IMG/VR virus record: IMGVR_UViG_3300014208_000023 | Coordinates: 224,001 to 288,000 of that record | Length of the DNA: 64,000 nucleotides | Reading direction: 5' to 3' (one strand) | From: a virus | Lineage: Duplodnaviria > Caudoviricetes | Shown here: positions 1-64,000 of the stretch, piece by piece | How positions within the stretch are numbered: position 1 is the stretch's first letter | Layout: each line of letters opens with the position of its first letter | Notes under the pieces: generated by a model | Database searches by the model: none | What the model was told of the DNA's origin: nothing | The model's input: the letters and a program-made list of their open reading frames with translations, nothing else | Made by a program: the position numbers and the translations under genes

Positions 1-2
1 CC

Positions 3-389
3 TTTTTGTTTTATGACGCTTCTTACGAGCGCGGCGTCCTTAACATTTAGGAAGATATCATTTAGGCTACCAAGACCGTCAAGAACCGTCATGGCACGAA
101 TTTGAAAAGCATTTATATAGATTTTGTTTCCAGTAAGAACTTCACCATTTTTAACGTATAGGCACTGAAGTATTATAAAGCGATCTAAAACATCTATTAA
201 TTTTCCAAATATGGAACTATTTTGTGGAACTGATATTTCATCGTAGTTCATAGTTTCACACTGATCTCCAATATAAAGCTCTAGATATTTTCCTTTAAGC
301 GCAAGAAGCTCATCAGAGAAAAGTTTTAATTCTGCTTTTTTATCTTCACCATACATTTCGAATGGGTTTGATGAGTTGCTAACTGGCAT
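3..389 (-). CDS. Hypothetical protein, partial (runs off left edge); possible Sm/LSm-like fold
   Basis: Hand-translated open frame from ATG at 389: MPVSNSSNPFEMYGEDKKAELKLF...IFGKLIDVLDRFIILQC...KIYINAFQIRAM; start overlaps the end of 379..1503; not in ORF track. Confidence 0.6.
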   Translation of the reverse strand, partial: MPVSNSSNPFEMYGEDKKAELKLFSDELLALKGKYLELYIGDQCETMNYDEISVPQNSSIFGKLIDVLDRFIILQCLYVKNGEVLTGNKIYINAFQIRAMTVLDGLGSLNDIFLNVKDAALVRSVIKQK

Positions 390-1503
390 TATATCCTTGG
401 GCTATTTTAAGTTTGAATTTACGACGATTTATTTCAGATATCTTAATGTCCATTTCTGGGTATCTAGAAGCTCTTTCTGGCAAAATAACTGTGCTGGTTT
501 TACAGCCACCAATTTTCTTGGTGGCAAATTCGAATACTCCAGAAACAGCCTCGCATACTTCTGCTAAAACTGAAAGCCCATCTTCTTTTTTTAATGGAAT
601 AGAGCAATTTAATTCAACGGCATCATTATGGTAATGAATATTGGAATTAATTTTTAATTCCTCAAGCAACACAGATTGTAAAATTCTAGCATATTCCGCT
701 TTGGTTATAGAGTCTTCTGCATTAACTATGATTAGAAACTTATTTGACGAACCTTCTGTTGATGCGAAAGATGATAAGAATTCATTAATTCTATTAAGAA
801 AAGACTCAAGAATGCTTTGTTGTGGCTTAACTGATCTATTAGCAACTTGTTGCTCTTGTTTGTATGATTTTCCTGTCACAACTGAAAGATGACCATTTAA
901 AGCCGAAGCATAATCTCTAATGTTATTTCTCTCTGCCTCTTCTGCGCTTTTAGCTTCTTTAAATGGTGGCATTTTTAAATTTCTTGGATTTCCTGGTGGA
1001 ACCCAAAACCCTTCATAGTAATGATGATTCCTCATTGATTTAGATACGGCTTCAGATGATCCGGAGGCAGCGGCTTTTAAAGTGTCAGGCTTACCCCAAG
1101 ACATAAGAAATGCCATGGCTGCCTCTACGTCATTTGGAAAAAGATAAAAATATACATTTCTTCCGGCATCCTTGCCTTTTTCTTTTGTTGGATGAAGTCC
1201 TGCAGCTTTAAAATTACGCATAGTTTTTTCATCTCCAGGCGTACCACTTTGTAATGCTCCCCAATTATATTTATTTTGCCCAGCCCATACGGCAAATTGT
1301 CCAGGGTGCGCCCAATTTGCAGACCCCGCTCTTCCATATCCAGATTCAAAGAAAGCCGTAGCCAATCCAAAATCTAATTCTCCATCAGACGGATCTTTAT
1401 GAAAAAGCCGTTTATAAGCTTCTTTTAAGGCCTCTCTAGCGTTTCCATGGCTTAATGGTTTTACTATTGGCTTTTCAGCTATTTTTAATTTATTGAGAGA
1501 CAT
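379..1503 (-). CDS. Putative virion-associated peptidoglycan hydrolase (GH73/FlgJ glucosaminidase-like N-terminal domain) plus unknown C-terminal domain
   Basis: LATAFFESGYG...NKYNWGALQ...YFYLFPNDVEAA...MRNHHYYE resembles the GH73 pattern AQAxLESGWG...NNxFGIK...F..Y.S...GYAT. Confidence 0.5.
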   Translation of the reverse strand: MSLNKLKIAEKPIVKPLSHGNAREALKEAYKRLFHKDPSDGELDFGLATAFFESGYGRAGSANWAHPGQFAVWAGQNKYNWGALQSGTPGDEKTMRNFKAAGLHPTKEKGKDAGRNVYFYLFPNDVEAAMAFLMSWGKPDTLKAAASGSSEAVSKSMRNHHYYEGFWVPPGNPRNLKMPPFKEAKSAEEAERNNIRDYASALNGHLSVVTGKSYKQEQQVANRSVKPQQSILESFLNRINEFLSSFASTEGSSNKFLIIVNAEDSITKAEYARILQSVLLEELKINSNIHYHNDAVELNCSIPLKKEDGLSVLAEVCEAVSGVFEFATKKIGGCKTSTVILPERASRYPEMDIKISEINRRKFKLKIAQGYNAS

Positions 1504-3592
1504 CTTGTATTTTTACGTTAGTTATTTTATTAATTGTAACGTGACCCTCATATTTGGCCAATCTACATGTGGCCGTGAAAGTTAATACTTGTCCCATAAA
1601 TGCTGGATGAGGATCTATCTGTTCTAATTTAATAAATGAGAATATTTGCAATAAACAATCTTTATTTTCATTACACATCGCATTAGACTCTAGCTGTCCT
1701 TGAGTCATCGCTCTCTTAAATGCATCAATAAATTTTAACTGAACACCAGGATCTTCATCGTCATATGGTAGATTATGGGAATCTAATTGCTTAACTACCG
1801 CTAAAAATAATGAATTAGCAGTATTTGGACTAACCCTTATGCTTTCCGGCCTAATGCGGGCCAGAAATGGTATTTCAAACCAACGCTTTTTAACAGATCC
1901 TATTGGGATTCCATGCTCAACTGGCTTGAACTTATTTTGGTGTAATTGCTGCAATAGGTCTCCTGGCTTACCTGGCTCTCCAGGCTTTCCAGGCTTTCCA
2001 AGATCCACCACTACTGGCGCGGACCCGGCCGGAAGAGTTGATGGACCTTCAGTAATTTTACGAGTTTCGGGACCAACATTAATGCTTCTTTGCGTTTGTG
2101 GTCCGGCCTCTAGATTTTCAGTTGGAGGATCTGACGGCGGGTATGGTTCAGACACCACGACCGGCTCTGGCTCTGCTTTTGGTTTTTTTGGATCTTTAAC
2201 CGTCTTCTTTTTTGCCGCAGCGTCCTTTTCTATTAATCCTTCTGCTACCGCCAATAATTTAAGACTTTCTTCTTCTGAATATTTCTCTACCTCTTCAGAA
2301 TAAGAAAGGATTTCTTTAATTATTTCGTGATCAGTAGAAAGCTTTTCTATTCTTTCTATGAATTGTTGGTGCGCTTTAGTTGGGGTTGTTGGCGGCTTAC
2401 GTTTGGTAAGCTCATACTCAACTAAATCATCAGTGTCTTCTTTTGGTCCTGCTGGCGCACTAAATGAAAATGGAGCATCTTCATTATCATTGGCCGGTTG
2501 TGTATTAGTAAAAAATGGATATCTGCCGGTAGTTCTTTCTTGATGAACATTTTGACTTGAGCTAGACGGAGCAGCAGGAGCCTGAATTAAACTAGGAACG
2601 CTATCTCCTTGCGGCTTGCTTGGAGGACCTTCAAAAGCTGGGCTAGCAGGCTGCAAATTTAGGCTAGGAGCTGCAGCGCCGGTTCCTGATGCCGGCGCTC
2701 CACCGCCGGCGGGACCTGGCTGTCCTGGAAAAGGATCTGGCATTTCAAGAAATTTTCTATCAGATGGTTTTGCTGATTTACCAGCCTCCCTTTCCTTATC
2801 TTTTCTTTCTTGCAATTCTTTCATTGGAACAATATTATTTTTATGATATTTTATATATTCATCATGATATGGGCTGAAAATTTCATTAAACCCAATCGTA
2901 TCTTGTATATACTCGCCAACATCTCTCCGCGCCCAAGCAGATCCCATTCTATGAAAACGATCCAATACGTCATCATAGATTGATTCGCTCGACTCAATCA
3001 TTTTTTCAGTGTCTGCTTTAAGTTGCCTGAAAAATGGTACAGAGAAACTTTTCTCCATAGTACGCATTTCCCTGCCACGCTCAGAAACAAATCCTTTATA
3101 TAGATCTTTGAATCTGCCGGGAATCCTCCACCAATCTTTGGCTTGGGCTTGATATAAGCTTTTTCCTAGCCCCGCTGCAGTAGAGACTAAGCCATCATCA
3201 GCTTTGTTTCCTATGTTTGCTTCCGGATCATATTCTAATAAAAATTTCTTATCTTTATGATCGAATTTTTTTAATAAAAACTCTCTTTGTTTTTCTTCTG
3301 GTATGCTTGCTTTAAATTGCTTAAGCTGATGATCAATTAATCTAGCTTTTTCATGAAATTTACCAAGATAAGTCCCGGCAGTCATGTAATCTTTGCGCTT
3401 ATAAAACGACTTCGCCATGCCCAGGAAATAGTTAAGATCTTCTGCTTCTTTTCTAACTTTTTTATCTACGACATCAAGGTCTTTTATGACCTTTCTAAAA
3501 GGAGATTTATTTACTAAAGAATTAGTAACGTCATTTACAAGTCTGCGTGCCTTATGACGGCGTTTAAGCTGTTGGGCTGTTTTGTTCTGCAT
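1490..3592 (-). CDS. Hypothetical protein, 700 aa, with Pro/Ala/Gly-rich low-complexity centre; probable virion/head protein
   Basis: Long ORF next to portal; GAGG SD upstream; begins MQNKTAQ. Confidence 0.75.
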   Translation of the reverse strand: MQNKTAQQLKRRHKARRLVNDVTNSLVNKSPFRKVIKDLDVVDKKVRKEAEDLNYFLGMAKSFYKRKDYMTAGTYLGKFHEKARLIDHQLKQFKASIPEEKQREFLLKKFDHKDKKFLLEYDPEANIGNKADDGLVSTAAGLGKSLYQAQAKDWWRIPGRFKDLYKGFVSERGREMRTMEKSFSVPFFRQLKADTEKMIESSESIYDDVLDRFHRMGSAWARRDVGEYIQDTIGFNEIFSPYHDEYIKYHKNNIVPMKELQERKDKEREAGKSAKPSDRKFLEMPDPFPGQPGPAGGGAPASGTGAAAPSLNLQPASPAFEGPPSKPQGDSVPSLIQAPAAPSSSSQNVHQERTTGRYPFFTNTQPANDNEDAPFSFSAPAGPKEDTDDLVEYELTKRKPPTTPTKAHQQFIERIEKLSTDHEIIKEILSYSEEVEKYSEEESLKLLAVAEGLIEKDAAAKKKTVKDPKKPKAEPEPVVVSEPYPPSDPPTENLEAGPQTQRSINVGPETRKITEGPSTLPAGSAPVVVDLGKPGKPGEPGKPGDLLQQLHQNKFKPVEHGIPIGSVKKRWFEIPFLARIRPESIRVSPNTANSLFLAVVKQLDSHNLPYDDEDPGVQLKFIDAFKRAMTQGQLESNAMCNENKDCLLQIFSFIKLEQIDPHPAFMGQVLTFTATCRLAKYEGHVTINKITNVKIQDVSQ

Positions 3593-3625
3593 TAAAAGTC
3601 CTCAATGGAAATACGAGAATATTCA

Positions 3626-5500
3626 TTATGGAGCTGGAGGTGGAGCCGCTGGCGGAGTCCCGGCCGGAGGTGGCGCTCCGCCTTCTGGCGTAGGCGCTCC
3701 TGGTGGTGGTCCGCCGGAAGGAGGCGCCCCAAGGCTTCCAAGATCTGGAATCGCTCCCAAAGGCCCACCGCCTCCTCCTGGCGCTCCCATTCCTCCACCC
3801 ATGCCGCCATCTGCTGGCGCTCCACCTGGACCACCGGCCCCAGCTTCGTATGGGCTATCTGCAGCTACGGCAGAGTCAGTTATCTCTGGAATATCATCAT
3901 CTTCACCAAGGGCACGAAGTTCATTAAGTGACATTTTGGCAAGATTTTCTTTTTCTTTCTTGCGTATAGCCTCGTTAATATCTTCTTTTCGTATTTTGCG
4001 AATCTCTTCTTCGCCCTCTAGCCCCAATGAATCATATAGAGTTTCTCTGGAAACACGCTTATCTTCTCCAGTTGATAACTGCAGAAGAATATTGATGTAG
4101 TCCATCGTATCGAACATCGTAAGACGGTTCCACTCAACTTCTGGAACAATTAGCTTCTTTTCACCGTCTTTGTATTCGTAGAAATCATTTAGCCTTGAGA
4201 TTGGTGCAAAGATCTTATTCTTTAACCAAGCAGACATCATATTACGGAATTGCATGTAGCGCTGACGAAGAACGTCTAGAGAAATGCCTCCGTTAGCATA
4301 ACTGATATCTCCTCCGCCAGTCATTACTACTTCTGGAATCATAAGTCCCATAAAAATTTCTTTTAATAGCTGAGTGATATCGCCAGAAGTATCTATGATT
4401 GCAGAGTTAGCTCCGATGCGCTCTACCGTAACCGCTTCGTGAGTGAAGATTTTGAAATTCTTATCGGCAAGAGATTGGGCCCAGGCGTTTCTCCAAACAT
4501 CAAGGTCTTCTGGAGTTGGCTTGTAATCAGCGCTTCCAACTTTCACTAAAGTAATTGGATTGATTAAGTCTTGGGCCTGTGTGAATTTGCATTCACGAAT
4601 CTGATCGAAAAGCATAAGCTGACGGAAACAACTGACTGGCAGCCCGGTTCCGCGAGTTTCATATGCACTTAATTTTCTAGCTAAATGTGAGATATAGAAA
4701 TTATCTAGAGGTATATTCTCGCCGCGTTTGATGTGTTCTATAATAGTTGGATTTATTTGTTTGCGCTGCTGAATATCAGAAGGCTTATTGGAGAACACCA
4801 GCCGCCGTAACTCGTCGTCCGGCTTTAACATTATGATTGGATCTGAATGAATAGATGTTTTCTTTACTATGATATAGTCTGGGTTCTGAAGAACAATACG
4901 TCTCCATTTAGCATTATTTTCATCAAGATCGCATTGTGGGAAAGCTTCTCCCAATAGCCAATATTCCTGGGCTACTTCAGTGCAAACATTAGCTAACCCA
5001 ATTTCTTCATTCATTTGATTGAAAAAGTTTTCAATTTTTGGATGAGCACATTTTATATTAAGTTTGCTGATGGGATATGTGCTATGAAGATTTATAGCAT
5101 TTTGAACGAATGATTGAAGGGCTAGGAATGATCTGCTCCAAGCATTAATGGTTGCCCTATCTCGTGGAAGATTAAGATTGCTATTTAGCCAGAGCGGAGA
5201 ATATATATCTGGCATCTGTCTCAATGCACTTGATGCCCCTCTCCAGTCGCCAGAAGCAGCGGTAGATGATGTTACCTGAGCGTTTTTAACCTGACCAACT
5301 GCTGTAGATAAAAACGAATTAGATGTCGTAGAAGTTTGATTGCTAGAACCATCACGCCATAGTCCGCGCTCATATTCCTTCGTTAAGGTTCCTTTTCTGT
5401 AATCAGAAACTTGATGATAAACCCTAGAGTTCATTTTAGAAGGCTGCTCTTTTGGAGGAGTCGGAACATTTATAACTGGTGGATTTTTACGATTACTCAT
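3626..5500 (-). CDS. Phage portal protein with Gly/Pro-rich C-terminal tail
   Basis: Directly downstream of terminase; portal-like core (EYWLLGEAF, IVLQNPDYI, AYETRGTGLPVSCFRQL, EIFMGLMIP); size typical. Confidence 0.8.
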   Translation of the reverse strand: MSNRKNPPVINVPTPPKEQPSKMNSRVYHQVSDYRKGTLTKEYERGLWRDGSSNQTSTTSNSFLSTAVGQVKNAQVTSSTAASGDWRGASSALRQMPDIYSPLWLNSNLNLPRDRATINAWSRSFLALQSFVQNAINLHSTYPISKLNIKCAHPKIENFFNQMNEEIGLANVCTEVAQEYWLLGEAFPQCDLDENNAKWRRIVLQNPDYIIVKKTSIHSDPIIMLKPDDELRRLVFSNKPSDIQQRKQINPTIIEHIKRGENIPLDNFYISHLARKLSAYETRGTGLPVSCFRQLMLFDQIRECKFTQAQDLINPITLVKVGSADYKPTPEDLDVWRNAWAQSLADKNFKIFTHEAVTVERIGANSAIIDTSGDITQLLKEIFMGLMIPEVVMTGGGDISYANGGISLDVLRQRYMQFRNMMSAWLKNKIFAPISRLNDFYEYKDGEKKLIVPEVEWNRLTMFDTMDYINILLQLSTGEDKRVSRETLYDSLGLEGEEEIRKIRKEDINEAIRKKEKENLAKMSLNELRALGEDDDIPEITDSAVAADSPYEAGAGGPGGAPADGGMGGGMGAPGGGGGPLGAIPDLGSLGAPPSGGPPPGAPTPEGGAPPPAGTPPAAPPPAP

Positions 5501-5523
5501 CTATATCTTATATATCAAAGGGT

Positions 5524-7365
5524 TTATAGTCCTGGCAAATATCCAACAACTACTGGTGGGCGACGTTTTGGAGAATTATTCATCATTGAGGGATGTTTAA
5601 TACTGAATCCATTACTAACATAGAACTTATAAGCTAAATAAGCATTTAGTAATGCCATAAATCCATCGTTAGGTCCTGACTTAACATATTTGGGAGTAAC
5701 TTCTCCTGAACGACTTATACTGGGCTTAATTTCCATATTAGTGCAATGTTGTATTAACCAAGCAATTTTTTCATAATCTCCCAATGGAAATCTGATATTA
5801 CCTTTGCGCATCTGCTCATACATTTCTGCTATCCAAAAGTCTTTCTCAAAAGTAATTACTTTTGGAAAAATAGAATCATTGAACTTAATATGATCATTAA
5901 CTCTATGAGATGATGTTGAAGATAGAAATTTATCTCCCCATTCTGTTTGTAATACTTCAGATAAGTCTCCAGTAAATCCAAGGTCTATTACTCCAAGATT
6001 AACTGAATACTTCCGCATGAAGTAATTTATCGTTTCTTTTTTGGAGGCAAAATCGTTTCTTTTGAATTTTTCAGCTCGCTCTATAGTAATTCTTTGCGAC
6101 CCATTAATAGTTATTATTACTGCTGTGCTATAACTCTGTCCTTGTTCCGCTATTTTTGGACGATCGATTAGTTGCTCGATATCGTTCTTTGCGCCAATAT
6201 CTATTCCTAGGAAAACCATTTCTCCGTCATCGGGAGTTATGGTTGCCCGGAACTTCCGTTCTGGATCTCCGCAAATATCCCTGATTTCATCTGGGGAAAT
6301 TATTCCAGTTTCACCAGACCAAAAATTACCTAAAACTTCATTCTGATAAGTTCTTTCGGTATTGGTTGCGCTATGGCCCGGTTTTTCGTCCATAATCCGC
6401 TCTTTGGTATATTCTGGATTGTAAAGCTGGTTTAGATGGAAACCGATATATTTACATTCACCAAGGTCTTTAGACGCAATCCATTTTCCGCGTTCGACGG
6501 CCTCACTCTTATCTTGCTCAAATCCACAATGTTTACAGCGAACCGTAAATCCATAAAGCCAAATCTCTTCCCACTCATTTGAGTTTTGAGTAAATAATGG
6601 AAAATGTTTTTTGCACTTCTCACACCCAAGGTGATAGAATTGCTGTGATGATTCGCTCCACATATCAGAGAACATGGACCCTCTTTGTAGAGGGGTTCCG
6701 AAATATACTTGAACGCCTTTACCAACTGAACCATAATTTGCTTTGGTTAGAGTTTTAGTTGAGTTACCCAGTCCCAAGGCGGGCATCTTCTGAACCTCAT
6801 CAGCAAATAGAATATCAGTTGATTTACCCATCATTCTATTTCCATCAAGACCAATGCTTTCAATAAACATATGGTTACCGCCTTGAAATTGTTTAAAATT
6901 CAAGCTGTCGTTGCTATCAGAAGACCTATCAAGCATATTTTGCATAAATGATTTTGCTTTTTGCCCCTTGATTGGCTTATCGCTAATTACAATTGAATTA
7001 TTAATCATTGAATTGAGTTTTACCTTGGAATAGGCATTTGCTAGCTCTAATTGTGGAAAGCAGTGAATAATTCTTATTGGAGGGTTATGGCCATTACCGA
7101 ATACTCCGCTTCCCATAAAATACATTTCAAGGGCCGCACATAGAATGGTTAGTCCTATCTGCCGTCCCTTACAAATAACTATTGGAAGGCCGCCCTTTTC
7201 GAGCGCCTTCATTCCAATTGTTCTTGCGATATCGGCTAACGGTTTATACCCGTTGCCATTAATGCGATATGGCTTACCCTCTAATGTAAGGTGTTTTTGG
7301 CACCACTCAACGGGGTCCATGGCAAGTAGACCATCTTTAATTCTGTCAAATATTATATCCGTCAT
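5524..7365 (-). CDS. terL: Terminase large subunit, lambda GpA-like
   Basis: KGRQIGLT (Walker A-like), ILFADEVQ (Walker B), FGTP, CxxC...CxxC zinc module with ERGKWIA and GFHLNQLY, C-terminal nuclease FLGIDIG; start moved to ATG 7365 (MTDIIF) because the longer start overlaps the divergent gene. Confidence 0.9.
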   Translation of the reverse strand: MTDIIFDRIKDGLLAMDPVEWCQKHLTLEGKPYRINGNGYKPLADIARTIGMKALEKGGLPIVICKGRQIGLTILCAALEMYFMGSGVFGNGHNPPIRIIHCFPQLELANAYSKVKLNSMINNSIVISDKPIKGQKAKSFMQNMLDRSSDSNDSLNFKQFQGGNHMFIESIGLDGNRMMGKSTDILFADEVQKMPALGLGNSTKTLTKANYGSVGKGVQVYFGTPLQRGSMFSDMWSESSQQFYHLGCEKCKKHFPLFTQNSNEWEEIWLYGFTVRCKHCGFEQDKSEAVERGKWIASKDLGECKYIGFHLNQLYNPEYTKERIMDEKPGHSATNTERTYQNEVLGNFWSGETGIISPDEIRDICGDPERKFRATITPDDGEMVFLGIDIGAKNDIEQLIDRPKIAEQGQSYSTAVIITINGSQRITIERAEKFKRNDFASKKETINYFMRKYSVNLGVIDLGFTGDLSEVLQTEWGDKFLSSTSSHRVNDHIKFNDSIFPKVITFEKDFWIAEMYEQMRKGNIRFPLGDYEKIAWLIQHCTNMEIKPSISRSGEVTPKYVKSGPNDGFMALLNAYLAYKFYVSNGFSIKHPSMMNNSPKRRPPVVVGYLPGL

Positions 7366-7411
7366 ACACGTTAATACCAAAAAAAACCTATAATTATGAT
7401 ATAGAGCATAT

Positions 7412-8059
7412 ATGTCAGTGTGCCGTAAGTGCAATATATTGCTAACAAATAATAATTGGACGCCGGGTAGACGGATAGGTAAGAATTATATTTGCCAATC
7501 TTGCGCAGTTATAGTTCGTAAAATATCTTATGATGGACGCAAAGAAATTGAGCAGTCCGTCCAAAAGGCCAGGGCAAAATTTGAAAAACAAGAAACCATA
7601 AAATTCTATGGCTCTTCCTGCGCTAGTTGTGGATTAAACGAAATTAAAAAGCTAACTATCGACCATATTGATAACACTGGCGGGAAACATCGCAAAACAG
7701 GTATTGGTGACATATATGGATGGCTTTATCGTAATAAGTTTCCAACTGATAATTTTCAACTGCTATGTTATAATTGTAATTGCACCAAAACCATAGCTTT
7801 TAATGATAAACACCATCTTCGCAACAAAGAAAAAGTGATGGCCGCTTATGGCGGCCAATGTAATGATTGTGGCGTATCAGAATTAAAATATCTCACGATA
7901 GACCATTCCAACAACGATGGCGCAGAACAACGTCGGAGCCTATCTTGCGGCAAAGGCTCCATATTTTACAGATGGCTTATAGCAAACAATTTTCCGAAAA
8001 ACTTGGGGCTACAAGTATTATGCTATAACTGTAATTGTAGTAAGCTCACTTCTGATTAG
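7412..8059 (+). CDS. HNH endonuclease with two tandem HNH domains and N-terminal Cys4 finger
   Basis: Two copies of YG..C..CG......LTIDH..N.G...R......Y.WL....FP.....LCYNCNC.K. Confidence 0.8.
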   Translation: MSVCRKCNILLTNNNWTPGRRIGKNYICQSCAVIVRKISYDGRKEIEQSVQKARAKFEKQETIKFYGSSCASCGLNEIKKLTIDHIDNTGGKHRKTGIGDIYGWLYRNKFPTDNFQLLCYNCNCTKTIAFNDKHHLRNKEKVMAAYGGQCNDCGVSELKYLTIDHSNNDGAEQRRSLSCGKGSIFYRWLIANNFPKNLGLQVLCYNCNCSKLTSD

Positions 8060-8619
8060 AAGGCAGTCGGAGACATTACATTCAATGGGTTATTATCTTT
8101 AACCGTATTGTTGTCTATGTCAAGGTCTACTTTTCCATCGGCCTTATCATCCTCTTCGGGATGCATTTGGCTTTTAAGTTTGTTAATATATTCCTCGACA
8201 TCTGATGGAATATTTTCTCCATTAGGTATCGCGTTTTTATATTTTGGTTCTTGAAGAATAAGATCTCCAATTGCACTAACCGCAGATCCTGGAAACACAT
8301 CTAATTTATCCTTAATGAAATCTTTCATATCAGGAAATTTTTTAAACATTTCAGGCTCGTCGGATGCTTGCTTTTGAAGAATTTCAAATAAGCCAGTTCG
8401 TTTTTGCATATCAAGAACGGCCTCTTCTACGCTGGAATATTTTGACTTAGCATTACCAAGTATTTGATTGATCTCATCAAATATCGTAGCATCTTCTTTG
8501 CGAGATTTTACCGAATATTTTTCTACGGCATCAAAATAATCTTTTGCCCAAGAAGGATCTTCGTTTGAATATGTAGAGAAGCTTTTGTCTCTAGAAATTT
8601 TGCCACCAAATCTGCTCAT
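8056..8619 (-). CDS. Hypothetical protein (head module)
   Basis: 187-aa ORF tightly packed in operon; contains LQKQAS. Confidence 0.75.
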   Translation of the reverse strand: MSRFGGKISRDKSFSTYSNEDPSWAKDYFDAVEKYSVKSRKEDATIFDEINQILGNAKSKYSSVEEAVLDMQKRTGLFEILQKQASDEPEMFKKFPDMKDFIKDKLDVFPGSAVSAIGDLILQEPKYKNAIPNGENIPSDVEEYINKLKSQMHPEEDDKADGKVDLDIDNNTVKDNNPLNVMSPTAF

Positions 8620-8623
8620 TTTA

Positions 8624-9439
8624 TTATGCCCTATAGTTGGAGGCTAGATCGCCACGGCCATTGTCAATTTCAACGTCTTCATCTGGAAGCATAAGTCGAT
8701 CGTCGCGAAGTGGGAATCCCATATCTTCTAGGTGCTGAATAAGCTCGGCCTGCTCTCTGGTATTTAGGCTATATTTTTTAACCTGCTCACGATAAAGAGA
8801 TGGTAAATCGTGCCCAGCAGAAACGGTTCCATTTATACACACACGCGCGCATCTAGAAATAATTAGTGGAACTGTTACGATAATTCCGCCAGTATATGGG
8901 GTTCGCGCTTCCTTAACCATTTTTCCATCAGATTCTCCAGCAGCAGCTTTGTTGCTGTAGTCAGTTTCATGACGTTGCTCAAAAATGCTTTTTAAGGTCT
9001 TGATTGATTCAAAAATCCACTTACGAACAGTTTCTATGGCCTTAACATCTATGTCACCATCATAATCCGTAGAAATTGCTCTTGATATTTCTTTGTTGAA
9101 ACGCTCTAGATAACTAATTCCTCTTTCTATTGCTGTGGTCTCATTACCACTCATGTCTGGTATTGAATTAAGTCTATCCTGACACCATTCCATAAATTTT
9201 TCTAGACCCATTGATTGCCAGTCCCAACGATCTTTCGGTCCCTTTTCTTTGGTAGCTTTTGGGGAGTGTGATTCCTCAGAAACCTCAATAACTCCGGCAG
9301 TTGGAAGAGTTGGGAAATGAAACGCATGATTATCGTTGCTAGGCTGATGCAGCTCTACAACGTCATCCATTTTAGGCATTTCGTCAAATATGATAACTTC
9401 ATTTTCTGGGTTTTCTAGGGCGCTCTTAAAAAGTGGCAT
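8624..9439 (-). CDS. Hypothetical protein (head module)
   Basis: 271-aa ORF; GGAG SD upstream; LFKSA and MVKEA motifs. Confidence 0.75.
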   Translation of the reverse strand: MPLFKSALENPENEVIIFDEMPKMDDVVELHQPSNDNHAFHFPTLPTAGVIEVSEESHSPKATKEKGPKDRWDWQSMGLEKFMEWCQDRLNSIPDMSGNETTAIERGISYLERFNKEISRAISTDYDGDIDVKAIETVRKWIFESIKTLKSIFEQRHETDYSNKAAAGESDGKMVKEARTPYTGGIIVTVPLIISRCARVCINGTVSAGHDLPSLYREQVKKYSLNTREQAELIQHLEDMGFPLRDDRLMLPDEDVEIDNGRGDLASNYRA

Positions 9440-9456
9440 GGATCTCCATCATTATA

Positions 9457-11136
9457 TTATTTTATTGCAAGTTTGGTAAATAGGTTTGCCATTTCTTCTA
9501 TGTTAATTGACTCTAAAAGGCCGTTAGATTGATAGATATTGTTATACGGATTATTAACAACATTTTCTGAATCTTCTTCGTTTGGCTTTCCAACATGCTC
9601 GGCTAATGGGAAGGCAAATAATCCCTCATCGCCGTGCATTGATGAATACATTGACCCGCTAAAATCAGATGGGTTTAGCAATGTTTCGCCAGTATCTCCG
9701 CCATCTTCTCCCTCATCCTTATCTTGCTCTTCTACCGCCTTAATTGCAGGATCATTTTCTTTTCGATCCATAGTAGATTCTAGGTCATCATTTAAAACTA
9801 TTGGAAAATTATCAGTATCATACTCATCAATACCGGTATAATAGGCCTGCTTTTCAATGTCACCTAAATATCTGCGATCTATTTTCCATATATCTATATC
9901 GGAAGGATCTATTTTGGCTCCCTGTATTTTTTTCCAATTATATCCTCCTCCGGTCTCATAAACGCCAGGAGAAATATCTACACCGAAAGCCTCAGCGTCA
10001 TTATAAACAACTATAAATGCGTGATCGTCGCCATCATGACCACCATCGGTAAGATCTACTTCCGGTATTGCAGATGAAATGACAGATCCCATGGCCTGCG
10101 CTACCTGGTCACAAACGCCACCAGAGCCAAGATCCTCGCTGATACCATCTTCGTCTTGAAGCCATCCATCAACTATATGCTGTGCGGCTACTGCAAATTG
10201 TGATCTTAATTCATTTAATTTAGAATATAGATTAGTTTTTGAGGCCAATTTCATATCCTTAATTTTTTTAATGACTTTTTTACGTTTCTTTTTGTTCTTT
10301 CTTCTATAATCGGAAATGCTCTTATAGTCTGGCATATTGGCGTAAAATCCTTCGCCATAATCCATATTGCGTTTAAGCTGTGCCGTTTTCGATCCTTTTG
10401 GATAGTGAGCATAAAGCGATTCTGGTATTGGTAATGATTTCCACAAATCCAAAGACGTTATTGATTCGGCAGTTTTCTCTACTCCATATGCGGCAGCTTT
10501 ATTTAGATTTTTAGTTATATATCCAGGATCTATATGTGCCAATAAATCTTTATTGTTTTTTATAAAATCTATAATTTTTGGATCTATAGCGAACCCTAAT
10601 TTTGCGGACAAGTATATTACTCTAATGATCCTATTGACATTATATTTAAGAGTAATTTCGGGATCTACACAAGTTCTAATTATTTTAGATTTAATATCTT
10701 TGGCGCCCATCTTTGTGGGATCTGAAATTTTATTAAGTCCAAAATCCATCAATAATGAATTGCAAGTAAAATCTCTAGAATATGCCTCACGCATTAAATT
10801 AGTAGGATTTTTAACGCCTTTTTTTAGAAGCTCACCATCAATATTTGGAAGTATAAAGTTAGATGAAAAATCTAGTTTTAATCCCCCTAAAAATATAGAG
10901 GTATGGCCATCATCCATTAATTTAGATTTAACGGAAAATGTTCTGCCTAAATCAAGCTCCACTTCTTTAGCCAAATTTTTAATACTTGACTCGCCATTAG
11001 TTATGTCGATATCCTCTAATTTTGTTAGAGTTCCCATAAACTTTTCGCGAACTGCTCCGCCACAAATCATTGGCGTAGCAATATTGTTCTTTTTTGCTAT
11101 TCCTTCAATTTTGGCTAGTAATTCGCGTAGTTTCAA
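9457..11136 (-). CDS. Class II tRNA nucleotidyltransferase/poly(A) polymerase-like protein with long C-terminal extension (Cys-His-Asp domain, acidic tail)
   Basis: GGAVRE...EDID, SRDFTCNSL, DP..G..DI....IRT, RIIRVIYLSAKLGF in aa 1-245; templating motif EDxxR replaced by YNVNR. Confidence 0.8.
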   Translation of the reverse strand: MKLRELLAKIEGIAKKNNIATPMICGGAVREKFMGTLTKLEDIDITNGESSIKNLAKEVELDLGRTFSVKSKLMDDGHTSIFLGGLKLDFSSNFILPNIDGELLKKGVKNPTNLMREAYSRDFTCNSLLMDFGLNKISDPTKMGAKDIKSKIIRTCVDPEITLKYNVNRIIRVIYLSAKLGFAIDPKIIDFIKNNKDLLAHIDPGYITKNLNKAAAYGVEKTAESITSLDLWKSLPIPESLYAHYPKGSKTAQLKRNMDYGEGFYANMPDYKSISDYRRKNKKKRKKVIKKIKDMKLASKTNLYSKLNELRSQFAVAAQHIVDGWLQDEDGISEDLGSGGVCDQVAQAMGSVISSAIPEVDLTDGGHDGDDHAFIVVYNDAEAFGVDISPGVYETGGGYNWKKIQGAKIDPSDIDIWKIDRRYLGDIEKQAYYTGIDEYDTDNFPIVLNDDLESTMDRKENDPAIKAVEEQDKDEGEDGGDTGETLLNPSDFSGSMYSSMHGDEGLFAFPLAEHVGKPNEEDSENVVNNPYNNIYQSNGLLESINIEEMANLFTKLAIK

Positions 11137-11137
11137 T

Positions 11138-12787
11138 CTACGCTCCTGGTGGAACTAGGGCTTTTGGTTTTGGAGCCGGAACTGCTGGCCTTTTAGGTTC
11201 TAGTGGAGCCTCTGCCAATTCTGCGCCAGGGCTTTCAACTTCAATTTCTGGCTTATCGGTATCTTCAAGCTGAAGTTTTTTGTTATTAACCTCTTTGCGC
11301 ATTTCTTTGCGATCTTCCTCTTTCTTCTCTTCGCTTTCAAGATGACGCTGTAGAAGTTGAGCTTCTGGATCGGTCTCTTCTTGGTTTCTTGTAAGATCGA
11401 TTTTTCCTTTGCCAAGTCCGCTTTGTAGAGTTGAAATAATATCATCCATACGAGTTGCGGAATAATTAAGGCAGTCCAAATTTTTCTGCTGAACTTCAGA
11501 GAAGTTTGAGAAGTAAGGAGTTAATCCTAATCTTGAAAGCATAAGATCAGCAAGAGCTAATTGACGATTGATCTCTTTTCTTTTGAAAATAAGATTGATA
11601 TCCTGAAGTTTTGCTAGCAAATCTTCCATTGTTAATTTATCAAATGCCGAATTTACTAGCGCATCAAAATCACTAGCCGGGGCCACTTCCTTAAGGCCTT
11701 TAGAGCTTGTAGGTTTTGCCGTTGGATTTTCTCCATCTGGGCGTTTTTCTTTCTGAATTTTATTTGGAAGATTTTCTTTTGTAAGTCTAGCGTCTTGTCC
11801 GGTTACCACTAGCTCATCGTCTGAAAAATCAACAAAAGCCTCAACCTCTACTTCATCCTCATCCATAACAACTTCATCTTCTGGGCTATCGTCGTTATTT
11901 AGCTCTTCTTTATTTATTTTGGCGCCATCAGTTATGCCGGCGCCTTTAGTATTATCTATGAATCCATCAATTCCTGTTAATGGGGCTTCTTCCGGCTCTG
12001 CGGCACCAGGCGGAACTGGATTCAAGTTTGGCATTGGTGCTCCCAAATTTCCAAGTCCTTGAGGTATGCTTCCGCCTACTGGTGTTTGGCCCATTGCTAG
12101 GTCTCCTGTATTTCCAGGAGTTTGCTGGGCGAGTTTAATCATAATATCGGCGCCTACCATACAATTTTTACGTTGAAGTATTCCGGCGTGCTTTATGAGC
12201 AAATCAACGCACGTTCTCGCAGATAAGGCCAGTCTGCCTTGAGTGCTTATCATCATCTTTAGGTCATGAACTGACTTAAGTAATGATTTGTAATCTTTAC
12301 CAGAAAACAAATATCCACGCTGTGTGTTTAAGTGTTTTTCTATAGAATTAAGTCTTCCTAATAAAACTTTACGAAATGCTTCATTAGCAGCATCTTCATC
12401 TGCCTTTTGTAGTCCTGGCTGAAATCCATCAGCAACATAGTTTGCCTCTTGAGCAATATCATTAATGCTTTTTATTGGCGATGGAACTGGATGTTTTGCT
12501 CCAGGAGGATTGGGCATATAATAGTTGCCCTCTTCGCTGTAATAAGAATTTTGTGCAGTTTTGTATTTATATACTTCTCCACTTTCGTAATATTTCATCC
12601 AATTACTAAAATTGTATTTTTCTGCGGCAGTCCAGTCGCCAACAATAGCTTCTGTGGCGGCCGTTTTATTAAGCCCTAAACGGACCTTGACATAAATATC
12701 TCGAAGAGCAGATGTCCAACGCTCAAGGTTATAGACTGTAGACATTGGCATATACTCACTATAGTTTGGGTAAGCTTCTTTTATCAC
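11138..12787 (-). CDS. Hypothetical protein (head module), 549 aa
   Basis: Long ORF, GTG start; five KxA motifs; acidic/Pro-rich linkers. Confidence 0.75.
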   Translation of the reverse strand: MIKEAYPNYSEYMPMSTVYNLERWTSALRDIYVKVRLGLNKTAATEAIVGDWTAAEKYNFSNWMKYYESGEVYKYKTAQNSYYSEEGNYYMPNPPGAKHPVPSPIKSINDIAQEANYVADGFQPGLQKADEDAANEAFRKVLLGRLNSIEKHLNTQRGYLFSGKDYKSLLKSVHDLKMMISTQGRLALSARTCVDLLIKHAGILQRKNCMVGADIMIKLAQQTPGNTGDLAMGQTPVGGSIPQGLGNLGAPMPNLNPVPPGAAEPEEAPLTGIDGFIDNTKGAGITDGAKINKEELNNDDSPEDEVVMDEDEVEVEAFVDFSDDELVVTGQDARLTKENLPNKIQKEKRPDGENPTAKPTSSKGLKEVAPASDFDALVNSAFDKLTMEDLLAKLQDINLIFKRKEINRQLALADLMLSRLGLTPYFSNFSEVQQKNLDCLNYSATRMDDIISTLQSGLGKGKIDLTRNQEETDPEAQLLQRHLESEEKKEEDRKEMRKEVNNKKLQLEDTDKPEIEVESPGAELAEAPLEPKRPAVPAPKPKALVPPGA

Positions 12788-12807
12788 AAGTGAATGCGAA
12801 ATAATAG

Positions 12808-13548
12808 CTAAATATCGAGCTTGTCTTTGATTTTGCCTTCAATCTCATAGGCCGCGTCAAGCCTCTTATCCATCGGAATAACTGACTCTTCGCTAGCTTT
12901 TAGCTCTGAAAGTCTTTTCGTAAATAATTCAGTAAATAACAAAGACGTTTCGTAGTCTAACTGCGCTAATATTTCTCGTATAACACCATATACCATATTT
13001 ATGTGACTATCGACTAACTGAATGCTGATATTATTCTGAATAGTTACTTGCTCTGGGTTGCCGTTAGTAACTAAATCGAATTTTTCCAAGGTATTTAATA
13101 GAAGCGTGAACCACTCAATCAGGGTCCTATCCATCTTAATGTTTCTAGGATCTCTTTGGATGTGATCAAAAACCTGCTCGGCTCTGTGCTCTATGGATAT
13201 CACTAGCCTTTTAATAACTGTTTTTATATCTAATTCTTTATCGGCAATATCTAAAAGTTTCTTTTTATATGCCTCATTGCCCTTGATTTCTTCCATAGCA
13301 TCTTCAGGCTCTACCGCTAAATTGAACTGGGTTTTAAGAAGGTCTTCTCTTATTGTAGAATAAAAATCTAAATATTCATCCTTAAATATAGTTAAATTCT
13401 TCTTTGTTATAAGAAGCTGCTTCTGCCCATTGTATTTGGCCTTAAGCCAGTCCGCAATGTCTTCCTCAGATATTTCAGATATTAATTTTGTTATAATCTC
13501 ATCCTTATCTGGATGAGAAGTAATTTGATCCGCTACTTGCTTGGCCAT
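12808..13548 (-). CDS. Hypothetical helical protein
   Basis: 246-aa ORF coupled to upstream gene by TAATG overlap. Confidence 0.75.
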   Translation of the reverse strand: MAKQVADQITSHPDKDEIITKLISEISEEDIADWLKAKYNGQKQLLITKKNLTIFKDEYLDFYSTIREDLLKTQFNLAVEPEDAMEEIKGNEAYKKKLLDIADKELDIKTVIKRLVISIEHRAEQVFDHIQRDPRNIKMDRTLIEWFTLLLNTLEKFDLVTNGNPEQVTIQNNISIQLVDSHINMVYGVIREILAQLDYETSLLFTELFTKRLSELKASEESVIPMDKRLDAAYEIEGKIKDKLDI

Positions 13549-14480
13549 TATTCTCCAGGGTTATATCCCATACGTGTCGCGCGGCTATCAAACGTTGTAA
13601 ATGTATTGTGATGATCGGAGGCATTTTGCTCTTGAACAGTGCTGCCTGGAACTTTATTTCCTTTTTGAGTAGTAAAGCCTTCATCCCAATTATATGATTT
13701 GCCGTCTAGAGCGCAACGAACCGTATGCTCACCAACTCTATATGTTGAAACTCCGGCATGATCTGGACAGTATCGTGTTGAAAGAGGTTCTTCCATTACA
13801 CGATATTCTTTATATACCGGACTTTTCTCGATATCTTTAATCGCCTGAGCTATATGATTGCCTTCTAGCTGTGATTCTCTGGTATCGTTATATTTTTTTT
13901 TTAATTGCTCAATACGATCGTCATAATCGGCCGTAGAGAATAAATAAGAATTTTTTGGAGACGCTAAAGTTAGTAGAAGGTCATCCAAAACGGCGGCTTG
14001 TTTTTGTAGAAGTTCGTCATCTGATTCGGCAAAAGCCTCGGCTACTGCGGCAATTTCATCTAGTTTTTGTGGAGTAAGTGCTTCTGGAGCAGGCTCAAGT
14101 GCTGCAATATCCTCGGCGGCTTCACGTAAAGCATCTGCGGCCTTCATAAATGAGAGGGCGACCTTATCCAATACGTCATTATCTTCTGCGGCAATTAAGG
14201 TTTCATTTTCTGAGCTTTCGAGGGCTTCAGCCATTTTAAGTAATTGATTTGATGATATTTTACCTTCAACAGGCATTTTGTTATGCTTAAGGCCTTTGTT
14301 GTCTTTATTAATTGCCCACTGACGAATTAGCACGCTCATTAATTCAAGAGATTTATCTAATGACGCAAGTAGTTCTTCGCATACTGGATCAGTAGCCAAT
14401 GAGCGGTCTTCTAATAGTTGTTCGGCCTTATAGCTTAATCCACGACAAGCTTCATTTATTTCTTCTAAAATTCTAGTCAT
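13548..14480 (-). CDS. Hypothetical protein with C-terminal Cys/His motif
   Basis: 310-aa ORF; RYCPDH...RCALD. Confidence 0.75.
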   Translation of the reverse strand: MTRILEEINEACRGLSYKAEQLLEDRSLATDPVCEELLASLDKSLELMSVLIRQWAINKDNKGLKHNKMPVEGKISSNQLLKMAEALESSENETLIAAEDNDVLDKVALSFMKAADALREAAEDIAALEPAPEALTPQKLDEIAAVAEAFAESDDELLQKQAAVLDDLLLTLASPKNSYLFSTADYDDRIEQLKKKYNDTRESQLEGNHIAQAIKDIEKSPVYKEYRVMEEPLSTRYCPDHAGVSTYRVGEHTVRCALDGKSYNWDEGFTTQKGNKVPGSTVQEQNASDHHNTFTTFDSRATRMGYNPGE

Positions 14481-14487
14481 TTTTTCC

Positions 14488-15948
14488 TTAGTAAAGAATC
14501 TTTGAGTTCATAAAGTAAGCACCTTCATAGCTATCTTCCATTCCTTTACGAGACATCGGGCGGCAATCTCCATGCTTATCCTGAAATACTTTATTGAGGG
14601 GAAGATTTAGGTGACCACAAACTGGTTGTGTACTATTTGCAGTTTTAACGATTCTAGAGCACTTTGCGGTAGAAGCCTCCTTCTTAACGCTTGATAGGCC
14701 ACTAGTGTATTCGTCAAGAGCAATCTTATAGGCTTTGGCATCATCCATATTGGCTAGAACATTAAGGGCATCTTCTGCTTTTGCGTAATTTCCTTCTTCG
14801 GTAGCTTCTCGAACCGTCTCAACTAAATCAGACGCTTTAAGTGTGAATAACGGAGAAACAATTGCTGCAACCTTATTATCAGTAAGTTCGGCCGATTGAA
14901 GGCTTTGTATTCCGTCAGCAGTAAATGACTCAATGCTTCCTTTGCAAAGAATAACGGCCGGCTCTTGTAGTCTTCCGGACTCTATTTTAACTGGAACCTT
15001 GAATGCAACACCATCACAGCTAACTCCGTAAGTAATGCTATCTTTAGTGGCTTCTAATATATTTACCTGATGGCTACGCTTACCAAATCCGTTAAGCTTC
15101 TGGGATATAATGCGTCTTCCCTGCTCTGGCAATTCACCATGCTGAAAAGCAGCGATTCCTTTTGCAGAAGATAGATTGCTGGCAAAAGACTCAACTTCTT
15201 TAGCATCTACGGTTGGCTCGACTAGCTCAGCAAAGGCCTCTCCTACCGATTCGTTGCCATGACTTCCTGCTTTGGTGAAGAAATTAGAAACATAATTCGT
15301 AATGCTTTTCTTGCTAATATAGTGCTGACCATCTTTTCCAGTGAAGAATGATGGGGCAGTGGCGGTTTTGCGGAACATTTCTACTGGAACGTAGAATGAG
15401 GCATTTCCTTGTGGTGTGCGATATGTGGCTGCAACAACTACGACGTTTTCGTCACCAGATACGGCTCTAACTACTGGCTCTAGATTTGGAAATGAACACT
15501 CCATAACGACCGCTTTTTCGGCAGCCTTGGCAATGTCATCTGGCAATCCATTGGCAGTTGGATTAAACGCAGCATTTAAGCTAGCTAAAAGCGTCTTGTC
15601 AGTATCCTGGTAGATATCAAATTCCTGGAAAACTTCTTCTGTGCGTGAAGCGGCGGGCTCAGCAGCAGCCTCAAGTCCTAGCTCCTCGGCAAAGATTTCT
15701 TTGAACTTCGTGTTATGGCTATATAATTTATTATATAGATCCTTAACTTCAGCTCTCGAAATAAATAGCCTATTACCAGCATTCATTCTATCAACAACCA
15801 AAGACATCTGATTGATAGTTTGATCCTCTGGGTTGGCCGCTCCAGATTTGTGCAGCTTTTGGGCGAAGAATGCCAAAGCGATTTTTTCATGTCCGTCAAG
15901 AGCGGATTGAAGATTTGAAATGGCCTTTTTTAGCTCAGAAGGTAGCAT
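14488..15948 (-). CDS. Hypothetical protein (head module), 486 aa
   Basis: Long ORF coupled by TAATG overlap at 15948. Confidence 0.75.
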   Translation of the reverse strand: MLPSELKKAISNLQSALDGHEKIALAFFAQKLHKSGAANPEDQTINQMSLVVDRMNAGNRLFISRAEVKDLYNKLYSHNTKFKEIFAEELGLEAAAEPAASRTEEVFQEFDIYQDTDKTLLASLNAAFNPTANGLPDDIAKAAEKAVVMECSFPNLEPVVRAVSGDENVVVVAATYRTPQGNASFYVPVEMFRKTATAPSFFTGKDGQHYISKKSITNYVSNFFTKAGSHGNESVGEAFAELVEPTVDAKEVESFASNLSSAKGIAAFQHGELPEQGRRIISQKLNGFGKRSHQVNILEATKDSITYGVSCDGVAFKVPVKIESGRLQEPAVILCKGSIESFTADGIQSLQSAELTDNKVAAIVSPLFTLKASDLVETVREATEEGNYAKAEDALNVLANMDDAKAYKIALDEYTSGLSSVKKEASTAKCSRIVKTANSTQPVCGHLNLPLNKVFQDKHGDCRPMSRKGMEDSYEGAYFMNSKILY

Positions 15949-16391
15949 TAGAATAGCTCCGGATAAAGTTTTTTAACTTCTGTTTGACGCTCTGGAGATA
16001 GGGCGGAAAACAAAGCCTCAACGAAATGTTGATCGGTTGAAAGTTTAGTTGGCAGAAAATTTACGATGGTATCAGCATCTTCATGAGCGAATTTGGTAAA
16101 TGCCGCTCCTTTATAGAAGAGATGAACATCTCCCTCTTTAGATATCGCTTCCCATTGGTTTTTGGCGCTTGCTTGTTTAATAGGTGATGTTTCTTCGTCA
16201 GTATTGTATCTTGCTACAATATAATCACCATCATCGGCGCTTTGGATCTCCCAAAGTTCATCGATTGGCGCTCCTTGTAGTCTAACAACATCAAAGGCTA
16301 CTCGGATAATTCTATCCTTAACTTCTGACAATTTGTAAGTTTTTTTATCTAGTTTTTCAAGATCAGAATAGTTTAGGTCAAACAGTCCCAT
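15948..16391 (-). CDS. Hypothetical protein
   Basis: 147-aa ORF with GGAG SD upstream. Confidence 0.75.
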   Translation of the reverse strand: MGLFDLNYSDLEKLDKKTYKLSEVKDRIIRVAFDVVRLQGAPIDELWEIQSADDGDYIVARYNTDEETSPIKQASAKNQWEAISKEGDVHLFYKGAAFTKFAHEDADTIVNFLPTKLSTDQHFVEALFSALSPERQTEVKKLYPELF

Positions 16392-16470
16392 TAAATATCT
16401 CCAAATGTATGCTTTATTATCCGTTATTGTTCTTTGAGCGCAAGTTTTCTGTGCGACTTGAGATTATATT

Positions 16471-16929
16471 TCAAATATATGTGTTGTTTCGTAAGTCAGA
16501 GATTTTATCCATAATCTCTTTTATGGCTGGGTCTTTATCTACTACCCTAGCTAATTTTTTACAAATGCCACCATAGGAAGCTTTACCATTATCTTTTGAA
16601 TAATCGACATTTCCATTAATGCTTTTCGTAATGCTGCTTTGATTAACACCCAATTTCCTTGCCGCCTCTTGTTGAGTGGCCCCCTCTTTTAATAACTTAA
16701 CTATTTCCAATTGTCTTGGGGTGAGGTGTTCATTTATGATTTTCCAAAAACGCTCTTTGAGTTGATCTTCTAAAATTAGAATGTCCTCATTATAATCAAA
16801 TGGATTCAATTTTTTATATACACTATCATCATTTGAGAACGTCTCCATCATTTCATGGCTAAAGGCTTTCTCCACAAGAAGATGTTGATAAAGCTGACTT
16901 CTCGTTGGTCGTTTTCTCTCTGGGGCCAT
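16471..16929 (-). CDS. Sigma-70 region 4/LuxR-like helix-turn-helix protein
   Basis: LTPRQLEIVKLLKEGATQQEAARKLGVNQSSITKSI matches the sigma4 HTH pattern; no region 2 in this protein. Confidence 0.7.
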   Translation of the reverse strand: MAPERKRPTRSQLYQHLLVEKAFSHEMMETFSNDDSVYKKLNPFDYNEDILILEDQLKERFWKIINEHLTPRQLEIVKLLKEGATQQEAARKLGVNQSSITKSINGNVDYSKDNGKASYGGICKKLARVVDKDPAIKEIMDKISDLRNNTYI

Positions 16930-17069
16930 TTGTTCCTATTATTATGCTACAAAATTGTAAGCCTATCTTACGCATAATAATATATCAATGGTTTTAAATT
17001 ATGAGTATAATCAACACATTAGATTGCAATCATTTTTTTGAGCATTAGATATTCTATAATATCATATAC

Positions 17070-17816
17070 TTACGACAGGCTCCTTATAAACTCTTTTGCG
17101 CGATCTCCTTCAGATTCTAAAAATTGATCAAGATCTTTATATCCATCTGGCAAACAGGCTTTTGTTATATTTGCCCTCTTACCATAGTTAGAAACAATTC
17201 TATCCATCCCCGCAATACCAGCCTTATCATTGTCAAGCAACAGAATGATATTGTCCGTATAACGCATTAGCATTGCAAATTGATTAAAGGCCATATTTCC
17301 TGAGCCTAAACAAACGCAATTTTCAATTCCATTGCTCATGGCTCGTATGCAGTCAAACTGGCCCTCTACAACATATACGCAATTTTCTTTTACTATAGCT
17401 GGCTTTGCTCTATATAGTCCAAATAAATGATTCTTTTTCTTAAATGATGTATTTTTATACTTTGATATATTCGCAGTCTTAAACTCATTGTCTCCAAGAA
17501 TAGTTCTTCCAACTAATGCTATAGTTTTTCCATAAGCATTTTTATATGGCATAACCATATTATGATTTTCTAATACAGAAGCAAGAGCCATCTCTCCTTC
17601 TATAGATCTATAATAGAATAGTCCAGACTTAACTAAATTTTCTTCGCCAAGAATATTAACTAACAAATGTAAATTATCTGTGCTTGGAAAGTATCCCATT
17701 TCAAATTCTTTTTGAATGTTTTTGTCAAGCCTATTATCGAGATATTCCCTAACCGGTTCGGCATAAGGAAAATCAGTTAAAAGATTTTGACATATTTTAG
17801 TAACCTGGTCTAACAT
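17070..17816 (-). CDS. dnaG: DnaG primase catalytic core (Toprim), lacking zinc-binding and helicase-binding domains
   Basis: EYLDNR...EFEMGYFP, IALVGR, SKYKNT, LFGLY, VVEGQFD, LLLDNDKAG. Confidence 0.85.
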   Translation of the reverse strand: MLDQVTKICQNLLTDFPYAEPVREYLDNRLDKNIQKEFEMGYFPSTDNLHLLVNILGEENLVKSGLFYYRSIEGEMALASVLENHNMVMPYKNAYGKTIALVGRTILGDNEFKTANISKYKNTSFKKKNHLFGLYRAKPAIVKENCVYVVEGQFDCIRAMSNGIENCVCLGSGNMAFNQFAMLMRYTDNIILLLDNDKAGIAGMDRIVSNYGKRANITKACLPDGYKDLDQFLESEGDRAKEFIRSLS

Positions 17817-17848
17817 TTATTTCTCCTCTGACCGTGACAATAAGAAAG

Positions 17849-17854
17849 TATAAT
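17849..17854 (+). promoter_or_regulatory. Perfect -10 hexamer TATAAT 5 nt upstream of ATG 17860 (possible leaderless promoter of plus-strand cassette)
   Basis: AAAG-TATAAT-TGAGT-ATG; no clear -35. Confidence 0.45.
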
Positions 17855-17859
17855 TGAGT

Positions 17860-19341
17860 ATGACTAGTCAATATCCTGCCAAAATAGACGACAACATAAC
17901 TTTACCCGTGTCGCTAGATAATTCTACTTTGGTTAGAGCCAATGTTTTAAATGACCTTCGTGGGGCAATTATAGCAATTGAATCTGCTATGGGTGTAAAT
18001 CCAGCATCAGTATATGGGACAGTTAGGGAGCGGCTAAACACTATCGAAAATGCTTTAACTAGCATTACCATTGGTGGTGGTGGAATTACTGTTGGCGGGG
18101 ATCTGTCCGGCTCATCTATATCACAGATCGTAGTGGGTTTGCAGGGCAATGCGATTTCTAATATCAGCCCGACAGACGGTTATGTTCTCACTTGGAAATC
18201 ATCCACTAGTAAATGGACGCCCTCTTCTGCGGCAAGTGGGTTCGCTGCCGGTGGAGATTTAACGGGGTCATCAACATCACAGCAAGTTATTTCTTTAACC
18301 GGATCTGCCGGAGTAGTTTCAGTGCCAACAGCATCAATTGCTTTTAATACAATTCCAGCAACTTCTGGAGATATTAGGTTATCTAACATTTCAAGCATAC
18401 AATCACGTACATTCGTTGATAATGCCAATATTATTATGATGGCTACCGATGCTACAGATTCATTATTTATTGGAACTAATAATTCTTGGACAGAACAAAC
18501 AATTGGCCTTAATATGTATGCAAGCTCTACTGTTGCATTGGGTCTTGGAGCACTAACTCACTTATATATTATTTCAGGATTTACAGAATCTTGGGTACCC
18601 ATTATTGGTAGTGGTACAGGATCTTCACCATACGGTGTTCATGGCGTTGGTACTCAAGCAATGGCTGATGCCAACCAAACACCAGCAAGTACAATTTATC
18701 AGTATAATACAATAGTAACTACTGACGCAATTACTGCCAATAGAACATTAACATTACCAACTGCAACAGATGTTGCTGGCTATACTAAAATAATAGATAA
18801 TACTTGTGCCGGAGCATTTGCAGTTGTAGTAACTACTGGCGCTGGAGTAACGGCAACCATCAATAATGGAACCAAAGGAATTGTTCTTATTGATTCTAGA
18901 GGCGTTACATTAGTAGGTGCTCCAACATTACCAACAAGATATGAATTGAATCTTGCATCTGGATTGTTTTCTACTACATCCACTACTTTTACCAGGACTG
19001 GTGGCAGACAAATTGATATGAGTATTTTCCCGGCAACAATTGGAGCATTAGCTAGAACCGTAGCATTCTCGGCAGATATTGATATGACGGCCGGAGCTAC
19101 TTCCGTTGAAATTCAATTATATGATATTACTCATAGCGTGGCAGTAACAAGTACGGATTTAACATCCTCATCAACAACCAATACAAGAGTGACAAGTGGG
19201 TCATTAACCGTTGGATCTTCGGCCGGAAATATTAGAAGTGATGTCGCGACTCAATATGAGTTACAATTTAAAATGAATGGCGGAGGAGGATCTGATGCAG
19301 TATTCCTTACAAATTCAAGATTGGTTATCACATATGCATAA
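17860..19341 (+). CDS. Putative virion fibre/decoration protein
   Basis: N-terminal YPAKID...NVLNDLRGAIIAIESAMG anchor-like segment, two GGDL(S/T)GS repeats, Thr/Ser/Gly-rich beta composition; ATG at 17860. Confidence 0.6.
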   Translation: MTSQYPAKIDDNITLPVSLDNSTLVRANVLNDLRGAIIAIESAMGVNPASVYGTVRERLNTIENALTSITIGGGGITVGGDLSGSSISQIVVGLQGNAISNISPTDGYVLTWKSSTSKWTPSSAASGFAAGGDLTGSSTSQQVISLTGSAGVVSVPTASIAFNTIPATSGDIRLSNISSIQSRTFVDNANIIMMATDATDSLFIGTNNSWTEQTIGLNMYASSTVALGLGALTHLYIISGFTESWVPIIGSGTGSSPYGVHGVGTQAMADANQTPASTIYQYNTIVTTDAITANRTLTLPTATDVAGYTKIIDNTCAGAFAVVVTTGAGVTATINNGTKGIVLIDSRGVTLVGAPTLPTRYELNLASGLFSTTSTTFTRTGGRQIDMSIFPATIGALARTVAFSADIDMTAGATSVEIQLYDITHSVAVTSTDLTSSSTTNTRVTSGSLTVGSSAGNIRSDVATQYELQFKMNGGGGSDAVFLTNSRLVITYA

Positions 19342-19368
19342 TAAAATAATTGTTAAAGGAATATTATA

Positions 19369-20379
19369 ATGGCATATACCTTTTCAGTAAATAATACTCC
19401 ATTAACAGGCGCTGTAGCCATGTACCAATTAGTATCTGCGCTTATGTCGGCTGGCTGGCTTAAGAAAATGGATTCTGATGGCACTACTTATAGTGCTACT
19501 GGTGTTCAAGTAACCTCTGGGGCATCTGGGGCTAATGGTTTGGGTAATTCTAATGCTTGGGTTAGACTGCAGGCCCCACCAGTTAATGGCGGAACAATAG
19601 TAAATCAAACTAGAGAGCTAACTATTCAAAGAGGTACTACTGATTTAGTATGGAGAATTAAGTACTCAGCATCTGCATTATTTACTGGAGGTACTCCAGG
19701 CATTTCCCAAACACCATTATCAACAGATGAGGTTTTTATGGCAGGCGGTGGTACCAATGCTTCCCCAACATTCTTATCAATGTTTCTTACAAATAATACT
19801 TATGTTTGGCATATTGCTGCTGGAGACTCTAACGAATTTTATTCTTTTGTTGTTTGGGGAAATCTATTTGGAACTGCTGGCATAACAAACGTTAATGCAA
19901 TTGCAATTGATGTTTTGGCTGCTGGAAGTTATCCGGCAACAGATGTCGATCCCGCCGTAATTTATTTACAAACTTCCAGCGCTTTTGCAACTATAGTTTC
20001 TTCTGGATTTACAACTACTAATGTAACCAATCCATGTGTAGCTAGGGGCTGGATGGGCGCAACTAGCGCTGTAGGCGCATCAACAAGCTCAAATAATCAA
20101 AATATGAATATATCTACTTATGGTACTGCGTTAGGCATGCTACAAAACAGTAATGGCTCAGATCCTTGGACAAATAGCGATCAGCTTTTGCCATGTTTAT
20201 GGGGCTGCAATACAACGGCAACTCCTAAAGGAGTAAAGGGATTTTCTACACTATTTAGGATGGGAACTATTTATAGATATAATAGCGACATGTGCAGTAC
20301 TGTCGTTGGAGGCCTTTCAGATAAAATTTACGTTAATGGGCTTTGGTTACCATGGAGCGGCGTGAAGCCGATAAGGTAA
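19369..20379 (+). CDS. Paralogous array protein 1 (putative virion structural/receptor-binding)
   Basis: Shared MAYTF.VN.TP...AGW...DSDG...WRIKYS...DEV...DPAV...WLPWSG framework. Confidence 0.75.
   Translation: MAYTFSVNNTPLTGAVAMYQLVSALMSAGWLKKMDSDGTTYSATGVQVTSGASGANGLGNSNAWVRLQAPPVNGGTIVNQTRELTIQRGTTDLVWRIKYSASALFTGGTPGISQTPLSTDEVFMAGGGTNASPTFLSMFLTNNTYVWHIAAGDSNEFYSFVVWGNLFGTAGITNVNAIAIDVLAAGSYPATDVDPAVIYLQTSSAFATIVSSGFTTTNVTNPCVARGWMGATSAVGASTSSNNQNMNISTYGTALGMLQNSNGSDPWTNSDQLLPCLWGCNTTATPKGVKGFSTLFRMGTIYRYNSDMCSTVVGGLSDKIYVNGLWLPWSGVKPIR
20348..20370 (+). repeat. Array junction element TACCATGGAGCGGC-N5-GCCG (copy 1)
   Basis: GGAG directly followed by CGGC-GTGAA-GCCG hairpin, 10 nt before ATG 20381. 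Confidence 0.8.
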
Positions 20380-20380
20380 A

Positions 20381-21400
20381 ATGGCATATACTTTTTCAAT
20401 AGCAAATACTCCCGCATCTGGCGCAGTTGCAATGTATCTTATTAAAACAACACTAGTAACGGCTGGATGGGCCGTTGTGGCTGATTCTGATGGATCTACT
20501 TATAATGCTACTGGGGGACAAGTAACTACTGGCGCAGCTGGTGCCGGTGGTCTTGGAAATGCTAATGCATGGATTCGTCTTCAAGCCCCAACAGTAGGAA
20601 GTAATACGAGAGAAATAACTATTCAAAGAGCAAATAGCGGAGTGGTTGCAACTGATGATCGCGCATGGAGAATTAAGTATTCTGCTAATGCGCATTTTAC
20701 CGGAGGCTCCCCAGGAGTCTCACAAACCGGATCGGCTACCGATGAAGTATTTATACTAGGGGGAGGAACTGACGCCTCTCCAACATTTACAGCAAGTTGG
20801 TTTGCGGCAAATGGCGGTTATCGTTGGCATATTGCTGCCGGTGGGGCTACTGAATTATATTCATTTTATGCGATTGCTCTTACGAGCGCAACCACTACTC
20901 AACAAAACGCAATGTTTCTTGATGTAATGGCGGCTGGAAGCTATTCTTCTTCTGACGTAGATCCAGCCGTAATGTATTGCTCTTCGGCTGCTGCAAGCGC
21001 AATAGGAATATCTGAAGTAATATCCAGCGCTTTTCCTATATCAGCCAACGTTACTAATCCTGCCCTAGCTAGGGCATGGCTTGGAGCAACAAGTGCGGCA
21101 GGCGCATCAATAACAAGTAACAGTGTAAATGTAAATATGGTTACTTATGGAAGTAATTTTGGAAATGCAACTTCACTTGCAGTAAATCCATTTAGCACCA
21201 AAGATACATTAGTATTTACTTTGTGGGGTAGAAAATGGGGAAGCAATCCTTATCCGCCAGCAGGAATCAAAGGAATTTCTACTTTATTTTTAACTGGATC
21301 TATGAGTAGAACGAATCTAGATACAAATCTTTCTCTAACTAAAATATGGTATGGAAAATTATGGTTACCCTGGGATGGCGTAACTACACCATCAGCATAA
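20381..21400 (+). CDS. Paralogous array protein 2
   Basis: Same framework; ends WLPWDG. Confidence 0.75.
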   Translation: MAYTFSIANTPASGAVAMYLIKTTLVTAGWAVVADSDGSTYNATGGQVTTGAAGAGGLGNANAWIRLQAPTVGSNTREITIQRANSGVVATDDRAWRIKYSANAHFTGGSPGVSQTGSATDEVFILGGGTDASPTFTASWFAANGGYRWHIAAGGATELYSFYAIALTSATTTQQNAMFLDVMAAGSYSSSDVDPAVMYCSSAAASAIGISEVISSAFPISANVTNPALARAWLGATSAAGASITSNSVNVNMVTYGSNFGNATSLAVNPFSTKDTLVFTLWGRKWGSNPYPPAGIKGISTLFLTGSMSRTNLDTNLSLTKIWYGKLWLPWDGVTTPSA

Positions 21401-21414
21401 TGGAAACAATATAA

Positions 21415-22941
21415 ATGGCATATACATTTTTAGTAAATCAAACTCCCTTAACCGGATCTGTAGCTATGTATCAGCTCATCAGTACTCTAATAACTGCTGG
21501 CTGGACTAAAGTTATGGACTCAGATGGTACAACATATAGTTCGTCAGGAGCGCAAGTTACTTCTGGAGCATCTGGAGCTAATGGTTTAGGAAATAATAAT
21601 GCTTGGGTACGTCTTGCAGCACCGGCGGTAAATGGTGGCTCTGTAGTTAATCAGACAAGAGAGTTAGTTATTCAAAGAACAAACGCAGATACGGCTTGGA
21701 GGATTAAATATTCTGCATCTGGAGGATTTGGAGGTGGCGCACCCGCTGCAACTATTTCTCCATCAAACCCAACCGCATATAGTTATCCAGAAACCAACCA
21801 AGATGCAACGACATCATTATATACTGGCGCAATTATTGGAACAGGCCAGTCTTTTACGGGAACTGGATCGGCAATAAGTACGACAAAATGGCATTTAAAA
21901 AAGACAGGGTCTCCTACTGGTTCCGCATTCGTTAAAATTTATGCTCATTCAGGGTCTCTTGGGACAACAAGCATACCAACTGGAACCGCTTTAGCCACTT
22001 CCAATGCATTTGATGTTTCAACATTATCTGGCGTTTATGCTTTAACAGAAATAAAATTTACAGGAGCCAATAATATTGTTTTGGCTAATGGGACCGATTA
22101 TGTTATAGCAATTGAATATTCTGCTGCAGGAAGCAGCATAACAACCAGCTTAGATGTTGGTGGAGACGGATCTTCTCCTACTGCAACCGGTAACTCATCA
22201 ACGCTTACCGGATCTACTTGGACTGCGGTTAGCACTAGTGATTTATGCGCTATAGTTTATGTTGGACAACAGGATGAAGTATTAATGGCTGGAGCAGGTA
22301 CCGATGCTATACCAACCGGAACGGCAGGATGGTTTGCTACTAATAATACTTATCGTTGGCATATTGTTGCTGGTGGAGCGGCAGAGTTTTATTCATTTGT
22401 TGCTTGGGGAACAGATAGTGGAACAACATCGTCACAAGGAAATGCAATAGCTTTAGATATTATGCAAACAGGAAGCTATCCATCTACTGATCCTGATCCT
22501 GCCGTTATGTATGTTTCTCCTGCCTGGAATAATAATCCTTTCTCATCAATCATGTCAACAATATTTGTGTCGGCCTGGTCTACTAATCCGGCCAATGCAA
22601 GAGCTTGGTTAGGCCCCACAAGCAACGTTGGGGCATCAATAACTTCAGGAATTAATAGCGTTAATGTAACAATGATAAGTTTTGGTTCTTTTAGTGGCGC
22701 ATCAGCCGCATCATTAGGAACTAATCCCTGGACTACTAATGATGATATTTTACATTGTGTGTGGGGCTGTTTAAATTCATCTATACCGCGCGGGGTAAAA
22801 GGTATTTCCACCATTTTTAGAGCACCAACTATGGTTAGAAGATACATGGATACATATAATACCATATCTCCAGGGTCTAAAGATATAATTAATTTTAATC
22901 AAGTTTGCTTACCATGGAGCGGCGCGACGCCGATCATTTAA
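21415..22941 (+). CDS. Paralogous array protein 3 with ~167-aa inserted beta domain
   Basis: Same framework split by an insertion at about aa 118-284. Confidence 0.75.
   Translation: MAYTFLVNQTPLTGSVAMYQLISTLITAGWTKVMDSDGTTYSSSGAQVTSGASGANGLGNNNAWVRLAAPAVNGGSVVNQTRELVIQRTNADTAWRIKYSASGGFGGGAPAATISPSNPTAYSYPETNQDATTSLYTGAIIGTGQSFTGTGSAISTTKWHLKKTGSPTGSAFVKIYAHSGSLGTTSIPTGTALATSNAFDVSTLSGVYALTEIKFTGANNIVLANGTDYVIAIEYSAAGSSITTSLDVGGDGSSPTATGNSSTLTGSTWTAVSTSDLCAIVYVGQQDEVLMAGAGTDAIPTGTAGWFATNNTYRWHIVAGGAAEFYSFVAWGTDSGTTSSQGNAIALDIMQTGSYPSTDPDPAVMYVSPAWNNNPFSSIMSTIFVSAWSTNPANARAWLGPTSNVGASITSGINSVNVTMISFGSFSGASAASLGTNPWTTNDDILHCVWGCLNSSIPRGVKGISTIFRAPTMVRRYMDTYNTISPGSKDIINFNQVCLPWSGATPII
22910..22932 (+). 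repeat. Array junction element (copy 2)
   Basis: TACCATGGAG-CGGC-GCGAC-GCCG, 8 nt before ATG 22941. Confidence 0.8.
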
Positions 22942-23960
22942 TGTCTTATATCTTTTCAGTAAATAATACTCCAGCGACTGGCGCTATTGCTATGTATCAA
23001 CTCATCAGTACTCTAATAACTGCTGGCTGGACTAAAGTAATGGATTCTGATGGTACCATTTATAGCGCTTCTGGAGCTCAAGTTACTTCTGGTAATACCG
23101 GATATACGGGATTAGATAACTCTAATGCTTGGATTAGATTACGCGCTCCCGCAGTTCTTAAAGGTGGGGCGGTCGCAAATCAAACAAGAGAAATAACTTT
23201 TCAAAGAGGAACTACTCAAGTTGCATGGAGAGTTAAATACTCTGCTTCGGCTGGTTTTTCAGGAGGATCTCCAGCAACTACAGTAACGCCATCATCTACT
23301 GATGAGGTATTTATGTTAGGAGGCGGCACAGATGCCTCTCCAACATTTAACAGTTGGTTTAGCACTCTTAATACTTATAATTGGCATATTATTGCTGGAG
23401 GATCAGATGAATATTATTCTTTTGCCGCATGGGCTATGGCAAAAGGACAGACAGCTTCATCAGGAAATATGATAGCCTTAGATGTTATGGCATTAGGAAG
23501 CTATCCCTCTATAGATGTTGATCCTGCAGTTATGTTTTGCTCAACCGCCGGAACATCATCTACTACCGATTTAACCTCGGCATTATTTGCTGCATCTACG
23601 GTAACTAATCCGTCTTTAGCTAGGGCCTGGTTTGGATCCACAAGCGCAGCTGGTGCCGCTGTTACTGGAACAAATAATGTAAATGTTCAAATGATTACTT
23701 ATGGTTCCGGAACAATTGGAAATTCTGGAACATTAGGAACTAATCCATGGACAAATGATGATGATTTGCTTCCATGTCTATGGGGAAATGCCGCAACCCT
23801 TGGGCCTCGTGGTATTAAAGGGTTTTCTACTTTATTTTTAGTAGGATCAGTTAATAGAAAAAATATGGATACATGTGATTTTTCTTATACTGGCGCTAAA
23901 GATAAGGTTTATTTTAATCAATTCTGGCTACCATGGAGCGGCGTTACGCCGGCAATATAA
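22941..23960 (+). CDS. Paralogous array protein 4
   Basis: Start corrected to ATG 22941 (TAATG overlap; MSYIFSVNNTP aligns with paralog N-termini), 339 aa. Confidence 0.75.
   Translation: MSYIFSVNNTPATGAIAMYQLISTLITAGWTKVMDSDGTIYSASGAQVTSGNTGYTGLDNSNAWIRLRAPAVLKGGAVANQTREITFQRGTTQVAWRVKYSASAGFSGGSPATTVTPSSTDEVFMLGGGTDASPTFNSWFSTLNTYNWHIIAGGSDEYYSFAAWAMAKGQTASSGNMIALDVMALGSYPSIDVDPAVMFCSTAGTSSTTDLTSALFAASTVTNPSLARAWFGSTSAAGAAVTGTNNVNVQMITYGSGTIGNSGTLGTNPWTNDDDLLPCLWGNAATLGPRGIKGFSTLFLVGSVNRKNMDTCDFSYTGAKDKVYFNQFWLPWSGVTPAI
23929..23951 (+). repeat. Array junction element (copy 3)
   Basis: TACCATGGAG-CGGC-GTTAC-GCCG, 10 nt before ATG 23962. Confidence 0.8.
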
Positions 23961-23961
23961 A

Positions 23962-24963
23962 ATGTCATATACCTTTTCAGTGAATAATAGCCCGCTTACT
24001 GGCGCCGTGGCAATTTATCAATTAATAACGGCATTAACTACTGCCGGCTGGATTAGGCAAGCAGATTCTGATGGCAGCACTTATAACGCTGCTGGAGGAC
24101 AAGTAACTTCAGGTAATACTGGAACTAATGGGCTAGATAATCCTAATGCATGGATTAGGATGCAAGCACCAACAGTTGGAAGTAATACAAGAGAATTAAC
24201 CTTTCAAAGAGGAGCGTCCAATCTTGGATGGAGAATTAAATATTCTGCTAACGCTCATTTTACAGGTGGCTCGCCAGGAGTTTCTCAAACAGGGTCTGCT
24301 ACTGATGAGGTATTTATGACTGGCGGTGGAACCGACGCTTCTCCAACATTTACTACTAATTTTATGAGTGCGAATAATTCATATCATTGGCATATAGTGA
24401 CAGGTGGGGCGGCAGAGTTTTATTCATTTGCTGTTTGGGGAGCTGTAAATGGCACCTCTACATCAGCTTCTGGCATGTGTCTTGACGTAATGGCAGCTGG
24501 AAGCTATCCTGCAGCAGATGTAGATCCTGCAGTTATGTATTGTTCTTCATCTACTATTGGCGTATTTTCAGAAGTATATTCTACCTCAACATTAGCCTCA
24601 GTTAATGTGACCAACCCAGCCCAAGCAAGAGCGTGGTTGGGCGCTACTAGCGCCGCAGGTGCGTCATTAACAAGCACCAACGTGAATGTTAGCATGGTTA
24701 CTTACGGAGCAAATCAAATGGGAGCCACAGTAACTATAGGCACTAATCCCTTTACAAATAAAGATGATTTATTTCCCATGATATGGGGATCAGGTTTTAC
24801 CGGTTTTCCGCGTGGACTAAAAGGATTCTCTACATTATTTATGTGCGGAACTATACAGAGAAGAAATATGACAACAGCAGATACTATCAGTTCAAATTCT
24901 AGAGATAGAATTTTTATGAATGGCGTTTGGATACCATGGAGCGGCACCAAGCCGGCAATATAA
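23962..24963 (+). CDS. Paralogous array protein 5
   Basis: Start corrected to ATG 23962 (MSYTFSVNNSP), 333 aa. Confidence 0.75.
   Translation: MSYTFSVNNSPLTGAVAIYQLITALTTAGWIRQADSDGSTYNAAGGQVTSGNTGTNGLDNPNAWIRMQAPTVGSNTRELTFQRGASNLGWRIKYSANAHFTGGSPGVSQTGSATDEVFMTGGGTDASPTFTTNFMSANNSYHWHIVTGGAAEFYSFAVWGAVNGTSTSASGMCLDVMAAGSYPAADVDPAVMYCSSSTIGVFSEVYSTSTLASVNVTNPAQARAWLGATSAAGASLTSTNVNVSMVTYGANQMGATVTIGTNPFTNKDDLFPMIWGSGFTGFPRGLKGFSTLFMCGTIQRRNMTTADTISSNSRDRIFMNGVWIPWSGTKPAI
24932..24954 (+). repeat. Array junction element (copy 4)
   Basis: TACCATGGAG-CGGC-ACCAA-GCCG, 10 nt before ATG 24965. Confidence 0.8.
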
Positions 24964-24964
24964 A

Positions 24965-25264
24965 ATGACAGTATTTACAGGAGAAGTATTTATAGCGCCA
25001 GCAATAGCGTTTGCCAACATAGATGGATATGGAGAATTCTTATCATATGTGCAACAAACTAATGCAAATCAAGATGGATATGGAGCTCCAAAATTTACAG
25101 CAATAGCATCATCAAACATTAACCCAATTCCACATTATAAGTTGTCATGCGAAGACAATACTGGATTAAGGCATTATTGGGTAGATACTAGCGTTTCTTT
25201 AATTAATGCTCCGGCAGGATTTACCTATGTAATAGGCACATTCGTTAATCAGGGCAAATTCTAG
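24965..25264 (+). CDS. Small hypothetical protein closing the plus-strand cassette
   Basis: Start corrected to ATG 24965 (MTVFTGEV), 99 aa; preceded by the same junction element as array genes. Confidence 0.65.
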   Translation: MTVFTGEVFIAPAIAFANIDGYGEFLSYVQQTNANQDGYGAPKFTAIASSNINPIPHYKLSCEDNTGLRHYWVDTSVSLINAPAGFTYVIGTFVNQGKF

Positions 25265-25617
25265 CGGCCTTTAGCCTCTTCTGCATCTTCCTTAATTCTA
25301 GTTAAAATAGCCTCTTTAGTTAGTATTTCAAAAGATTTTGGGATTTTAACTAAATGAGTGCTACATTTCGTGCAGCAAAGCTTATCTCCAACTAATTTTG
25401 GAAGTGCCTCATTAGAGCAGGCGTGACATTTAGCAGAAAAGCTTTCTTTTTTTGGACGCTTAATTTGCTTTAGGTTTTTTAGCTGAGCTTTGGTAAATTG
25501 AGTTACATTCGTAATTGTCTTATCGCAATCAGCGCAATATACCTGATTATCTTCAAGGTTAATTACTGCTTGAGTATTTTTACCACAACCTTTGTTATCA
25601 CAATTAATTAAAAACAT
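25261..25617 (-). CDS. Zinc-ribbon protein (four Cys pairs)
   Basis: CDNKGC, CADC, CHAC, CTKC. Confidence 0.7.
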   Translation of the reverse strand: MFLINCDNKGCGKNTQAVINLEDNQVYCADCDKTITNVTQFTKAQLKNLKQIKRPKKESFSAKCHACSNEALPKLVGDKLCCTKCSTHLVKIPKSFEILTKEAILTRIKEDAEEAKGR

Positions 25618-25618
25618 T

Positions 25619-26566
25619 TTAGTTTCCTTCTTTTAAGATCGATATTAATTTTTCTTTGTTTTTTGGATAACTTACATCCAAAATAACTCTTTCATTTCCC
25701 TGAAGATTAACTCCTAAATTTTTAAGAATAATCTCTTCCTTATTTCTACTATCTGCCGGCACCTCTATATTTTGATCTCCTTTAATGGATGGAACGGTTT
25801 TTGAACAACCCTCCAATGCTTCCAATAGAGATATGTTTAAATTGCATATAACATCGGCTCCGTCTAGCTTCAATTGCGTATCATTTTTTACATTTATAGT
25901 CATAAGTATATTTGAGTGTGCATCTCCAAAAATTGAGCTATGAGAGTAGTGTCCGGCCCCTTGCAATTGTATGATATTTTTATCAGACACTCCGGCAGGT
26001 ATTTTAACCTTCATTTTTGTTTTGGATTTAGAGAATCCTTTTTTATTGCACTTTAAACACTCTTCTTTTGTGCTCTGGCCGTGACACTGAGAACAAAGAG
26101 TATTCATTATCATATTTCCTCTTTGAACGGAAGAGTGGCCAAAACCATCACAATGAGTGCAGTTATTTTTCTTCTGCTTAAATGTTTGACCATTACATTC
26201 ATCACATTTAACATCACGATCTATTTCTATTTCTTTTTCAGTTCCAAGAATACTTTCTTCAAAAGAAATGTTTTGATCTATAGTGATGTGGCTGACATTC
26301 CTAGGTGGCGGACCTTGATCTTGTCTAAATCCAGAAAATCCCTGAAATATATCGGCCATATTAAACGGCATTCCTTGTTGAGGAGGATTTTTCCGATAAT
26401 CTTGTATTTGCTGGTACGCCGAATTTATTTGTTTAAACTTATCCGGATTTTCTTTATTTATATCTGGATGATATTTTTTAGCTAATGATTTCCATTTTTT
26501 CTTTAGATCGTCATCAGATATATTTTCTGACGATTCAAGTATTTTATATGCTTCTTGTATATTCAT
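25619..26566 (-). CDS. dnaJ: DnaJ co-chaperone (J domain, Cys-rich zinc domain, C-terminal domain)
   Basis: LAKKYHPDIN; four CxxC repeats (CDECNG, CTHCDG, CSQCHG, CLKCNK); VKIPAGV; ISLLEALEG. Confidence 0.9.
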   Translation of the reverse strand: MNIQEAYKILESSENISDDDLKKKWKSLAKKYHPDINKENPDKFKQINSAYQQIQDYRKNPPQQGMPFNMADIFQGFSGFRQDQGPPPRNVSHITIDQNISFEESILGTEKEIEIDRDVKCDECNGQTFKQKKNNCTHCDGFGHSSVQRGNMIMNTLCSQCHGQSTKEECLKCNKKGFSKSKTKMKVKIPAGVSDKNIIQLQGAGHYSHSSIFGDAHSNILMTINVKNDTQLKLDGADVICNLNISLLEALEGCSKTVPSIKGDQNIEVPADSRNKEEIILKNLGVNLQGNERVILDVSYPKNKEKLISILKEGN

Positions 26567-27135
26567 TTGCTTTCAGTAATTATTTGGTTGCAATAATAAG
26601 CTACGGCTATAGCGTCCGCCATATCATAATGCTCTTCCATTAATCTTGGTGATTTGCCTCTAACATCTCTTGTTGGCCTAGGAATTTCTATATTTAGAAT
26701 AGTTTCTAATAAGGCCGGTATCTCATCCTTTTTTGGAAGAGAAGATAGTTTCGAAGCCTTTTTAATGCGTGTGCGTATTGATATGACATTGCATATGTGT
26801 AATGGCAATTGAGAGAAAGTCTCTGTAATAGATAGGCATAGGGTTCTATTTAAGACTGCCAACGGTATTATAGTGGCGGCCCCCGATCCTCCACTCATAA
26901 ACTTTATAAAATCTTCTACTGCAACATGATCTGGTTTATATTCTGAAATAATAGATATTATTTCTTTTTTAGCCAATCGCAACATATTTAAAAAATCGAA
27001 GTTATGATCCGGCAACAATCCTTTTTCTGGCTTATAATATCCTATATGGATAATGATCGCTTTTCCGTTGTCATCAAAATCAATAACCGAAATCCCTATG
27101 GTCGAGGTCGATACATCCAAGCCTAAAATGCGCAT
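26563..27135 (-). CDS. RuvC-like Holliday junction resolvase
   Basis: MRILGLDVSTSTIG, VAVED, DMADAIAVA RNase H-fold acidic residues. Confidence 0.75.
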   Translation of the reverse strand: MRILGLDVSTSTIGISVIDFDDNGKAIIIHIGYYKPEKGLLPDHNFDFLNMLRLAKKEIISIISEYKPDHVAVEDFIKFMSGGSGAATIIPLAVLNRTLCLSITETFSQLPLHICNVISIRTRIKKASKLSSLPKKDEIPALLETILNIEIPRPTRDVRGKSPRLMEEHYDMADAIAVAYYCNQIITESK

Positions 27136-27160
27136 ACCTTATATATAACGCATCTTTTAT

Positions 27161-27253
27161 TAGTGGAAAGTCAAGGAGTCGAACCCTGAATTATTTGATG
27201 GATGAACGATATCAAACTATCCGTGCATAGAGACAAATCTCAAATGCCTTTCC
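27161..27253 (-). tRNA. tRNA-like element/pseudo-tRNA (class II-sized; no assignable anticodon)
   Basis: GGAAAG/CTTTCC acceptor stem, canonical T arm CAGGG-TTCGACT-CCTTG, discriminator A then CTA; D and anticodon arms degenerate. Confidence 0.45.
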
Positions 27254-27285
27254 AAAAGAAAAGGCCCAGGTTTTAGCTGGGCCTT
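27254..27285 (-). terminator. Rho-independent terminator after ssb gene
   Basis: 9-bp stem AAGGCCCAG/CTGGGCCTT with 7-nt loop followed by TTCTTTT on minus strand. Confidence 0.8.
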
Positions 27286-27310
27286 CTCTACACACGATTA
27301 CGATTTAGAA

Positions 27311-28012
27311 TCAGCCGTTAACTGCTTTTTTCTTATTATCGTAATTCTTGAAGAAGCTATCTCCTTCTGCTTCTTCTTCATCGTCTCCAGCTGAGGCTTT
27401 ATCGCCACTATCAGTTGAAGGCGCTCCTCCGGCCGCATTGATTTCGTCCTGAATTTTATTCAAACGATCTCGTACGAATGATGGTGATGGTGCCTCTACT
27501 TTCGCCGCCAAATTCTTGGCTGGATTCTCTTCCTGAAGACGAATATCGTCAGCAGTTAGAGGCGTTGGTGGCATTGGGCTAACATAGTAATAGTTAGTCG
27601 CGCCTCCATTAGGATCCACTACGATATCAAGGTCATAGCCTTCTGGGCTTCCCCATGGACCTTTTGCTAGCGTCTGAATCGACTTGAAAACTGAATATCC
27701 TATATCAAGGGTTCTATAGGTTCCAGTTTTACGATCGATAACGCCAACGAACCAGCGTCTTTTCGCCTTGTTCACTGGTGACATCTCACATAGTGGACAT
27801 TTCTCTTCGGTTTCCGAGCGAGAACAATTGATGCGATATCCGTATTTCTTGCCTCCGGCGGGCTCATAACGGTGCTGATGATATTGGTGTGGGAGGGTTA
27901 GTAACCGAATTAAGTTACTGCCAGGATTTAGTCGAAGAAAATCGTTTTTGCTTTTTCCTCCACCAAGTGATGGCTCGCCCCAACCTACTACTCCATTTTT
28001 TACATTACTCAT
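27311..28012 (-). CDS. Single-stranded DNA-binding protein, T4 gp32-like
   Basis: NLIRLL, CPLC, WFVGVIDRK, GYDLDIVV, acidic C-terminal tail DDEEEAEGDSFF. Confidence 0.75.
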   Translation of the reverse strand: MSNVKNGVVGWGEPSLGGGKSKNDFLRLNPGSNLIRLLTLPHQYHQHRYEPAGGKKYGYRINCSRSETEEKCPLCEMSPVNKAKRRWFVGVIDRKTGTYRTLDIGYSVFKSIQTLAKGPWGSPEGYDLDIVVDPNGGATNYYYVSPMPPTPLTADDIRLQEENPAKNLAAKVEAPSPSFVRDRLNKIQDEINAAGGAPSTDSGDKASAGDDEEEAEGDSFFKNYDNKKKAVNG

Positions 28013-28070
28013 TTTTATTTTCCTATTTCTGTTTTTAGCTGTTCGCTATTTTTTGTTTACTGATTTTGAG

Positions 28071-28400
28071 TTACCGCTGAACGAATTCAACTACTCTCTT
28101 ACGCATGTGATCAGTGGTTCTTGTGAAATTCACCTTAACACCTGATCGTCTTAAACTATATATCACATTATTAACTACCTTACGCATTACTGATGGTGAG
28201 GATGGCCAATTAGTTGGAGTTTTATTTCGACTAACCGTACGGAGCGCGTTTCCTAGCTCTGTCATATTTCCTGACCATTCACCCCCCTTCTTTCCCAGTA
28301 GGGATACGATTCTTTCTTGAATCGTGCTGGCAAGAACTTTATTCTTGTAGACTCCAGTTTGTGTCGTTGATCTTACTTGTTTTACATTACTCTTACGCAT
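28071..28400 (-). CDS. Hypothetical basic protein (possible winged helix)
   Basis: 109-aa basic ORF in operon. Confidence 0.6.
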   Translation of the reverse strand: MRKSNVKQVRSTTQTGVYKNKVLASTIQERIVSLLGKKGGEWSGNMTELGNALRTVSRNKTPTNWPSSPSVMRKVVNNVIYSLRRSGVKVNFTRTTDHMRKRVVEFVQR

Positions 28401-28416
28401 TACTTACCTGTATTGT

Positions 28417-28656
28417 TTATTGTTTCTTGTGTTTCTCTCGCCTTTTGGGCTCAAGTCTTTTCATTATCTCGGCAGCTTCGGCATACGCCTTTTGACATTC
28501 CAGATCTAGTTTTATTTCTTCTCTTATTTTAGCAATCAGCGCCCTATTGAACTCTTCTTGTTTCTTTCGGCAGCGTTTATTTTCGCAGATGTAGCAGTCG
28601 CACTTGCACCCATCATTATGTTGTTCGCCCGCGATGCAGTAGTGCGTTTCACTCAT
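28417..28656 (-). CDS. Hypothetical protein with Cys-rich N-terminus
   Basis: 79-aa ORF; ATGA overlap with upstream gene. Confidence 0.55.
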   Translation of the reverse strand: MSETHYCIAGEQHNDGCKCDCYICENKRCRKKQEEFNRALIAKIREEIKLDLECQKAYAEAAEIMKRLEPKRREKHKKQ

Positions 28657-29144
28657 GAATTTCTTTTTATCTGCTCTACCAAATTATCTAATGGTTGCAA
28701 TTTATTTTTAGGCGCCATATAAAAAGTTTCGTTTATTTTTCTAACTCTATCAAATCTAGTTTCTTGCGTCCAATAGTCTGGTTTATTATAACTTGGCAAA
28801 CAAAGCATTGCTTTTGTTTCTCTTGAAATCATAACATATGCTAATGGCTTATTTATTTTAGCATCATACCCAGCTACTGTATCTACAAAAATTGTGCTGT
28901 ATGGAAAATCTTTTGCTGACGTAAAAGACTCTCTACGAGACTTTATTTCAATATAGTGACCATTAACTAAAAGATCTTTAGAATCTATGTAGTCACCGGC
29001 CTTTTCAAAGGAGCCGCGAAAGGTTAGTTTTGGCATTTGAACTTCCAATCCATTTTCGTGAAAATAGATTCCGGCTATTTTTTGCCACTCGTAACCTTCG
29101 CGAAGCTCCTTAAAAAAGAGAGTGTCGTTATCTTTCCAACTCAT
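28653..29144 (-). CDS. Putative PD-(D/E)XK nuclease-fold protein
   Basis: SKDLLVNGHYIEIKSR (D...ExK). Confidence 0.5.
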   Translation of the reverse strand: MSWKDNDTLFFKELREGYEWQKIAGIYFHENGLEVQMPKLTFRGSFEKAGDYIDSKDLLVNGHYIEIKSRRESFTSAKDFPYSTIFVDTVAGYDAKINKPLAYVMISRETKAMLCLPSYNKPDYWTQETRFDRVRKINETFYMAPKNKLQPLDNLVEQIKRNS

Positions 29145-29153
29145 TTTTGAGAA

Positions 29154-29504
29154 TCAGGCCTCTATCTCGATGTCTATTGATCCATCATCTACTTTTTGCC
29201 ATTTATGTTGCTTGACGTGTTTTGATTTTGGAACTGATCGGCTTTTCATTCCCTCAATAACGTCACGAAATGACATCCATGGGTAAGCGTCTTTGCCTAG
29301 CGATTTAAAGCGCTCAATTTCATTGGCGTTAGCAGATCCACTTCTAACTGAAGCAAATAATGCTCTTCGGAATTTTCTGCTCATCCCAAAAGGACTTCTT
29401 CCATCAATTACTGATTTAGATTCCTTTACAGATGAGCTGGGGAGACTCAATGTTTCTGGGTCCATTAGCTGTTCATGTATTACGGTTTCTTGTGTCTTAC
29501 TCAT
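29154..29504 (-). CDS. Hypothetical protein
   Basis: 116-aa ORF coupled by TAATG overlap. Confidence 0.65.
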   Translation of the reverse strand: MSKTQETVIHEQLMDPETLSLPSSSVKESKSVIDGRSPFGMSRKFRRALFASVRSGSANANEIERFKSLGKDAYPWMSFRDVIEGMKSRSVPKSKHVKQHKWQKVDDGSIDIEIEA

Positions 29505-29824
29505 TATTTTGTCCCTTTGTGTCTATAAATCAGATTCTGAATTGAATGCACTTGATGCCATGGAAATGACATTTCTACCATCTCCTCTATTTTAGCTCCG
29601 GCAATCATCGTTGAATGTCCAGACATTATGTTTTGGAGTTTGGCATTTTTATTTGTAAATAGGCCTACCGCCTTAACCGTGCTTGGTCCCTCATCTATTT
29701 TTGTAGCTAGAAAATATGGGCTTATAGTTCCCTCGGCAAGAGAGATAAGATATGTTGGCCCAGATCTTATTTGGATATTTACCGGAACATTACCGGTAAT
29801 TTGTATTTGCATATCGTTTGACAT
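29504..29824 (-). CDS. Hypothetical protein
   Basis: 106-aa ORF coupled by TGATG overlap to recA. Confidence 0.65.
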   Translation of the reverse strand: MSNDMQIQITGNVPVNIQIRSGPTYLISLAEGTISPYFLATKIDEGPSTVKAVGLFTNKNAKLQNIMSGHSTMIAGAKIEEMVEMSFPWHQVHSIQNLIYRHKGTK

Positions 29825-30987
29825 CAGACCGCCTCGCTCTTACTCTTATCAGCTTTTTTGGGCTTCTCGACAACTTTTGCCGTATCGCTTATAGACACTG
29901 GATTTTTGCTAAAATACTTTCTATCACGAATTTCTTCAATTTTCTGAAGAAGCTCGGTAGCTAGTCCTGGAACCTCAAGCAATGCATCAGTGAATTTGCC
30001 GGCGCCTACCCACTTATAGTCCTTATACGTATAAGACATTGTGGTTGGGCGTAGAACTATATCATACTGGATTGCTAGATTGCCAATCTCTTCATACGCA
30101 TTATGAATTCCTTTGGTGAAATCTATTTTGAATTCAGTTTTCTTTGGCCAAATACCAAACTTATTCTTTTCGATTGTTGCTCTGATAACGTGACCAATTT
30201 TTTCTTCTTTTTCATTAAGAATCTGGGCGTCTTTGCGAGCGACCATTTCAAAATAAATGTTTGCAGAAAGGAAGTGGTGGTATGAATTACCTCCGGCACT
30301 GGCGTGATCTGGCCCATAAGCATTCATCGTGCTACGAACGTGATTGATCATTACCATGGCTACGTTGGCCTTCTTTACTTCTAGGCTCAACTTTTTAAGA
30401 GCAGTTGAAAGGAAGCGTGGTAGAGGGCTAATATTTACCTTACCAACTTCGCTTATTTGTTCTTGTGGAACCTGAAGTGCTCCGACGCTATCTAGAATAA
30501 TAAGATTGACATTTAGATTTCCATCAGCAACTTCGTCTAGAAGACCTCTTTTGGATTTTCCCGCAAAGAAGTGTTTGTTATCTTCTTTTGGAACGCCAGT
30601 TAGCATTTCAAATAGTCTTTTTGCAGAAACTGCCAAATCATCCTGAATAAGCATTATCTTTTCTGGATCTGCTCCAAGATCCTGTGCCCATGTTGCACTG
30701 AATGTTCCTTCGGCGTCAATATATATTTGGTGTGCTTGTGGGTCCTGTTTTTGAGCTTCTTTAATTAGAAGAATACTCATTGCTGTTTTGCCAGAACCTG
30801 GGGCACCATATAACTGCGTAATTCTGCCTCTAACTATTCCGCCAGAACAAAGCGCATCATCTAGACTTGGAGATCCTGTTGGAATTGCTTGTGGTTTTTC
30901 GCCAATACCATCACTGGCAGATCTAACCTCCATACTGTCTTCGGTATCTGAAAATGCTTTGAAAAAATCTTTAAACTTATCGCTCAT
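29824..30987 (-). CDS. recA: RecA/UvsX recombinase
   Basis: IPTGSPSLDDAL..GGIVRGRITQLYGAPGSGKT, YIDAE, IILDSVGAL, GGNSYHH, EKNKFG. Confidence 0.93.
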   Translation of the reverse strand: MSDKFKDFFKAFSDTEDSMEVRSASDGIGEKPQAIPTGSPSLDDALCSGGIVRGRITQLYGAPGSGKTAMSILLIKEAQKQDPQAHQIYIDAEGTFSATWAQDLGADPEKIMLIQDDLAVSAKRLFEMLTGVPKEDNKHFFAGKSKRGLLDEVADGNLNVNLIILDSVGALQVPQEQISEVGKVNISPLPRFLSTALKKLSLEVKKANVAMVMINHVRSTMNAYGPDHASAGGNSYHHFLSANIYFEMVARKDAQILNEKEEKIGHVIRATIEKNKFGIWPKKTEFKIDFTKGIHNAYEEIGNLAIQYDIVLRPTTMSYTYKDYKWVGAGKFTDALLEVPGLATELLQKIEEIRDRKYFSKNPVSISDTAKVVEKPKKADKSKSEAV

Positions 30988-31011
30988 TGTTTTCCTTATT
31001 GTTGTTTTAAA

Positions 31012-31533
31012 TTACCATCCGACTTTAGGAGGGTTATCTCGTTCTGTTGGTATACTTTTACTTGTTCCCGTTATTACTGACTGTTTCTGGCCCTGAGCCA
31101 GTTCTTTGAAATAATAATGCATCTTAATTAAGACATCATATTTCTTTTCTAATGCTGATTTGGCACCTTTTGTTTTGGCGAGAAGTAGGCCCAGCTGCTC
31201 TACTTCAGGATGACTTTCGCCAGCTTGTTTACGCATTTCTGCCGTAACTCGGACTTTATCATCCTCACATTTGTATTCGAGAGCAGCGCGGTTTTTAACC
31301 GTATTAACTCTGCTCTCAATAAATCCTGAAGTTTTAATTAACTTCGCAATCATATCTATTAAAATTTCTGCTGCGTATAAAGCTCTGTGTTGTAAAAATT
31401 CGGCATGAGCAATATCAAACGCCTCATTGTCTCTTAAGCTTTTTAAGACCTTTTGAACTTCAGTTAGATCGAATTCTTCGAATGGTTCAATATTCTGGCT
31501 GCCCATTAGCTGGCCAAGTGTTATCTGTGACAT
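31012..31533 (-). CDS. Helical protein upstream of recA, possible UvsY-like recombination mediator
   Basis: Coiled-coil pattern, size and adjacency to recA; function is inference only. Confidence 0.4.
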   Translation of the reverse strand: MSQITLGQLMGSQNIEPFEEFDLTEVQKVLKSLRDNEAFDIAHAEFLQHRALYAAEILIDMIAKLIKTSGFIESRVNTVKNRAALEYKCEDDKVRVTAEMRKQAGESHPEVEQLGLLLAKTKGAKSALEKKYDVLIKMHYYFKELAQGQKQSVITGTSKSIPTERDNPPKVGW

Positions 31534-31553
31534 ATTACAATTCCTCTTACTGT

Positions 31554-31584
31554 ATTATACTGAATGCGACAATTTTCTCGACAA
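31554..31584 (-). promoter_or_regulatory. Putative sigma70-type promoter for the recA operon
   Basis: Perfect TATAAT (31559-31554) with TTGTCG 19 nt upstream, then GAGG SD. Confidence 0.4.
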
Positions 31585-31591
31585 GTGAAAA

Positions 31592-31954
31592 CTACTTGCT
31601 CTTTTGTAGTTCGGCTAGTTTTTTATCGAATTTTATCGTTAATTCGCTTAATTTTTGCTCAAATTTTTCCGTTAGAGCGTTTAGCCTTTCCTCTTCTCTA
31701 GCCTCCATGAGCCTACGGCCTTGCTGCTCATATATGGCGCACACAAATAGAAATACTTCCATTGAGGTTTGGCGCGCAGGTGATTTGATAAAAGTTATAT
31801 TTCCATTTTTATCAGTTTCAAATAAATCTATAAATAGATCGTCTCCCTTAAAGTTTGGGCGATCATATGATCTGCAAATGCTATCATATGCAGTAGATTC
31901 TTCTGGCGTCAATGATAACTTTTTGTTATGAACTATTCTGATTGATGCAGCCAC
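31592..31954 (-). CDS. Hypothetical protein
   Basis: 120-aa ORF, C-terminal coiled coil. Confidence 0.65.
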   Translation of the reverse strand: MAASIRIVHNKKLSLTPEESTAYDSICRSYDRPNFKGDDLFIDLFETDKNGNITFIKSPARQTSMEVFLFVCAIYEQQGRRLMEAREEERLNALTEKFEQKLSELTIKFDKKLAELQKSK

Positions 31955-32578
31955 TTATTCTCCTCTAGAAAACTTGCCTAAACCAGTTGGCTGTTGCCTT
32001 TGAAGTTTTTTAAGCTTTTCAATTTCATAATATTCTTTAACTGGGTCATCGCTTACTGGGCCACTGCTGCCCATGGCTTGCATCATGGCCATCTGATCTG
32101 TTTTAGATAGTGGTGCTCCGGCTGATTCACCGCTCATGTCTATAGGCCCATAATCAGGATCTATGCCAACAAATTCTGATGGATCTGCTGCTCCGCCCTG
32201 TATCTTTTCAACTATTGACTTCATTCCTGGCTGCTTAATTCCAGCTCTTTGTTGAAAACTAATTGCTGATTTTGCAAGCTCTGTTTGACGACGCATAGTT
32301 TCTTCATCAACTCCATTTTCATCAAAAATTCCGCCAGATGACAAATTTTGGCTAGGCTCTTTTAATTTGCCGCCTTTTCTCAAAGAATAGTTTGATCCTA
32401 GCCACTCTTCAACTTGTTCCATAAAAGGCTCGGCCGCCTTCATGAGAGTTTGAAGCTCAACCAAAATATTCTGAAGAGCTTCCTCCATTATATTTTCGCC
32501 GCAGAATGGACATACGTTCGTCTTTATGGCGTGAGCGAATTTTGATGGGATAACTTCTTCACACGTTTTACACTTCAT
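31955..32578 (-). CDS. Hypothetical protein with N-terminal zinc ribbon
   Basis: CKTC...CPFC. Confidence 0.7.
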   Translation of the reverse strand: MKCKTCEEVIPSKFAHAIKTNVCPFCGENIMEEALQNILVELQTLMKAAEPFMEQVEEWLGSNYSLRKGGKLKEPSQNLSSGGIFDENGVDEETMRRQTELAKSAISFQQRAGIKQPGMKSIVEKIQGGAADPSEFVGIDPDYGPIDMSGESAGAPLSKTDQMAMMQAMGSSGPVSDDPVKEYYEIEKLKKLQRQQPTGLGKFSRGE

Positions 32579-32596
32579 GTCATATTCCTTTTCATA

Positions 32597-35500
32597 CTAT
32601 ATATCATAATCATCGCCAGTTTCATCTTCTTCTTGGTCTAAATCAATGTGTCCGCCATTGAAAAGATCGTCCTCTAAATCACTAATGATATCATCAACAT
32701 TATCACTCTTTTTTATATCTATTTTTTCTTTTTTAGACAATCTTTTTACCACTATTTTCTTAGCCTTAAGATCTTCTGGAACCGCTGGAGATGGGCTGGC
32801 ATTTAAAAGATCTCTTACAATAACGCCAATTTCATCTTCGTATAAATTAACTGATCCATTGAAATGGATTGACATAGTTGGCTCTAATTTATGTTTAGAA
32901 CCAAAAGCATCTTTAATTCTTCTTCTTGCTTCTTTGAGGCTATCAGGGAAAATAGTTATATTTATCTGATCTCCGAACTCATCTTCTATTACGCATTTGG
33001 CCATATCTTGACCAACATATCTTGATGTTTCTTTTTTAATTTTGAATTCAAAAATGCTTTTGATTTCACCTTTGACGTGTGGCAATATTGATTTATCTTT
33101 TTCTTTTTTAATTGCTCTGATCGGGATAGATTTACCATTATAAAATCTTCCATTATCGTAGGCTACTTTTTTGCCACATATGAATGACTCCCCAAGATAC
33201 TTTAGCTCTAAAGCATATAGTTCTGGCCGTGACCATTCATCAAACGCCGGCCAAGCATATTCAAACTGTTCAATTTTTGAATTATGAGTTTTTAGCCAAG
33301 CCTTAAGTTTTTCCCTATAATCAGACGCATATAGATAAATCATTTTACGCGGAATTTTAAATGAATCCAATGCTCCAATTGCCGCTAGTGCCTTAATAGA
33401 TGCGGCGCCAACTTTTTTAGTCTCAACTCGCAACATAAAATCATCAAATGATTTGAATGGGCGCTTCGATAGTATGTCATGCATGGCGTCGTCACCTAGA
33501 AACTTTGCAGCCTCTAGTCCGGTCACTAAAGTGGTGTCATCTTGAATCTTGTAAGATATCTCTGACGCATTTACATCAGGAGGCATAAGTTTCTTACCCA
33601 ATTTACGTAATTCATTCTTTATTTTTAAAGCATTTTCTTCTGCTGTTGGAGCATTAGATTGAAGCTCAAATTTAAGATTCGCCAGCAAGAACTCTAGTGG
33701 AAAATGGGCCTTAAGATAAGCAGTTATATATGATATGAAACTGTAAGTCACGGCGTGTGACTTATTGAAGCTATACTTTCCGTATGGCTCTACAATCTCT
33801 TCCCAAATACGAATGGCGATCTTTTCGTCAATCTTATTTTCTATTGCTCCCTCAATAAACTCTTCTCGCCATTTTTTGGCTTTCTCTGGATTCTTACCTT
33901 TTTCTTTAGTTAATTTTCGAAGCTTATCCGCTTCCGCCAAGTCCCAACCAGAAACGTCCTCTGAAAGAATCAGTAGGCTTTCATCATAGATAGAAAATCC
34001 ATAAGTATCTTTCATGGCCCTCTCAAGAGATGGGTGCATTACTTTAGCTTTCGCTTTTCCATTCTTAACGTTGATCAGATCTTCTCTAATATCCTTGGAT
34101 GCTGGTCTAGCGATGGTCGTAATGATTGCTAGATCTTCAATAGATTTTGGTTTAATGCGACGACAAAGCTCAACTGTTCCGGCAGAAGTTCCGAACTGGA
34201 AGACGCATAAAGTATCGCCCTTGCTAATTAGATCGTATGTTTTTTCATCGTAAGCTTCAAAATCTATTACCGGAACTTCTTTTCCTTGCTCTCTTATGAA
34301 ATCATAAGTTAGATCGATAACATCTAGCGTTTCTAATCCAAGAATATCCATTTTTACAAGACCGACTTCTTCGGACTTATCTTTATCCAACTCAACTACG
34401 GCCGCACCGTTTTTATCTGTTCTAACTGGAACAATATCAGAAAGTGCTCTTGTTCCTATAATAAGTCCTGCTGCGTGCTGAGAAACTGCACGTGGCTTAT
34501 TGCATATTTTTTTGTGTTTTATGAAATCTGGGTTTCTTTTGGCGCTTTCAGCAAAAAGAGCACATTTTTTAATAGCTTCCTCTATGGAAGTGATTTCTTT
34601 TGGTATGTAGTCGGCTACCGTATTACCTAGCAATACGGCGGAGTCTCTTGAGCCTCCCATCTGTAATGATCTTGCTAAATCCTTGATAAAGACCTTGGGA
34701 GTGACTTTGTTTATATTGCTTATCTGCGCAACATTATCTTTACCATATTTAGCAGTTATGTATTTAATGACCTTTTCTCGGCCAGCCTGGGAAAAGTCGC
34801 AGTCTATATCACTATAGCCGGTCTTTAGTTTATTATAGAAACGCTCAAAAACTAGTCCATATTTAATTGGATCTGCGGCGTGAATCTTTAAAAAGAACGC
34901 AACAAGACTTCCGGCAACCGATCCTCGCCCAGGACCGCAAGAAACACCGTTTTGTTTTGCCCAATTAACATAGTCTGCAACTATAAGCATATAGCTGGAA
35001 ATGCCTGTAAAATAGAAGGTGTCTAGCTCTCGCTCTAATCTAGCCCTATACTCAATTTCTTTACCTTTTGGCACCATAATAGAGAATGCCTTTTCACAAA
35101 CAAATCTCAAATAATTTCTGTCTTCATCTTGCTCTAAAACCTTATTTTCTTGTAACTGCTTGGTTGTCCAAGCAACAAAATCTTTGTAATCTGGCTGATG
35201 ACTAACCGGAAATGTCGGAAGCTCTTTGCCGGTTGGATTAGAGAACTTTGGATCTACCCAAGCAGAGGGTTCGCACATATCTGAAATGATTTTAGTATTT
35301 TTGCAAATTGTTTCTGCAAAATCTTCGCCATAATTTCTGCTGAAAAATGTTTTAATCTCATCTTCAGATTTCAAATAAAGTTCAGTTGTATTAAACTTCA
35401 TTCTGGCATTAGAATAAACTGGCTGACCGGATCCGATTGCCAATTCAACATCGTGCGTTTCAGAATCTTCTCTTGAAAGATAATGAGTATTACATGTCGG

Positions 35501-36130
35501 AACAATTTTTATTCCAAGTTTTTTTGCTAATCTAATAATGTGAGTATTGGTAAATACCTGATTTATGGCACCACGATAATGTGTGGCAGAACTAATTGCG
35601 TTATGGGCCTGTATTTCGGCTCCAAGATTTTGGCCAAAAATATCAATTAGTTTTTGTAAGGTTTCTTCTGCCTCATCGAATCTTTTACTGTTGATTAGCT
35701 GGCCAACTATACCATTACCACAAGCAGTAAGGCAAACCAATCCTTCGGAGTATTTTTTCAATAAGCTCCAGTCTATTACTGGCACAACCTTTTTCATTAT
35801 AATGGAGTGCCTATCGAACCCTGCTCTATGTAGTCGGAGTAGATTTTTATATCCCTCAGCGTTTTTTGCAAGCAAAACTACTTGACGTAATTTTTCTTCC
35901 TTATCAGCAAGATCATTTGTAAAATATAATTCGCATCCAGGAATGAACTTCACTCCAGTATCTTTGGATGCTTTATAGCAATCCCATACTCCCGATAAAT
36001 TTCCATAGTCAGAAATGGCTATCGCTTCCTGCCCCAATTCTTTTGCTTTGGCGAAAAGTTCTTTTGGTGACGGAAGCGCTTGAAGAATACTATACTGGCT
36101 GTGATTATGCAGCGAAATGAAACTTGACAT
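32597..36130 (-). CDS. dnaE: DNA polymerase III alpha subunit (family C)
   Basis: PHP domain LHNHSQYS/ISDYG, GPGRGSVAGSLVA, YSDIDCDF, SQHAAG, KMDILGL, YSFNKSHA, PPDVN, C-terminal OB fold; normal length, no intein. Confidence 0.95.
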   Translation of the reverse strand: MSSFISLHNHSQYSILQALPSPKELFAKAKELGQEAIAISDYGNLSGVWDCYKASKDTGVKFIPGCELYFTNDLADKEEKLRQVVLLAKNAEGYKNLLRLHRAGFDRHSIIMKKVVPVIDWSLLKKYSEGLVCLTACGNGIVGQLINSKRFDEAEETLQKLIDIFGQNLGAEIQAHNAISSATHYRGAINQVFTNTHIIRLAKKLGIKIVPTCNTHYLSREDSETHDVELAIGSGQPVYSNARMKFNTTELYLKSEDEIKTFFSRNYGEDFAETICKNTKIISDMCEPSAWVDPKFSNPTGKELPTFPVSHQPDYKDFVAWTTKQLQENKVLEQDEDRNYLRFVCEKAFSIMVPKGKEIEYRARLERELDTFYFTGISSYMLIVADYVNWAKQNGVSCGPGRGSVAGSLVAFFLKIHAADPIKYGLVFERFYNKLKTGYSDIDCDFSQAGREKVIKYITAKYGKDNVAQISNINKVTPKVFIKDLARSLQMGGSRDSAVLLGNTVADYIPKEITSIEEAIKKCALFAESAKRNPDFIKHKKICNKPRAVSQHAAGLIIGTRALSDIVPVRTDKNGAAVVELDKDKSEEVGLVKMDILGLETLDVIDLTYDFIREQGKEVPVIDFEAYDEKTYDLISKGDTLCVFQFGTSAGTVELCRRIKPKSIEDLAIITTIARPASKDIREDLINVKNGKAKAKVMHPSLERAMKDTYGFSIYDESLLILSEDVSGWDLAEADKLRKLTKEKGKNPEKAKKWREEFIEGAIENKIDEKIAIRIWEEIVEPYGKYSFNKSHAVTYSFISYITAYLKAHFPLEFLLANLKFELQSNAPTAEENALKIKNELRKLGKKLMPPDVNASEISYKIQDDTTLVTGLEAAKFLGDDAMHDILSKRPFKSFDDFMLRVETKKVGAASIKALAAIGALDSFKIPRKMIYLYASDYREKLKAWLKTHNSKIEQFEYAWPAFDEWSRPELYALELKYLGESFICGKKVAYDNGRFYNGKSIPIRAIKKEKDKSILPHVKGEIKSIFEFKIKKETSRYVGQDMAKCVIEDEFGDQINITIFPDSLKEARRRIKDAFGSKHKLEPTMSIHFNGSVNLYEDEIGVIVRDLLNASPSPAVPEDLKAKKIVVKRLSKKEKIDIKKSDNVDDIISDLEDDLFNGGHIDLDQEEDETGDDYDI

Positions 36131-36163
36131 ATACTTACCTTATATCTTGCTGGCGTTGGTGGT

Positions 36164-36847
36164 TTATCGATTTGATTTTGACGAAATCAAACTTCTAACT
36201 ACCTTGGTAGATAAGTCGTTCTTTTCATCATAAATAATCTTCATCGTTTTAAATTTTTCTTTCCAGAAATCTTTATCTTCAGGAATTCTGGTTAAAAGAT
36301 ATTTGAGCTCAGCCGGCCCCAATTTCTTTTTCTTATAGAGAGCATGGGCAACGGTTTTTACCGCTTCCCAATGATTGATTAGAAATTTTTCAACTTCTTC
36401 ACGAATTTCTTGCTTAAGGGCAAAAGTATTTTTTCCTCCCTCAGCTAATTTATATTTCCTAATTAATTTAGAAGCTCTGGAAGTATCTTCTGATGATCCA
36501 TTCTTAAGATGCATTGGAAATTTGCCAGAACCGCAAATGTCCTTGTAATACATTTTTTCTCCTACAAGTCCGGCATAAAATGTTTTAATTTCAGACATTA
36601 ATAGGATATTTTTCAATTTTTCATCATGCGCCTGATCCACATTATGAATATCATAATGAGTATAGCCTTCTTGACTGTCAATAATATTGACCATATCAAC
36701 CATTATAAGATGGCCTAAAGCTACTATTGTATGAGAGGCTTCGTGATAAGATGTTGCTATTAAGCCATAATCATTGGCTTGTTGTTTGGCTACTGATAGT
36801 TTATTAGCTTTCCGCTTGACTTTAGGGGACCTTGGCTTAAAAATCAT
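36164..36847 (-). CDS. Stand-alone peptidase M41-like (FtsH protease domain) zinc metalloprotease
   Basis: YHEASH (HExxH), AGLVGE, GSSED, VAHAL. Confidence 0.65.
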   Translation of the reverse strand: MIFKPRSPKVKRKANKLSVAKQQANDYGLIATSYHEASHTIVALGHLIMVDMVNIIDSQEGYTHYDIHNVDQAHDEKLKNILLMSEIKTFYAGLVGEKMYYKDICGSGKFPMHLKNGSSEDTSRASKLIRKYKLAEGGKNTFALKQEIREEVEKFLINHWEAVKTVAHALYKKKKLGPAELKYLLTRIPEDKDFWKEKFKTMKIIYDEKNDLSTKVVRSLISSKSNR

Positions 36848-36848
36848 C

Positions 36849-37139
36849 CTACATCTCCTGTATTATAGCCTCCAACTTACCTAACTCTTCTAAACAATTA
36901 GGGTTTTTGCATTTTATCTGCAATCGGTTATTACCTATAGCCCCGATGGCAACTAAACTCGTACCCTCTAAATAGAATAAGCCACTATTAGTATAAGATT
37001 TTTTTTCTCTATATCCTAAAGAAATAAAATGTGGTAAGTCCGCGAAACTTAAAGAGAAGTTAAGCTCAAGGAATATTTCCTTTTTATAGCACTTGCAAGC
37101 CGCTTCAGATACTATTCTCTTAACTTCTCTTTTTGCCAT
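36849..37139 (-). CDS. Hypothetical protein
   Basis: 96-aa ORF in operon. Confidence 0.6.
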   Translation of the reverse strand: MAKREVKRIVSEAACKCYKKEIFLELNFSLSFADLPHFISLGYREKKSYTNSGLFYLEGTSLVAIGAIGNNRLQIKCKNPNCLEELGKLEAIIQEM

Positions 37140-37140
37140 A

Positions 37141-37431
37141 TCACACTTCTTCTTTACCGATTTCGAGTCCTCTTTCTTCTAGGACCCAAAGGCAATACTT
37201 GATTTTTGCTGCCTCTTGTTTTTTAGTATCTTTATATGGCTGAGTCATTTCTTTAAGTTCAGTTTTAGCATCAAGAATTTTTTCGTTGCTTGATAGATCG
37301 TCTTCAACTTTATAGATGTTTCCCTCAGCTTCTAGAATGCGCTCATTAATTTCTTCTGCCGACATTGCGTTGATGTTGTCGGCAAATTCTGCTGGCAATT
37401 TAGTAGATAGATTTTTTGGAAATACTTTCAT
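37141..37431 (-). CDS. Hypothetical coiled-coil protein
   Basis: 96-aa ORF in operon. Confidence 0.65.
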   Translation of the reverse strand: MKVFPKNLSTKLPAEFADNINAMSAEEINERILEAEGNIYKVEDDLSSNEKILDAKTELKEMTQPYKDTKKQEAAKIKYCLWVLEERGLEIGKEEV

Positions 37432-37439
37432 GACTTACC

Positions 37440-38798
37440 TTATTCAATAATGTTACAATTTTTGAGAATGAAGTTTAATGTGAATTCGTCTTTAATTCTG
37501 CTTAAAAACATTGACATCTGACCTTTTTGATAAATGTCCTGCATTACTCGATCTGGATCTTGAGTGTATTGGGAAATGTTTTTCTTACCCATAGCCAACA
37601 TCTCCTCGTCAGTTAGCTGGGCCTCTGGCTCTTCATCTTGAATTTTTCCAAGTATAAGAGATAGCTTAATTCCATCCTCCGCATCTTTAATTCGTTTTGC
37701 CTTATCCTCTTCTGTCAATGAATCCCATGCCTGCTTTTGCATTTCGGCTTGAACCTTGGCTTCAGGAAGTGAAATCCATTCTGGAATTTTGAACTCATGA
37801 TTACTTATTAGTCTACGACCAATTTGATCTTGATAATGTCCATTCTCCATTCCCTGGATTTTGGCCCCAGCTACGCCCTTAACCTGCGTCTGTAGGGCCT
37901 CAAAGTTCTCAAGCCCAATTCTTTGAGCTAACTCATCGTCTAGTGCTGCCGGAGTCTTTTTAGAGCCTCCAACTAATTTGACTTTGAATTTCAATTCTTT
38001 TCCAAGAAATTCCGGATCAAAGTCCTTATCAGGGGCGGTAAGAGTAAATTCCCTTTCGTCCCCAGGCTTCATACCAAGAATATTATCATCAAATCCTGGA
38101 ACGTTAATTCGTCCAACTTCCAATACGGTTCCTTCTGATGATAGGCGCTCGATTGGTTCATCGCCCATAAACGTGCTGTATTGAACAACGATACTGTCAG
38201 TTAATTGAACAAAATCATCTTCGCCATAAGGAACTGATGTAGAATGCTCCATTCTCAATTCCTGAAGAATCTGCTGTGATAATTCCTCTATTCCGGTTCC
38301 GGAACTATGTTTTGGAAGGTCAAATCCCTTATATTCCTTAAGCTCAAACTCTGGTAGTGTATGAACTGAAAATTCACAATCAAAATTATTTCCCTCTATG
38401 ACTGAGGAGATAACCTGTGGTCCGCCAAAAGGCTTGATGTTCTTTTCTGTAACGGCATCAGCAAATGCTTTATTTAGCATTTCTTGCTTTAGATGCCCTT
38501 CTAGCTCGCGTGGAAAAGAGAGGCGAATAGCTTCTGGAGTAGCCTTGCCTTTTCGGTATCCTTTTACCTCATAAGTCTTGGCCATTTCTTTGGCTACAAA
38601 ATTCTTTCTTTCCTTTACAACTTCGGTTGAGGCCTGATACTTTATTGCCTGCTTGCAATACTCTATTTCAGAAACTTCAATTTCCATTTCACGCTCACGT
38701 GCACGTGTGGATGAGGCCGATGACGCTGATGGCATCGTAATTATGTGTTTGCCGCTTGGTAGTTTTTCTGTGTTAATTATTAAATTGCTCATGTCCAA
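37440..38798 (-). CDS. tig: Trigger factor (ribosome-associated chaperone/PPIase)
   Basis: KGYRKGKA ribosome-binding signature, PEFELKEYKG, FKBP domain (GFDDNILGMKPGDEREF, FKVKL), C-terminal domain; homology starts at internal Met 38687. Confidence 0.88.
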   Translation of the reverse strand: MDMSNLIINTEKLPSGKHIITMPSASSASSTRAREREMEIEVSEIEYCKQAIKYQASTEVVKERKNFVAKEMAKTYEVKGYRKGKATPEAIRLSFPRELEGHLKQEMLNKAFADAVTEKNIKPFGGPQVISSVIEGNNFDCEFSVHTLPEFELKEYKGFDLPKHSSGTGIEELSQQILQELRMEHSTSVPYGEDDFVQLTDSIVVQYSTFMGDEPIERLSSEGTVLEVGRINVPGFDDNILGMKPGDEREFTLTAPDKDFDPEFLGKELKFKVKLVGGSKKTPAALDDELAQRIGLENFEALQTQVKGVAGAKIQGMENGHYQDQIGRRLISNHEFKIPEWISLPEAKVQAEMQKQAWDSLTEEDKAKRIKDAEDGIKLSLILGKIQDEEPEAQLTDEEMLAMGKKNISQYTQDPDRVMQDIYQKGQMSMFLSRIKDEFTLNFILKNCNIIE

Positions 38799-39568
38799 CT
38801 TGTTTCTCCACTTTTAATCGGTTTAGGTAATACGGCCTTTTTGCCTTCAGAACAATGATCTAGGAACCCGCACCAGTTACATAAATAAGATGCGCTGGGT
38901 TGAAATTCTTTTTCATTCTGCATGTCTTGTGCAAAATTTATGAAAGTTTGCTTCATCTCCATTATTTCTTGCCTATTAAACTCTTTGGTTATACAGCAAA
39001 ATCCATGACGAAGAAACATATATGAACACCTTATAGTTTGTAGGGACGGATCTTCTGTCATCATTACGTAACTATAAACTTGCATCTGGAAGAAATCATC
39101 TTCATAATACTTCATATTCTTTGAAGTTTTATAGTCTAGAACATGCAGCATACCGTCAGGGTCTTTTTGGCACCTATCTATCATGCCTATGAGTGTTACT
39201 ACACCATCTATATCAAGTTTAAAATTCTTCTCGACACCAATAATTTCTGCTGGGGTTTCTTGGGCTGCAAGAATTTGCAGATACTCGTCGATAGTTCTAT
39301 AGGCCTCCTTCATATCGTCTTCCGATAGTTTGGCGCCATACTTTTTCTGAGCTTCTTTGAAGCACTTTCCCATAGTTTGACTTTGATTAATGCTTGCATC
39401 TGCCATTAAAGCAAGGTGAAAATCCTCTAGCACCATGTGGAGCATTTTACCATAGTCAAAAAACAAAAAGTCTTTTGGCTTTAGTTTAAGGAGATAATTG
39501 TATTCGAATTTTTTTTTACAACTCTCAAAGGTTTTGGCCTTTGAAACGCTTATTTTGTATAATGACAT
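38789..39568 (-). CDS. PD-(D/E)XK exonuclease, RecB/AddB/Cas4-like with four-Cys staple
   Basis: SVSKAKTFESC, GKMLH, GMIDR...LDYKTSK, QMQVY, CNWCGFLDHC. Confidence 0.8.
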   Translation of the reverse strand: MSLYKISVSKAKTFESCKKKFEYNYLLKLKPKDFLFFDYGKMLHMVLEDFHLALMADASINQSQTMGKCFKEAQKKYGAKLSEDDMKEAYRTIDEYLQILAAQETPAEIIGVEKNFKLDIDGVVTLIGMIDRCQKDPDGMLHVLDYKTSKNMKYYEDDFFQMQVYSYVMMTEDPSLQTIRCSYMFLRHGFCCITKEFNRQEIMEMKQTFINFAQDMQNEKEFQPSASYLCNWCGFLDHCSEGKKAVLPKPIKSGETSWT

Positions 39569-39595
39569 TTTTCTTACTTACTATATATCAGGCAC

Positions 39596-40207
39596 TTATT
39601 CTACGACGTTATGTCGCCGCTTTTGGCATCCATCTAAATTATTTTGCTTTGCAGAGAGTGGCCGTAAATTTGATAGGCTCCAGCATTTTTTAAATTGCTC
39701 ACATTCTGTATTTTCATAATGAAAAATAGAATGAGGGACAATATGATCTAGTTGCCACGTCCAGGTTAAAGGATTATTATCATCCCAAGTTTTTGAGCTA
39801 TATCTTCCTTGGTTTCCCCAATTCATCCAGGGTTCAAACAATAACTCTATGTGTGTTTTTAATTCTTCTAATGAATATGGTAAATTTGCAATAAAAGAAT
39901 TGCCCTTCTTCGTCGAGCCTCTTTGTTTAAAATAAGCTCTAACTTGCCTAGATATGTTGCTTCTGAAACGGAAAACTGAATCAGTTTCTCTTTTCATTCG
40001 ACGATATTTCTTTTTAGCTTTTCTATTTATCTCAGGATTTTCTTTACTATATTGCTTGCTCTTTGCTAATAGAGCGGATTTATTGTTCTTATAATAGATT
40101 CTAGCAATTAAAGCAGCACAAGCCATGCACTCTCCTCGGCCTTGCCTAAAGAGATCTAATGATTTTTCTAATCCGCAAGGACCCTTACATCTTTTCAATT
40201 GATCCAA
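39596..40207 (-). CDS. HNH endonuclease with N-terminal Cys finger
   Basis: CKGPC...CMAC; WQLDHIVP...WSLSNLRPL...QN; TTG start. Confidence 0.75.
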   Translation of the reverse strand: MDQLKRCKGPCGLEKSLDLFRQGRGECMACAALIARIYYKNNKSALLAKSKQYSKENPEINRKAKKKYRRMKRETDSVFRFRSNISRQVRAYFKQRGSTKKGNSFIANLPYSLEELKTHIELLFEPWMNWGNQGRYSSKTWDDNNPLTWTWQLDHIVPHSIFHYENTECEQFKKCWSLSNLRPLSAKQNNLDGCQKRRHNVVE

Positions 40208-40216
40208 AAACTAAAA

Positions 40217-41191
40217 TTACATTAACGTACGTCTCATCCACAGGTGCCAAGGATAAACATGGACGCTTCCGGGTTCGCGTCCGAAAACTAAATTACTAAA
40301 ACTATTTAGACTTGGTTCAGTTGGCGTGTATTGCCATTCGCTTATGATCCACCTATTAACGGCGCTATCTCTATAATAAGTCTTCATAGTTCCAGTATTT
40401 GGATTGTAATGTGACTTTATAAATGATCCGGTTATTGTTGGAGAATTTAAGTTGTGTGTCGAAAGTAATATTCCATCTTTTATCAATTCAGGATTTTCTA
40501 AAGAAAAATGAGGCCTATTGATTATGGTTGGAGTTAGCAGATCAGTATTAGACGCATCGTGATAAATAACTAATGCTTTTGGATTAAATAATTTATCATT
40601 ATTGCTTGAAAATTCCTGAACAAATTCTATTGGTCCATTTTTCCCAATAACACTTACGTTCTTATCTTTTATCTGTGGTGGTGCGCCAAACACATCAATT
40701 GGGTCATTACTGAATGATGCCGGATTTCCGCTTTCATCGTATCCATTTGGAACTGAAGGTAATGATTGGTCATATATTGTATTGGCGGAGCTACCTACGC
40801 CAGTATATTGAGTATTTGATCCTGGATTGGTCGTTCCAAAAGGAAACAAACTATTTCCATTAGCGGAGTTACCTATGCTAGCTTGTGTTGCTTGTGGAAA
40901 CTTGGCGCCACCACTAAAATTTACTACGGAAGAAAGGTCTCCGGTAAAGGTTTGCGAAACTACTGATGATGTATTCGTTCCATCAGTTGCCAATACATTT
41001 AATGTAACCTGCGAAAGGGATGATGGCAGCCTTATTGGTGATACATAAACTGATGAATTTGTGTTAGGTAATGTTCCATCTATCGTGAAAAATACGACCG
41101 CAGGAATGTTTGTTGAAACAGTTATTGTGTCTGGGATGCCACGAAGAGTCTCGTGGGCTGATTGTGTTAGCGTTAGTGAAATTACTGACAC
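40217..41191 (-). CDS. Hypothetical protein with N-terminal Fn3-associated/CHB_HEX_C-like domain (possible virion protein)
   Basis: VFFTIDGTLPNTNSSVYVSPIRL matches the YYTxDGSxP...S..Y..PI pattern. Confidence 0.55.
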   Translation of the reverse strand: MSVISLTLTQSAHETLRGIPDTITVSTNIPAVVFFTIDGTLPNTNSSVYVSPIRLPSSLSQVTLNVLATDGTNTSSVVSQTFTGDLSSVVNFSGGAKFPQATQASIGNSANGNSLFPFGTTNPGSNTQYTGVGSSANTIYDQSLPSVPNGYDESGNPASFSNDPIDVFGAPPQIKDKNVSVIGKNGPIEFVQEFSSNNDKLFNPKALVIYHDASNTDLLTPTIINRPHFSLENPELIKDGILLSTHNLNSPTITGSFIKSHYNPNTGTMKTYYRDSAVNRWIISEWQYTPTEPSLNSFSNLVFGREPGSVHVYPWHLWMRRTLM

Positions 41192-41500
41192 TTACTCCAC
41201 CAAATTCAGAAATTTATTACTTCTTTTGATTAATTTTTGTTTAACCATCATTCTATAGGCTTTGTGTGCCGCCCTACGGAATGCATATGATATTAATTTA
41301 TAGCTTTCTTTGTTTTCACGCCTATATATTTGCATGAATTGATTTGAATAATTTAAAAGCTCTACTTCTGGGCTAGGGCCTTTATTAATCGTATTTTCAG
41401 AAATACGAGCTTGAGCATATCTAAAAAGTATTAGATAAAATTCTTCCGGGCCAGCGGTTTCGAATTTTTCAATGAAATGTTGTTTTGAAGTATTTTGCAT
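41192..41500 (-). CDS. Hypothetical protein
   Basis: 102-aa ORF in operon. Confidence 0.6.
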   Translation of the reverse strand: MQNTSKQHFIEKFETAGPEEFYLILFRYAQARISENTINKGPSPEVELLNYSNQFMQIYRRENKESYKLISYAFRRAAHKAYRMMVKQKLIKRSNKFLNLVE

Positions 41501-41512
41501 CTGCTTCTTAAA

Positions 41513-42106
41513 CTATACTAATTTATGAACTATTATTTCGGCTTGACGAGCTAAATCATTGAGTGATCCATTATTTTCTATAACATGATCAAAAAATGTG
41601 TCAGGTATTTCTAACTGTGCCGTTTCCGATATGTCATCTATTTGAGGAACTCCAGGCCTTTTTAATCGAACCATACAAAATCCATGGCTCTTTAAGTAAT
41701 TGATTTCATTAGGAAATCTGACATCTGAAACGACATAAACCTTTAATGATTTATTTTTATCCGCATCTTGAACCAATGCATTTAGCCAAATATCTGTATT
41801 GTATTTTCGGCCAAGAGTGCCTATATCCATAAGCATTTTTCTATAGGTTAGAGGTTGCTCATTTAAGTCCCTAAAATCTCCGGGAACTAATTTTGACCTT
41901 AACTCGCTTTCTCCCCATAGGCATTGAGGGTCTGCATTCGGAATCATTTGCATTACTATATTTTTGATTGGATCCGCGACCGCAACTATTTTGTGGTCAT
42001 TAACGAATTCGCTAGATACGCTTATTGGGATTATATTTTCCACGATCATTTGCGCTAAAGTATTTTTTCCCGTTCGCGCTTGTCCTGAAATTGCTATTTT
42101 TATCAT
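41513..42106 (-). CDS. Deoxynucleoside monophosphate kinase (T4 gp1-like)
   Basis: IAISGQARTGKN P-loop; VVSDVRFPNE. Confidence 0.8.
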   Translation of the reverse strand: MIKIAISGQARTGKNTLAQMIVENIIPISVSSEFVNDHKIVAVADPIKNIVMQMIPNADPQCLWGESELRSKLVPGDFRDLNEQPLTYRKMLMDIGTLGRKYNTDIWLNALVQDADKNKSLKVYVVSDVRFPNEINYLKSHGFCMVRLKRPGVPQIDDISETAQLEIPDTFFDHVIENNGSLNDLARQAEIIVHKLV

Positions 42107-42107
42107 T

Positions 42108-44291
42108 TTACCATCCGTTAGAGACTTTGGCTGTTGAGTTTAGGTTGTTGTCCTGTTCCACTACTATAGCATGACTAAACTTCATTTTCAGTTCATTATT
42201 GTGAGTGATTATTAGTATTTTGTAATCCTTCTGTAACTCCTTGATTGCTTGCTCAAAAGTTTCTAGCGCAGCTTCGTCTAGTGACTGGTCAGCCTCGTCA
42301 ATCAGTATCATCTTCAAATCAATTCCCAGCCTTTTGCTAATGACCGCAGCCAAGCCTAATCGTAGAGCTAGGGACACTAATAGTTTTTGCGCCCCTGAAA
42401 GCTGTGAGAACTCAAGCTCGGTGTTATTTAAGAAATACGTAATCTCTAAAGTATCAGACATTTCGCCGTCACTTCGCTCATTTTCAGTTAAAAACTGAAG
42501 CCTTAATCCTGGTCGAAGTCTATCTAGCATATTATTAGACTCTATTTGATAGTCATCTAAAATGGTGTGAGTTATTAGTGCGGGAATTCCGCTGGGACCA
42601 AAAGCAGTTAATACTTTTTGATGTAAAGCAAATTGATATTCTAATTGCAACAGATCTTTTTGTAGATTTGCAATCTTTTCTTTATCAGAATTTTTCTGTT
42701 GTATTTTATGATTTAATACCGCTTCCTCATTTGATAGGGAAGACAGGTTATCAAAATAATGTTTTCTCTCTTGAGATGCGCTTAATGATTGCGCCTTAAG
42801 ATTTCCAAGATCCTTATTTAGGATATTCTCACGATCTTTTAAAGAGCTTCCGGCATATTTTGCAATAAGGTCTAGCTTAATCCCCTCTTTTGTTTTTAGC
42901 TCTTTTTCTTTAGAAGATTTTAGTCCTTTGAACTCATCAGCCATAGTTGCCGATGACATAGTGTTCTTCTTTTCTTTTTCAAGTTCAAAATCCTTATCTT
43001 TTAGAAGAGAGGCGGATACTCTAGCTGAATCTTGCTCTTTCTCAAGAAATGCTAACTGCTCCCTTAATATTGAGACGGAGGATTTTAGCTTAACAACTCG
43101 CGCGCTGATTTCCTGTTTTTCAGTATCTATAGATGCTTGGCATAAGGCCCTCGCCTTTGGATCTACCGTCTGACGACAATGCTTACATACGGCATCTTCA
43201 GTCAATGGAACACTTAAGTCCTTATATTTTGACGTAAGCTGCTTGAAATCAGATTCCTGCTCCAACATTTTGGAGCGAACGTCATTTATATCATTTTTTA
43301 TTTTCTCATCGCTACGAATCTTAATTGATTTTATGCTTTTGATTTCACCAACAAGAGCCTTAACGCGATCAAAACTAATCTTCTCATTTCGTTCAAGTTC
43401 AGATATTCTTGTAGAATATTTAGAAATTTCAGAATTAAGAGTAAATATCTCCCTATCTACTTCAAGTAGATTCTTATTGGAATCTTTTATTTGATCCGCA
43501 AGATCATTTAGCTCTTTTTGTTTTGTAATTATTTCTGCAGTCAATTCTGACATCTTACATTCAGATGCCAATAATGCTTTTGAAAACTCCTCTTGAGATG
43601 GTTTTATTAACTCAAGTTTGCTAGCCAATTCAATAATATCTTTTTCAGGCTTACCTAGAGTAGCTATAATTGTTTGAGTTTTTTCAACTTCTTTGGTAAG
43701 CTCGGCCACTTTTTTCTTAATAGAGCTTTCATATTTAGAATAAATACCTAGCTGTAGAGCTTCCTTTAGAGCAGTTTTTCTTTCGCGTGGGGTCATGGCA
43801 GCTATGCCTGACATATCTCCCTGCGCAAATAGAACTGAATTTGAAAACGTTCTATAGTTAATTTTGATTAGTTTAACTATTTCTTTGTCAGTTTCGGTTG
43901 GCGTTCTCTGTGTAAGGTCTTCCCATTCACCATTTATTTTTTTAAATAGACGAACTTCGGCTCCGGGCTTTCTGCCTCTAAATCTTATGATCTTATAAAT
44001 CTGGTTATCAAGAGATGATTGAAATTCAAATGCTACCTTGCAAGAATCGGCGTCATGCTTAATAACTTTCTCAAGCGAGCTAGTATCTACCTCATTAAAT
44101 AGAACGTATTTAATTGCAGCAAATATTGTGGATTTTCCAGCTCCATTGGAAAACTTATCGTTTCCATTAATTTTACCAACTATTACTGCCGCTTGGAAAT
44201 CATCAAAATTAATTATGCTTTTGCTATGACAATAAAAATTCTCTATATCTAATTTAAGAGGTAGCATTTGATTCCTTTGCTTCTGCCACAA
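42108..44291 (-). CDS. sbcC: SbcC/Rad50-like SMC ATPase
   Basis: SNGAGKSTI Walker A, CKHC zinc hook in coiled coil, LSGAQK signature, LIDE Walker B, ITHN. Confidence 0.9.
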   Translation of the reverse strand: MWQKQRNQMLPLKLDIENFYCHSKSIINFDDFQAAVIVGKINGNDKFSNGAGKSTIFAAIKYVLFNEVDTSSLEKVIKHDADSCKVAFEFQSSLDNQIYKIIRFRGRKPGAEVRLFKKINGEWEDLTQRTPTETDKEIVKLIKINYRTFSNSVLFAQGDMSGIAAMTPRERKTALKEALQLGIYSKYESSIKKKVAELTKEVEKTQTIIATLGKPEKDIIELASKLELIKPSQEEFSKALLASECKMSELTAEIITKQKELNDLADQIKDSNKNLLEVDREIFTLNSEISKYSTRISELERNEKISFDRVKALVGEIKSIKSIKIRSDEKIKNDINDVRSKMLEQESDFKQLTSKYKDLSVPLTEDAVCKHCRQTVDPKARALCQASIDTEKQEISARVVKLKSSVSILREQLAFLEKEQDSARVSASLLKDKDFELEKEKKNTMSSATMADEFKGLKSSKEKELKTKEGIKLDLIAKYAGSSLKDRENILNKDLGNLKAQSLSASQERKHYFDNLSSLSNEEAVLNHKIQQKNSDKEKIANLQKDLLQLEYQFALHQKVLTAFGPSGIPALITHTILDDYQIESNNMLDRLRPGLRLQFLTENERSDGEMSDTLEITYFLNNTELEFSQLSGAQKLLVSLALRLGLAAVISKRLGIDLKMILIDEADQSLDEAALETFEQAIKELQKDYKILIITHNNELKMKFSHAIVVEQDNNLNSTAKVSNGW

Positions 44292-45456
44292 TAGAGTTTG
44301 CTAGTGAAATAAAATCATCTCTATAAGATTCTTCTACGTTTTCGCCGGCATACATTTTAATAGCCGTCATCTCATTAACTGTGTTATCCATATTTTCCAT
44401 ACCAGCGGCTTTCTTTACTTGAACGACTTTTCTTTCTTGGTCAATTCTTGGAATATGGAATGCTCCCATTTGCATTATGGCCTCTTCAACTTTTGACTTA
44501 TTTATGCTTATAAGGTCCGGACTCTCATAGCTAATATGCATTCGGACAATTGCATTTAATAGGTTTTGTTCGCCGTTCTTTAATTGATCAATAACAAAAG
44601 CAGTCGTATCTGTAATACTTGCTGGAACTGACACCGAAATCTGTTTTAGAGGCCGAGTAGGGAGGTCTAGATAGCTAACAATATCTTTTTTTGAGGTGTC
44701 TATAATGGCTATAATTTTCGAATGAGTATTTTCCGAGAAATTGGATAAATCCATACTTCCAATGTGAGAAATAAATGGATCTTTGGACATTATTTGTGGT
44801 TTATGAATGTGTCCCATAAAAGTAAAGTCATAGTCCTTGAATGTTGCTAGTGGTATAAAAAGCTCATTATGCATATCATCAACTTCGTCTCCGACCGGCA
44901 GCGATCCGACAAGCGCAAAATGTCCAACCATAATATTTATGTTTCTATCATCCATACCAAGACGCTCATATCTAATTTTATCTTGAACAATCTTTACCGC
45001 CTCTGAATTGAGATTGGTATTGAATGACCTTCTATCTCTAAATGGCAGTATCGTAAATGATACTCCCGGAAGGTCCAGCGTGGATATATCATTATATATG
45101 AATACGTTTTCAATATCTGCCGCCGAAATTATATCAAAAGCTGACATATTATGTTGTCCGCTTCTAATAATATCGTGATTGCCTTTACATATACAAATAG
45201 AAATATCATTATCAGTACATTTTTTAAGCCACTCAATAAATAAGGCAACTAACGTTGGGCTAGGCCGAGGATCCTCAAACACGTCCCCTGTAGTGATTAT
45301 GTGCGAGGCTTGATGAATTATGGCCTGTTCTAATACCCAATCTAATAAAGCAAACTGGTCTCTAATTCTACTATTAAGAGTTGATCCAACTCCTCCCTTT
45401 CCAAGGGAAACGCCCTTGCCACAATGAATATCTCCAAGAATTATAGCTACTGACAT
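44254..45456 (-). CDS. sbcD: SbcD/Mre11-like nuclease
   Basis: GDIH, TGDVF, GNHD, MGH, GHIH metallophosphoesterase motifs; adjacent to sbcC. Confidence 0.9.
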   Translation of the reverse strand: MSVAIILGDIHCGKGVSLGKGGVGSTLNSRIRDQFALLDWVLEQAIIHQASHIITTGDVFEDPRPSPTLVALFIEWLKKCTDNDISICICKGNHDIIRSGQHNMSAFDIISAADIENVFIYNDISTLDLPGVSFTILPFRDRRSFNTNLNSEAVKIVQDKIRYERLGMDDRNINIMVGHFALVGSLPVGDEVDDMHNELFIPLATFKDYDFTFMGHIHKPQIMSKDPFISHIGSMDLSNFSENTHSKIIAIIDTSKKDIVSYLDLPTRPLKQISVSVPASITDTTAFVIDQLKNGEQNLLNAIVRMHISYESPDLISINKSKVEEAIMQMGAFHIPRIDQERKVVQVKKAAGMENMDNTVNEMTAIKMYAGENVEESYRDDFISLANSIVAEAKESNATS

Positions 45457-46073
45457 ACATTCCTATAAGTTTTATTTGTTAAAAGTTTCCAGATTGTTGT
45501 CCTATCAACTTTGTATTTAATTGCTAACTGTGATGTGGTTACATTTTTATTTTTGAATTCTTCCCTAATACAAATAACTTGATCGTCTGTAAATTTAGAT
45601 TGAGCCGACCGAATATTAAACATTCCGTTCTTGGCTCCAAGATTAATGGAGCGATTCCTGTTTGCATTACCAATTTTTGTACGGGCCTCTTCAGAAACTA
45701 AATGCCCTTTTTGCGCTTCTGACATTCGTTTTTTAGTTTCATTTGAAATGAATCTATTCACTGTTCCATTAATAGTTTTATTGTATCCGTATTTGGAATT
45801 TAGAGCGTCGTACTGAATTATAAGATCGTTCTCTAAAAAATTCAACAAATCAGCTGTTGGCGCTTGTGCTATTACGTCAAACAAGAAATTTTGAATGCCA
45901 TATTTATTCATAGAGGCGTATAGATGGTAATTTTTCTTACCATCATTTCTGCTATGGTATTTATGACTATTCCATCTTACCCTGGGGTCATTACTTTGTC
46001 CTATATAATTTTTCCCATTAATAATATTGGTTATTTTATACACACAAAAATATCCATCAGGCACTACGGACAT
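45447..46073 (-). CDS. GIY-YIG homing endonuclease with NUMOD3-like repeats and C-terminal HTH
   Basis: CVYKITNIINGKNYIGQS; SNETKKRMSEAQKG and SEEARTKIG repeats. Confidence 0.85.
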   Translation of the reverse strand: MSVVPDGYFCVYKITNIINGKNYIGQSNDPRVRWNSHKYHSRNDGKKNYHLYASMNKYGIQNFLFDVIAQAPTADLLNFLENDLIIQYDALNSKYGYNKTINGTVNRFISNETKKRMSEAQKGHLVSEEARTKIGNANRNRSINLGAKNGMFNIRSAQSKFTDDQVICIREEFKNKNVTTSQLAIKYKVDRTTIWKLLTNKTYRNVCQ

Positions 46074-46744
46074 TCGTACTTTCCTATTCTTTTTTCTAAT
46101 TCACTTATTACGTGATTGATTCCGCTAACATCAATTACTCTTTCTCGCTCACGCTTGCCTTTGCCTCTCATTGCGGAGTCAAATGCCCTAGTGATTACAT
46201 CTGCAAATAATATTGCTTCGGATGTATTGTGCTCTTTAAGAAAATTTCTAATAAGTGCCGAGAACTTTAGAAAAAGGTCCTCTTTCTCTTTAGATCTAAA
46301 TCCTAAAGCTTCATTATCCTCGTCACTTTCGAAGTTATCTAGTAACTTTTCGGCAGCATCTGTTTTAGATATGCCTTCTAAGGCTGCAACAAAATTAACT
46401 GGTCCGCCAGAATTTTTGCAACCAAAACAATGAAAACTGTTGGTGCCATGAAAATACTGAAATGATGGGCTACTGTCATTGTGAAACTTAAATGGGCAGC
46501 GTATTTTAGTATTATATTCGTCAATATCTATTCCATAGTGTTTGCATACGTGCGCAAACTTAACGGTATTGGCCTGCTTAATGCTTATATTTTCTACTTG
46601 AAAATCTTTCTCTAGATCGCAATCACTCCAACTAACTGGTCCAGTTAGGAAACTTTGTGATCTAACACCATCTCTAGGGCTTCTATTTTTGATTGGTGCC
46701 TTAAAATTACTAAAGGATCTGCTTTGACTTTGAAGTATTGACAT
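46064..46744 (-). CDS. Stand-alone CHC2 zinc-finger protein (DnaG zinc-binding domain)
   Basis: CPFKFHNDSSPSF...FHCFGCKNSGGPVNFV...DAAEKL. Confidence 0.85.
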   Translation of the reverse strand: MSILQSQSRSFSNFKAPIKNRSPRDGVRSQSFLTGPVSWSDCDLEKDFQVENISIKQANTVKFAHVCKHYGIDIDEYNTKIRCPFKFHNDSSPSFQYFHGTNSFHCFGCKNSGGPVNFVAALEGISKTDAAEKLLDNFESDEDNEALGFRSKEKEDLFLKFSALIRNFLKEHNTSEAILFADVITRAFDSAMRGKGKRERERVIDVSGINHVISELEKRIGKYECP

Positions 46745-46811
46745 AATTGTAGATATGAACTATATTTGTTCTGCTCATCTGCTATTAAATCTAGCAAATC
46801 TTCTTTTGAGA

Positions 46812-47249
46812 TCATGATTCGCCGTGTTTAATTTGCAACTCAAGAACTTTTTTCTCTAATTGCTCAATGCGAAATTTCTGCTGATTAACAATATCTTTAT
46901 GCAAAATCATCATTTTCATAATGAGCTGTGCTAAGGCTATGCTTCCCGCTCCCTCTGGCTGCGAATCATCAGCATTAATGTCGGAAGCTAATTGAGATAG
47001 CTGCATTAATGTTTCAGACTCTAGGTCTTTAATTAGAGCGTTTTTATTTTCAGGAAGAATAGAGCTTTCCATTATTCCCTTGAATTTTACTCCAAGATCC
47101 CATGAGCGCTTTTTGTATTCAGTTAATCTGCCTGCCGCCTCTTCAGCTACCGCTTTGAAGGCAGCGGCAGTCGAGCTAGCTGGAGCGGCTACCGTGGATT
47201 TGTCATTATTGATTTTTAGACCTTTGGGGCCTTTTGGCTCATTAGACAT
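46812..47249 (-). CDS. Hypothetical protein
   Basis: 145-aa ORF in operon. Confidence 0.65.
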   Translation of the reverse strand: MSNEPKGPKGLKINNDKSTVAAPASSTAAAFKAVAEEAAGRLTEYKKRSWDLGVKFKGIMESSILPENKNALIKDLESETLMQLSQLASDINADDSQPEGAGSIALAQLIMKMMILHKDIVNQQKFRIEQLEKKVLELQIKHGES

Positions 47250-47251
47250 AA

Positions 47252-47713
47252 TTATTTCTTCTGTGAAACCACTAGATAATCGCCAACTACTTCAAAATCA
47301 AAATCTGGAACCGCAGCTTCTAGGGCAGGAATTACTGAAGAAACTTTATATTTCATCATGCATCTAGTTGGATCCGCATTAATAGTTGTGCAATATTTCT
47401 CAACCGTCTGACCGACTAGGCCAAATAAACCAAGCTCTCTTCCCCTAATTGAGTTCCAAATTTTTTCTGACATTGGAAGTTCTGGAGCCTTCACCGGAAG
47501 GACTTTCGCCTGCTGCTCTTTAATTGCAGGTTTTGCGGCAGCTTTGGCATGTTTTACGGCAGGTTTGGCTGGCTGAACTGGCTTAATGTCTGCGGTTAGA
47601 TCCTTGGCTGCCGAAACCTTATCTAGCCCAGATACTGTCTTAAGTGGCTTGGATTTTGGTTTTGCGACTACGGCCTGCTCTACTTGATTAGTTTCTTCGT
47701 TTTTCATTTGCAT
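47252..47713 (-). CDS. Hypothetical protein with Lys/Ala/Pro-rich N-terminal region
   Basis: Start corrected to ATG 47713 preceded by AGGAG. Confidence 0.65.
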   Translation of the reverse strand: MQMKNEETNQVEQAVVAKPKSKPLKTVSGLDKVSAAKDLTADIKPVQPAKPAVKHAKAAAKPAIKEQQAKVLPVKAPELPMSEKIWNSIRGRELGLFGLVGQTVEKYCTTINADPTRCMMKYKVSSVIPALEAAVPDFDFEVVGDYLVVSQKK

Positions 47714-47738
47714 AATTCTCCTAAAGTTAATATAACGA

Positions 47739-47948
47739 CTAGTTACCAGAATTCTTTTTTGTTTCGTCCATAATATTTTGCTGGACAAGCTCGGTCAGCT
47801 TACTTACTATTTTTTTTGTTTCAGTGGCGATGTCGATGTTATTAATTAGTCCCTTTGCCACAATAGCGTTTTCTAGGGCAGTTACCTTTATGAGTAATTC
47901 TGAAATAAGAATTGTCTGCTCATCACGTATTTCATTTTTGTTTGACAT
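47739..47948 (-). CDS. Hypothetical protein
   Basis: 69-aa ORF abutting def stop. Confidence 0.55.
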   Translation of the reverse strand: MSNKNEIRDEQTILISELLIKVTALENAIVAKGLINNIDIATETKKIVSKLTELVQQNIMDETKKNSGN

Positions 47949-48467
47949 TTATACCTTAAGATAACAACATTTTTTGAATTTTTTATTAGAGCCACACTGA
48001 CAAGCTTCATTTGGCTTTTGTTTAATTATTTCAACAATATGTTTGTCTGGAAGCAATATTCCATTCAAATGGTCTAGTTCGTGCTGACAACAAACCGCGA
48101 ACAATCCTGTGGCGATGAAGCTATGTGGATAAACCAAATTATCTACCACATGAATTTCATTAAAACGTTTGGTGTCTTCACGCAAATCTGGAAAGGACAA
48201 GCAGCCTTCTCCTTCAAAAAGGAACTCATCAAATGATTTTTCAATACGACAATTTACCAGATTGACGCTATGCCTGTCGCTAATTCTAATAATTGCTATA
48301 TTTTTAGCAATTCCTATTTGTGGAGCGGCTAAACCAATTCCTGGTCTGCCGGTTATCGCGGAATTTGATAACTCTTTTTCTAGAAGAGCAACTAGCTCAC
48401 CTACTTCGCTAGCAAGAACCGGCTCGCATTTAACCCTTAAGGCTTCCTCGTTATTGGTAATAATCAT
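47949..48467 (-). CDS. def: Peptide deformylase with C-terminal SEC-C motif
   Basis: GIGLAAPQIG, EGCLS, QHELDHLNG; tail KPNEACQCGSNKKFKKCC. Confidence 0.92.
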   Translation of the reverse strand: MIITNNEEALRVKCEPVLASEVGELVALLEKELSNSAITGRPGIGLAAPQIGIAKNIAIIRISDRHSVNLVNCRIEKSFDEFLFEGEGCLSFPDLREDTKRFNEIHVVDNLVYPHSFIATGLFAVCCQHELDHLNGILLPDKHIVEIIKQKPNEACQCGSNKKFKKCCYLKV

Positions 48468-48512
48468 TTCGTCTTACGGAGACTATATCATAAGATCCGC
48501 GCTTCTCGACAA

Positions 48513-48719
48513 TTATTTTGATTTGCCGCAGCCACAACCTTTTGGCTTAACGTCCGACAATACTACAAATCTCTTTAGACATATAGAGCACATTCTTGAT
48601 TGGGTAGAGCACATCTCGCAAATACAAGAAAGATTATTGGCTATTAATCCCTGACACCGAACACATATTCTATTATTCGTCTCAATGATTGCTAGTGTAG
48701 AACATTTTTCACAAAACAT
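48513..48719 (-). CDS. Small Cys-rich protein
   Basis: CEKC, CVRC, CICEMC, CSIC, GCGCG. Confidence 0.6.
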   Translation of the reverse strand: MFCEKCSTLAIIETNNRICVRCQGLIANNLSCICEMCSTQSRMCSICLKRFVVLSDVKPKGCGCGKSK

Positions 48720-48750
48720 AATTCATTCCTATAATATACGGTTTAATTAA

Positions 48751-48786
48751 ACAAAAGGGGCGTATGAAGTAAATCATACGCCCCTT
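48751..48786 (-). terminator. Rho-independent terminator
   Basis: 13-bp perfect stem AAGGGGCGTATGA/TCATACGCCCCTT, 6-nt loop, T-rich tail on minus strand. Confidence 0.85.
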
Positions 48787-48807
48787 AACTAACACTTACA
48801 TTAATTA

Positions 48808-48909
48808 CTAGCTCTTTGTTTTCTTAGCCTTTTTCTTTGCTTTCGTGCTCTTCTTTGAGCTGGAGCTACTGACGGTTTTAGTTGCTTTTTTTGAATTACC
48901 TTTTTTCAT
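48808..48909 (-). CDS. 33-aa lysine-rich peptide (not in ORF track)
   Basis: MKKGNSKKATKTVSSSSSKKSTKAKKKAKKTKS; AGGAGGTG SD directly upstream; TAG TAA stop followed by terminator. Confidence 0.7.
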   Translation of the reverse strand: MKKGNSKKATKTVSSSSSKKSTKAKKKAKKTKS

Positions 48910-48988
48910 ATACACCTCCTTTTTCGGATTTTTTTTACGGAGAGAATCAGATAAACTCTCCTATTCATATACCGAAGTATAGGAAGTT

Positions 48989-49495
48989 CTAGTCAATATT
49001 CGTAAATAAATTCCAACTTGAGTGCCAATCTTCTTGCTGGGGAGACACTACTAGATAGCCGGCTGGAGTTTCTGGTTGTTTAACCAACCTCATTCCAATT
49101 TCATTGGGAAGTCTTGATCCCTTTTTCTCATTACAATCGTGACAAGCCGCAACACAATTTTCAAACGTATTGCTTCCTCCGCGACTTTTTGGAATAATAT
49201 GATCTATTGTGACCTGGGAGGACGTTAAACTTTTTCTGCAATACTGGCACCCATAGTTATCTCTCTTGAAAACTGCGCTGCGAGAGAAAACCATTTTAAT
49301 GAAATTACGAACAATTTTATTTTTGAGCTTCAATACGGCAGGAAGCTCAATAAATCCAGAAGAATGGAAGTATTTTACATCAGCCCATAATGATATTACA
49401 TCAACCTTGTCTTCTTTTAACAAAAGTTTTATTGCTCTTTTGTCTGGTATAAAAGCTAGCGGCTGATAGTCGCCATTAAGCAACAGCGTCTTCAT
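48989..49495 (-). CDS. HNH endonuclease (McrA-like)
   Basis: TLLLNGDYQPL; RDNYGCQYC...TIDHIIPKSRGG...NCVAACHDCNEKK. Confidence 0.85.
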   Translation of the reverse strand: MKTLLLNGDYQPLAFIPDKRAIKLLLKEDKVDVISLWADVKYFHSSGFIELPAVLKLKNKIVRNFIKMVFSRSAVFKRDNYGCQYCRKSLTSSQVTIDHIIPKSRGGSNTFENCVAACHDCNEKKGSRLPNEIGMRLVKQPETPAGYLVVSPQQEDWHSSWNLFTNID

Positions 49496-50201
49496 TTACA
49501 ACTTCCATTAATTTCTGAAGCGAATCTCTAACGTCTTCTCCGTCGCATACTTCATTACCGATTGTGGTCCATCCTACTAGCGATCTCCGAGCAAATATCT
49601 CAAGTTTTTTGCAACGTGGGAACATCAAATCTAAAGAGTTTTGTAAATGACCTGGCTTAGCTGAATGTTTCATGTTCTGTCCGAATGAGACGGACCTCTG
49701 CGATTTGTTATTTAATAATTTATATATTTTCGTGCTATTGATGCCAATTAAACAAATTTCGTGCGTTTGTCTAAATAGCCTACCCATTCCAAATCCCAAA
49801 ATTGACTCGTCCAACACGAATTCAAAATCTTTAAATGTTATTGGCTTACCATTTAACTTAACGGCTTTTCTTTGAACTTTTTTAACTAAACCAATTAATT
49901 CTTTTCGAATCACATTAGTGATATTTTCTTTTTTCTTTGACTTTGCCCAAATATAGGTTTGACGCTGCTCAAACCCCCAAGCCTCCATTACGTCTAGCCC
50001 TTCTTGAAGTAAAGAGCTTGGAACCCAAAGTGCCAGAATACATCCATTAGGATCTGCAACCTCTGATACTTTTAGTTTTTTTATTTCTTCAATATCTAGT
50101 GTTGGATAGTTGGCGTCAGCACCTCTTGGTACGCTTGACATTTCAAGCTTATCAGAAAATAACCAAGGCGGATCTGCAACTATTACTTGAAATTTACTCA
50201 T
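49476..50201 (-). CDS. MT-A70 family N6-adenine methyltransferase
   Basis: VIVADPPW, NYPTL, LALWV, EAWGF, HEICLIG, HSAKP, LEIFAR; start at ATG 50201. Confidence 0.85.
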   Translation of the reverse strand: MSKFQVIVADPPWLFSDKLEMSSVPRGADANYPTLDIEEIKKLKVSEVADPNGCILALWVPSSLLQEGLDVMEAWGFEQRQTYIWAKSKKKENITNVIRKELIGLVKKVQRKAVKLNGKPITFKDFEFVLDESILGFGMGRLFRQTHEICLIGINSTKIYKLLNNKSQRSVSFGQNMKHSAKPGHLQNSLDLMFPRCKKLEIFARRSLVGWTTIGNEVCDGEDVRDSLQKLMEVVNEDAVA

Positions 50202-50208
50202 TACTATC

Positions 50209-50568
50209 TTATATAACCGGTTTCTCCGTATCTTTGATTTGTTCGAGCACATTTTCGATTGCGAAGATTTTAATTTTTCTTCCGTTGCTTCTTCGCTCTT
50301 CCATTAAATTTCTGTATTTCTTATTGATCTTGAATATTTTAGTCAGGTCTGAAATTTTGAAATTACTTCTAAACGAGCCAATCCATCTATCCATACTTTC
50401 CGGTAATTTCGGAAGACCATCTATTTCAGATGAAAGTACCGCTATCTCTGCATCTATTCTTTTTTGGTTCTCGTAAAGTTCTTGTAGATATAGATATTTC
50501 TTGTAGTCTGGAGATTCCACATCATCAGCAGAGGTTTCGATTGTCTGGGCGTCGATATAACCATCCAT
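50209..50568 (-). CDS. Hypothetical protein
   Basis: 119-aa ORF in operon. Confidence 0.6.
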   Translation of the reverse strand: MDGYIDAQTIETSADDVESPDYKKYLYLQELYENQKRIDAEIAVLSSEIDGLPKLPESMDRWIGSFRSNFKISDLTKIFKINKKYRNLMEERRSNGRKIKIFAIENVLEQIKDTEKPVI

Positions 50569-50576
50569 TAAATAAC

Positions 50577-51278
50577 CTACTCTCTATTAACTATTAGCGT
50601 TGGAAGAATTATCGTGCTATTAGAATTGCCTACCGTAATGTTTTGTTCGCCTTCTATTTTTTTCTGCAGCGCGGTATCCATCTTGGAAACTTTTACCGTA
50701 TATTTTCCTGGAGGCAGTTGAGCTTGCCATTTACCCATCGGATTAGTTCTTGTTTTTAGAACTGGTGACCCATCGCTAGAAAACAAATTAATTTCTGCCA
50801 TGAATAAATCTTTATTGCTATTATCCTGCACTCTTTGTGAGACTGGAACTTTCTTTTCTGATTTAACTGGCTCAGCGACTTTTGGCTTGAATTCTTCTGG
50901 TGCTGATTTTTTTCTACTAGCCATATAGTCTTTAAACTCTATATCAGCATTTGAAGCTTTCGTGCTGGGCGCATTGGCCGGCCTATTTATTCTTCTTTGT
51001 CCCTTAAATTCTCTCTCTACTTCAATTGGAAAACCAGGATCGATCGCAATAGCTTCTGATGGTTGCTCAGGCGTAAAAAACTTGCTCTTAATTGAGGCGC
51101 GCAATTCTGTAGGCATTTGTTGTACATCAATAAGTGCCTCTAATATTGCATTTGTTTTATTACAATTGCCAAGTATCATTTTCAATATTGAGTCTTGAAG
51201 ATTAACTATTCCTTTTAATGAGCGAATTTCTGTTTCAAGAGCTAAAAGAATATCTGAAGCTTTTCTCGGTTCTGTCAT
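50577..51278 (-). CDS. Hypothetical protein with C-terminal prealbumin/Ig-like beta domain
   Basis: TRTNPMGKWQAQLPPGKYTVKV. Confidence 0.55.
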   Translation of the reverse strand: MTEPRKASDILLALETEIRSLKGIVNLQDSILKMILGNCNKTNAILEALIDVQQMPTELRASIKSKFFTPEQPSEAIAIDPGFPIEVEREFKGQRRINRPANAPSTKASNADIEFKDYMASRKKSAPEEFKPKVAEPVKSEKKVPVSQRVQDNSNKDLFMAEINLFSSDGSPVLKTRTNPMGKWQAQLPPGKYTVKVSKMDTALQKKIEGEQNITVGNSNSTIILPTLIVNRE

Positions 51279-51279
51279 C

Positions 51280-51849
51280 TCAATCCTTTATAAAAACTCC
51301 AACTTGGATATCAACTCTCTTAAGGACTATAATATCTTCTTGCGGAACTTTTGATAGTTCAAAATCCAAATCTTCCCCATATAAAATAGATTTTACTTTT
51401 TCTTCTATTACATCTAATGATCCGCACATTATAATTTTGCCGGATATCATTAAAATATATTGGCCAACATCTGGAACCATTGATTCCTCCGTCTTATTAG
51501 AATCCAAATCAATAAAGTCGCCATTCTCAATTGCTTCTGACATTTCTTTTTCTGAAGAAAAACCAAAATTTAAAAACTCATTATTATCTATGATGTGGCT
51601 GTCTTTTTTGCTAGCTGATTGATGGCGCTTCCCTTCTTGATCAAAGGAAGCTCCATCAACCTCAGATATGGTATCTGGTGATAGCGGGGTTTTTCCTGGA
51701 GAAAAAGCTATTGGTAGTAAAGACTCTGGCCGAGCATAATTGTTAGGATTTATAGTGGTTGGATTGATTCCAAGCCTCTCATATTCTGGCGTTCTAATTT
51801 CTACTGGTCTAGGACGATTCCTATTGGGATTCTTTACTACGTCTGACAT
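51280..51849 (-). CDS. Hypothetical protein
   Basis: 189-aa ORF coupled to rpsU by TAATG. Confidence 0.7.
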   Translation of the reverse strand: MSDVVKNPNRNRPRPVEIRTPEYERLGINPTTINPNNYARPESLLPIAFSPGKTPLSPDTISEVDGASFDQEGKRHQSASKKDSHIIDNNEFLNFGFSSEKEMSEAIENGDFIDLDSNKTEESMVPDVGQYILMISGKIIMCGSLDVIEEKVKSILYGEDLDFELSKVPQEDIIVLKRVDIQVGVFIKD

Positions 51850-52217
51850 TAAACTTCTCCAAGCTCTTTGGTTCTAACGCTTCGCTGGCGCATTTTCTGC
51901 TCTTTGCGAACCTGCTTCTTTGCCTTCTCTTTTTCATATTCTCCAGAGATGATTTTTTTCATCTTCATCTCTTCTTTATATGCGTTTTGAATTGCCTCTG
52001 ATTGCTTACGGCGTTTTTTATCCGAAGGCTTTTCATATCGTGACTTCTCTTTATATTCCGAGAGAATATTTTCTGACTGGACTATCTGCCTAAATGTCTT
52101 CATTGCTCTCTCAAAACCATTTCCAAAAACCTGAACTTGTAGTGGTTTGAAATAATTTGAGTCAATTTCCTGAGGGATTGATGACTTTTCTACTGCTGGG
52201 GACTTACTTTTTTTCAT
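51849..52217 (-). CDS. rpsU: Ribosomal protein bS21 homolog with N- and C-terminal extensions
   Basis: VQVFGNGFERAMKTFRQIVQSENILSEYKEKSRYEKPSDKKRRK matches the bS21 core; start likely ATG 52217 (ATGA overlap). Confidence 0.8.
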   Translation of the reverse strand: MKKSKSPAVEKSSIPQEIDSNYFKPLQVQVFGNGFERAMKTFRQIVQSENILSEYKEKSRYEKPSDKKRRKQSEAIQNAYKEEMKMKKIISGEYEKEKAKKQVRKEQKMRQRSVRTKELGEV

Positions 52218-52369
52218 TTTCTTCTTCTTTCTCTTTCCGAACATAGCTGCGAAAACCTTGTGCCATAGTAACCTATAAATTCATTCATATCCGTGTCAAA
52301 TATCTTATTAAGATCTCTTATTTCTTGCTCTAACTCACCATCAGTTAGGGTGGCCACATTTTCATTCAT
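52214..52369 (-). CDS. 51-aa hypothetical protein between topA and rpsU (not in ORF track)
   Basis: MNENVATLTDGELEQEIRDLNKIFDTDMNEFIGYYGTRFSQLCSERERRRK; overlaps topA end and rpsU start. Confidence 0.5.
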   Translation of the reverse strand: MNENVATLTDGELEQEIRDLNKIFDTDMNEFIGYYGTRFSQLCSERERRRK

Positions 52370-54128
52370 TTTTCACCATACTCTTTGTGTTTTTACAAAT
52401 CGGCCACTGGTTACATCCAAAAAACTCATCGTTGTTTTTGGATTTTCGTTTAATCATTACTCCACCACAAGAACATATATCGTGACCATCCTTAATATAT
52501 GCTGCGTCTAACTGCTTTTTGAATTCTATATAAAATTCTTTTAGAACATCTAGTGAATTCAGCTTACCTTCCGCTATCTTATCGAGTTTCACCTCCATAT
52601 TTGAGGTATAGTCGTAGCTAACAAAAGAGAAAAATTGCTCTAAAAGCTCTGTGATATCCCGGCCTATTTTGGTTGGCCTAAAAGTAGAGCCTTGTTTTTC
52701 TACATAATTTCGCGCAGTAATGGTTTTGATAATTGACGCATATGTAGCTGGACGACCTATTCCTTTAGCCTCTAGATCTTCTAGGATGGTAAAGTCATTA
52801 TATCGCGAAGGGGGCTGCGTGAATTTTTGCTCTGACTTAATGCTTTTTGGATTAAGCCTAACCGGATCTCCCTTACTTAATAAAGGAAGGTCTATCGTCC
52901 CAACTTCTTTTTTGCCAAAGATCGATAGATATCCAGGATCTTTTAAGGCCTTACCAGATGTTTTGAATACTAGCTTGTTATTTTTGATTCCAACCAAACG
53001 AATTTGCATAGTAGAATAAATCGCCGGAGTCATTTGAGACGCCAAGAAATGTTCAAAAATAGTTCTATATACCATCTGATCATCACCAGACAACATTTTA
53101 GAGTCTGGAGAATTATCAAGATTGGTTGGCCTTAAGCACTCGTGTCCTGCTTGAGCATTTCCTTTGTCTTCGTATTTGACCGGAGATTTTGGAATAGCAA
53201 ACCCTTTATTAGTCAAATACTCACGTGCAGGTCCGAGTGCGTCATCTGAAATTCTAACGCTATCAGTTCTTAAATATGTAATGTATCCGCTTTCATATAA
53301 GAACTGGGCAGCCTTCATTGTTCTTTCGGCATCCCACCCATGCTCCTTCGCCATAATTTGCTGGAGTCTAATTGTAATTAGAGGGGCAAATGGTCCTTTA
53401 GGCTTGTTTTGACTTTGGACCGAAGAAACGACGAAACCTTCTTCAGCTGATATTTGATTAACATACTTGTCAGCTTCTTCCTTATTTTTGATTTTGATGT
53501 CGAACTTACCGGCAAATGTTTGTTTATCTTTAGTGCCAAATTCAGCATAAATATTCCAAAATTCTTCTCGCTTAAAGTTTTCAATTGATTTCTCCAGATC
53601 TACTATTAGTTTAGTGACTGCGCTTTGAACTCTACCTGAAGATAGAGTTGTTTTATAATGATTGCTGATAAAAGGAGAGCAGCTAAATCCTACGAGACGA
53701 TCAATTATTCTTCTATTCTCTTGAGAAGAAACTAGATTTTGATCAATTTCTTTTTTATTTTTAATACCATTTTTGATTCCTGCTTTGGTTATCTCGCCAA
53801 ACAAAGCTCTCTTAATTGGTTTATTGAAACTTTTTAGATATCGATTTAGATCCCAGGCAATCTTTTCACCTTCACGATCAGGGTCGGAACAAATCAAGAT
53901 CTCATCGCACTTTTGCGCCGAGTCAAGAATGGTTTGCAGAGTGGATACCTTATCTTTCATAAGCATATATGTTGGTTCGAAGTTATTCTTAACATCAACG
54001 CCCATTTGATTGGTTGGAAGATCGGCTATATGGCCATAACAAGCCAGCACCTCATAATCTTTACCCAGGTATTGACCTATGCTTTGAGCTTTTTTATTGC
54101 TTTCGACCACTATTAATGTTTTACTCAT
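52362..54128 (-). CDS. topA: DNA topoisomerase I (type IA)
   Basis: LIVVES, SDPDREGE, SSGRVQS, ITYLRTDS (catalytic Tyr), GIGRPATY, one C-terminal zinc ribbon. Confidence 0.95.
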   Translation of the reverse strand: MSKTLIVVESNKKAQSIGQYLGKDYEVLACYGHIADLPTNQMGVDVKNNFEPTYMLMKDKVSTLQTILDSAQKCDEILICSDPDREGEKIAWDLNRYLKSFNKPIKRALFGEITKAGIKNGIKNKKEIDQNLVSSQENRRIIDRLVGFSCSPFISNHYKTTLSSGRVQSAVTKLIVDLEKSIENFKREEFWNIYAEFGTKDKQTFAGKFDIKIKNKEEADKYVNQISAEEGFVVSSVQSQNKPKGPFAPLITIRLQQIMAKEHGWDAERTMKAAQFLYESGYITYLRTDSVRISDDALGPAREYLTNKGFAIPKSPVKYEDKGNAQAGHECLRPTNLDNSPDSKMLSGDDQMVYRTIFEHFLASQMTPAIYSTMQIRLVGIKNNKLVFKTSGKALKDPGYLSIFGKKEVGTIDLPLLSKGDPVRLNPKSIKSEQKFTQPPSRYNDFTILEDLEAKGIGRPATYASIIKTITARNYVEKQGSTFRPTKIGRDITELLEQFFSFVSYDYTSNMEVKLDKIAEGKLNSLDVLKEFYIEFKKQLDAAYIKDGHDICSCGGVMIKRKSKNNDEFFGCNQWPICKNTKSMVKNE

Positions 54129-54285
54129 TTTTTGATCCGTTCTTTATTTCTCATCTTATCTAGGCCACTAAATGTAGCTTTTTGCCCAGAAAGCTCATTT
54201 GCTGGTCCCCAAAAATATCCACAATTTTGGTGGTTATTACAATCAGTTACCCCGTCATGCAAAATACAGAGGCGGAATATTAAAT

Positions 54286-54720
54286 ATGGACGATTATCTT
54301 TATTCATTTTATTGTATTCTCTATGTGGAGTATTTTAAATCTCTTAATGATTATTTTCAAATTGAATTGCAAAAGCTTGAATGTGAAGATGAGCTTAAGG
54401 TATATATAATAAGCATATTTTCTAAATATAAAACATCTGAAAATGATTTATCTAAACAAAGTTTAACAATTGAGTATGCTTCGGCCAAGTTTAAAAGAGA
54501 CTTTGCAAAATTTCAAGACATTGGTGATTGGATTTTTTATACCAATACTCTCTATCCGGAGAGTTTAAATAATGCCTCTAGAAATTATTATTATTCGGTT
54601 GGGCAGATGAGCTATTACTCTTGCTACACTATGGTAAGAGATTGGAAGCTATACGAACAAATGGCAGATAGATTTATTGATTTAAGCGAAACGTCACGAA
54701 AAATCATTCGTAAATTCTAA
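54286..54720 (+). CDS. Hypothetical Tyr-rich helical protein (antisense island)
   Basis: ORF on plus strand; probable start MDDYL at 54286. Confidence 0.6.
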   Translation: MDDYLYSFYCILYVEYFKSLNDYFQIELQKLECEDELKVYIISIFSKYKTSENDLSKQSLTIEYASAKFKRDFAKFQDIGDWIFYTNTLYPESLNNASRNYYYSVGQMSYYSCYTMVRDWKLYEQMADRFIDLSETSRKIIRKF

Positions 54721-55495
54721 TTTTTGTTTTATAAATTCTGCTTTTGTTTCTTTTGGCTCTAACGCACTCCATTGAGTTAAGGTCTATACATAATAAACTT
54801 TGTGGGGCGTTGTCTCCTAACACAAGATAAGTAGGGTATATCGCGGCCTTTTTGCCAGCGTTATGAACGCCTACCATTATCTTACCGTGTTCCATCATCT
54901 TCTCGACATCTAAAAAATTACCACCGCGCCAAGCTCTTTGGTAGCGAAGGTTGGCTGTGTTGTCAAACGCAAATGTAGTTTGGTTAGTTTCTTCTAGCGG
55001 AAGGCTTGTATTCCAGCCTCCATGAAAGAAGAAAAAATCCTCACACGCGTGTGTGTATGTGAGTGACTGAAGAAACTGAATATGGATATTCGGTATAATA
55101 TCTTTAAGCCTCATTTGTGGTATAGATGCTGCCGGTTCTTTTAGCCTAGCTACTTTCAAATAGCCAGTTAAAGTTGTGCTTCCACCATTTTGAATCCAAT
55201 ACTGGTAATCCTTTTCTGTTCCAGTTATAGCCTTAAGCATCATATGCTCATGATCGCCAATAAGAAAAATGGCTCGGTCACCATATTCTTCCTTAATGGA
55301 AATCAAGGAGTCCAACACTTTGCCGCCATCTTCGTCACCATCAATATATCCGCCAAGCATAATGAGAGTATCTTCTTGCCCCTTAAATTTTCGAAGGGGC
55401 AATACTCTATTTAAAATGACTTCCAGACTTGCCAGATTTCCTCTAACCTCTGGAATGACATAGATGCTTTTAAAACTCGGTCGCCACTTTCTCAC
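54704..55495 (-). CDS. Calcineurin-like (PPP/lambda phosphatase-type) metallophosphoesterase homolog with degenerate metal ligands
   Basis: IPEVRGN (cf. GDxHG), LGGYID (cf. GDxxD), GDHE (cf. GNHE), FHGG. Confidence 0.65.
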   Translation of the reverse strand: MRKWRPSFKSIYVIPEVRGNLASLEVILNRVLPLRKFKGQEDTLIMLGGYIDGDEDGGKVLDSLISIKEEYGDRAIFLIGDHEHMMLKAITGTEKDYQYWIQNGGSTTLTGYLKVARLKEPAASIPQMRLKDIIPNIHIQFLQSLTYTHACEDFFFFHGGWNTSLPLEETNQTTFAFDNTANLRYQRAWRGGNFLDVEKMMEHGKIMVGVHNAGKKAAIYPTYLVLGDNAPQSLLCIDLNSMECVRAKRNKSRIYKTKIRIYE

Positions 55496-56001
55496 TATAT
55501 TCCTAACGCTTTAATTTCTTCTTTTGAAAGTTTAGATTTGGCAGATTTTAATGCGGCTAATTTTGCCAGCTTCTTTTTTTCTAATTTAAGAGCCTTATTC
55601 TTTTTTTCATCGGCCTCCCATTTTGGGAATAAGTTCTTGCCATCAATGAGTTCATTTTCAAAATCTTCAAACAACCATCTATATGGCATTCCCTGGGTTA
55701 GACTATATTTTTCGCCTTCCAATATGGCATTAAACTTTTCTCGAATATGCCCTTTGTCACTACAATAATAAATGATTGGGCCAAGATCGATATACTCCGG
55801 CATATGAATTAATGATAATAGATCGCCAAGCTCATTTTCTTCGGCACCATCGACATACCACCCTTCAAGATTGTAACCAAAAACTTCCCAAATTTTTTTA
55901 AGAATAAAGTCAATCCTATCTTCAATCATCCCATTGATTGTAGCTAATTCTTTGAGTAATTCATCTTGTTTATCAAAAATATCTAAATCTAGTGGTTTCA
56001 T
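55495..56001 (-). CDS. Hypothetical protein with Lys-rich C-terminus
   Basis: 168-aa ORF coupled at both ends. Confidence 0.65.
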   Translation of the reverse strand: MKPLDLDIFDKQDELLKELATINGMIEDRIDFILKKIWEVFGYNLEGWYVDGAEENELGDLLSLIHMPEYIDLGPIIYYCSDKGHIREKFNAILEGEKYSLTQGMPYRWLFEDFENELIDGKNLFPKWEADEKKNKALKLEKKKLAKLAALKSAKSKLSKEEIKALGI

Positions 56002-57317
56002 TTTTCTTCCTTAAGTTTGGACTGAACTTTTTCTACAAGAATTTTTTTCAATCTATTAACATAAACGAATCCTCCCATTTGATAATGAGGAGGTATTCTC
56101 AAGTGTTTAATTTTTACTTTGGTTCCAGGCTTGACAATCGTTGGATCCATACATACCTTAAGGCAACTGTATTCTCTTACCTTGTCAAGCAGAGACTCTC
56201 CAGTTGCTTCATCGGTAATTTCAAGTATCTTGCCAATATAATATGGCTGACAATAGTATCCGCCTCTACCACCAACATATATTTCTTGAGTTAGATTTGG
56301 TATCTCAAAACTTTCATTCACTTCTGCGCTAAATATACTTTCTCCACCAAAAATACTTAATCTTTCATCTAGAAGAGATGTTATGTGATGTTCTTGTCCT
56401 TTTTGAGTATATGAAAATGGCAGATTTTTTTCTAGGTGAGAAATAAATTCTTGTAGAATTTTTGATTGAATCTTACCGCCACCACTAGCTCTTCCAGAAC
56501 TACTTAAATAAGGAATTACTTCTTCAGGGTATTTATCCAGAGAAGAGCTAAATGCTTTATACATACACAACTTAATTACATAAGTTGCTGGGAACCCACG
56601 GAAGTGTAGAGTTCTTATTTGAGCATCAATACATTCATTGATAACCCTATAGGCCTTATCAACTTCCTCTTGCGCAGAAAGCCTTGCAACTCCGGTAGAT
56701 ACGGAATCTGCAAAATGCTCTAGATTAGAAGATACTGCCGTCCTATTGATTTTTACAGCAGGATGATGCATCTTGTTTAGGGATGTCTGCTCTCCTTCAA
56801 ATGCGCAGTTTTTGTATGGGCACTTTGTATGACCGCTATTGTTTTCTGGTATAAACTTTGAGCAATCTGGACACTTATATCCAACCGCCGAATGTATAGA
56901 GAACGTTTCGTGCAAAAGAATATCTTTGGCCGAATTTGAGTTGTTACCAATTTCTTTAAAACAATTGGCGCAACACAATCCGTCAGAGGTGAAGCTCAAT
57001 ACTTCTATGTGGTTATTTTCTTTGCATCCCGGACAAATTAGGGTGCTTGTTCTATTTTCATTTACAAGCTTTAAATTAGCAAGCCTTAATGTTCCATACA
57101 AATATGAATCCAAGTAATTAGTGTCTTTATCCTTGGATACGTAATTGTCATAGGCGTTGTCAAGTGCCGATTTCATTATTGACTTAAACGCTGAAAATGC
57201 AACGCCAGAACGATCGTATGTTGCGTTGCTCATTTTATGGATAGTGCCGTTATACTTATCCATAAATGAATTTACATAATTCTCTTCAGTTTGAAGCATT
57301 AAAAACCTCTTTGGCAT
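55998..57317 (-). CDS. Hypothetical multi-zinc-ribbon protein; N-terminus possibly sigma region 2-like
   Basis: CPGC, CANC, CPDC, CPYKNC; N-terminal DKYNGTIHKMS...ALDNAYDNY...YLDSYLYGTLR. Confidence 0.55.
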   Translation of the reverse strand: MPKRFLMLQTEENYVNSFMDKYNGTIHKMSNATYDRSGVAFSAFKSIMKSALDNAYDNYVSKDKDTNYLDSYLYGTLRLANLKLVNENRTSTLICPGCKENNHIEVLSFTSDGLCCANCFKEIGNNSNSAKDILLHETFSIHSAVGYKCPDCSKFIPENNSGHTKCPYKNCAFEGEQTSLNKMHHPAVKINRTAVSSNLEHFADSVSTGVARLSAQEEVDKAYRVINECIDAQIRTLHFRGFPATYVIKLCMYKAFSSSLDKYPEEVIPYLSSSGRASGGGKIQSKILQEFISHLEKNLPFSYTQKGQEHHITSLLDERLSIFGGESIFSAEVNESFEIPNLTQEIYVGGRGGYYCQPYYIGKILEITDEATGESLLDKVREYSCLKVCMDPTIVKPGTKVKIKHLRIPPHYQMGGFVYVNRLKKILVEKVQSKLKEEK

Positions 57318-58281
57318 CAGTGAAAGCTGCTTGAAATCTCACATAATCATTATTATAATTTTTTATGATGGCGTCACCATTTCCTACTAATAGCTCTGCT
57401 CCGTTTTGGTCAAGAATAACTCTACTATCGGTCTTGCTAGAAACCTTGAATGCAATCCTTGCCGGCAGATTTGCTTTGATCACGCCCTTAATAACATCGA
57501 CAGATGGTCGTTGAGTGGCTACTATACAATAGATACCGGCCGCCCTGCATTTTTGCGTTAAGCAGCAGATCAGGTTATATAGCTTGTCGTCAGAGTCTTG
57601 CATAATTAAGTCTGCAAACTCGTCGATTATTAGAACGTAAGGCGGAAAGTCGGCTAGAGTATAATTATCTCCACGAAGCCATCCATATCTAAATTCCATT
57701 TCTGAAATTAAATATTCCAAGACATCACACGCAAGCTTATATGTATTGTATATTGAAATGTTTCTGAACTTTTTGGCGAATGGTAAAAACTCCATATCTT
57801 TTGTATCAACAACCAAAACGTTGGCGTAGGACATCAAAAGAAGATTGGCTATTATGGTATGAAGCATAACGCTTTTGCCGGCTCCGGTTGCCCCAGCGAT
57901 AAGCATATGTGGGTTTTTAGAGAAGTCGGCCCATATATCTTTGCCATCAATTGAGCTGCCTAAATACACTGGCAACTTATAATCTGACGGCGGAGATGAT
58001 TTCTTTAATTCAGTAAGAAGATCTAATTTGTGTGGCTTATCATCCATAACCTCGACTTGAACTATTCCTGTTTCAGTAATTGGTTTAAAAGTAAGCTTGC
58101 TTTTTGCATGTAGTGCTAGCGCCATTTCTTCCGAGAATTTCTGAAGAGATTGAATTCTCGTCCCAGGAGAAAGATTGAGGCCATATAGTGACATATTTCG
58201 CACCTTCGTATGCGAAACGCACTGCGCCTGAATCCTAAATGCCTTAAGGATATCGTTTAAGTTCTGTTCTTGTTCTGTCAT
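57286..58281 (-). CDS. ftsK: FtsK/SpoIIIE-like ATPase (alpha+beta motor only)
   Basis: PHMLIAGATGAGKS, LIIDEFADL, RAAGIYCIVATQRPS, DSRVILD..GAELL.G.GD; no TM or gamma domain. Confidence 0.85.
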   Translation of the reverse strand: MTEQEQNLNDILKAFRIQAQCVSHTKVRNMSLYGLNLSPGTRIQSLQKFSEEMALALHAKSKLTFKPITETGIVQVEVMDDKPHKLDLLTELKKSSPPSDYKLPVYLGSSIDGKDIWADFSKNPHMLIAGATGAGKSVMLHTIIANLLLMSYANVLVVDTKDMEFLPFAKKFRNISIYNTYKLACDVLEYLISEMEFRYGWLRGDNYTLADFPPYVLIIDEFADLIMQDSDDKLYNLICCLTQKCRAAGIYCIVATQRPSVDVIKGVIKANLPARIAFKVSSKTDSRVILDQNGAELLVGNGDAIIKNYNNDYVRFQAAFTDAKEVFNASN

Positions 58282-58288
58282 ACGTCAT

Positions 58289-58317
58289 AATATAAATCGT
58301 CTGCGGCATTTTGTCAA
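58289..58317 (-). promoter_or_regulatory. Sigma70 consensus promoter for ftsK-like gene (probably leaderless)
   Basis: TTGACA-N17-TATATT, then 7 nt to ATG 58281. Confidence 0.75.
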
Positions 58318-58330
58318 GTTGCCGCTATCG

Positions 58331-58720
58331 CTAATAATTTATACTGTTAGACAGAAGTATTTTCGATAACGAGCTTGGGTGATACTCCATAGCTATTTCG
58401 TCACCGACCTTCATTCCCATTCCATCGGACTTACCGAATGGCATTTCCAAAACCAAATCTGATAAATGATTGCCGCCAATAAGCTCGGTTGAGTTTGGTT
58501 TTCCGTGGCATATAGAAACTATCTTGTTTTTAAGGCAGAAAATTATGTCAAGAGGCTGTGGGGTTCTAGACATCCAAAATTTATTGATGCGTGGTTCAGT
58601 ATAAACGAATGCCATCGCTGGTGGTAAATTTTGCTCATACATAAGGCCTTTCTGCTGCTCATCAGCAGTTATTGCTAATACGGCAGGTATCTTATGATTT
58701 TTGTATTTCAAATAATCCAT
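58331..58720 (-). CDS. DUF192 family protein
   Basis: EQQKGLMY, MAFVY, FWM..T..PLDIIF, VLEM..G......VGD. Confidence 0.8.
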   Translation of the reverse strand: MDYLKYKNHKIPAVLAITADEQQKGLMYEQNLPPAMAFVYTEPRINKFWMSRTPQPLDIIFCLKNKIVSICHGKPNSTELIGGNHLSDLVLEMPFGKSDGMGMKVGDEIAMEYHPSSLSKILLSNSINY

Positions 58721-60246
58721 TATAAAATTCTTCTTTTCATATCTCTACGGAATTCGTTCTGAAGAACTGAATCCATAAACGGATTGGTATTTGGCTGCTT
58801 TTCTTTTCGTTTTTTGGAATACTCTTTAAAAGCATGTTGCCTATAAATTATATTGAGAACTCCAAGTCTATCTTGTATTTTTTTGGACTCGACCTCAATA
58901 TCTTTTATGGAGTCGTTTAAAAGACTGTCATCAATTTTCTTTTCTAAAGAATTCATCATTTTTTGAAGAATTTTTTTAATTGATTCGACGGAATCAGAAA
59001 TTTTTAATCTATGAATGGCCGTTTTATTTGAGCCTCTTAAGCCTATCCATTTCTTTTTTAAGAATCTAGTTATGAAATTGTGTGATAATTTGATTATCTC
59101 ATCTGAGCTAAATTCAGATCTTTTTAGAATCTCCTCTAGTTGATTCTTTTTTACATCATTCTTTTCATTATTTATGAGAGTAGAAAGAGCCATTTTAAGA
59201 GTATCATGATCCTGAATCATTTTGTCATATAGTTCTACCGCTAGGGCTAGATTTTTGCTCCGAGCCGCGGCGCTAAATTCTTTTACTATGCTGAGTAATT
59301 TTAGACACTCACTTTTTAGTGGCAATGAAGAGCTATGAATTACTCCGGTGTCATAATTAATGATTTTTACGGTTGCTTTTATTTCTTTAGGATCTGGCAA
59401 CTGCCTTACTGATTCTTGTTGTTTAGACGATGCTGGTTGAGATGCTGGTGAGTGATCTGGTCCAGGATTGTTTAGCATGTCATGAAGAAGCTCATTTCCC
59501 TTTGGTTTATTGGGCGCTCCACCTGGCTTTGCGCTGGTGTCTGGATCATCTTCAGATATTGAACTTTTAAATACCTGAAGATTGGCGTGAATTGATTGTA
59601 GCTCATATATTGATTCTGGAATTGATTCTATATCAAATGATAATATTGAGTTTTCTAAATCTAGAAAATTATCATACATCTCTGCCGCCGAACGTAATAG
59701 CCCAACTCTTCTTTTTAAATCCTTTTCCTTATTCCACGGATTAAGTGGTTTTAAGTATTGAATGGCTCTAGATGGGGCTGATGATGAATATTTCTCCAAA
59801 AAATCAGATTTTGACATTGCTACATTTGAAAGAAATGAATCAACTGCAGTATTTTTTTCTTGAGCACTTTCTGCTGGTTGATTTTGTTCTGGCTTTGCTT
59901 CTGGAATGCCTGATTTTGGCTGCTTTGGTAGCTGAGGCTTTTTCTCTTGCTTCTTGCGTCTATGTTGAGAATAAGCATTTTGTTCAGCTATAATAGACCC
60001 TGCCCCGCCAACCAGCGTTTGAAATTGGGAAGTTAGTGCTCCCAATAACGCGGATATTTCGCCGGGCAAAGGATCTTTTATATTTGATGGAGGTATGCCA
60101 AAACGCGAATCTCCACGGCCATTTAAGCCATTTTTAAGCCCCATAACATGCGCTACGAATTCCTTTTGAGCATCTTTCCATTCGCTTTTATGGTCTCGTA
60201 GGGCTTGCTGAGCAGGATCAGTAGATCTTTTTTTAGCTTTAGGCAT
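58720..60246 (-). CDS. Hypothetical protein, 508 aa (possible virion internal protein)
   Basis: Long ORF with Pro/Gln-rich linkers. Confidence 0.7.
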   Translation of the reverse strand: MPKAKKRSTDPAQQALRDHKSEWKDAQKEFVAHVMGLKNGLNGRGDSRFGIPPSNIKDPLPGEISALLGALTSQFQTLVGGAGSIIAEQNAYSQHRRKKQEKKPQLPKQPKSGIPEAKPEQNQPAESAQEKNTAVDSFLSNVAMSKSDFLEKYSSSAPSRAIQYLKPLNPWNKEKDLKRRVGLLRSAAEMYDNFLDLENSILSFDIESIPESIYELQSIHANLQVFKSSISEDDPDTSAKPGGAPNKPKGNELLHDMLNNPGPDHSPASQPASSKQQESVRQLPDPKEIKATVKIINYDTGVIHSSSLPLKSECLKLLSIVKEFSAAARSKNLALAVELYDKMIQDHDTLKMALSTLINNEKNDVKKNQLEEILKRSEFSSDEIIKLSHNFITRFLKKKWIGLRGSNKTAIHRLKISDSVESIKKILQKMMNSLEKKIDDSLLNDSIKDIEVESKKIQDRLGVLNIIYRQHAFKEYSKKRKEKQPNTNPFMDSVLQNEFRRDMKRRIL

Positions 60247-60273
60247 TCAGAAATATGCGAAAATAGTGGGATA

Positions 60274-60618
60274 CTATCTGGCCCTATTCTTTTTAAGTAT
60301 TTCTAGCTCTTCCGCGCAGCTAATACACGTATTAAATACTGGATTGAATAATAGTCTTTTTTCGGCAATATAATCACCACATGACTCACATTGACCAAAA
60401 TTAGCGCCAGTAGAAATCTTTTTAAGAGCGGCCTCTATTTTGACCAGTTTTTCTTGTTTTCTAGCAAGAATTTGAGCATCACTACGGGCAATTATTTTGG
60501 CCTGAATTTCGTCGGTCTCATCACCTTCAAAATCAATATCTGGCTGATGATTTTTAATGAAAATAACGATTTCTTCTTTTTGCTGCTCAAGAAGTGTTTT
60601 GAATTTATTTAGTGTCAT
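60274..60618 (-). CDS. dksA: DksA/TraR C4 zinc-finger transcription factor
   Basis: Coiled-coil tip GDETDE; IEAALKKI...FGQCESCGDYIAEKRL...CISC. Confidence 0.85.
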   Translation of the reverse strand: MTLNKFKTLLEQQKEEIVIFIKNHQPDIDFEGDETDEIQAKIIARSDAQILARKQEKLVKIEAALKKISTGANFGQCESCGDYIAEKRLLFNPVFNTCISCAEELEILKKNRAR

Positions 60619-60931
60619 CTTTTTCGCAAAGCTCCGTGCTTATTAGTTGTTTTAGTATATTTCGTGATATTGTAAATCGAAGAGAATTGTATGGTTTGGT
60701 TAGTTGCTCTACACCAGTTCTAACATTTTTGATTATTTTCGGCTTGAATGTCTTCAAAAGAATTTTGCCAAAATTAGGTATGATTACTTTCCTGGTATTA
60801 ACTATTTCTCGTTTAAGCTCATCAATTAAAATATTGACTACGGAAAATATATCAAAATATGATATGGAGCCCGGCATCTCCTTTTTAATTGACTTAACTA
60901 ATTCTTGTTTATTCATCTGATTCTGATTCAA
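60605..60931 (-). CDS. HU/IHF-like DNA-binding protein
   Basis: MNKQELVKSI, VIIPNFGKI, KNVRTG, LRFTISRNI. Confidence 0.75.
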   Translation of the reverse strand: MNQNQMNKQELVKSIKKEMPGSISYFDIFSVVNILIDELKREIVNTRKVIIPNFGKILLKTFKPKIIKNVRTGVEQLTKPYNSLRFTISRNILKQLISTELCEKDDTK

Positions 60932-61415
60932 ACTTCAAAAAATCAATTAAGCTTTTATATATTGCTTCGCCATCCGTATTTTTTGACCAAGTAACATAAA
61001 GCTCCATTAATGATTCTACAGCTACCAGAATTTTGGCCTGGAATAATGTAGAGGCCTCATGCCACTTGCCGTCTATTCCAAAGAATAACGAGCCGCTATC
61101 TTCTGGGTCTAAAGAGATTCTGGCGGCGTAGGGAGGAAATGAGTCAAGCTGTAAAAGCAGGGAATACTCTGGGACCTCCTCGGTTAAATCTGCTATGATG
61201 AATTGGACCCTAGATCCGTCATCTACCTTTGTTTCACCAGACCAAATGCTGTTGTCATATTTTTCACCATCAACTTCAAATGTAAGTTTCTGGTCTAATA
61301 AAAATTGGCTAGATACTGGACCTTCTCTTTTGCCAGACTCTACATCTTCTCTTGTAAGAAGACCAAACTTATTAAATATATGGTTTATAATTTCTTGTTT
61401 AAGTGATTCGTTCAT
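60909..61415 (-). CDS. Hypothetical acidic protein
   Basis: 168-aa ORF in operon. Confidence 0.65.
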   Translation of the reverse strand: MNESLKQEIINHIFNKFGLLTREDVESGKREGPVSSQFLLDQKLTFEVDGEKYDNSIWSGETKVDDGSRVQFIIADLTEEVPEYSLLLQLDSFPPYAARISLDPEDSGSLFFGIDGKWHEASTLFQAKILVAVESLMELYVTWSKNTDGEAIYKSLIDFLKFESESDE

Positions 61416-61419
61416 GGTT

Positions 61420-61716
61420 TTATATCCTGAATGTTTTTAATATTTTGTTTATGTCTATATTTATAGATGGCAAATCGTTAGTGAGTTCGGTTATTTTGTC
61501 TTCATAATTGAATTGATCTCCGCGCTCTCTTCTTGCTGCCAATTCTTCCATGGATAATATTGACTCTTTTTCCATTAATCCTAGATATCGATAACAAACT
61601 ATGATCTCGCATAATTTGTGATTTGTCATATCTGGCAAATTTTTCTTAAATTCCTCTTCATTGAATTGAAAGTCGCTTGAAGTATCTTGGAGTTGAAAGT
61701 TTTGGTTTAATGACAT
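61420..61716 (-). CDS. Hypothetical protein
   Basis: 98-aa ORF in operon. Confidence 0.6.
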   Translation of the reverse strand: MSLNQNFQLQDTSSDFQFNEEEFKKNLPDMTNHKLCEIIVCYRYLGLMEKESILSMEELAARRERGDQFNYEDKITELTNDLPSINIDINKILKTFRI

Positions 61717-61951
61717 TGTAATTTTCTCTCTTAAAACATATTAGGCTGAAATTATTTAATAGGCCAGAAATAGAAATGGTTTCGCCATTCATAAGTGATG
61801 AGCGTAAAACAATAAAAAAATACTTAATTATTAAGGCTACTTGCGCCTTTGTTAATTGTGGATACCGACCATGAACCCTCTCAAGGATGTCTTGCGAGTA
61901 TTTCAGAGAAACGGGGTATTCTTTATTGAATGTCTGGTAATCTTCGCGCAT
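61658..61951 (-). CDS. Second, divergent HU/IHF-like protein
   Basis: RYPQLTKAQVALIIKYFFIVLRSSLMNGETISISGL resembles the IHF-beta N-terminal half; probable start MREDY at 61951. Confidence 0.5.
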   Translation of the reverse strand: MREDYQTFNKEYPVSLKYSQDILERVHGRYPQLTKAQVALIIKYFFIVLRSSLMNGETISISGLLNNFSLICFKRENYNVIKPKLSTPRYFKRLSIQ

Positions 61952-61957
61952 TTTACT

Positions 61958-62458
61958 ATGGAACGTGTAGAAGAGCTCTGTTGCTATTATATCAGCCATT
62001 TAAGAAGTATTGCAATAGTTCATCAAAACCATCACTGGATAGCTAAAGGAAAGAGCTTTTACGGCAATCATCTTTTGTTTGAAAGAATATACAAATCCGC
62101 CCAGGAAGACGCGGACCTTATGGCAGAAAAATTCGTTGGAGTTTTTAATGCCGAATGTTTAGATTTGAATCTTCAATCAAAACTTATGTCCAAAATACTA
62201 GACGAGCATAGTTCTGGAGATCCAATTAAAACATCTCTAAAAATAGAGACCGAATTTCTTGCGTTCTGCCAAAAATTTTATGATATTCTAGACAAGCAAG
62301 AAAGCCTTACTCTTGGGCTAGACGATGCCATCATGTCGGTAAGCTCAAACCGAGAAGGCGCTGTCTATCTATTAAAGCAGGCTAGTGAAGAGTCTAATTT
62401 GACAATTAGCCCAATTGAGGCCAGAATAAGTCTTTTAAAGAAAATGCTTAAAAAGTAA
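61958..62458 (+). CDS. Dps/ferritin-like protein
   Basis: HQNHHWIAKGKSFYGNHLLFERIY...DADLMAEK matches the Dps ferroxidase pattern; start at ATG 61958. Confidence 0.75.
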   Translation: MERVEELCCYYISHLRSIAIVHQNHHWIAKGKSFYGNHLLFERIYKSAQEDADLMAEKFVGVFNAECLDLNLQSKLMSKILDEHSSGDPIKTSLKIETEFLAFCQKFYDILDKQESLTLGLDDAIMSVSSNREGAVYLLKQASEESNLTISPIEARISLLKKMLKK

Positions 62459-62747
62459 TTTTATCTCGTAAATCAAGAATATCCAACTGATCCTTTAGAG
62501 AGGCATAAACATCTATGTTCTCTTTTTTTGATAGATTAGCTATATTTATTAGCAATCTTCCTATTGCTTTTGATTTCATTTCGCTGATTAAGCCTCTATC
62601 TTTTGATGTGGCAGATACTTTATATATGTCCCTCAACTCTTCCAGGGTTGAGGAAATTTTTGCCAGCACTTCTTGACCTCCAAGATCATCAAATGAATTT
62701 GCTTTTTCTGCCTTATCCCAAAGATCCTCAAAATGAACTTTTGCCAT
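62448..62747 (-). CDS. MazG-like (all-alpha NTP pyrophosphatase fold) protein, degenerate
   Basis: LAKISSTLEEL...AIGRLLINIANLSKKENIDVYASL resembles ExGDLLF..VNLAR..GID. Confidence 0.4.
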   Translation of the reverse strand: MAKVHFEDLWDKAEKANSFDDLGGQEVLAKISSTLEELRDIYKVSATSKDRGLISEMKSKAIGRLLINIANLSKKENIDVYASLKDQLDILDLRDKITF

Positions 62748-62752
62748 ATTTC

Positions 62753-63619
62753 CTACTTTTTGTTATTTTCAGCAAACTCTTTTACGCATCGTTTTAGCTC
62801 TTCTTCTTGATTAAGAAATTCAAAACCCTCATTCATAATTTTAGAGCTATCTATTATACAATTTGATCTAGGAGCACTAACTAATCCGTTTAATTCATCT
62901 GGAGTAATACTATTAAAAGTATGCTCAGGAACATATTTCTTATACTCATTTAATATTTGGCTATGAGTAATCGGTTTTGGACTTGTAACGTGATATGTCC
63001 CAGTTGCCTCACTAGATACTGCCCAATCTACTGCTCTCGACAAGTCTTTCAAAAAAGTTACGGAGTTGGGTATTTCCACAATTTCTTTATAGCTAATTAG
63101 TTTTGATATGAGATTGCGAGGAGAGGCTTTATCACTAATAGGCATGCGAATGCGTAATGTCGTTACGTTTTTCATTGTTCCAAGAGCGAGATCGCAAGCA
63201 TATTTTGATTTAGAATAGGTAGATAGAGGCGCTGCTGCGTCATTTTCTACCCAACCAGAATCACGTCTTGCCTCATAAGAGTCATAATATCTTTTAAAGA
63301 AAACCGCATTTGGCGATTCTCCATAAAAAATACATCCAGACCCTATTTGAATTACTCGTATATCTCTGGCCGCACAAACTGAAGCTAGCATTATTGGAAG
63401 AATAGTATTAGTCTGAAATGTTCTAGACTTATTTATTTCGCATCCGTCTATATTTGCTCCACCACAATATCCAATACAATTAATTACTACATCTGGCTTA
63501 TAATCATCTAACCAATTTGCTATGTAATTATAGCTGGCCTCAATGCGGTCGTGTAATATTGGATAATTTAGATGGCTTGCTATAAAACCATTTCCAACTA
63601 TCACTTTTCTTATAGCCAT
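62753..63619 (-). CDS. NAD(P)-dependent epimerase/reductase, dTDP-4-dehydrorhamnose reductase (RmlD/NRS-ER)-like
   Basis: VGNGFIASHL, VVINCIG, IGSGCIF, YSKSK (YxxxK), LRIRMPI. Confidence 0.8.
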   Translation of the reverse strand: MAIRKVIVGNGFIASHLNYPILHDRIEASYNYIANWLDDYKPDVVINCIGYCGGANIDGCEINKSRTFQTNTILPIMLASVCAARDIRVIQIGSGCIFYGESPNAVFFKRYYDSYEARRDSGWVENDAAAPLSTYSKSKYACDLALGTMKNVTTLRIRMPISDKASPRNLISKLISYKEIVEIPNSVTFLKDLSRAVDWAVSSEATGTYHVTSPKPITHSQILNEYKKYVPEHTFNSITPDELNGLVSAPRSNCIIDSSKIMNEGFEFLNQEEELKRCVKEFAENNKK

Positions 63620-63885
63620 TATTTTCTCCTAAACATTTGATTATTCTTTTTCTTTTGTTTAAAGGCTATATCGTCCTTACAAACAATTTCTGCTGATTTA
63701 TAGGTGAAAAAGAACTCTTCTTCAGTTAATGGCCTTTTGTCTGGACCAATTGTAACGTTGTAGAAGTCACGCAATTCTTCTTGCCCTTTGACGCCTACCA
63801 ATAGATCTTCCTTAATCCATCCAAGTAGTATTTCGAAACTTCCTTCAAAAAATTCCTTTTCCATATGTATTGGTTCAAATAGCAT
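63619..63885 (-). CDS. Hypothetical protein
   Basis: 88-aa ORF coupled at both ends. Confidence 0.55.
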   Translation of the reverse strand: MLFEPIHMEKEFFEGSFEILLGWIKEDLLVGVKGQEELRDFYNVTIGPDKRPLTEEEFFFTYKSAEIVCKDDIAFKQKKKNNQMFRRK

Positions 63886-63999
63886 TTAAAACTCCACCGG
63901 CTCAGTTTTTATGAGATCTAATACTTTACCAATAGATTCTGGTGTTCCCATATCAGACCACCAGCCATTTTGAATATTATATTTTAAATCTCCGCATGT
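63886..63999 (-). CDS. C-terminal fragment of sugar-phosphate nucleotidyltransferase (RmlA-like), partial
   Basis: Hand translation ...NGWWSDMGTPESIGKV...* matches the G.W.D.GT.ES motif. Confidence 0.65.
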   Translation of the reverse strand, partial: TCGDLKYNIQNGWWSDMGTPESIGKVLDLIKTEPVEF

Positions 64000-64000
64000 A

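Follow-up and report, generated by a model that had tools for sequence, protein, structure and literature searches.

Class II nucleotidyltransferases are the textbook case of a protein that acts as its own template. Among them, the bacterial poly(A) polymerase PcnB has a basic RNA-binding C-terminal region and is not restricted to tRNA. This class's amino acid template, the EDxxR of motif D, was reportedly re-engineered into a (U,G) template by Cho et al. in 2007. Alanine scans identified the motif D arginine as the main specificity determinant of E. coli poly(A) polymerase: nucleotide choice is barely changed in E211A and D212A and is randomised in R215A (PMC2532741). The same source also cites engineering of the EDxxR motif that shifted the specificity of the poly(A) polymerase to GTP. 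When three EDxxR positions of the human CCA enzyme were randomised, with Asn among the available residues, selection for A- or CCA-addition recovered only [E/D/G]DxxR; in CC-adding enzymes the first template position varies freely (PMC11784652). A further motif, RRD, is described as the ribose-recognition element (PMC2910056). A different body of work concerns the polyvalent proteins found in phages and conjugative elements, for which transfer along with the DNA has been predicted (Iyer, Burroughs, Anand, de Souza, Aravind 2017, PMC5512222).

Here we describe a gene encoded in a window of 64,000 nucleotides (positions 224,001 to 288,000) of the caudoviricete record IMGVR_UViG_3300014208_000023, which is 428,320 bp long and has direct terminal repeats. 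By its sequence, the open reading frame begins with a class II (PolyA_pol head) nucleotidyltransferase whose catalytic residues are intact. The features of the gene are collected in Table 1. Its start codon lies 1 nt past the upstream stop, with a GGAG 7 nt upstream, and homologues of the 559-aa protein use the same start site, beginning with MKLRELL. Positions 10390-11136 correspond to aa 1-249, the nucleotidyltransferase core. A preliminary description of this DNA covered aa 1-250 only and missed both the multidomain architecture of the protein and the position of its gene in a head/packaging module. The most likely biology changes with these two features.

Table 1. Features of the nucleotidyltransferase gene (positions in the window; residue numbers of the encoded protein).
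Feature	Position	Strand	Basis or comment
Whole ORF	9457..11136	(-)	559 aa + stop; TTG start; translationally coupled to upstream gene
Class II nucleotidyltransferase core, head and neck only (aa 1-252)	10381..11136	(-)	Pfam PF01743, AF2, Foldseek
Motif A, G26-G27-x-x-R30-E31, and catalytic D42-x-D44	11005..11061	(-)	G, G, R, D, D in 150-152/154
D89, candidate third metal carboxylate, in strand K-L-D-F-S-S-N	10870..10872	(-)	150/154
Motif B, S120-R121-D122 in place of RRD	10771..10779	(-)	S in 149/154
Motif D, Y165-N166-V167-N168-R169 in place of E-D-x-x-R	10630..10644	(-)	R169 in 150/154
Motif E region (aa 200-214)	10495..10539	(-)	Canonical Glu-Arg absent; Y206 and K213 conserved instead
Linker and strongly basic helix (aa 253-298)	10243..10380	(-)	17 K/R in aa 253-300
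Cys/His/Asp domain, ~130 aa (aa 299-431)	9844..10242	(-)	25-sequence alignment
Acidic low-complexity tail (aa 432-559)	9460..9843	(-)	30 D/E vs 7 K/R in aa 431-559

A class II core reduced to head and neck

The Pfam PolyA_pol head model (PF01743) matched aa 24-154 (E 3.4e-10; 40.8 bits vs a cut-off of 23), and two PHROG "tRNA nucleotidyltransferase" families also matched the 559-aa protein. An AlphaFold (AF2) model of aa 1-310, built on 33 relatives, had a mean pLDDT of 87. Searched with Foldseek, the core model retrieved, at E 3e-12 to 7e-8, 46 solved chains of class II enzymes of the CCA-adding, A-adding and poly(A) kinds, over ~237 aligned columns that correspond to head and neck (TM 0.46-0.58 by query) and with the match ending near residue 240. 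By profile, the core also matched cca2 and cca1 of S. pombe, CCA-adding and A-adding enzymes of bacteria, and E. coli PAP. The agreement of PF01743 with the AF2/Foldseek fold confirms the class II assignment made in the preliminary description. We found no Pfam match to PF12627 or PF13735, the tRNA-binding body/tail domains, in the 559-aa protein. Stand-alone relatives of 240-260 aa, which are complete proteins, end where the core ends.

We placed the motifs using HMMER alignments to solved CCA enzymes. The catalytic DxD lies within EDID (aa 41-44), and D89, which aligns opposite the E of the I-E-V-T-T-F-R strand in 6ibp, is on this alignment a candidate third metal carboxylate. Across 154 representatives, G26, G27, R30, D42, D44, D89, E117, R121, D122, N126, D139, D147, R169 and R172 are each present in 148-153. 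Conservation of the catalytic residues, of R121-D122 and of R169 (at least 150/154) spans lineages down to ~40% identity. Since the catalytic residues are near-invariant across these representatives, the core appears to be under selection as a catalyst. This agrees with the earlier proposal of an intact EDID and intact catalytic residues (D42, D44, D89 and GG..R are kept in ~150/154). Nor are the changed motifs a product of chance degeneration, given such conservation.

Could the protein instead be a catalytically dead structural or scaffold protein that keeps the fold? Its location in the head module and the loss of three canonical motif residues would suit such a role; however, both carboxylates of motif A and D89 are retained in at least 150/154 representatives, as are the GG..R loop, R121-D122 and R169. 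Because the catalytic residues are invariant we rejected the pseudo-enzyme reading, and a scaffold function seems very improbable.

The SRD family

A word-indexed search returned a tight family (E 1e-274 to 1e-34) separated by a gap from canonical CCA/PcnB enzymes (E 3e-11 or weaker), among which PolyA_pol_RNAbd and arginine-rich C-terminal domains were present. An exhaustive profile search gave 136 representatives at E < 1e-30, mostly stand-alone proteins of 240-260 aa, and at 50% identity the family comprises at least 136 clusters, with 236 loci in IMG/VR, counts that do not represent independent events, the sequences being related. Most members are short and stand alone, lacking any evident extension for targeting, which counts against the reading preferred below. 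The serine of motif B defines the whole family, since Ser120 is found in 149/154 members vs RRD in 49/52 canonical relatives from the same search. We refer to it as the SRD family; it is uncharacterised and metagenomic. A tblastn search with the window protein and one member with Asp at position 166 (Asp-type) found no SRD-family member in 50,697 phage records. The matches were distant (31% identity or less), mostly to uncultured phages or to ordinary "tRNA nucleotidyltransferase" genes, and thus there is no characterised relative among these records.

A probably relaxed template in motif D

In the HMMER alignments, S-R-D-F-T falls opposite the R-R-D-F-T of solved CCA enzymes, and Y-N-V-N-R opposite E-D-A-L-R, so that only the Arg of EDxxR is kept. 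The HIDPGY..K stretch falls opposite V-E-R..K of motif E, with the Lys retained and the Glu-Arg gone. All three replacements had been noted in the preliminary description, and its coordinates for the YNVNR codons were exact. Among the canonical relatives, [ED]DxxR occurs in 47/52.

The first template position (165) is free across the whole SRD family. Position 166 is N in 64 of the 154 representatives, D in 63, S in 12 and Q in 5; D166 pairs with K/R168, and N166 with N168. In a FastTree phylogeny rooted with the canonical enzymes, the motif is D-D-P-[K/R]-R in the basal clades and mostly x-N-x-N-R in a derived clade (69 representatives, support 96), in which position 166 is N in 56, S in 5, Q in 2, H in 2 and D, M or E in the rest. 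The nearest homologue of the window protein (75% identity) reads YDLNR, with Asp at position 166. As for whether YNxNR is conserved among homologues, a question raised with the first description, the Arg is invariant and the Asn characterises mostly one clade; conservation does not extend to the first position, which is free, nor to position 166 of the nearest homologue. The covariation of 166 and 168 follows the tree and may reflect one or few events.

It had been suggested that the template is rewritten and that the enzyme may add other tails to tRNA or mRNA; these might be, for example, U, G or, through SRD, deoxynucleotides. The roles proposed along with this, repair of damaged tRNAs and marking of host RNAs, are conceivable. 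The presence of N166 in most of the 69-representative clade, its covariation with position 168, the family-wide alteration of the ribose-reading RRD (PMC2910056) and the engineered GTP specificity mentioned above all speak for this possibility. A residue that defines specificity would, however, be expected to be fixed, and position 166 drifts: it is also S, Q, H, M, E or D within the clade, and it differs between 75%-identical proteins. Moreover, the covariation that follows the tree might be the product of one or few events, and the Arg is unchanged, with hydrogen-bond donors suited to C and A. We therefore regard a respecified template as distinctly unlikely. Since 166 varies, the nearest homologue has Asp and the Arg is invariant, a relaxed Asp fits better: from the alignment, position 166 looks relaxed rather than newly specified, with no nucleotide choice readable from the motif.

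The preliminary view that this is not a standard CCA enzyme holds in terms of sequence, as the protein has neither [E/D]DxxR nor RRD nor body/tail domains. The published work on EDxxR (PMC2532741, PMC11784652), taken together with YNVNR, makes a standard CCA enzyme unlikely.

Domains beyond the core

In the AF2 model, the linker that follows the core (aa 252-268) is disordered (pLDDT < 50), and a helix occupies aa 274-309; relatives of 307-316 aa stop just past this basic helix. The remainder of the protein (aa 300-559) had no Pfam or PHROGs match. Within it, aa 299-431 form a domain modelled by AF2 with pLDDT 90, in which C342 and H372 are invariant and D387 nearly so in the alignment of 25 sequences. 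C342 begins the helix at 43-57 of the domain model, and H372 and D387 lie at or in the following strands. A Foldseek search of this domain against PDB gave nothing at E 0.001 or better. The best fold matches, all in the noise range, were LapG (Z 5.2), arylamine N-acetyltransferase (4.8), vasohibin (4.7) and protein-glutaminase (4.2), and VIA-align, ESM Atlas and AFDB yielded weak transglutaminase-like rows and one 134-aa homologue. These weak matches of the modelled domain lean towards transglutaminase/papain-like cysteine enzymes. The domain recurs in other proteins, at either end, beside ART-PolyVal, SprT-like, 2'-5' RNA ligase/2H, NUDIX and GNAT domains. The nucleotidyltransferase core also has other partners in its relatives: an M15 peptidase with a phage tail lysozyme, an RNA-repair HAD domain, and PcfJ. 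Such fusions follow the pattern reported for polyvalent proteins (PMC5512222).

The acidic tail ends in a conserved F-x-K-L-A-I-K. The 559-aa protein contains six occurrences of K-x-A. Most of its closest homologues of full length share those at 250-252, 296-298, 429-431 and, at the C terminus, 555-557, the last one being missing from homologue P0004. The first three of these fall at domain junctions (K250-T-A252, K296-L-A298 and K429-Q-A431). At the junction between core and extension, K-x-A is present in 51/74 extended members, vs 7% of control windows, and short members have it at that position in 2/79 cases, although these counts overstate independence because the sequences are related. 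Across the genome, h-x-K-x-A-[QSAEY] is ~4-fold denser in the 200-240 kb bins, which contain the head module and the nucleotidyltransferase gene, than elsewhere. The pattern is compatible with processing by a head protease, without amounting to proof of it.

Genomic context

In transcription order, the block runs from a DnaG-like primase through a gene with a sigma-region-4-like HTH and five unknown genes to the nucleotidyltransferase, then through two unknown genes to the large terminase and the portal. Six neighbouring genes had no Pfam or PHROGs match. Among the best 80 of the 236 IMG/VR loci encoding a relative, all 61 that have at least 6 kb of downstream flank encode the large terminase on the same strand, 2-6 kb downstream. 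The conserved order at IMG/VR loci is p486-p310-p246-p549-NTase-p271-p187-terminase-portal, and assembly contigs with relatives show the same order, distant Asp-type members included. Many of the examined IMG/VR contigs are 150-480 kb long. Such a gene order shows co-expression with the head genes rather than presence in the capsid.

The invariant location of the gene 2-4 genes upstream of the large terminase might also suggest an action on DNA or on the packaging machinery, such as addition of nucleotides to genome ends. The genome does have direct terminal repeats, and the altered ribose-reading motif might conceivably admit dNTPs. The fusion partners in the family, however, are cell-wall hydrolases, the RNA-repair HAD domain and conflict-type domains, not packaging proteins, and we know of no class II enzyme that naturally uses DNA primers. 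An action on DNA thus has very little to recommend it.

The genome has 16 tRNA genes, ~12 without and ~4 with an encoded CCA, and the nucleotidyltransferase is its only PF01743 gene; ordinary tRNA maturation would be useful to the phage, which counts against the reading preferred below. The protein could then be a cytoplasmic enzyme of the ordinary kind that adds CCA to the phage tRNAs or repairs their 3' ends, with no functional meaning in its late-operon location. The templating Arg is invariant, and Asn could plausibly still take a hydrogen bond donated by the amino group of C or A; moreover, Asp stands at this position in the nearest homologue, an RNA-repair HAD domain is fused to one relative, and CCA enzymes have a backup for nucleotide choice if the template is damaged (PMC2532741). 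Nevertheless, the protein has no body/tail domains to hold a tRNA, replacements of the Asp or Arg of the human EDxxR never survived selection even with Asn available (PMC11784652), and SRD replaces RRD throughout the family. In addition, the RtcB RNA ligase and most of the tRNA genes are found near 370-426 kb, ~180 kb from the nucleotidyltransferase gene, which was never found outside the terminase block. We consider an ordinary CCA-adding enzyme, the main alternative, rather unlikely. The absence of a templating Asp and of a tRNA-binding half, together with the packaging-gene neighbours, makes virion-delivered RNA tailing likelier than ordinary tRNA maturation.

A virion RNA polymerase was also considered as a partner of the enzyme. 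The models for multisubunit RNA polymerase (PF00562, PF00623) and for an RNA ligase (PF09414) had no match in the genome. Since PF00562 and PF00623 found nothing, the partnership is unsupported, although divergent phage polymerases would escape these models.

Proposed role in infection

Our preferred reading, to which we give a probability of roughly 0.45, is that of an active, minimal RNA 3'-nucleotidyltransferase for tailing or repair, with a relaxed template consisting only of the Arg. It would be produced alongside the head proteins, and packaging, processing and injection would probably follow. As a template-independent class II nucleotidyltransferase pared down to head and neck, the protein would be catalytically competent. 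Its nucleotide pocket would have kept R169, with selection on the partner Asp lost and the first Arg of RRD gone, and a short basic helix would stand in place of the tRNA-measuring body/tail. Such an enzyme would probably add one or few nucleotides to RNA 3' ends. The likeliest substrates would be ATP and/or CTP, read by the Arg, with a discrimination looser than that of a CCA-adding enzyme and with no built-in limit to tRNA or to the CCA sequence.

The gene is a core member of the conserved late block that leads on to the genes for the large terminase and the portal. Its place in that block, the polyvalent-type fusion to a Cys/His/Asp domain, the acidic tail and the K-x-A sites at the junctions lead us to infer late synthesis, loading into the capsid, probable cuts by the head protease at K-x-A sites, and delivery with the DNA, after which the enzyme would act on RNA as the next infection begins. 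Packaging and cleavage are both suggested by context. The fusion to an RNA-repair HAD domain in one relative would point to repair rather than tailing, and counts against the preferred reading. A bolder and more specific proposition we hold to be doubtful, namely that in a large clade of huge phages the capsid carries a minimal class II RNA nucleotidyltransferase, which is cut from a polyprotein by the head protease at K-x-A sites and, once injected with the genome, tails or repairs RNA 3' ends with a relaxed, Arg-only template.

Selection experiments found the Asp and Arg of EDxxR irreplaceable in CCA enzymes, whereas this natural family lets the Asp drift. With no first RRD Arg and no tRNA-binding half either, the SRD family serves as a natural test of the extent to which the template is needed. 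In huge phages, the constant position of the gene next to the terminase points towards an RNA-modifying activity that is part of the core and may be delivered by the virion. To our knowledge, an activity of this kind is present in no cultured phage model. Its confirmation would add RNA 3'-end chemistry to the functions that phages bring into the cell at infection, and, should the bolder proposition be true, this would be the first packaged RNA-tailing enzyme known in bacteriophages.

Comparison with known systems

With the class II CCA-adding enzymes (for example Planococcus halocryophilus 6ibp/6qy6, Geobacillus stearothermophilus 1miv and Thermotoga maritima 3h37), the phage protein has in common the head and neck fold and, in motif A, GG..R(D/E) and DxD, in motif B, R-D-F-T-x-N, in motif C, D..G..D, and in motif D, the templating Arg with the next Arg. 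Unlike them, it has no body/tail, reads SRD for RRD, and is without the E and D of EDxxR and the Glu-Arg of motif E. It also carries a basic helix and unrelated domains after the core, and is encoded in a head module.

The split CC- and A-adding enzymes (S. pombe cca1/cca2, 9ns2/9ns4; Aquifex aeolicus A-adding enzyme, 1vfg/4wby) gave the best profile matches (E 1e-19 to 1e-12). CC-adding enzymes (PMC11784652) and the phage family are both free at the first template position; however, the split enzymes keep the Asp and RRD and have full body/tail domains. Bacterial poly(A) polymerase I (PcnB, 3aqk/3aql) has the same catalytic core, but its profile match was only E 5e-9, and the phage protein, in contrast to it, lacks the PolyA_pol_RNAbd and arginine-rich C-terminal Pfam domains and does not keep EDxxR or RRD. 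The tRNA nucleotidyltransferases of cultured phages (PHROG 2244 and 24229; for example Aeromonas phage 65 and Rhodobacter phage RcXuper) have the same head domain, with identities to the phage protein of ~31% or less.

Like the polyvalent proteins, the phage protein is multidomain and encoded beside portal and terminase genes, and its C-terminal domain recurs with ART-PolyVal, SprT-like, GNAT, NUDIX and 2H domains. The nucleotidyltransferases described among the polyvalent proteins, whose delivery with DNA was predicted rather than demonstrated, belong to the minimal Pol-beta type, with a predicted role in protein modification, and are thus distinct from class II RNA nucleotidyltransferases (PMC5512222). 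Under the bolder proposition above, the SRD enzyme would be a phage counterpart of the poxvirus virion poly(A) polymerase.

Conserved gene block and motif density

The class II nucleotidyltransferase gene lies in a block of about eleven genes running in the order primase, sigma-r4-like HTH protein, five unknown genes, nucleotidyltransferase, two unknown genes, large terminase and portal. The same order was found in all of the IMG/VR relatives covered (the best 80 of the 236 loci encoding a nucleotidyltransferase relative), and in every one of these loci with at least 6 kb of downstream flank (61/61) the terminase follows 2-6 kb downstream on the same strand. The unknown genes of the block had no Pfam or PHROG matches. 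The large terminase of the window (636 aa) is uninterrupted and without intein; in related huge phages (L003/L004 and L007) an intein (Intein_splicing) lies inside this gene, and that of L003/L004 carries a LAGLIDADG domain.

Relative to the rest of the genome, a stretch reaching into the window up to about 16,000 has about 4 times the density of the motif [LIVMF]-x-K-x-A-[QSAEY] (27 of the 76 occurrences within 11% of residues), an enrichment consistent with a head protease that would cleave at such sites, with Ala as the P1 residue. The Cys/His/Asp domain of the nucleotidyltransferase protein (aa 299-431) occurs once in the phage genome, and has an unnamed stand-alone homologue of 134 aa in AlphaFold DB (TM 0.85, 36% identity).

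Features discussed, with coordinates
Feature	Location	Remarks
Conserved block	window 3626-17816	minus strand; order shared with IMG/VR relatives
Cys/His/Asp domain	window 9844-10242
Motif-dense stretch	genome 200,000-240,000
tRNA-like genes	genome 371,499-371,569; 371,895-371,967	outside window
RtcB	genome 425,323-426,450	outside window
Large terminase interrupted by an intein	L003/L004 11239-14616; L007 9020-11365
Patatin-like phospholipase	L005 3893-4702	distant relative
709-aa protein	L005 6759-8888	distant relative

RNA genes and neighbours in a distant relative

Two tRNA-like genes predicted by ARAGORN have an irregular "anticodon" of two bases (tc). The CCA end is encoded in only about 4 of the phage's 16 tRNA genes. 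A full-length RtcB RNA ligase (E 2.6e-130) is encoded close to the tRNA cluster, which gives the phage an RNA-repair gene distinct from the nucleotidyltransferase gene and not linked to it.

In the distant relative L005, a patatin-like phospholipase is encoded upstream of the nucleotidyltransferase gene, with one gene between, and the 709-aa protein encoded directly downstream has weak SLT and GDSL-lipase matches. Such enzymes are typical of ejected proteins that breach the cell envelope.

Follow-up and report, generated by a model that had tools for sequence, protein, structure and literature searches.

To our knowledge, few Shine-Dalgarno (SD) sites that are split from their start codon and bridged by a hairpin have been characterized so far, mainly those of T4 genes 25 and 38. 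The split site at the T4 gene 26-25 junction was reportedly described by Nivinskas et al. in 1999 and by Malys and Nivinskas in 2009. In both cases validated by mutation and probing, the hairpin reduces the SD spacing from 22 to 5 nt upstream of gene 38 and from 27 to 11 nt upstream of gene 25 (PMC3014915). Reading the T4 gene 26-25 junction directly, we found GAGG in the coding end of gene 26, then a hairpin, a spacing of 27 nt and a TAATG overlap, a layout that matches the gene 25 precedent drawn upon in an earlier note on the locus described here.

Layout of the paralog array

The locus is an array of five tandem tail-fiber-like paralogs in a 428-kb phage, located within a cassette on the + strand. 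All coordinates refer to the window, i.e., the whole 64,000-nt stretch of DNA that was analyzed. According to the ORF list and the sequence, the cassette opens with a gene encoding 495 amino acids (17854–19341, + strand). A TTGACA-18-TAACAT sequence at 17787–17816 is promoter-like by its consensus match alone. Between the 495-aa gene and paralog 1 lies a spacer of 27 nt with an ordinary AAGGA ~8 nt before the ATG of paralog 1.

The paralogs, all on the + strand and with amino-acid identities of ~55–60% among each other, are paralog 1 (19369–20379; 336 aa, C-terminus LPWSGVKPIR), paralog 2 (20381–21400; 339 aa, C-terminus LPWDGVTTPSA), paralog 3 (21415–22941; 508 aa including an insertion of ~170 aa, C-terminus LPWSGATPII), paralog 4 (22941–23960; 339 aa, C-terminus LPWSGVTPAI) and paralog 5 (23962–24963; 333 aa, C-terminus IPWSGTKPAI). 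The stop codon of paralog 3 and the start codon of paralog 4 overlap in the sequence TAATG. A non-paralogous gene of 99 aa follows the array (24965–25264, + strand), and a small gene encoding 82–122 aa also comes after the array in relatives. Neither the paralogs nor the genes of 99 and 495 aa were assigned to a family by Pfam or PHROGs, and a blastn search against a phage collection gave no match.

A repeated element at four gene junctions

Scanning the + strand for exact matches to GGAGCGGC-N5-GCCG, we detected the element at 20354, 22916, 23935 and 24938, or at 20348, 22910, 23929 and 24932 if the preceding TACCAT is included, with a different loop in every copy. These are the four copies listed in the earlier note, and the pattern did not occur in 100 dinucleotide-preserving shuffles. 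The element is coding sequence and sits within the last ten codons of four out of the five paralogs: TTA/CTA/ATA CCA TGG AGC GGC nnn nnG CCG encodes L/I-P-W-S-G-x-x-P and leaves two codons before the stop.

At junction 1 (20354–20370, + strand), GGAG at 20354–20357 precedes the hairpin CGGC-GTGAA-GCCG (20358–20370), and the next ATG is at 20381. The same arrangement on the + strand is found at junction 3 (22916–22932; CGGC-GCGAC-GCCG, next ATG at 22941), junction 4 (23935–23951; CGGC-GTTAC-GCCG, next ATG at 23962) and junction 5 (24938–24954; CGGC-ACCAA-GCCG, next ATG at 24965), the last of which serves the 99-aa gene. At junctions 1, 3, 4 and 5, respectively, GGAG ends 23, 21, 23 and 23 nt before the next ATG, and the hairpin 10, 8, 10 and 10 nt before it. 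Measured at all four junctions, these values agree with the 21–23 nt, shortened to 8–10 nt upon folding, that had been noted before. In each case the next ATG overlaps the stop codon or lies 1 nt after it, so that a terminating ribosome would be delivered beside the next start.

Throughout the genome, the SD habit of this phage is of the AAGGAG type, with GGAG ending 4–8 nt before the ATG. Junctions 3, 4 and 5 lack such a proximal SD and have only AU-rich sequence between hairpin and ATG. At junction 1 there is an extra AAGG 4 nt before the ATG, closer than the usual spacing of 5–9 nt, which makes it the sole ambiguous case. The junction after paralog 2 has neither GGAG nor hairpin; as the earlier note had it, a 14-nt intergenic spacer is present instead. 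In this spacer, TGGAAACAATATAA (21401–21414, + strand), a GGAA lies ahead of the ATG at 21415. The spacers after the paralog 2 orthologues in relatives read AGGAAATT or AAGGAATT. In the phylogenetic tree, paralog 2 is a member of an old D/N-class clade.

Proposed function as a split Shine-Dalgarno site

We regard it as fairly probable that the element is a split SD site bridged by a hairpin and located inside the 3′ coding end of the upstream paralog. The Trp-Ser codons TGG AGC would provide the SD core GGAG, and the next 13 nt (third base of the Ser codon, Gly, two variable codons and Pro) would fold into a stem of 4 bp with a loop of 5 nt, cutting the path from GGAG to the AUG to less than half its linear length. 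Over the shortened path, the next start could be engaged by a 30S subunit, or else by a ribosome fresh from termination at the stop codon that adjoins or overlaps it. This presumes that the hairpin forms in vivo and that GGAG pairs with the 16S rRNA at the element junctions; the element would then keep the expression of the presumably co-assembling paralogs coordinated. A role in setting subunit stoichiometry, as suggested in the earlier note, is more speculative. A split SD is expected to have its core more than ~15 nt from the start, a folded spacing within about 5–11 nt and no SD at normal spacing, and the predicted element shows these features, with junction 1 ambiguous for the last one. 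On the other side, reinitiation might need no more than the overlap of stop and start and the AU-rich sequence ahead of each ATG.

The layout resembles that of T4 gene 26-25 in several respects. In both, a structural gene ends in codons that contain the SD core for the gene after it, at a long distance from the AUG (27 nt in T4, 21–23 nt here), of which the intervening hairpin, once folded, leaves ~8–11 nt. Stop and start codons overlap or adjoin each other, with TAATG both in T4 and at junction 3, and the genes served are tail or baseplate genes. In contrast, the T4 hairpin, with a 7-bp stem and a 4-nt loop, is single, whereas the 4-bp stem with a 5-nt loop occurs four times along the array, so that each duplicate would carry the start signal of the next gene. 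Here, half of the stem follows from the need to encode Gly and Pro in a conserved peptide. Moreover, T4 genes 26 and 25 have no sequence or protein homology to this array, and their junction is experimentally validated, whereas the element described here is a predicted one. The site of T4 gene 38 is similar in its linear spacing (22 nt versus 21–23 nt), its small bridging hairpin and its position upstream of a tail-fiber-related gene, but the folded spacing is longer here (8–10 nt versus 5 nt). Ordinary stop-start coupling (TAATG or TAA-N-ATG) has the arrangement seen at all four element junctions, but it works without a conserved hairpin upstream and gives no reason to expect codon selection 7–23 nt before the stop.

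Codon choice within the C-terminal motif

The sequence PW[SND]GxxP is a family-wide C-terminal protein motif, present across 120 homologs. One may therefore ask whether a conserved PWSGxxP peptide, combined with chance or inherited codon choice, accounts for the element with no function at the nucleic-acid level: the motif is near-universal in the family, and TGG, GGN and CCN force 8 of its 12 non-loop bases. The codons, however, make this explanation very improbable. Among 55 fourfold-degenerate columns in which the amino acid is invariant in copies 1, 3, 4 and 5, the same codon is used in only six, three of which are the Pro, Gly and Pro of the motif. Third-position identity in the 10-codon motif window is 0.85, the highest of the gene, compared to a median of 0.47. 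The absence of synonymous drift asserted in the earlier note is thus borne out.

For a codon test, we used 25 non-redundant PWSGxxP copies from AT-rich relatives and took the codon usage of the family itself as expectation. Ser was encoded by AGY in 23 of the 25 copies (expected 0.26; tail 4e-12), Gly by GGC in 21 (expected 0.22; tail 1e-10) and Pro by CCG in 21 (expected 0.16; tail 1e-13). The codon before this Pro ended in G in 18 copies (expected 3.2; tail 1e-11), although it specified ten different amino acids, while a control position in the loop showed no codon bias. With tails of 1e-10 to 1e-13, the synonymous and variable third positions are far from the family codon usage, and the bias holds across lineages in which other synonymous sites are scrambled. 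Nucleotide-level conservation in homologous arrays, on which the first reading had been staked, was accordingly found in the form of strongly non-default codons in diverged relatives.

The 3′ stem positions choose G and not C, pointing to complementarity rather than plain GC enrichment. For the same reason, and given the unbiased loop codon, we rejected a "GC clamp" or rare-codon pause. The codon comparisons argue solidly that GGAG and the two free pairs of the stem are under selection at the nucleotide level. Of the four pairs, the two central G-C ones come inevitably with Gly GGN and Pro CCN, and only the other two can therefore testify to selection on the stem. The invariance of the stem, previously cited as evidence in its entirety, carries weight for this codon-selected half.

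Covariation and folding of the stem

In relatives, compensated stem variants were found as UGGC/GCCA, UGGU/ACCG and CGGU/ACCG, amounting to 3–4 compensated cases versus 4–5 single mismatches. A permutation test yielded p = 0.002–0.015, and p = 0.002 for both pairs within the S class. Of the stem cells, 90% were paired, versus 16–61% with slid partners; a shuffle control gave 2–3 of 500, and the covariation term of RNAalifold was ~0. Together, these results suggest a covariation of the stem that is modest at best.

Predicted hairpin energies range from −4.9 to −7.0 kcal/mol over the elements; the value for junction 1 is −5.7 kcal/mol, or −7.0 kcal/mol with dangling ends. Both GGAG and AUG are unpaired in local folds. 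The local folding energy is not better than that of dinucleotide shuffles (z = 0.3–0.6). The structure-assisted ribosome-binding site proposed at the outset gains support from codon selection, from some compensatory changes, from junctions without an SD of their own and from the normal GGAG position 4–8 nt from the ATG, but not from folding energy.

Searching positions 17000–26000 against Rfam 15, we obtained no covariance-model match with E up to 1. A terminator scan reported none of the four sites, where 4-bp stems are followed by AU-mixed coding sequence with no T-run. An intrinsic terminator or attenuator would need a G+C-rich stem of 5 bp or more with a T-run behind it and was therefore rejected. 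Programmed frameshifting was rejected as well, since no slippery heptamer precedes the hairpin, which is itself located before the stop. A family search for RegB, an RNase that cuts at GGAG, gave no match in the genome, nor in control genomes expected to be positive.

Scanning the whole genome for further starts preceded by a distal SD and an intervening hairpin, we found no convincing case. The only candidate, upstream of G000:C1:210656-211717 (minus strand), was dropped because its GGAG itself pairs with CUCC. The second array copy of the relative L014 appeared to have re-invented a shifted GGAG plus hairpin and was also dropped, as the minimum free energy fold places GGAG in a loop and the distance is not shortened. 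The exact junction pattern had no match in a viral contig collection and only 12 chance matches, outside the family, in a genome contig collection.

Association of the element with the type of junction

We distinguished tight junctions, in which the next gene starts 0–4 nt after the stop, from spacer junctions, in which a spacer has its own AGGA or AAGG. An intact hairpin was present at 23 of 28 tight but 2 of 9 spacer junctions (Fisher 0.002), GGAG at 22 of 28 versus 1 of 9 (Fisher 0.0006) and an AGY codon for Ser at 30 of 31 versus 1 of 5 (p = 0.0004), counts that include orthologous copies and thus correspond to only ~3–4 independent contrasts. The switch is visible in a sister pair within a single clade, where L065_c1 has a tight junction and the element, and L024_c1 a spacer, a TCA codon and no element. 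PW[ND]G copies at tight junctions have no GGAG, only GGA or GGAA, indicating that the full SD core is not indispensable.

The latter copies bear on an unlikely, though by no means negligible, alternative, namely that a conserved RNA hairpin or motif has another role and GGAG is not a distant SD brought closer. Such a role could be a pre-termination pause aiding reinitiation, a signal for mRNA processing or stability equalizing the cistrons, or a site for a phage translational regulator. N/D-class copies at tight junctions keep a UGGA/UCCG-type stem without GGAG, and the hairpin lies 7–19 nt upstream of the stop, so that a terminating ribosome must melt it. Furthermore, selection at the nucleotide level is solid, while the pairing with 16S rRNA is presumed. 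But this alternative leaves unexplained why Ser is encoded by AGY at nearly all tight junctions and by TCN at 4 of the 5 junctions that have an SD in their spacer, as any C-ending Ser codon would suit the stem equally. The lack of an Rfam match and of a T-run or terminator pattern speaks against it as well.

The junction in array evolution

The split SD site, our preferred explanation, must also be weighed against a function at the DNA level, with the junction as a recombination joint for duplication or loss of copies or their exchange between phages. Among 30-nt windows, conservation is highest at the gene end and over the initial 10 codons of the following gene (identity 0.85 and 0.83; median 0.66), junctions 4 and 5 are identical at 31 of 36 nt, and arrays vary among relatives, with 3–5 copies and with two long copies in L014 compared to one here. 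We nevertheless consider this explanation improbable. The five loop bases vary from copy to copy between fixed third positions, and normal drift is seen at the fourfold sites of the 5′ gene ends. The paralog classes form old, well-supported and long-branched clades, hence there is no sign of recent homogenization. Neither the compensated stem variants nor the link to the presence or absence of a spacer SD is predicted by a recombination joint. A crossover site for array expansion, which the earlier note had offered as its alternative, is not favored but retains a small probability.

The split SD and the array joint might also coincide. In this extension, which we consider rather doubtful, the C-terminal codons of each paralog would carry the ribosome-binding site for whatever gene comes next, and the ~50-nt joint of gene end and gene start would double as split SD and array joint. 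If so, an array in which a copy had been duplicated, lost or swapped at the joint would be correctly expressed at once, and the joint would allow the number of copies to vary between 3 and 5 and long forms to be combined with short ones among phages.

Relationship to tail-fiber proteins of known structure

The structure model of paralog 4 (pLDDT 91, pTM 0.92) matched chain K of PDB entry 8rk3 (Foldseek probability 0.99, TM 0.46–0.48; VIA Z 17.1, 250 residues, rmsd 3.7), the next entry reaching Z 2.6 and chain G giving a weaker match. Judged by this model, the paralogs share their fold, over most of the chain, with the tail-fiber-forming proteins gp47/gp48 of Pseudomonas phage JBD30, the source of this PDB entry. 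The fiber arms of JBD30 are built from stacked heterodimers of two similarly folded proteins (PMC11445458), which, by analogy, would provide a reason for coordinated expression of the paralogs. The two systems differ in that sequence identity is 14%, five paralogs are found here versus two, and the phage exceeds 400 kb. Consistent with a tail location, the array of one relative adjoins a Baseplate_J gene.

Implications

The device as such is known from T4; what is new is its apparent repetition along a gene array, four times in one operon. This suggests that unrelated, uncultured phages of >400 kb arrived at the same solution, where the element would have been held over long evolutionary times by synonymous codon choice within a conserved protein motif, making it a clear-cut case of protein and RNA constraints that overlap in one sequence. 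For gene callers and expression designers, it is a warning that start signals may sit at least 20 nt upstream, in the previous gene. For the biology of these phages, it would offer a testable handle on how presumably co-assembling fiber paralogs are co-expressed.

Gene arrangement and predicted products of the paralog array

The phage record is 428,320 bp long, with direct terminal repeats and ~40% G+C; the window covers its bases 224001–288000. Amid otherwise minus-strand coding, seven genes lie on the plus strand at 17854–25264. A 495-aa gene comes first, followed by five tandem paralogs of ~55% amino-acid identity (19369–20379, 20381–21400, 21415–22941, 22941–23960 and 23962–24963) and a final 99-aa gene (24965–25264). 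GC skew turns positive only over 18–26 kb, across this cassette, and a promoter-like TTGACA-18-TAACAT lies at 17787–17816, just 5′ of the 495-aa gene. Paralog 3 carries a ~170-aa insertion compared with its siblings, roughly at residues 126–295. Long versions (490–510 aa) are also present in relatives, and in a 431-kb relative (L014) two of them take the place of the single one in the window phage. A small unannotated gene always follows the array on its 3′ side, 99 aa here, without a family match, and 82–122 aa in relatives.

The paralogs have no Pfam or PHROG family match. The AlphaFold model of paralog 4 (pLDDT 91, pTM 0.92) matched chain K of 8rk3, the baseplate of phage JBD30 (VIA Z 17.1, 250 residues, rmsd 3.7; next entry Z 2.6), with weaker matches to chain G of 8rk3 and several "virion structural proteins". 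JBD30 gp47 and gp48 have a similar fold and form heterodimers that stack into lateral tail fibres (PMC11445458), and in one relative the array adjoins a Baseplate_J gene. The array products are therefore most likely co-assembling components of the fibre or baseplate, and such putative co-assembly makes coordinated translation plausible.

A conserved element at the paralog junctions

The motif GGAGCGGC-N5-GCCG, a GGAG followed by a 13-nt hairpin with a 4-bp stem (CGGC-N5-GCCG), has exactly four matches, at 20354, 22916, 23935 and 24938, and was absent from 100 shuffles. Paralogs 1, 3, 4 and 5 each contain one copy in their ten terminal codons, and we number the junctions accordingly; the last would serve the 99-aa gene. 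They read CCA TGG AGC GGC nnn nnG CCG, encoding P-W-S-G-x-x-P; two more codons precede the stop, and the following ATG either begins 1 nt past that stop or shares bases with it in TAATG. The C-terminus of paralog 2 is PWDGVTTPSA; this gene end lacks both GGAG and stem, and a 14-nt spacer with GGAA separates it from paralog 3. The earlier note had described these elements as structure-assisted ribosome-binding sites; rereading the junctions confirmed all its coordinates and distances, and the observation is real and stronger than that note could know.

Codon selection within the motif

Nearly all of 120 homologs (35–63% identity) keep the peptide W-[LAFI]-P-W-[SND]-G-x-x-P-x-[IL]-stop, which forces TGG, GGN and CCN; beyond these bases, the motif shows no free drift. 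Copies 1, 3, 4 and 5 share 55 invariant fourfold-degenerate amino-acid columns. Only six of these columns have an identical codon throughout, and the motif residues Pro, Gly and Pro account for three of the six. The Ser AGC codon is likewise common to the four. Third-position identity in the motif's 10-codon window is 0.85, the gene maximum (median 0.47).

Arrays of relatives were taken from a syntenic 430,963-bp phage (L014/L015), further contigs and metagenome loci, with family members recognised by HMM and clustered at 85% nucleotide identity for non-redundancy. For AT-rich genomes, the codons of 25 non-redundant PWSGxxP copies were compared with the family's own codon use. Ser was AGY in 23 of 25 (expected fraction 0.26, tail 4e-12), Gly was GGC in 21 (0.22, 1e-10), Pro was CCG in 21 (0.16, 1e-13), and the codon before Pro ended in G in 18 (expected count 3.2, tail 1e-11). 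Ten different residues are encoded by this last codon, so the G at its end is not imposed by the protein. An explanation of the motif by protein constraint alone is scarcely credible. In the same test, the first codon of the loop was unbiased at its third base. Selection thus falls exactly on the GGAG bases and the two stem pairs that Gly and Pro leave unfixed. On its 3′ side the stem favours G over C, which suggests complementarity, not GC enrichment. That the junction is instead a recombination joint, an alternative already raised in the earlier note, appears improbable.

Spacing and junction type

The usual Shine-Dalgarno (SD) sequence of this phage is of the AAGGAG type, its GGAG ending 4–8 nt 5′ of the ATG. 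At the four element junctions this distance is 21–23 nt; junctions 3, 4 and 5 lack any SD-like sequence nearer the ATG than GGAG, and junction 1 has AAGG only 4 nt from the ATG. Folding the 13-nt hairpin leaves 8–10 nt at all tight junctions in the family, those with no more than 4 nt from the stop to the next gene.

Tight junctions were compared with spacer junctions that have their own AGGA or AAGG: the stem was intact in 23/28 versus 2/9 (Fisher p 0.002), GGAG was present in 22/28 versus 1/9 (p 0.0006), and Ser was AGY, over all PWSG copies seen, in 30/31 versus 1/5 (p 0.0004), counts that take in inherited states because the tree places the paralog classes in old, long-branched clades. Despite this, the tree holds about 3–4 independent contrasts in the predicted direction. 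One of them is the sister pair of copies L065_c1, which has a tight junction with the element, and L024_c1, which has a spacer, TCA for Ser and no stem. Since any Ser codon ending in C would satisfy the stem, the AGY preference supports GGAG specifically.

Some last copies in relatives end in PWSG-x-G-V-L-I or PWSGASVLI (L021:8960-9000, L023:8960-9000, L018:8955-8995), without the Pro or the stem. They have a second GGAG, from GGA GTA or GGA GCG codons, 10–13 nt before the next ATG, possibly a linear counterpart of the hairpin layout. The D-class (PWDG) copy of the 431-kb relative (L014:4941-4982) has a spacer of only 4 nt and a GGAG built from GGG AGC, which the predicted fold places in the tetraloop of an 8-bp stem.

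Evidence for the hairpin

Three copies in relatives carry pair-preserving changes: AGT GGC ... ACG CCA (stem UGGC/GCCA), AGT GGT ... ACA CCG (UGGU/ACCG) and AGC GGT ... GCA CCG (CGGU/ACCG). A single stem mismatch occurs in 4–5 copies. Shuffling partners among sequences gave p = 0.015 for the inner pair; with the two pairs taken together, in the S class (PWSG copies), p was 0.002. In a 28-sequence alignment, 90% of cells were paired, compared with 16–61% for slid partners, and the observed values were reached in 2–3 of 500 shuffles. RNAalifold recovered the hairpin with a covariation term of ~0. Predicted hairpin energies are −4.9 to −7.0 kcal/mol, leaving GGAG and the AUG region unpaired, and the 42-nt junctions folded no better than dinucleotide shuffles (z = 0.3–0.6). 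Support for the stem therefore comes from codon selection and a few compensations, not from thermodynamic excess. The element matched no Rfam family and no terminator pattern; another RNA-level role for the hairpin is conceivable but unlikely.

Comparison with split sites of phage T4

Two hairpin-bridged sites have been validated in T4, with SD-AUG spacing reduced from 22 to 5 nt at gene 38 and from 27 to 11 nt at gene 25; destabilising mutations lower initiation, and the structure is kept among close T-even phages (PMC3014915). Read directly, the T4 gene 26-25 junction has GAGG in the coding end of gene 26, then a 7-bp hairpin, 27-nt spacing and a TAATG stop-start overlap. This is the layout of the paralog junctions, but in the window phage the stem is shorter and a single operon holds four copies of the device. 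Elsewhere in the phage genome, no further clear split site was found. On the minus strand outside the window (G000:C1:211718-211745 of the whole phage record), 5′ of a 353-aa gene, AGGAGGAG is followed by CCAGCUCUCC; its GGAG can pair with CUCC, an arrangement suggestive of a hairpin that sequesters the SD, not of a split site.

We favour, with some reserve, the explanation that the element is a split SD, in which GGAG in the coding end of the upstream paralog would serve the start of the next cistron and the hairpin would bridge the distance, probably alongside reinitiation by ribosomes that terminate at the abutting stop. T4 already provides split SDs with a hairpin; the array would add a case of dual coding that is repeated and deeply conserved, in which the same bases would specify both protein and RNA signal.

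Follow-up and report, generated by a model that had tools for sequence, protein, structure and literature searches.

The locus described here poses the question of whether a 33-codon open reading frame (ORF) very rich in lysine, lying between the genes for an HNH endonuclease and a zinc-ribbon mini-protein of a large phage, is a gene at all, and what its product could do if it is. The DNA that was analysed, termed the window, is a stretch of 64,000 nucleotides corresponding to bases 224001-288000 of a 428,320-bp IMG/VR virus record with direct terminal repeats. It has a G+C content of 39.7% and holds most of its genes on the minus strand. The phage is an uncultured megaphage with a 428-kb genome, and a trigger-factor scan of bacterial genomes, carried out in search of its host, returned no match. 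Along the minus strand the local gene order is MT-A70 methylase, HNH endonuclease, the stretch flagged by the first-pass annotation, zinc mini-protein and peptide deformylase (Table 1), and the HNH stop codon is separated from the ATG of the small ORF by 79 nt. The ORF together with its Shine-Dalgarno sequence (SD), stop codons and terminator is referred to below as the cassette. Its neighbours serve replication and translation and do not include head genes; a bS21-like gene is found at a distance of ~3 kb, the phage bS21 homologue being an extended one, and a tRNA-Lys(UUU) is encoded by the phage itself.

Table 1. Features of the locus in the window, and the cassette copies found at the same slot in three genomes
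Feature	Coordinates	Strand	Size or composition	Further details
MT-A70 methylase	50252-49476	minus
HNH endonuclease	48989-49495	minus	168 aa	Pfam HNH_5 at 7.7e-19; upstream neighbour of the peptide ORF
Hairpin 1, TATAC-TTCG-GTATA	48968-48981	minus	5-bp stem, UUCG loop	read directly
Weak promoter-like element CGGTATATG	48965-48973	minus		56 nt before the ATG; 6/9 against the phage motif TGATATATA
Hairpin 2, GGAGAG/CTCTCC	48939-48961	minus	11-nt loop	in the minimum-free-energy fold
Extended SD AAAGGAGGTG	48913-48922	minus	10 contiguous bases complementary to the 16S 3' tail	5 nt before the ATG
Peptide ORF	48811-48909	minus	33-residue Lys/Ser/Thr-rich peptide	ATG at 48909; net charge +14
Tandem stops TAG TAA	48805-48810	minus
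Intrinsic terminator	48745-48786	minus	13 pairs, 6-nt loop, then T-rich tail	stem-loop 48786-48755
Zinc-ribbon mini-protein	48513-48719	minus	68 aa	first gene downstream; other edge of the slot
Peptide deformylase with SEC-C tail	48467-47949	minus		Pfam 7.6e-28; after the zinc mini-protein
Cassette copy, window	48909-48811		33 aa, K14 S8 T4 A3, +14	SD 10 nt, -16.1 kcal/mol; TAG TAA; terminator -22.5 kcal/mol
Cassette copy, L003	3787-3873		29 aa, K12 S12, +12	SD 13 nt, -21 to -22 kcal/mol; TAA TAA; terminator -23 kcal/mol
Cassette copy, L278	4775-4858		28 aa, K13 A8 P5, PAKK-type repeats, +13	same extended SD, one mismatch, -13.4 kcal/mol; single TAA; terminator -25 kcal/mol

The predicted product is of extreme composition. 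Lysine makes up 42% of it (14 residues), followed by eight Ser, four Thr and three Ala, while Arg, Asp, Glu and the aromatic residues are all missing; it also contains no Pro, and its C-terminal end, made of Lys, Ser and Thr, carries no hydrophobic residues. The first-pass annotation had described a 33-residue peptide with 14 Lys, devoid of acidic and aromatic residues and closed by a double stop, and every part of that description was found in place. It had added that such a gene would be missed by standard ORF cut-offs, and the exact peptide sequence is indeed not among 15 billion called proteins. The 14 Lys codons among the 33 are spread throughout the ORF and are not clustered. AlphaFold returned no secondary structure for the peptide (pTM 0.17). 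An open frame of 33 codons in A-rich sequence has an estimated chance of ~0.13, and is not rare on its own; a second reading frame across the ORF is likewise open.

The signals that flank the frame are less ordinary. The SD had been singled out as the most complete one noticed in the window, and the observation holds for the whole genome: its duplex with the anti-SD reaches -16.1 kcal/mol, beyond all 478 ORFs of at least 100 aa, for which the best value is -13.1 and the median -4.4. Genome-wide, 25 sites are complementary to the anti-SD over 8 or more contiguous nt, and only two of them, that of the peptide included, stand before an ATG ORF of 30 codons or longer, which makes AAAGGAGGTG the best context of SD plus start codon in the genome. 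The genome is SD-poor, AGGAGG being found upstream of just 2 of 378 long ORFs, and its weak use of SDs is also apparent from the frequency of G, which reaches only 0.25-0.29 at positions -11 to -7. Note that the major head protein gene has merely a weak AGGA-type site, so that a strong SD is not simply the mark by which this phage labels highly expressed genes, and it may mean something else. Chance alone would provide ~0.7 occurrences of a 10-mer SD of this kind per genome, and what decides the matter is therefore that it recurs at the same slot in two distant relatives, as described below.

At the other end of the cassette, the 13-bp terminator claimed by the first-pass annotation is present as a 13-pair stem with a T-tract, and at -22.5 kcal/mol its hairpin ranks fourth in the 428 kb. 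The whole 66-nt 3' UTR folds at -25.9 kcal/mol (z = -6.5). Comparable terminators lie after the gene for the major head protein (phrog_2522, 1.6e-78) and after the SSB gene. The head protein and SSB are abundant proteins. The proposal that the unit is built for very high expression is in keeping with the combination of SD and terminator, signals typical of strong expression, and would imply an abundant product.

The conservation of the cassette was explored in 25 megaphage loci retrieved with a deformylase query and in ~58 more obtained through methylase alignment. The order of methylase, HNH, slot, zinc mini-protein and deformylase is shared by 28 distinct genomes, that of the window and ~27 others, and HNH adjoins the MT-A70 methylase in about 27 relatives. 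The slot measures 340-730 nt (mostly 420-560) and in most genomes is occupied by a same-strand gene for a Cys-rich protein of 63-110 aa together with an opposite-strand acidic ORF of ~50 aa. In three genomes, however, a polycation cassette directly follows HNH, either replacing this usual content or adding to it: that of the window, L003 (the same contig as L296) and L278. The three cassettes are closely alike in layout, with the ATG 5-9 nt past the SD, 28-33 codons of which 41-46% specify Lys, and terminators of -22 to -26 kcal/mol. Arg, acidic and aromatic residues are absent from all three peptides, and hydrophobic residues nearly so.

This likeness does not extend to sequence. The flanking proteins of the three carrier genomes are 46-66% identical, while cassette DNA outside the SD showed similarity no better than shuffles among the window, L003 and L278 copies. 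The peptides share the Met and five Lys columns, and their 36-38% identity is driven by Lys in low-complexity sequence, so homology of the three peptides is not demonstrable by sequence. Given this degree of flank identity and cassette DNA at the level of shuffles, the features that are kept point to selection rather than recent common descent. Conservation in relatives had been put forward as a check on the peptide and its leader; what is kept in L003 and L278 is length, charge, SD and terminator, and not the peptide sequence or the leader hairpins. Taken with the signals in the window, this suggests that the ORF is very probably a real, translated small gene.

In a maximum likelihood tree of concatenated MT-A70, HNH and deformylase sequences from the 28 genomes, the carriers fall on one side of a branch (SH-aLRT 96), and a single change explains the distribution of the cassette on this flanking-gene tree; the carrier branches are long (0.9-1.35), however, and the grouping could be due to long-branch attraction. 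About 24 relatives have no cassette in the same slot, and since they do without it the cassette is dispensable. In L039 and L062, which have no cassette, the next gene begins only 24-28 nt after HNH, which argues that the cassette comes and goes as one block. Searches for further copies were negative. A two-peptide profile detected none in 28 related records, of which five are complete; among 25 relatives, no additional Lys-rich ORF follows the exact SD-ATG pattern; and 80 metagenome loci with HNH relatives contained no such peptide. The last result led to rejection of the idea that the cassette is tied to the HNH family. Other small Lys-rich ORFs passing the filter amounted to two in 80 loci of about 7.7 kb, and both resemble chance frames.

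Database searches identified no described family. None of the three peptides matched a Pfam or NCBIfam model at E up to 1; the window peptide gave no match in PHROGs, in a phmmer search of 1.84 billion representatives or in a tblastn search of 50,697 phage records, and low scores only in a protein atlas search. The surrounding 2.4-kb region had no DNA match in annotated phages. Bacterial and archaeal genomes, one per species, were scanned for the identical 10-nt SD followed by Met-x-Lys-Lys-x-x-Lys, a pattern that biases the first residues of a hit but not the remaining ORF, and at least 121 matches were obtained. Among the 121 matches listed, 15 are Lys-rich ORFs of 8-45 residues made up almost wholly of Lys, Ala, Arg and Thr; these look-alikes come from Planctomycetota, Patescibacteria, Omnitrophota, Binatota and Bacteroidota, and several are followed by strong hairpins. 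A similar scan of viral contigs yielded about ten tiny Lys/Gly-rich ORFs beside portal, terminase or tail genes. One of them, whose viral neighbours are tail genes, also occurs in identical form in a Bacteroides acidifaciens genome. No annotated relatives of these phage micro-ORFs were found.

The cellular micro-ORFs of Planctomycetota and the other phyla have the identical 10-nt SD and, in several cases, the downstream hairpin; the phage copy in the window is Lys/Ser-rich. As it shares this architecture, the cassette may have been taken over whole from a host, and this, if true, would also account for an SD that is out of keeping with the remainder of the phage genome. Homology between the phage cassette and the cellular micro-ORFs is not demonstrable.

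The leader was a further part of the first-pass annotation, which had drawn two hairpins upstream of the SD and described the leader as structured. Both hairpins exist as written. Hairpin 1 falls outside the minimum-free-energy fold, overlaps the promoter-like element and is not conserved in L003; hairpin 2 was not conserved in either of the relatives compared (L003 and L278). The leader fold is moderately unusual in the window (z = -3.1) and ordinary in L003 (z = -0.3). In the minimum-free-energy folds of both, a CUUCCU/CCUUC element pairs with the SD, and a two-state leader that sequesters the SD was considered; it was discarded as evidence, as the pairing is not stronger than in shuffled leaders with a fixed SD (p = 0.06 and 0.27). 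With hairpins that are not conserved and SD sequestration within the range of shuffles, we do not regard the leader as a functional structure. Rfam 15 reported zero families at the gathering score in the window, the best sub-threshold hit being L20_leader (23.6 against 58.7 bits), and no conserved RNA structure was found across the cassettes compared.

Transcription of the cassette was considered through the phage motif TGATATATA, which often lies 2-25 nt ahead of start codons in this phage. Matches of at least 8/9 occur upstream of 8.5% of genes, as against 1.5% of random 60-nt windows. The 6/9 match upstream of the window ORF is background, as 58% of random 60-nt windows reach 6/9. In L003 one 8/9 match lies 53 nt ahead of the ATG and another follows the terminator, and the L278 leader contains TGCTATATA, by eye an 8/9 match to TGATATATA. 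A promoter belonging to the cassette itself is plausible in the relatives, judging by these motifs, and weak in the window. Because the window match reaches only 6/9 and overlaps hairpin 1, the peptide there may be produced mainly from the methylase-HNH transcript; by the same token hairpin 1 may not be transcribed from the cassette's own promoter, since the only promoter-like -10 element overlaps it. The description of the locus as a self-contained transcription unit therefore stands in part: the strong terminator and the block-wise presence and absence bear it out, and the window promoter, at 6/9 compared with 8/9 in both relatives, does not.

One interpretation of these data, which we regard with fair confidence as correct, is that the cassette is a moron-like mini-gene whose product, an abundant and disordered polycation, binds DNA or RNA. 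The mini-gene would have been inserted between the HNH gene and the genes for the zinc mini-protein and deformylase, as a unit in which an extended ribosome-binding site precedes the 33-codon ORF and tandem stops and a strong terminator follow it; a weak promoter may belong to it as well. What it encodes would be a free, intrinsically disordered polycation in which 14 of the 33 residues are Lys. Selection would hold the length (28-33 residues), the net charge (+12 to +14), the avoidance of certain residues and the expression signals, and would leave the sequence free. We infer that the peptide is made in large amounts and that its lysines bind polyanions non-specifically; candidate targets would be phage DNA in the head, replicating DNA, the host nucleoid and RNA, and the likeliest would be phage or host DNA, which could be neutralised and compacted or coated, and phosphorylation of Ser and Thr could modulate the binding. 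Packaging is not what the location points to, the cassette being situated away from the head genes.

It is the manner in which the three copies differ that speaks for such a charge-driven, disordered binder, as the make-up shifts from Lys/Ser/Thr through Lys/Ser to Lys/Ala/Pro at steady charge and length. This pattern of conservation is unexpected for a structured RNA, a peptide that fits a pocket or a chance frame. Mere A-richness is argued against by L278, which reaches the same charge with GC-richer Ala/Pro codons. The first-pass annotation had offered a histone H1-like or protamine-like DNA-condensing peptide, a small ribosome-binding peptide and a regulatory RNA as alternatives. The first of these appears to gain weight from the third syntenic copy, L278, with its Lys/Ala/Pro composition and PAKK-type repeats, and the other two are possible but not favoured.

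A peptide that acts on the ribosome is unlikely in our view. The proposal would be a ribosome- or rRNA-binding micro-protein like bS22, bL37 or Thx, which would retune host ribosomes as part of a phage translation toolkit that includes bS21 and deformylase. The deformylase gene is indeed only 350 nt away and the bS21-like gene about 3 kb away, and the size and charge of the peptide resemble those of ribosomal micro-proteins. Such micro-proteins, however, fit fixed rRNA pockets and keep their sequence, whereas here Lys/Ser gives way to Lys/Ala/Pro, the sequence is not conserved among the three copies, and Arg and aromatic residues are absent; NCBIfam and Pfam gave no match at E up to 1, and most relatives that share the deformylase block have no cassette. 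It could also be that the act of translation matters and the product does not, the ORF serving as a leader or sensor, rich in Lys codons, that governs terminator read-through, or as a sink for ribosomes or the anti-SD. A strong SD, a short ORF rich in one amino acid and a terminator ahead of co-oriented genes make up the classical architecture of an attenuator, and with 14 Lys codons in 33 and a phage-encoded tRNA-Lys(UUU) the ORF could report the supply of tRNA-Lys or of free anti-SD, with the zinc-mini-protein and deformylase genes as the targets of read-through. Yet an antiterminator pairing gains just -4.7 and -3.5 kcal/mol against terminators of -22 to -23 kcal/mol (shuffled-ORF p = 0.19 and 0.74), the Lys codons are dispersed over the ORF, and the 8/9 promoter-like motif after the L003 terminator means that the downstream genes need no read-through. 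L278 moreover keeps the charge in its Lys/Ala/Pro peptide and not the codon pattern, and hydrophobic and acidic codons are avoided in all three copies. An attenuator was thus rejected as a candidate, no antiterminator having been found and the 5' arm of the terminator having no upstream partner better than shuffles; the broader proposal that translation itself is the function seems to us very unlikely.

Least probable of all is that no peptide is made and that the stretch is a small non-coding RNA, or the 3' UTR and terminator of the methylase-HNH operon, in which the ORF and SD arose by chance within an A-rich spacer. A-rich sequence does yield Lys-rich frames, and the second open frame across the window ORF, the expectation of ~0.7 such 10-mers per genome, the weak sub-threshold L20_leader match (23.6 against 58.7 bits) and the fact that no own promoter is demonstrable in the window would all fit. 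Against this, SD, spacing, ORF length, charge and terminator recur jointly at the slot in two genomes whose neutral sites are saturated, and L278 attains the same charge with GC-richer Ala/Pro codons, so that A-richness is not the cause. There is, further, no Rfam family at the gathering score and no conserved RNA structure, and a spacer appears to be unneeded, as cassette-less relatives have only 24-28 nt after HNH.

If the mini-gene does encode a polycation, its SD may carry a meaning of its own. In Bacteroidia, where bS21, bS18 and bS6 together bury the anti-SD, only an extended SD such as that of rpsU is read, and the ribosomes that read it lack bS21 (PMC7797042, PMC9976891); genes for bS21 with basic extensions are frequent in huge phages (PMC7162821). 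The cassette resembles rpsU in having a rare, long SD (10-13 nt; -16 to -22 kcal/mol, against an rpsU mode near -20) in an SD-poor genome, and differs in that its product is not bS21 and that it belongs to a phage showing weak SD use. By analogy with what has been shown for rpsU in Flavobacterium, the extended SD could act as a gate, such that the polycation is translated only by ribosomes with a free anti-SD tail. The idea is prompted by two features of the phage, its mostly short leaders with a weak SD or none and its possession of an extended bS21 homologue, and we hold it to be unlikely. Eligible ribosomes would be those without bS21 or those loaded with the phage bS21, and coating or condensation of DNA would be timed to one stage of infection. 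The same logic could extend to the micro-ORF with the identical SD in Bacteroides acidifaciens and the matching viral contig.

Should the polycation be made, it would to our knowledge have no precedent as a free, Lys-only polycation of a tailed phage, and would be a minimal protein-based way of neutralising or coating DNA or RNA during infection by a 428-kb phage. It would bring a virus into what appears to be a widespread class of polylysine micro-genes overlooked by gene callers, and such genes would be recognisable from their slot, charge, length and expression signals even where no sequence similarity exists. The contrast between an extended SD and an SD-poor genome would also provide a handle on mRNA sorting by huge phages that encode bS21.

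Among known systems, the genetic arrangement can be compared with phage morons, which are independent units of promoter, gene and terminator between two conserved genes, for example in HK97 and the lambdoid phages. The cassette is likewise a block, of about 190-270 nt, that is present or absent between two genes which are adjacent in relatives, and all three cassettes have a strong terminator of their own, with promoter-like motifs in the leaders of the relatives. It differs in being far smaller, in the unconvincing promoter of the window copy and in seeming to be old within the clade and not recently acquired.

With respect to the product, protein J of the Microviridae is Arg/Lys/Gly-rich and has a hydrophobic C-terminal capsid anchor. 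Like it, and like the adenovirus core peptide mu, the window peptide would be virus-encoded, very small and highly basic. It differs from protein J in being Lys-only and anchor-less and in its origin from a non-head neighbourhood of a double-stranded DNA tailed megaphage, and no Pfam or PHROG match to the protein J family was found, the hydrophobic C-terminal anchor being absent. In phiX174, protein J coats the viral DNA and neutralises its charge, with about 120 copies of J per replicative-form DNA (PMC13386984).

The closest likeness in composition is to the disordered, Lys-rich tails of histone H1/H5 and HupB/MDP1, to AlgP of Pseudomonas and to chlamydial Hc1/Hc2, which likewise are about 40-46% Lys, disordered and free of acidic and aromatic residues. 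No match at E up to 1 was given by the Pfam Linker_histone winged-helix domain, for which 28-33 residues leave no room, or by chlamydial Hc2/HctB and other bacterial H1-like families in Pfam and NCBIfam. The window copy, Lys/Ser/Thr-rich and without Pro, differs from these tails, whereas L278 has repeats of the PAKK/KAPA type, a likeness of composition only. The PAKK and KAAK motifs are the DNA-binding motif of H1/H5 and HupB (PMC5676037), and the tails of H1/H5 and HupB/MDP1 compact DNA, to which they bind regardless of its sequence (PMC5676037, PMC10810275). In contrast to these tails, the phage peptide would operate free, as 28-33 residues with no folded DNA-binding domain attached.

The interval between the HNH endonuclease gene and the zinc mini-protein gene was found to be filled normally by two unannotated small genes (see table below); this arrangement is shared by ~24 relatives, among them L263, L264, L268, and L283. 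The first encodes a Cys-rich protein of 63-110 residues that starts C-x-C-I-V-C-A-x-E-F, and the second, on the opposite strand, is an acidic ORF of ~50 residues with a net charge of -4 to -11, an FFPFI-like motif at its start, IIIEL at its end, and GGAGG as its Shine-Dalgarno sequence (SD). Neither the Cys-rich nor the acidic gene is present in the genome of the window, which has lost both. The cassettes of the window and of the two related megaphage loci L003 and L278 carry, in all three cases, a TTAAG pentamer that either immediately precedes the terminator stem on its 5' side or sits at the base of that stem. Such a match could arise by chance where DNA is AT-rich, or it may be a remnant of common origin.

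Other Lys-rich tracts are encoded in the same phage genome. A 242-residue protein, for which neither Pfam nor PHROG returned a match, contains an internal Lys/Ser/Thr tract of ~30 residues with the same make-up as the cassette peptide. This tract separates the acidic N-terminal portion of the protein from a C-terminal portion that is rich in Cys, and the gene is followed by a strong terminator. A basic ORF with nine consecutive Lys residues is also present. ARAGORN analysis of the whole genome located 16 tRNA genes, including tRNA-Lys(UUU), and no tmRNA.

Across the whole phage genome, a TGATATAT(A/C) motif lies 2-25 nt upstream of many start codons and, because of this spacing, the leaders of many transcripts are expected to be very short or missing altogether, which fits the weak SD use of this genome. 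The 473-kb genome of a relative (G023, IMGVR_UViG_3300050821_013430) is SD-poor apart from one end, at ~398-422 kb, where strong AGGAGGTG-type ribosome-binding sites are clustered. The genes in this cluster are seemingly higher in G+C, and the segment may be foreign or misassembled.

Coordinates of the features described
Feature	Location	Strand	Remark
Slot gene pair	L266:4810-5349		Example locus for two-gene filling
TTAAG pentamer	Window 48781-48790; L003 ~3890-3897; L278 ~4878-4883
TGATATAT(A/C) motif, example	Near 48490		Peptide deformylase (def) gene of the window
242-aa protein gene	L259:163-888 = genome 216662-217399	-	Outside window
Basic ORF, 54 residues	Genome ~342090-342266	-	Outside window; nine consecutive Lys
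tRNA gene entry	Genome 25058-25131		Outside window; ARAGORN
G023 cluster loci	L052-L060
Polylysine-like micro-ORF contigs	L346, L381, L391, L407, L415, L419, L440, L441, L442, L451

Tiny ORFs rich in Lys and Gly, of 18-37 residues, were observed in unrelated IMG/VR contigs (L192, L194, L197, L239, L245, and L246), with tail-fibre, portal, or terminase genes as neighbours, and several have a C-terminal Cys. L192 has an 18-residue ORF that recurs in identical form in Bacteroides acidifaciens DSM 15896 (L356), a lineage in which the SD is otherwise ignored; this ORF and those of the IMG/VR contigs are preceded by a 10-nt extended SD identical to that of the cassette. Micro-ORFs of 12-45 residues that resemble polylysine and are preceded by AAAGGAGGTG were observed in contigs from bacterial genomes of Planctomycetota, Patescibacteria, Omnitrophota, and Binatota, accounting for 15 of the 121 matches listed in the AAAGGAGGTG-based search of bacterial genomes, and several are followed by hairpins of -26 to -30 kcal/mol.
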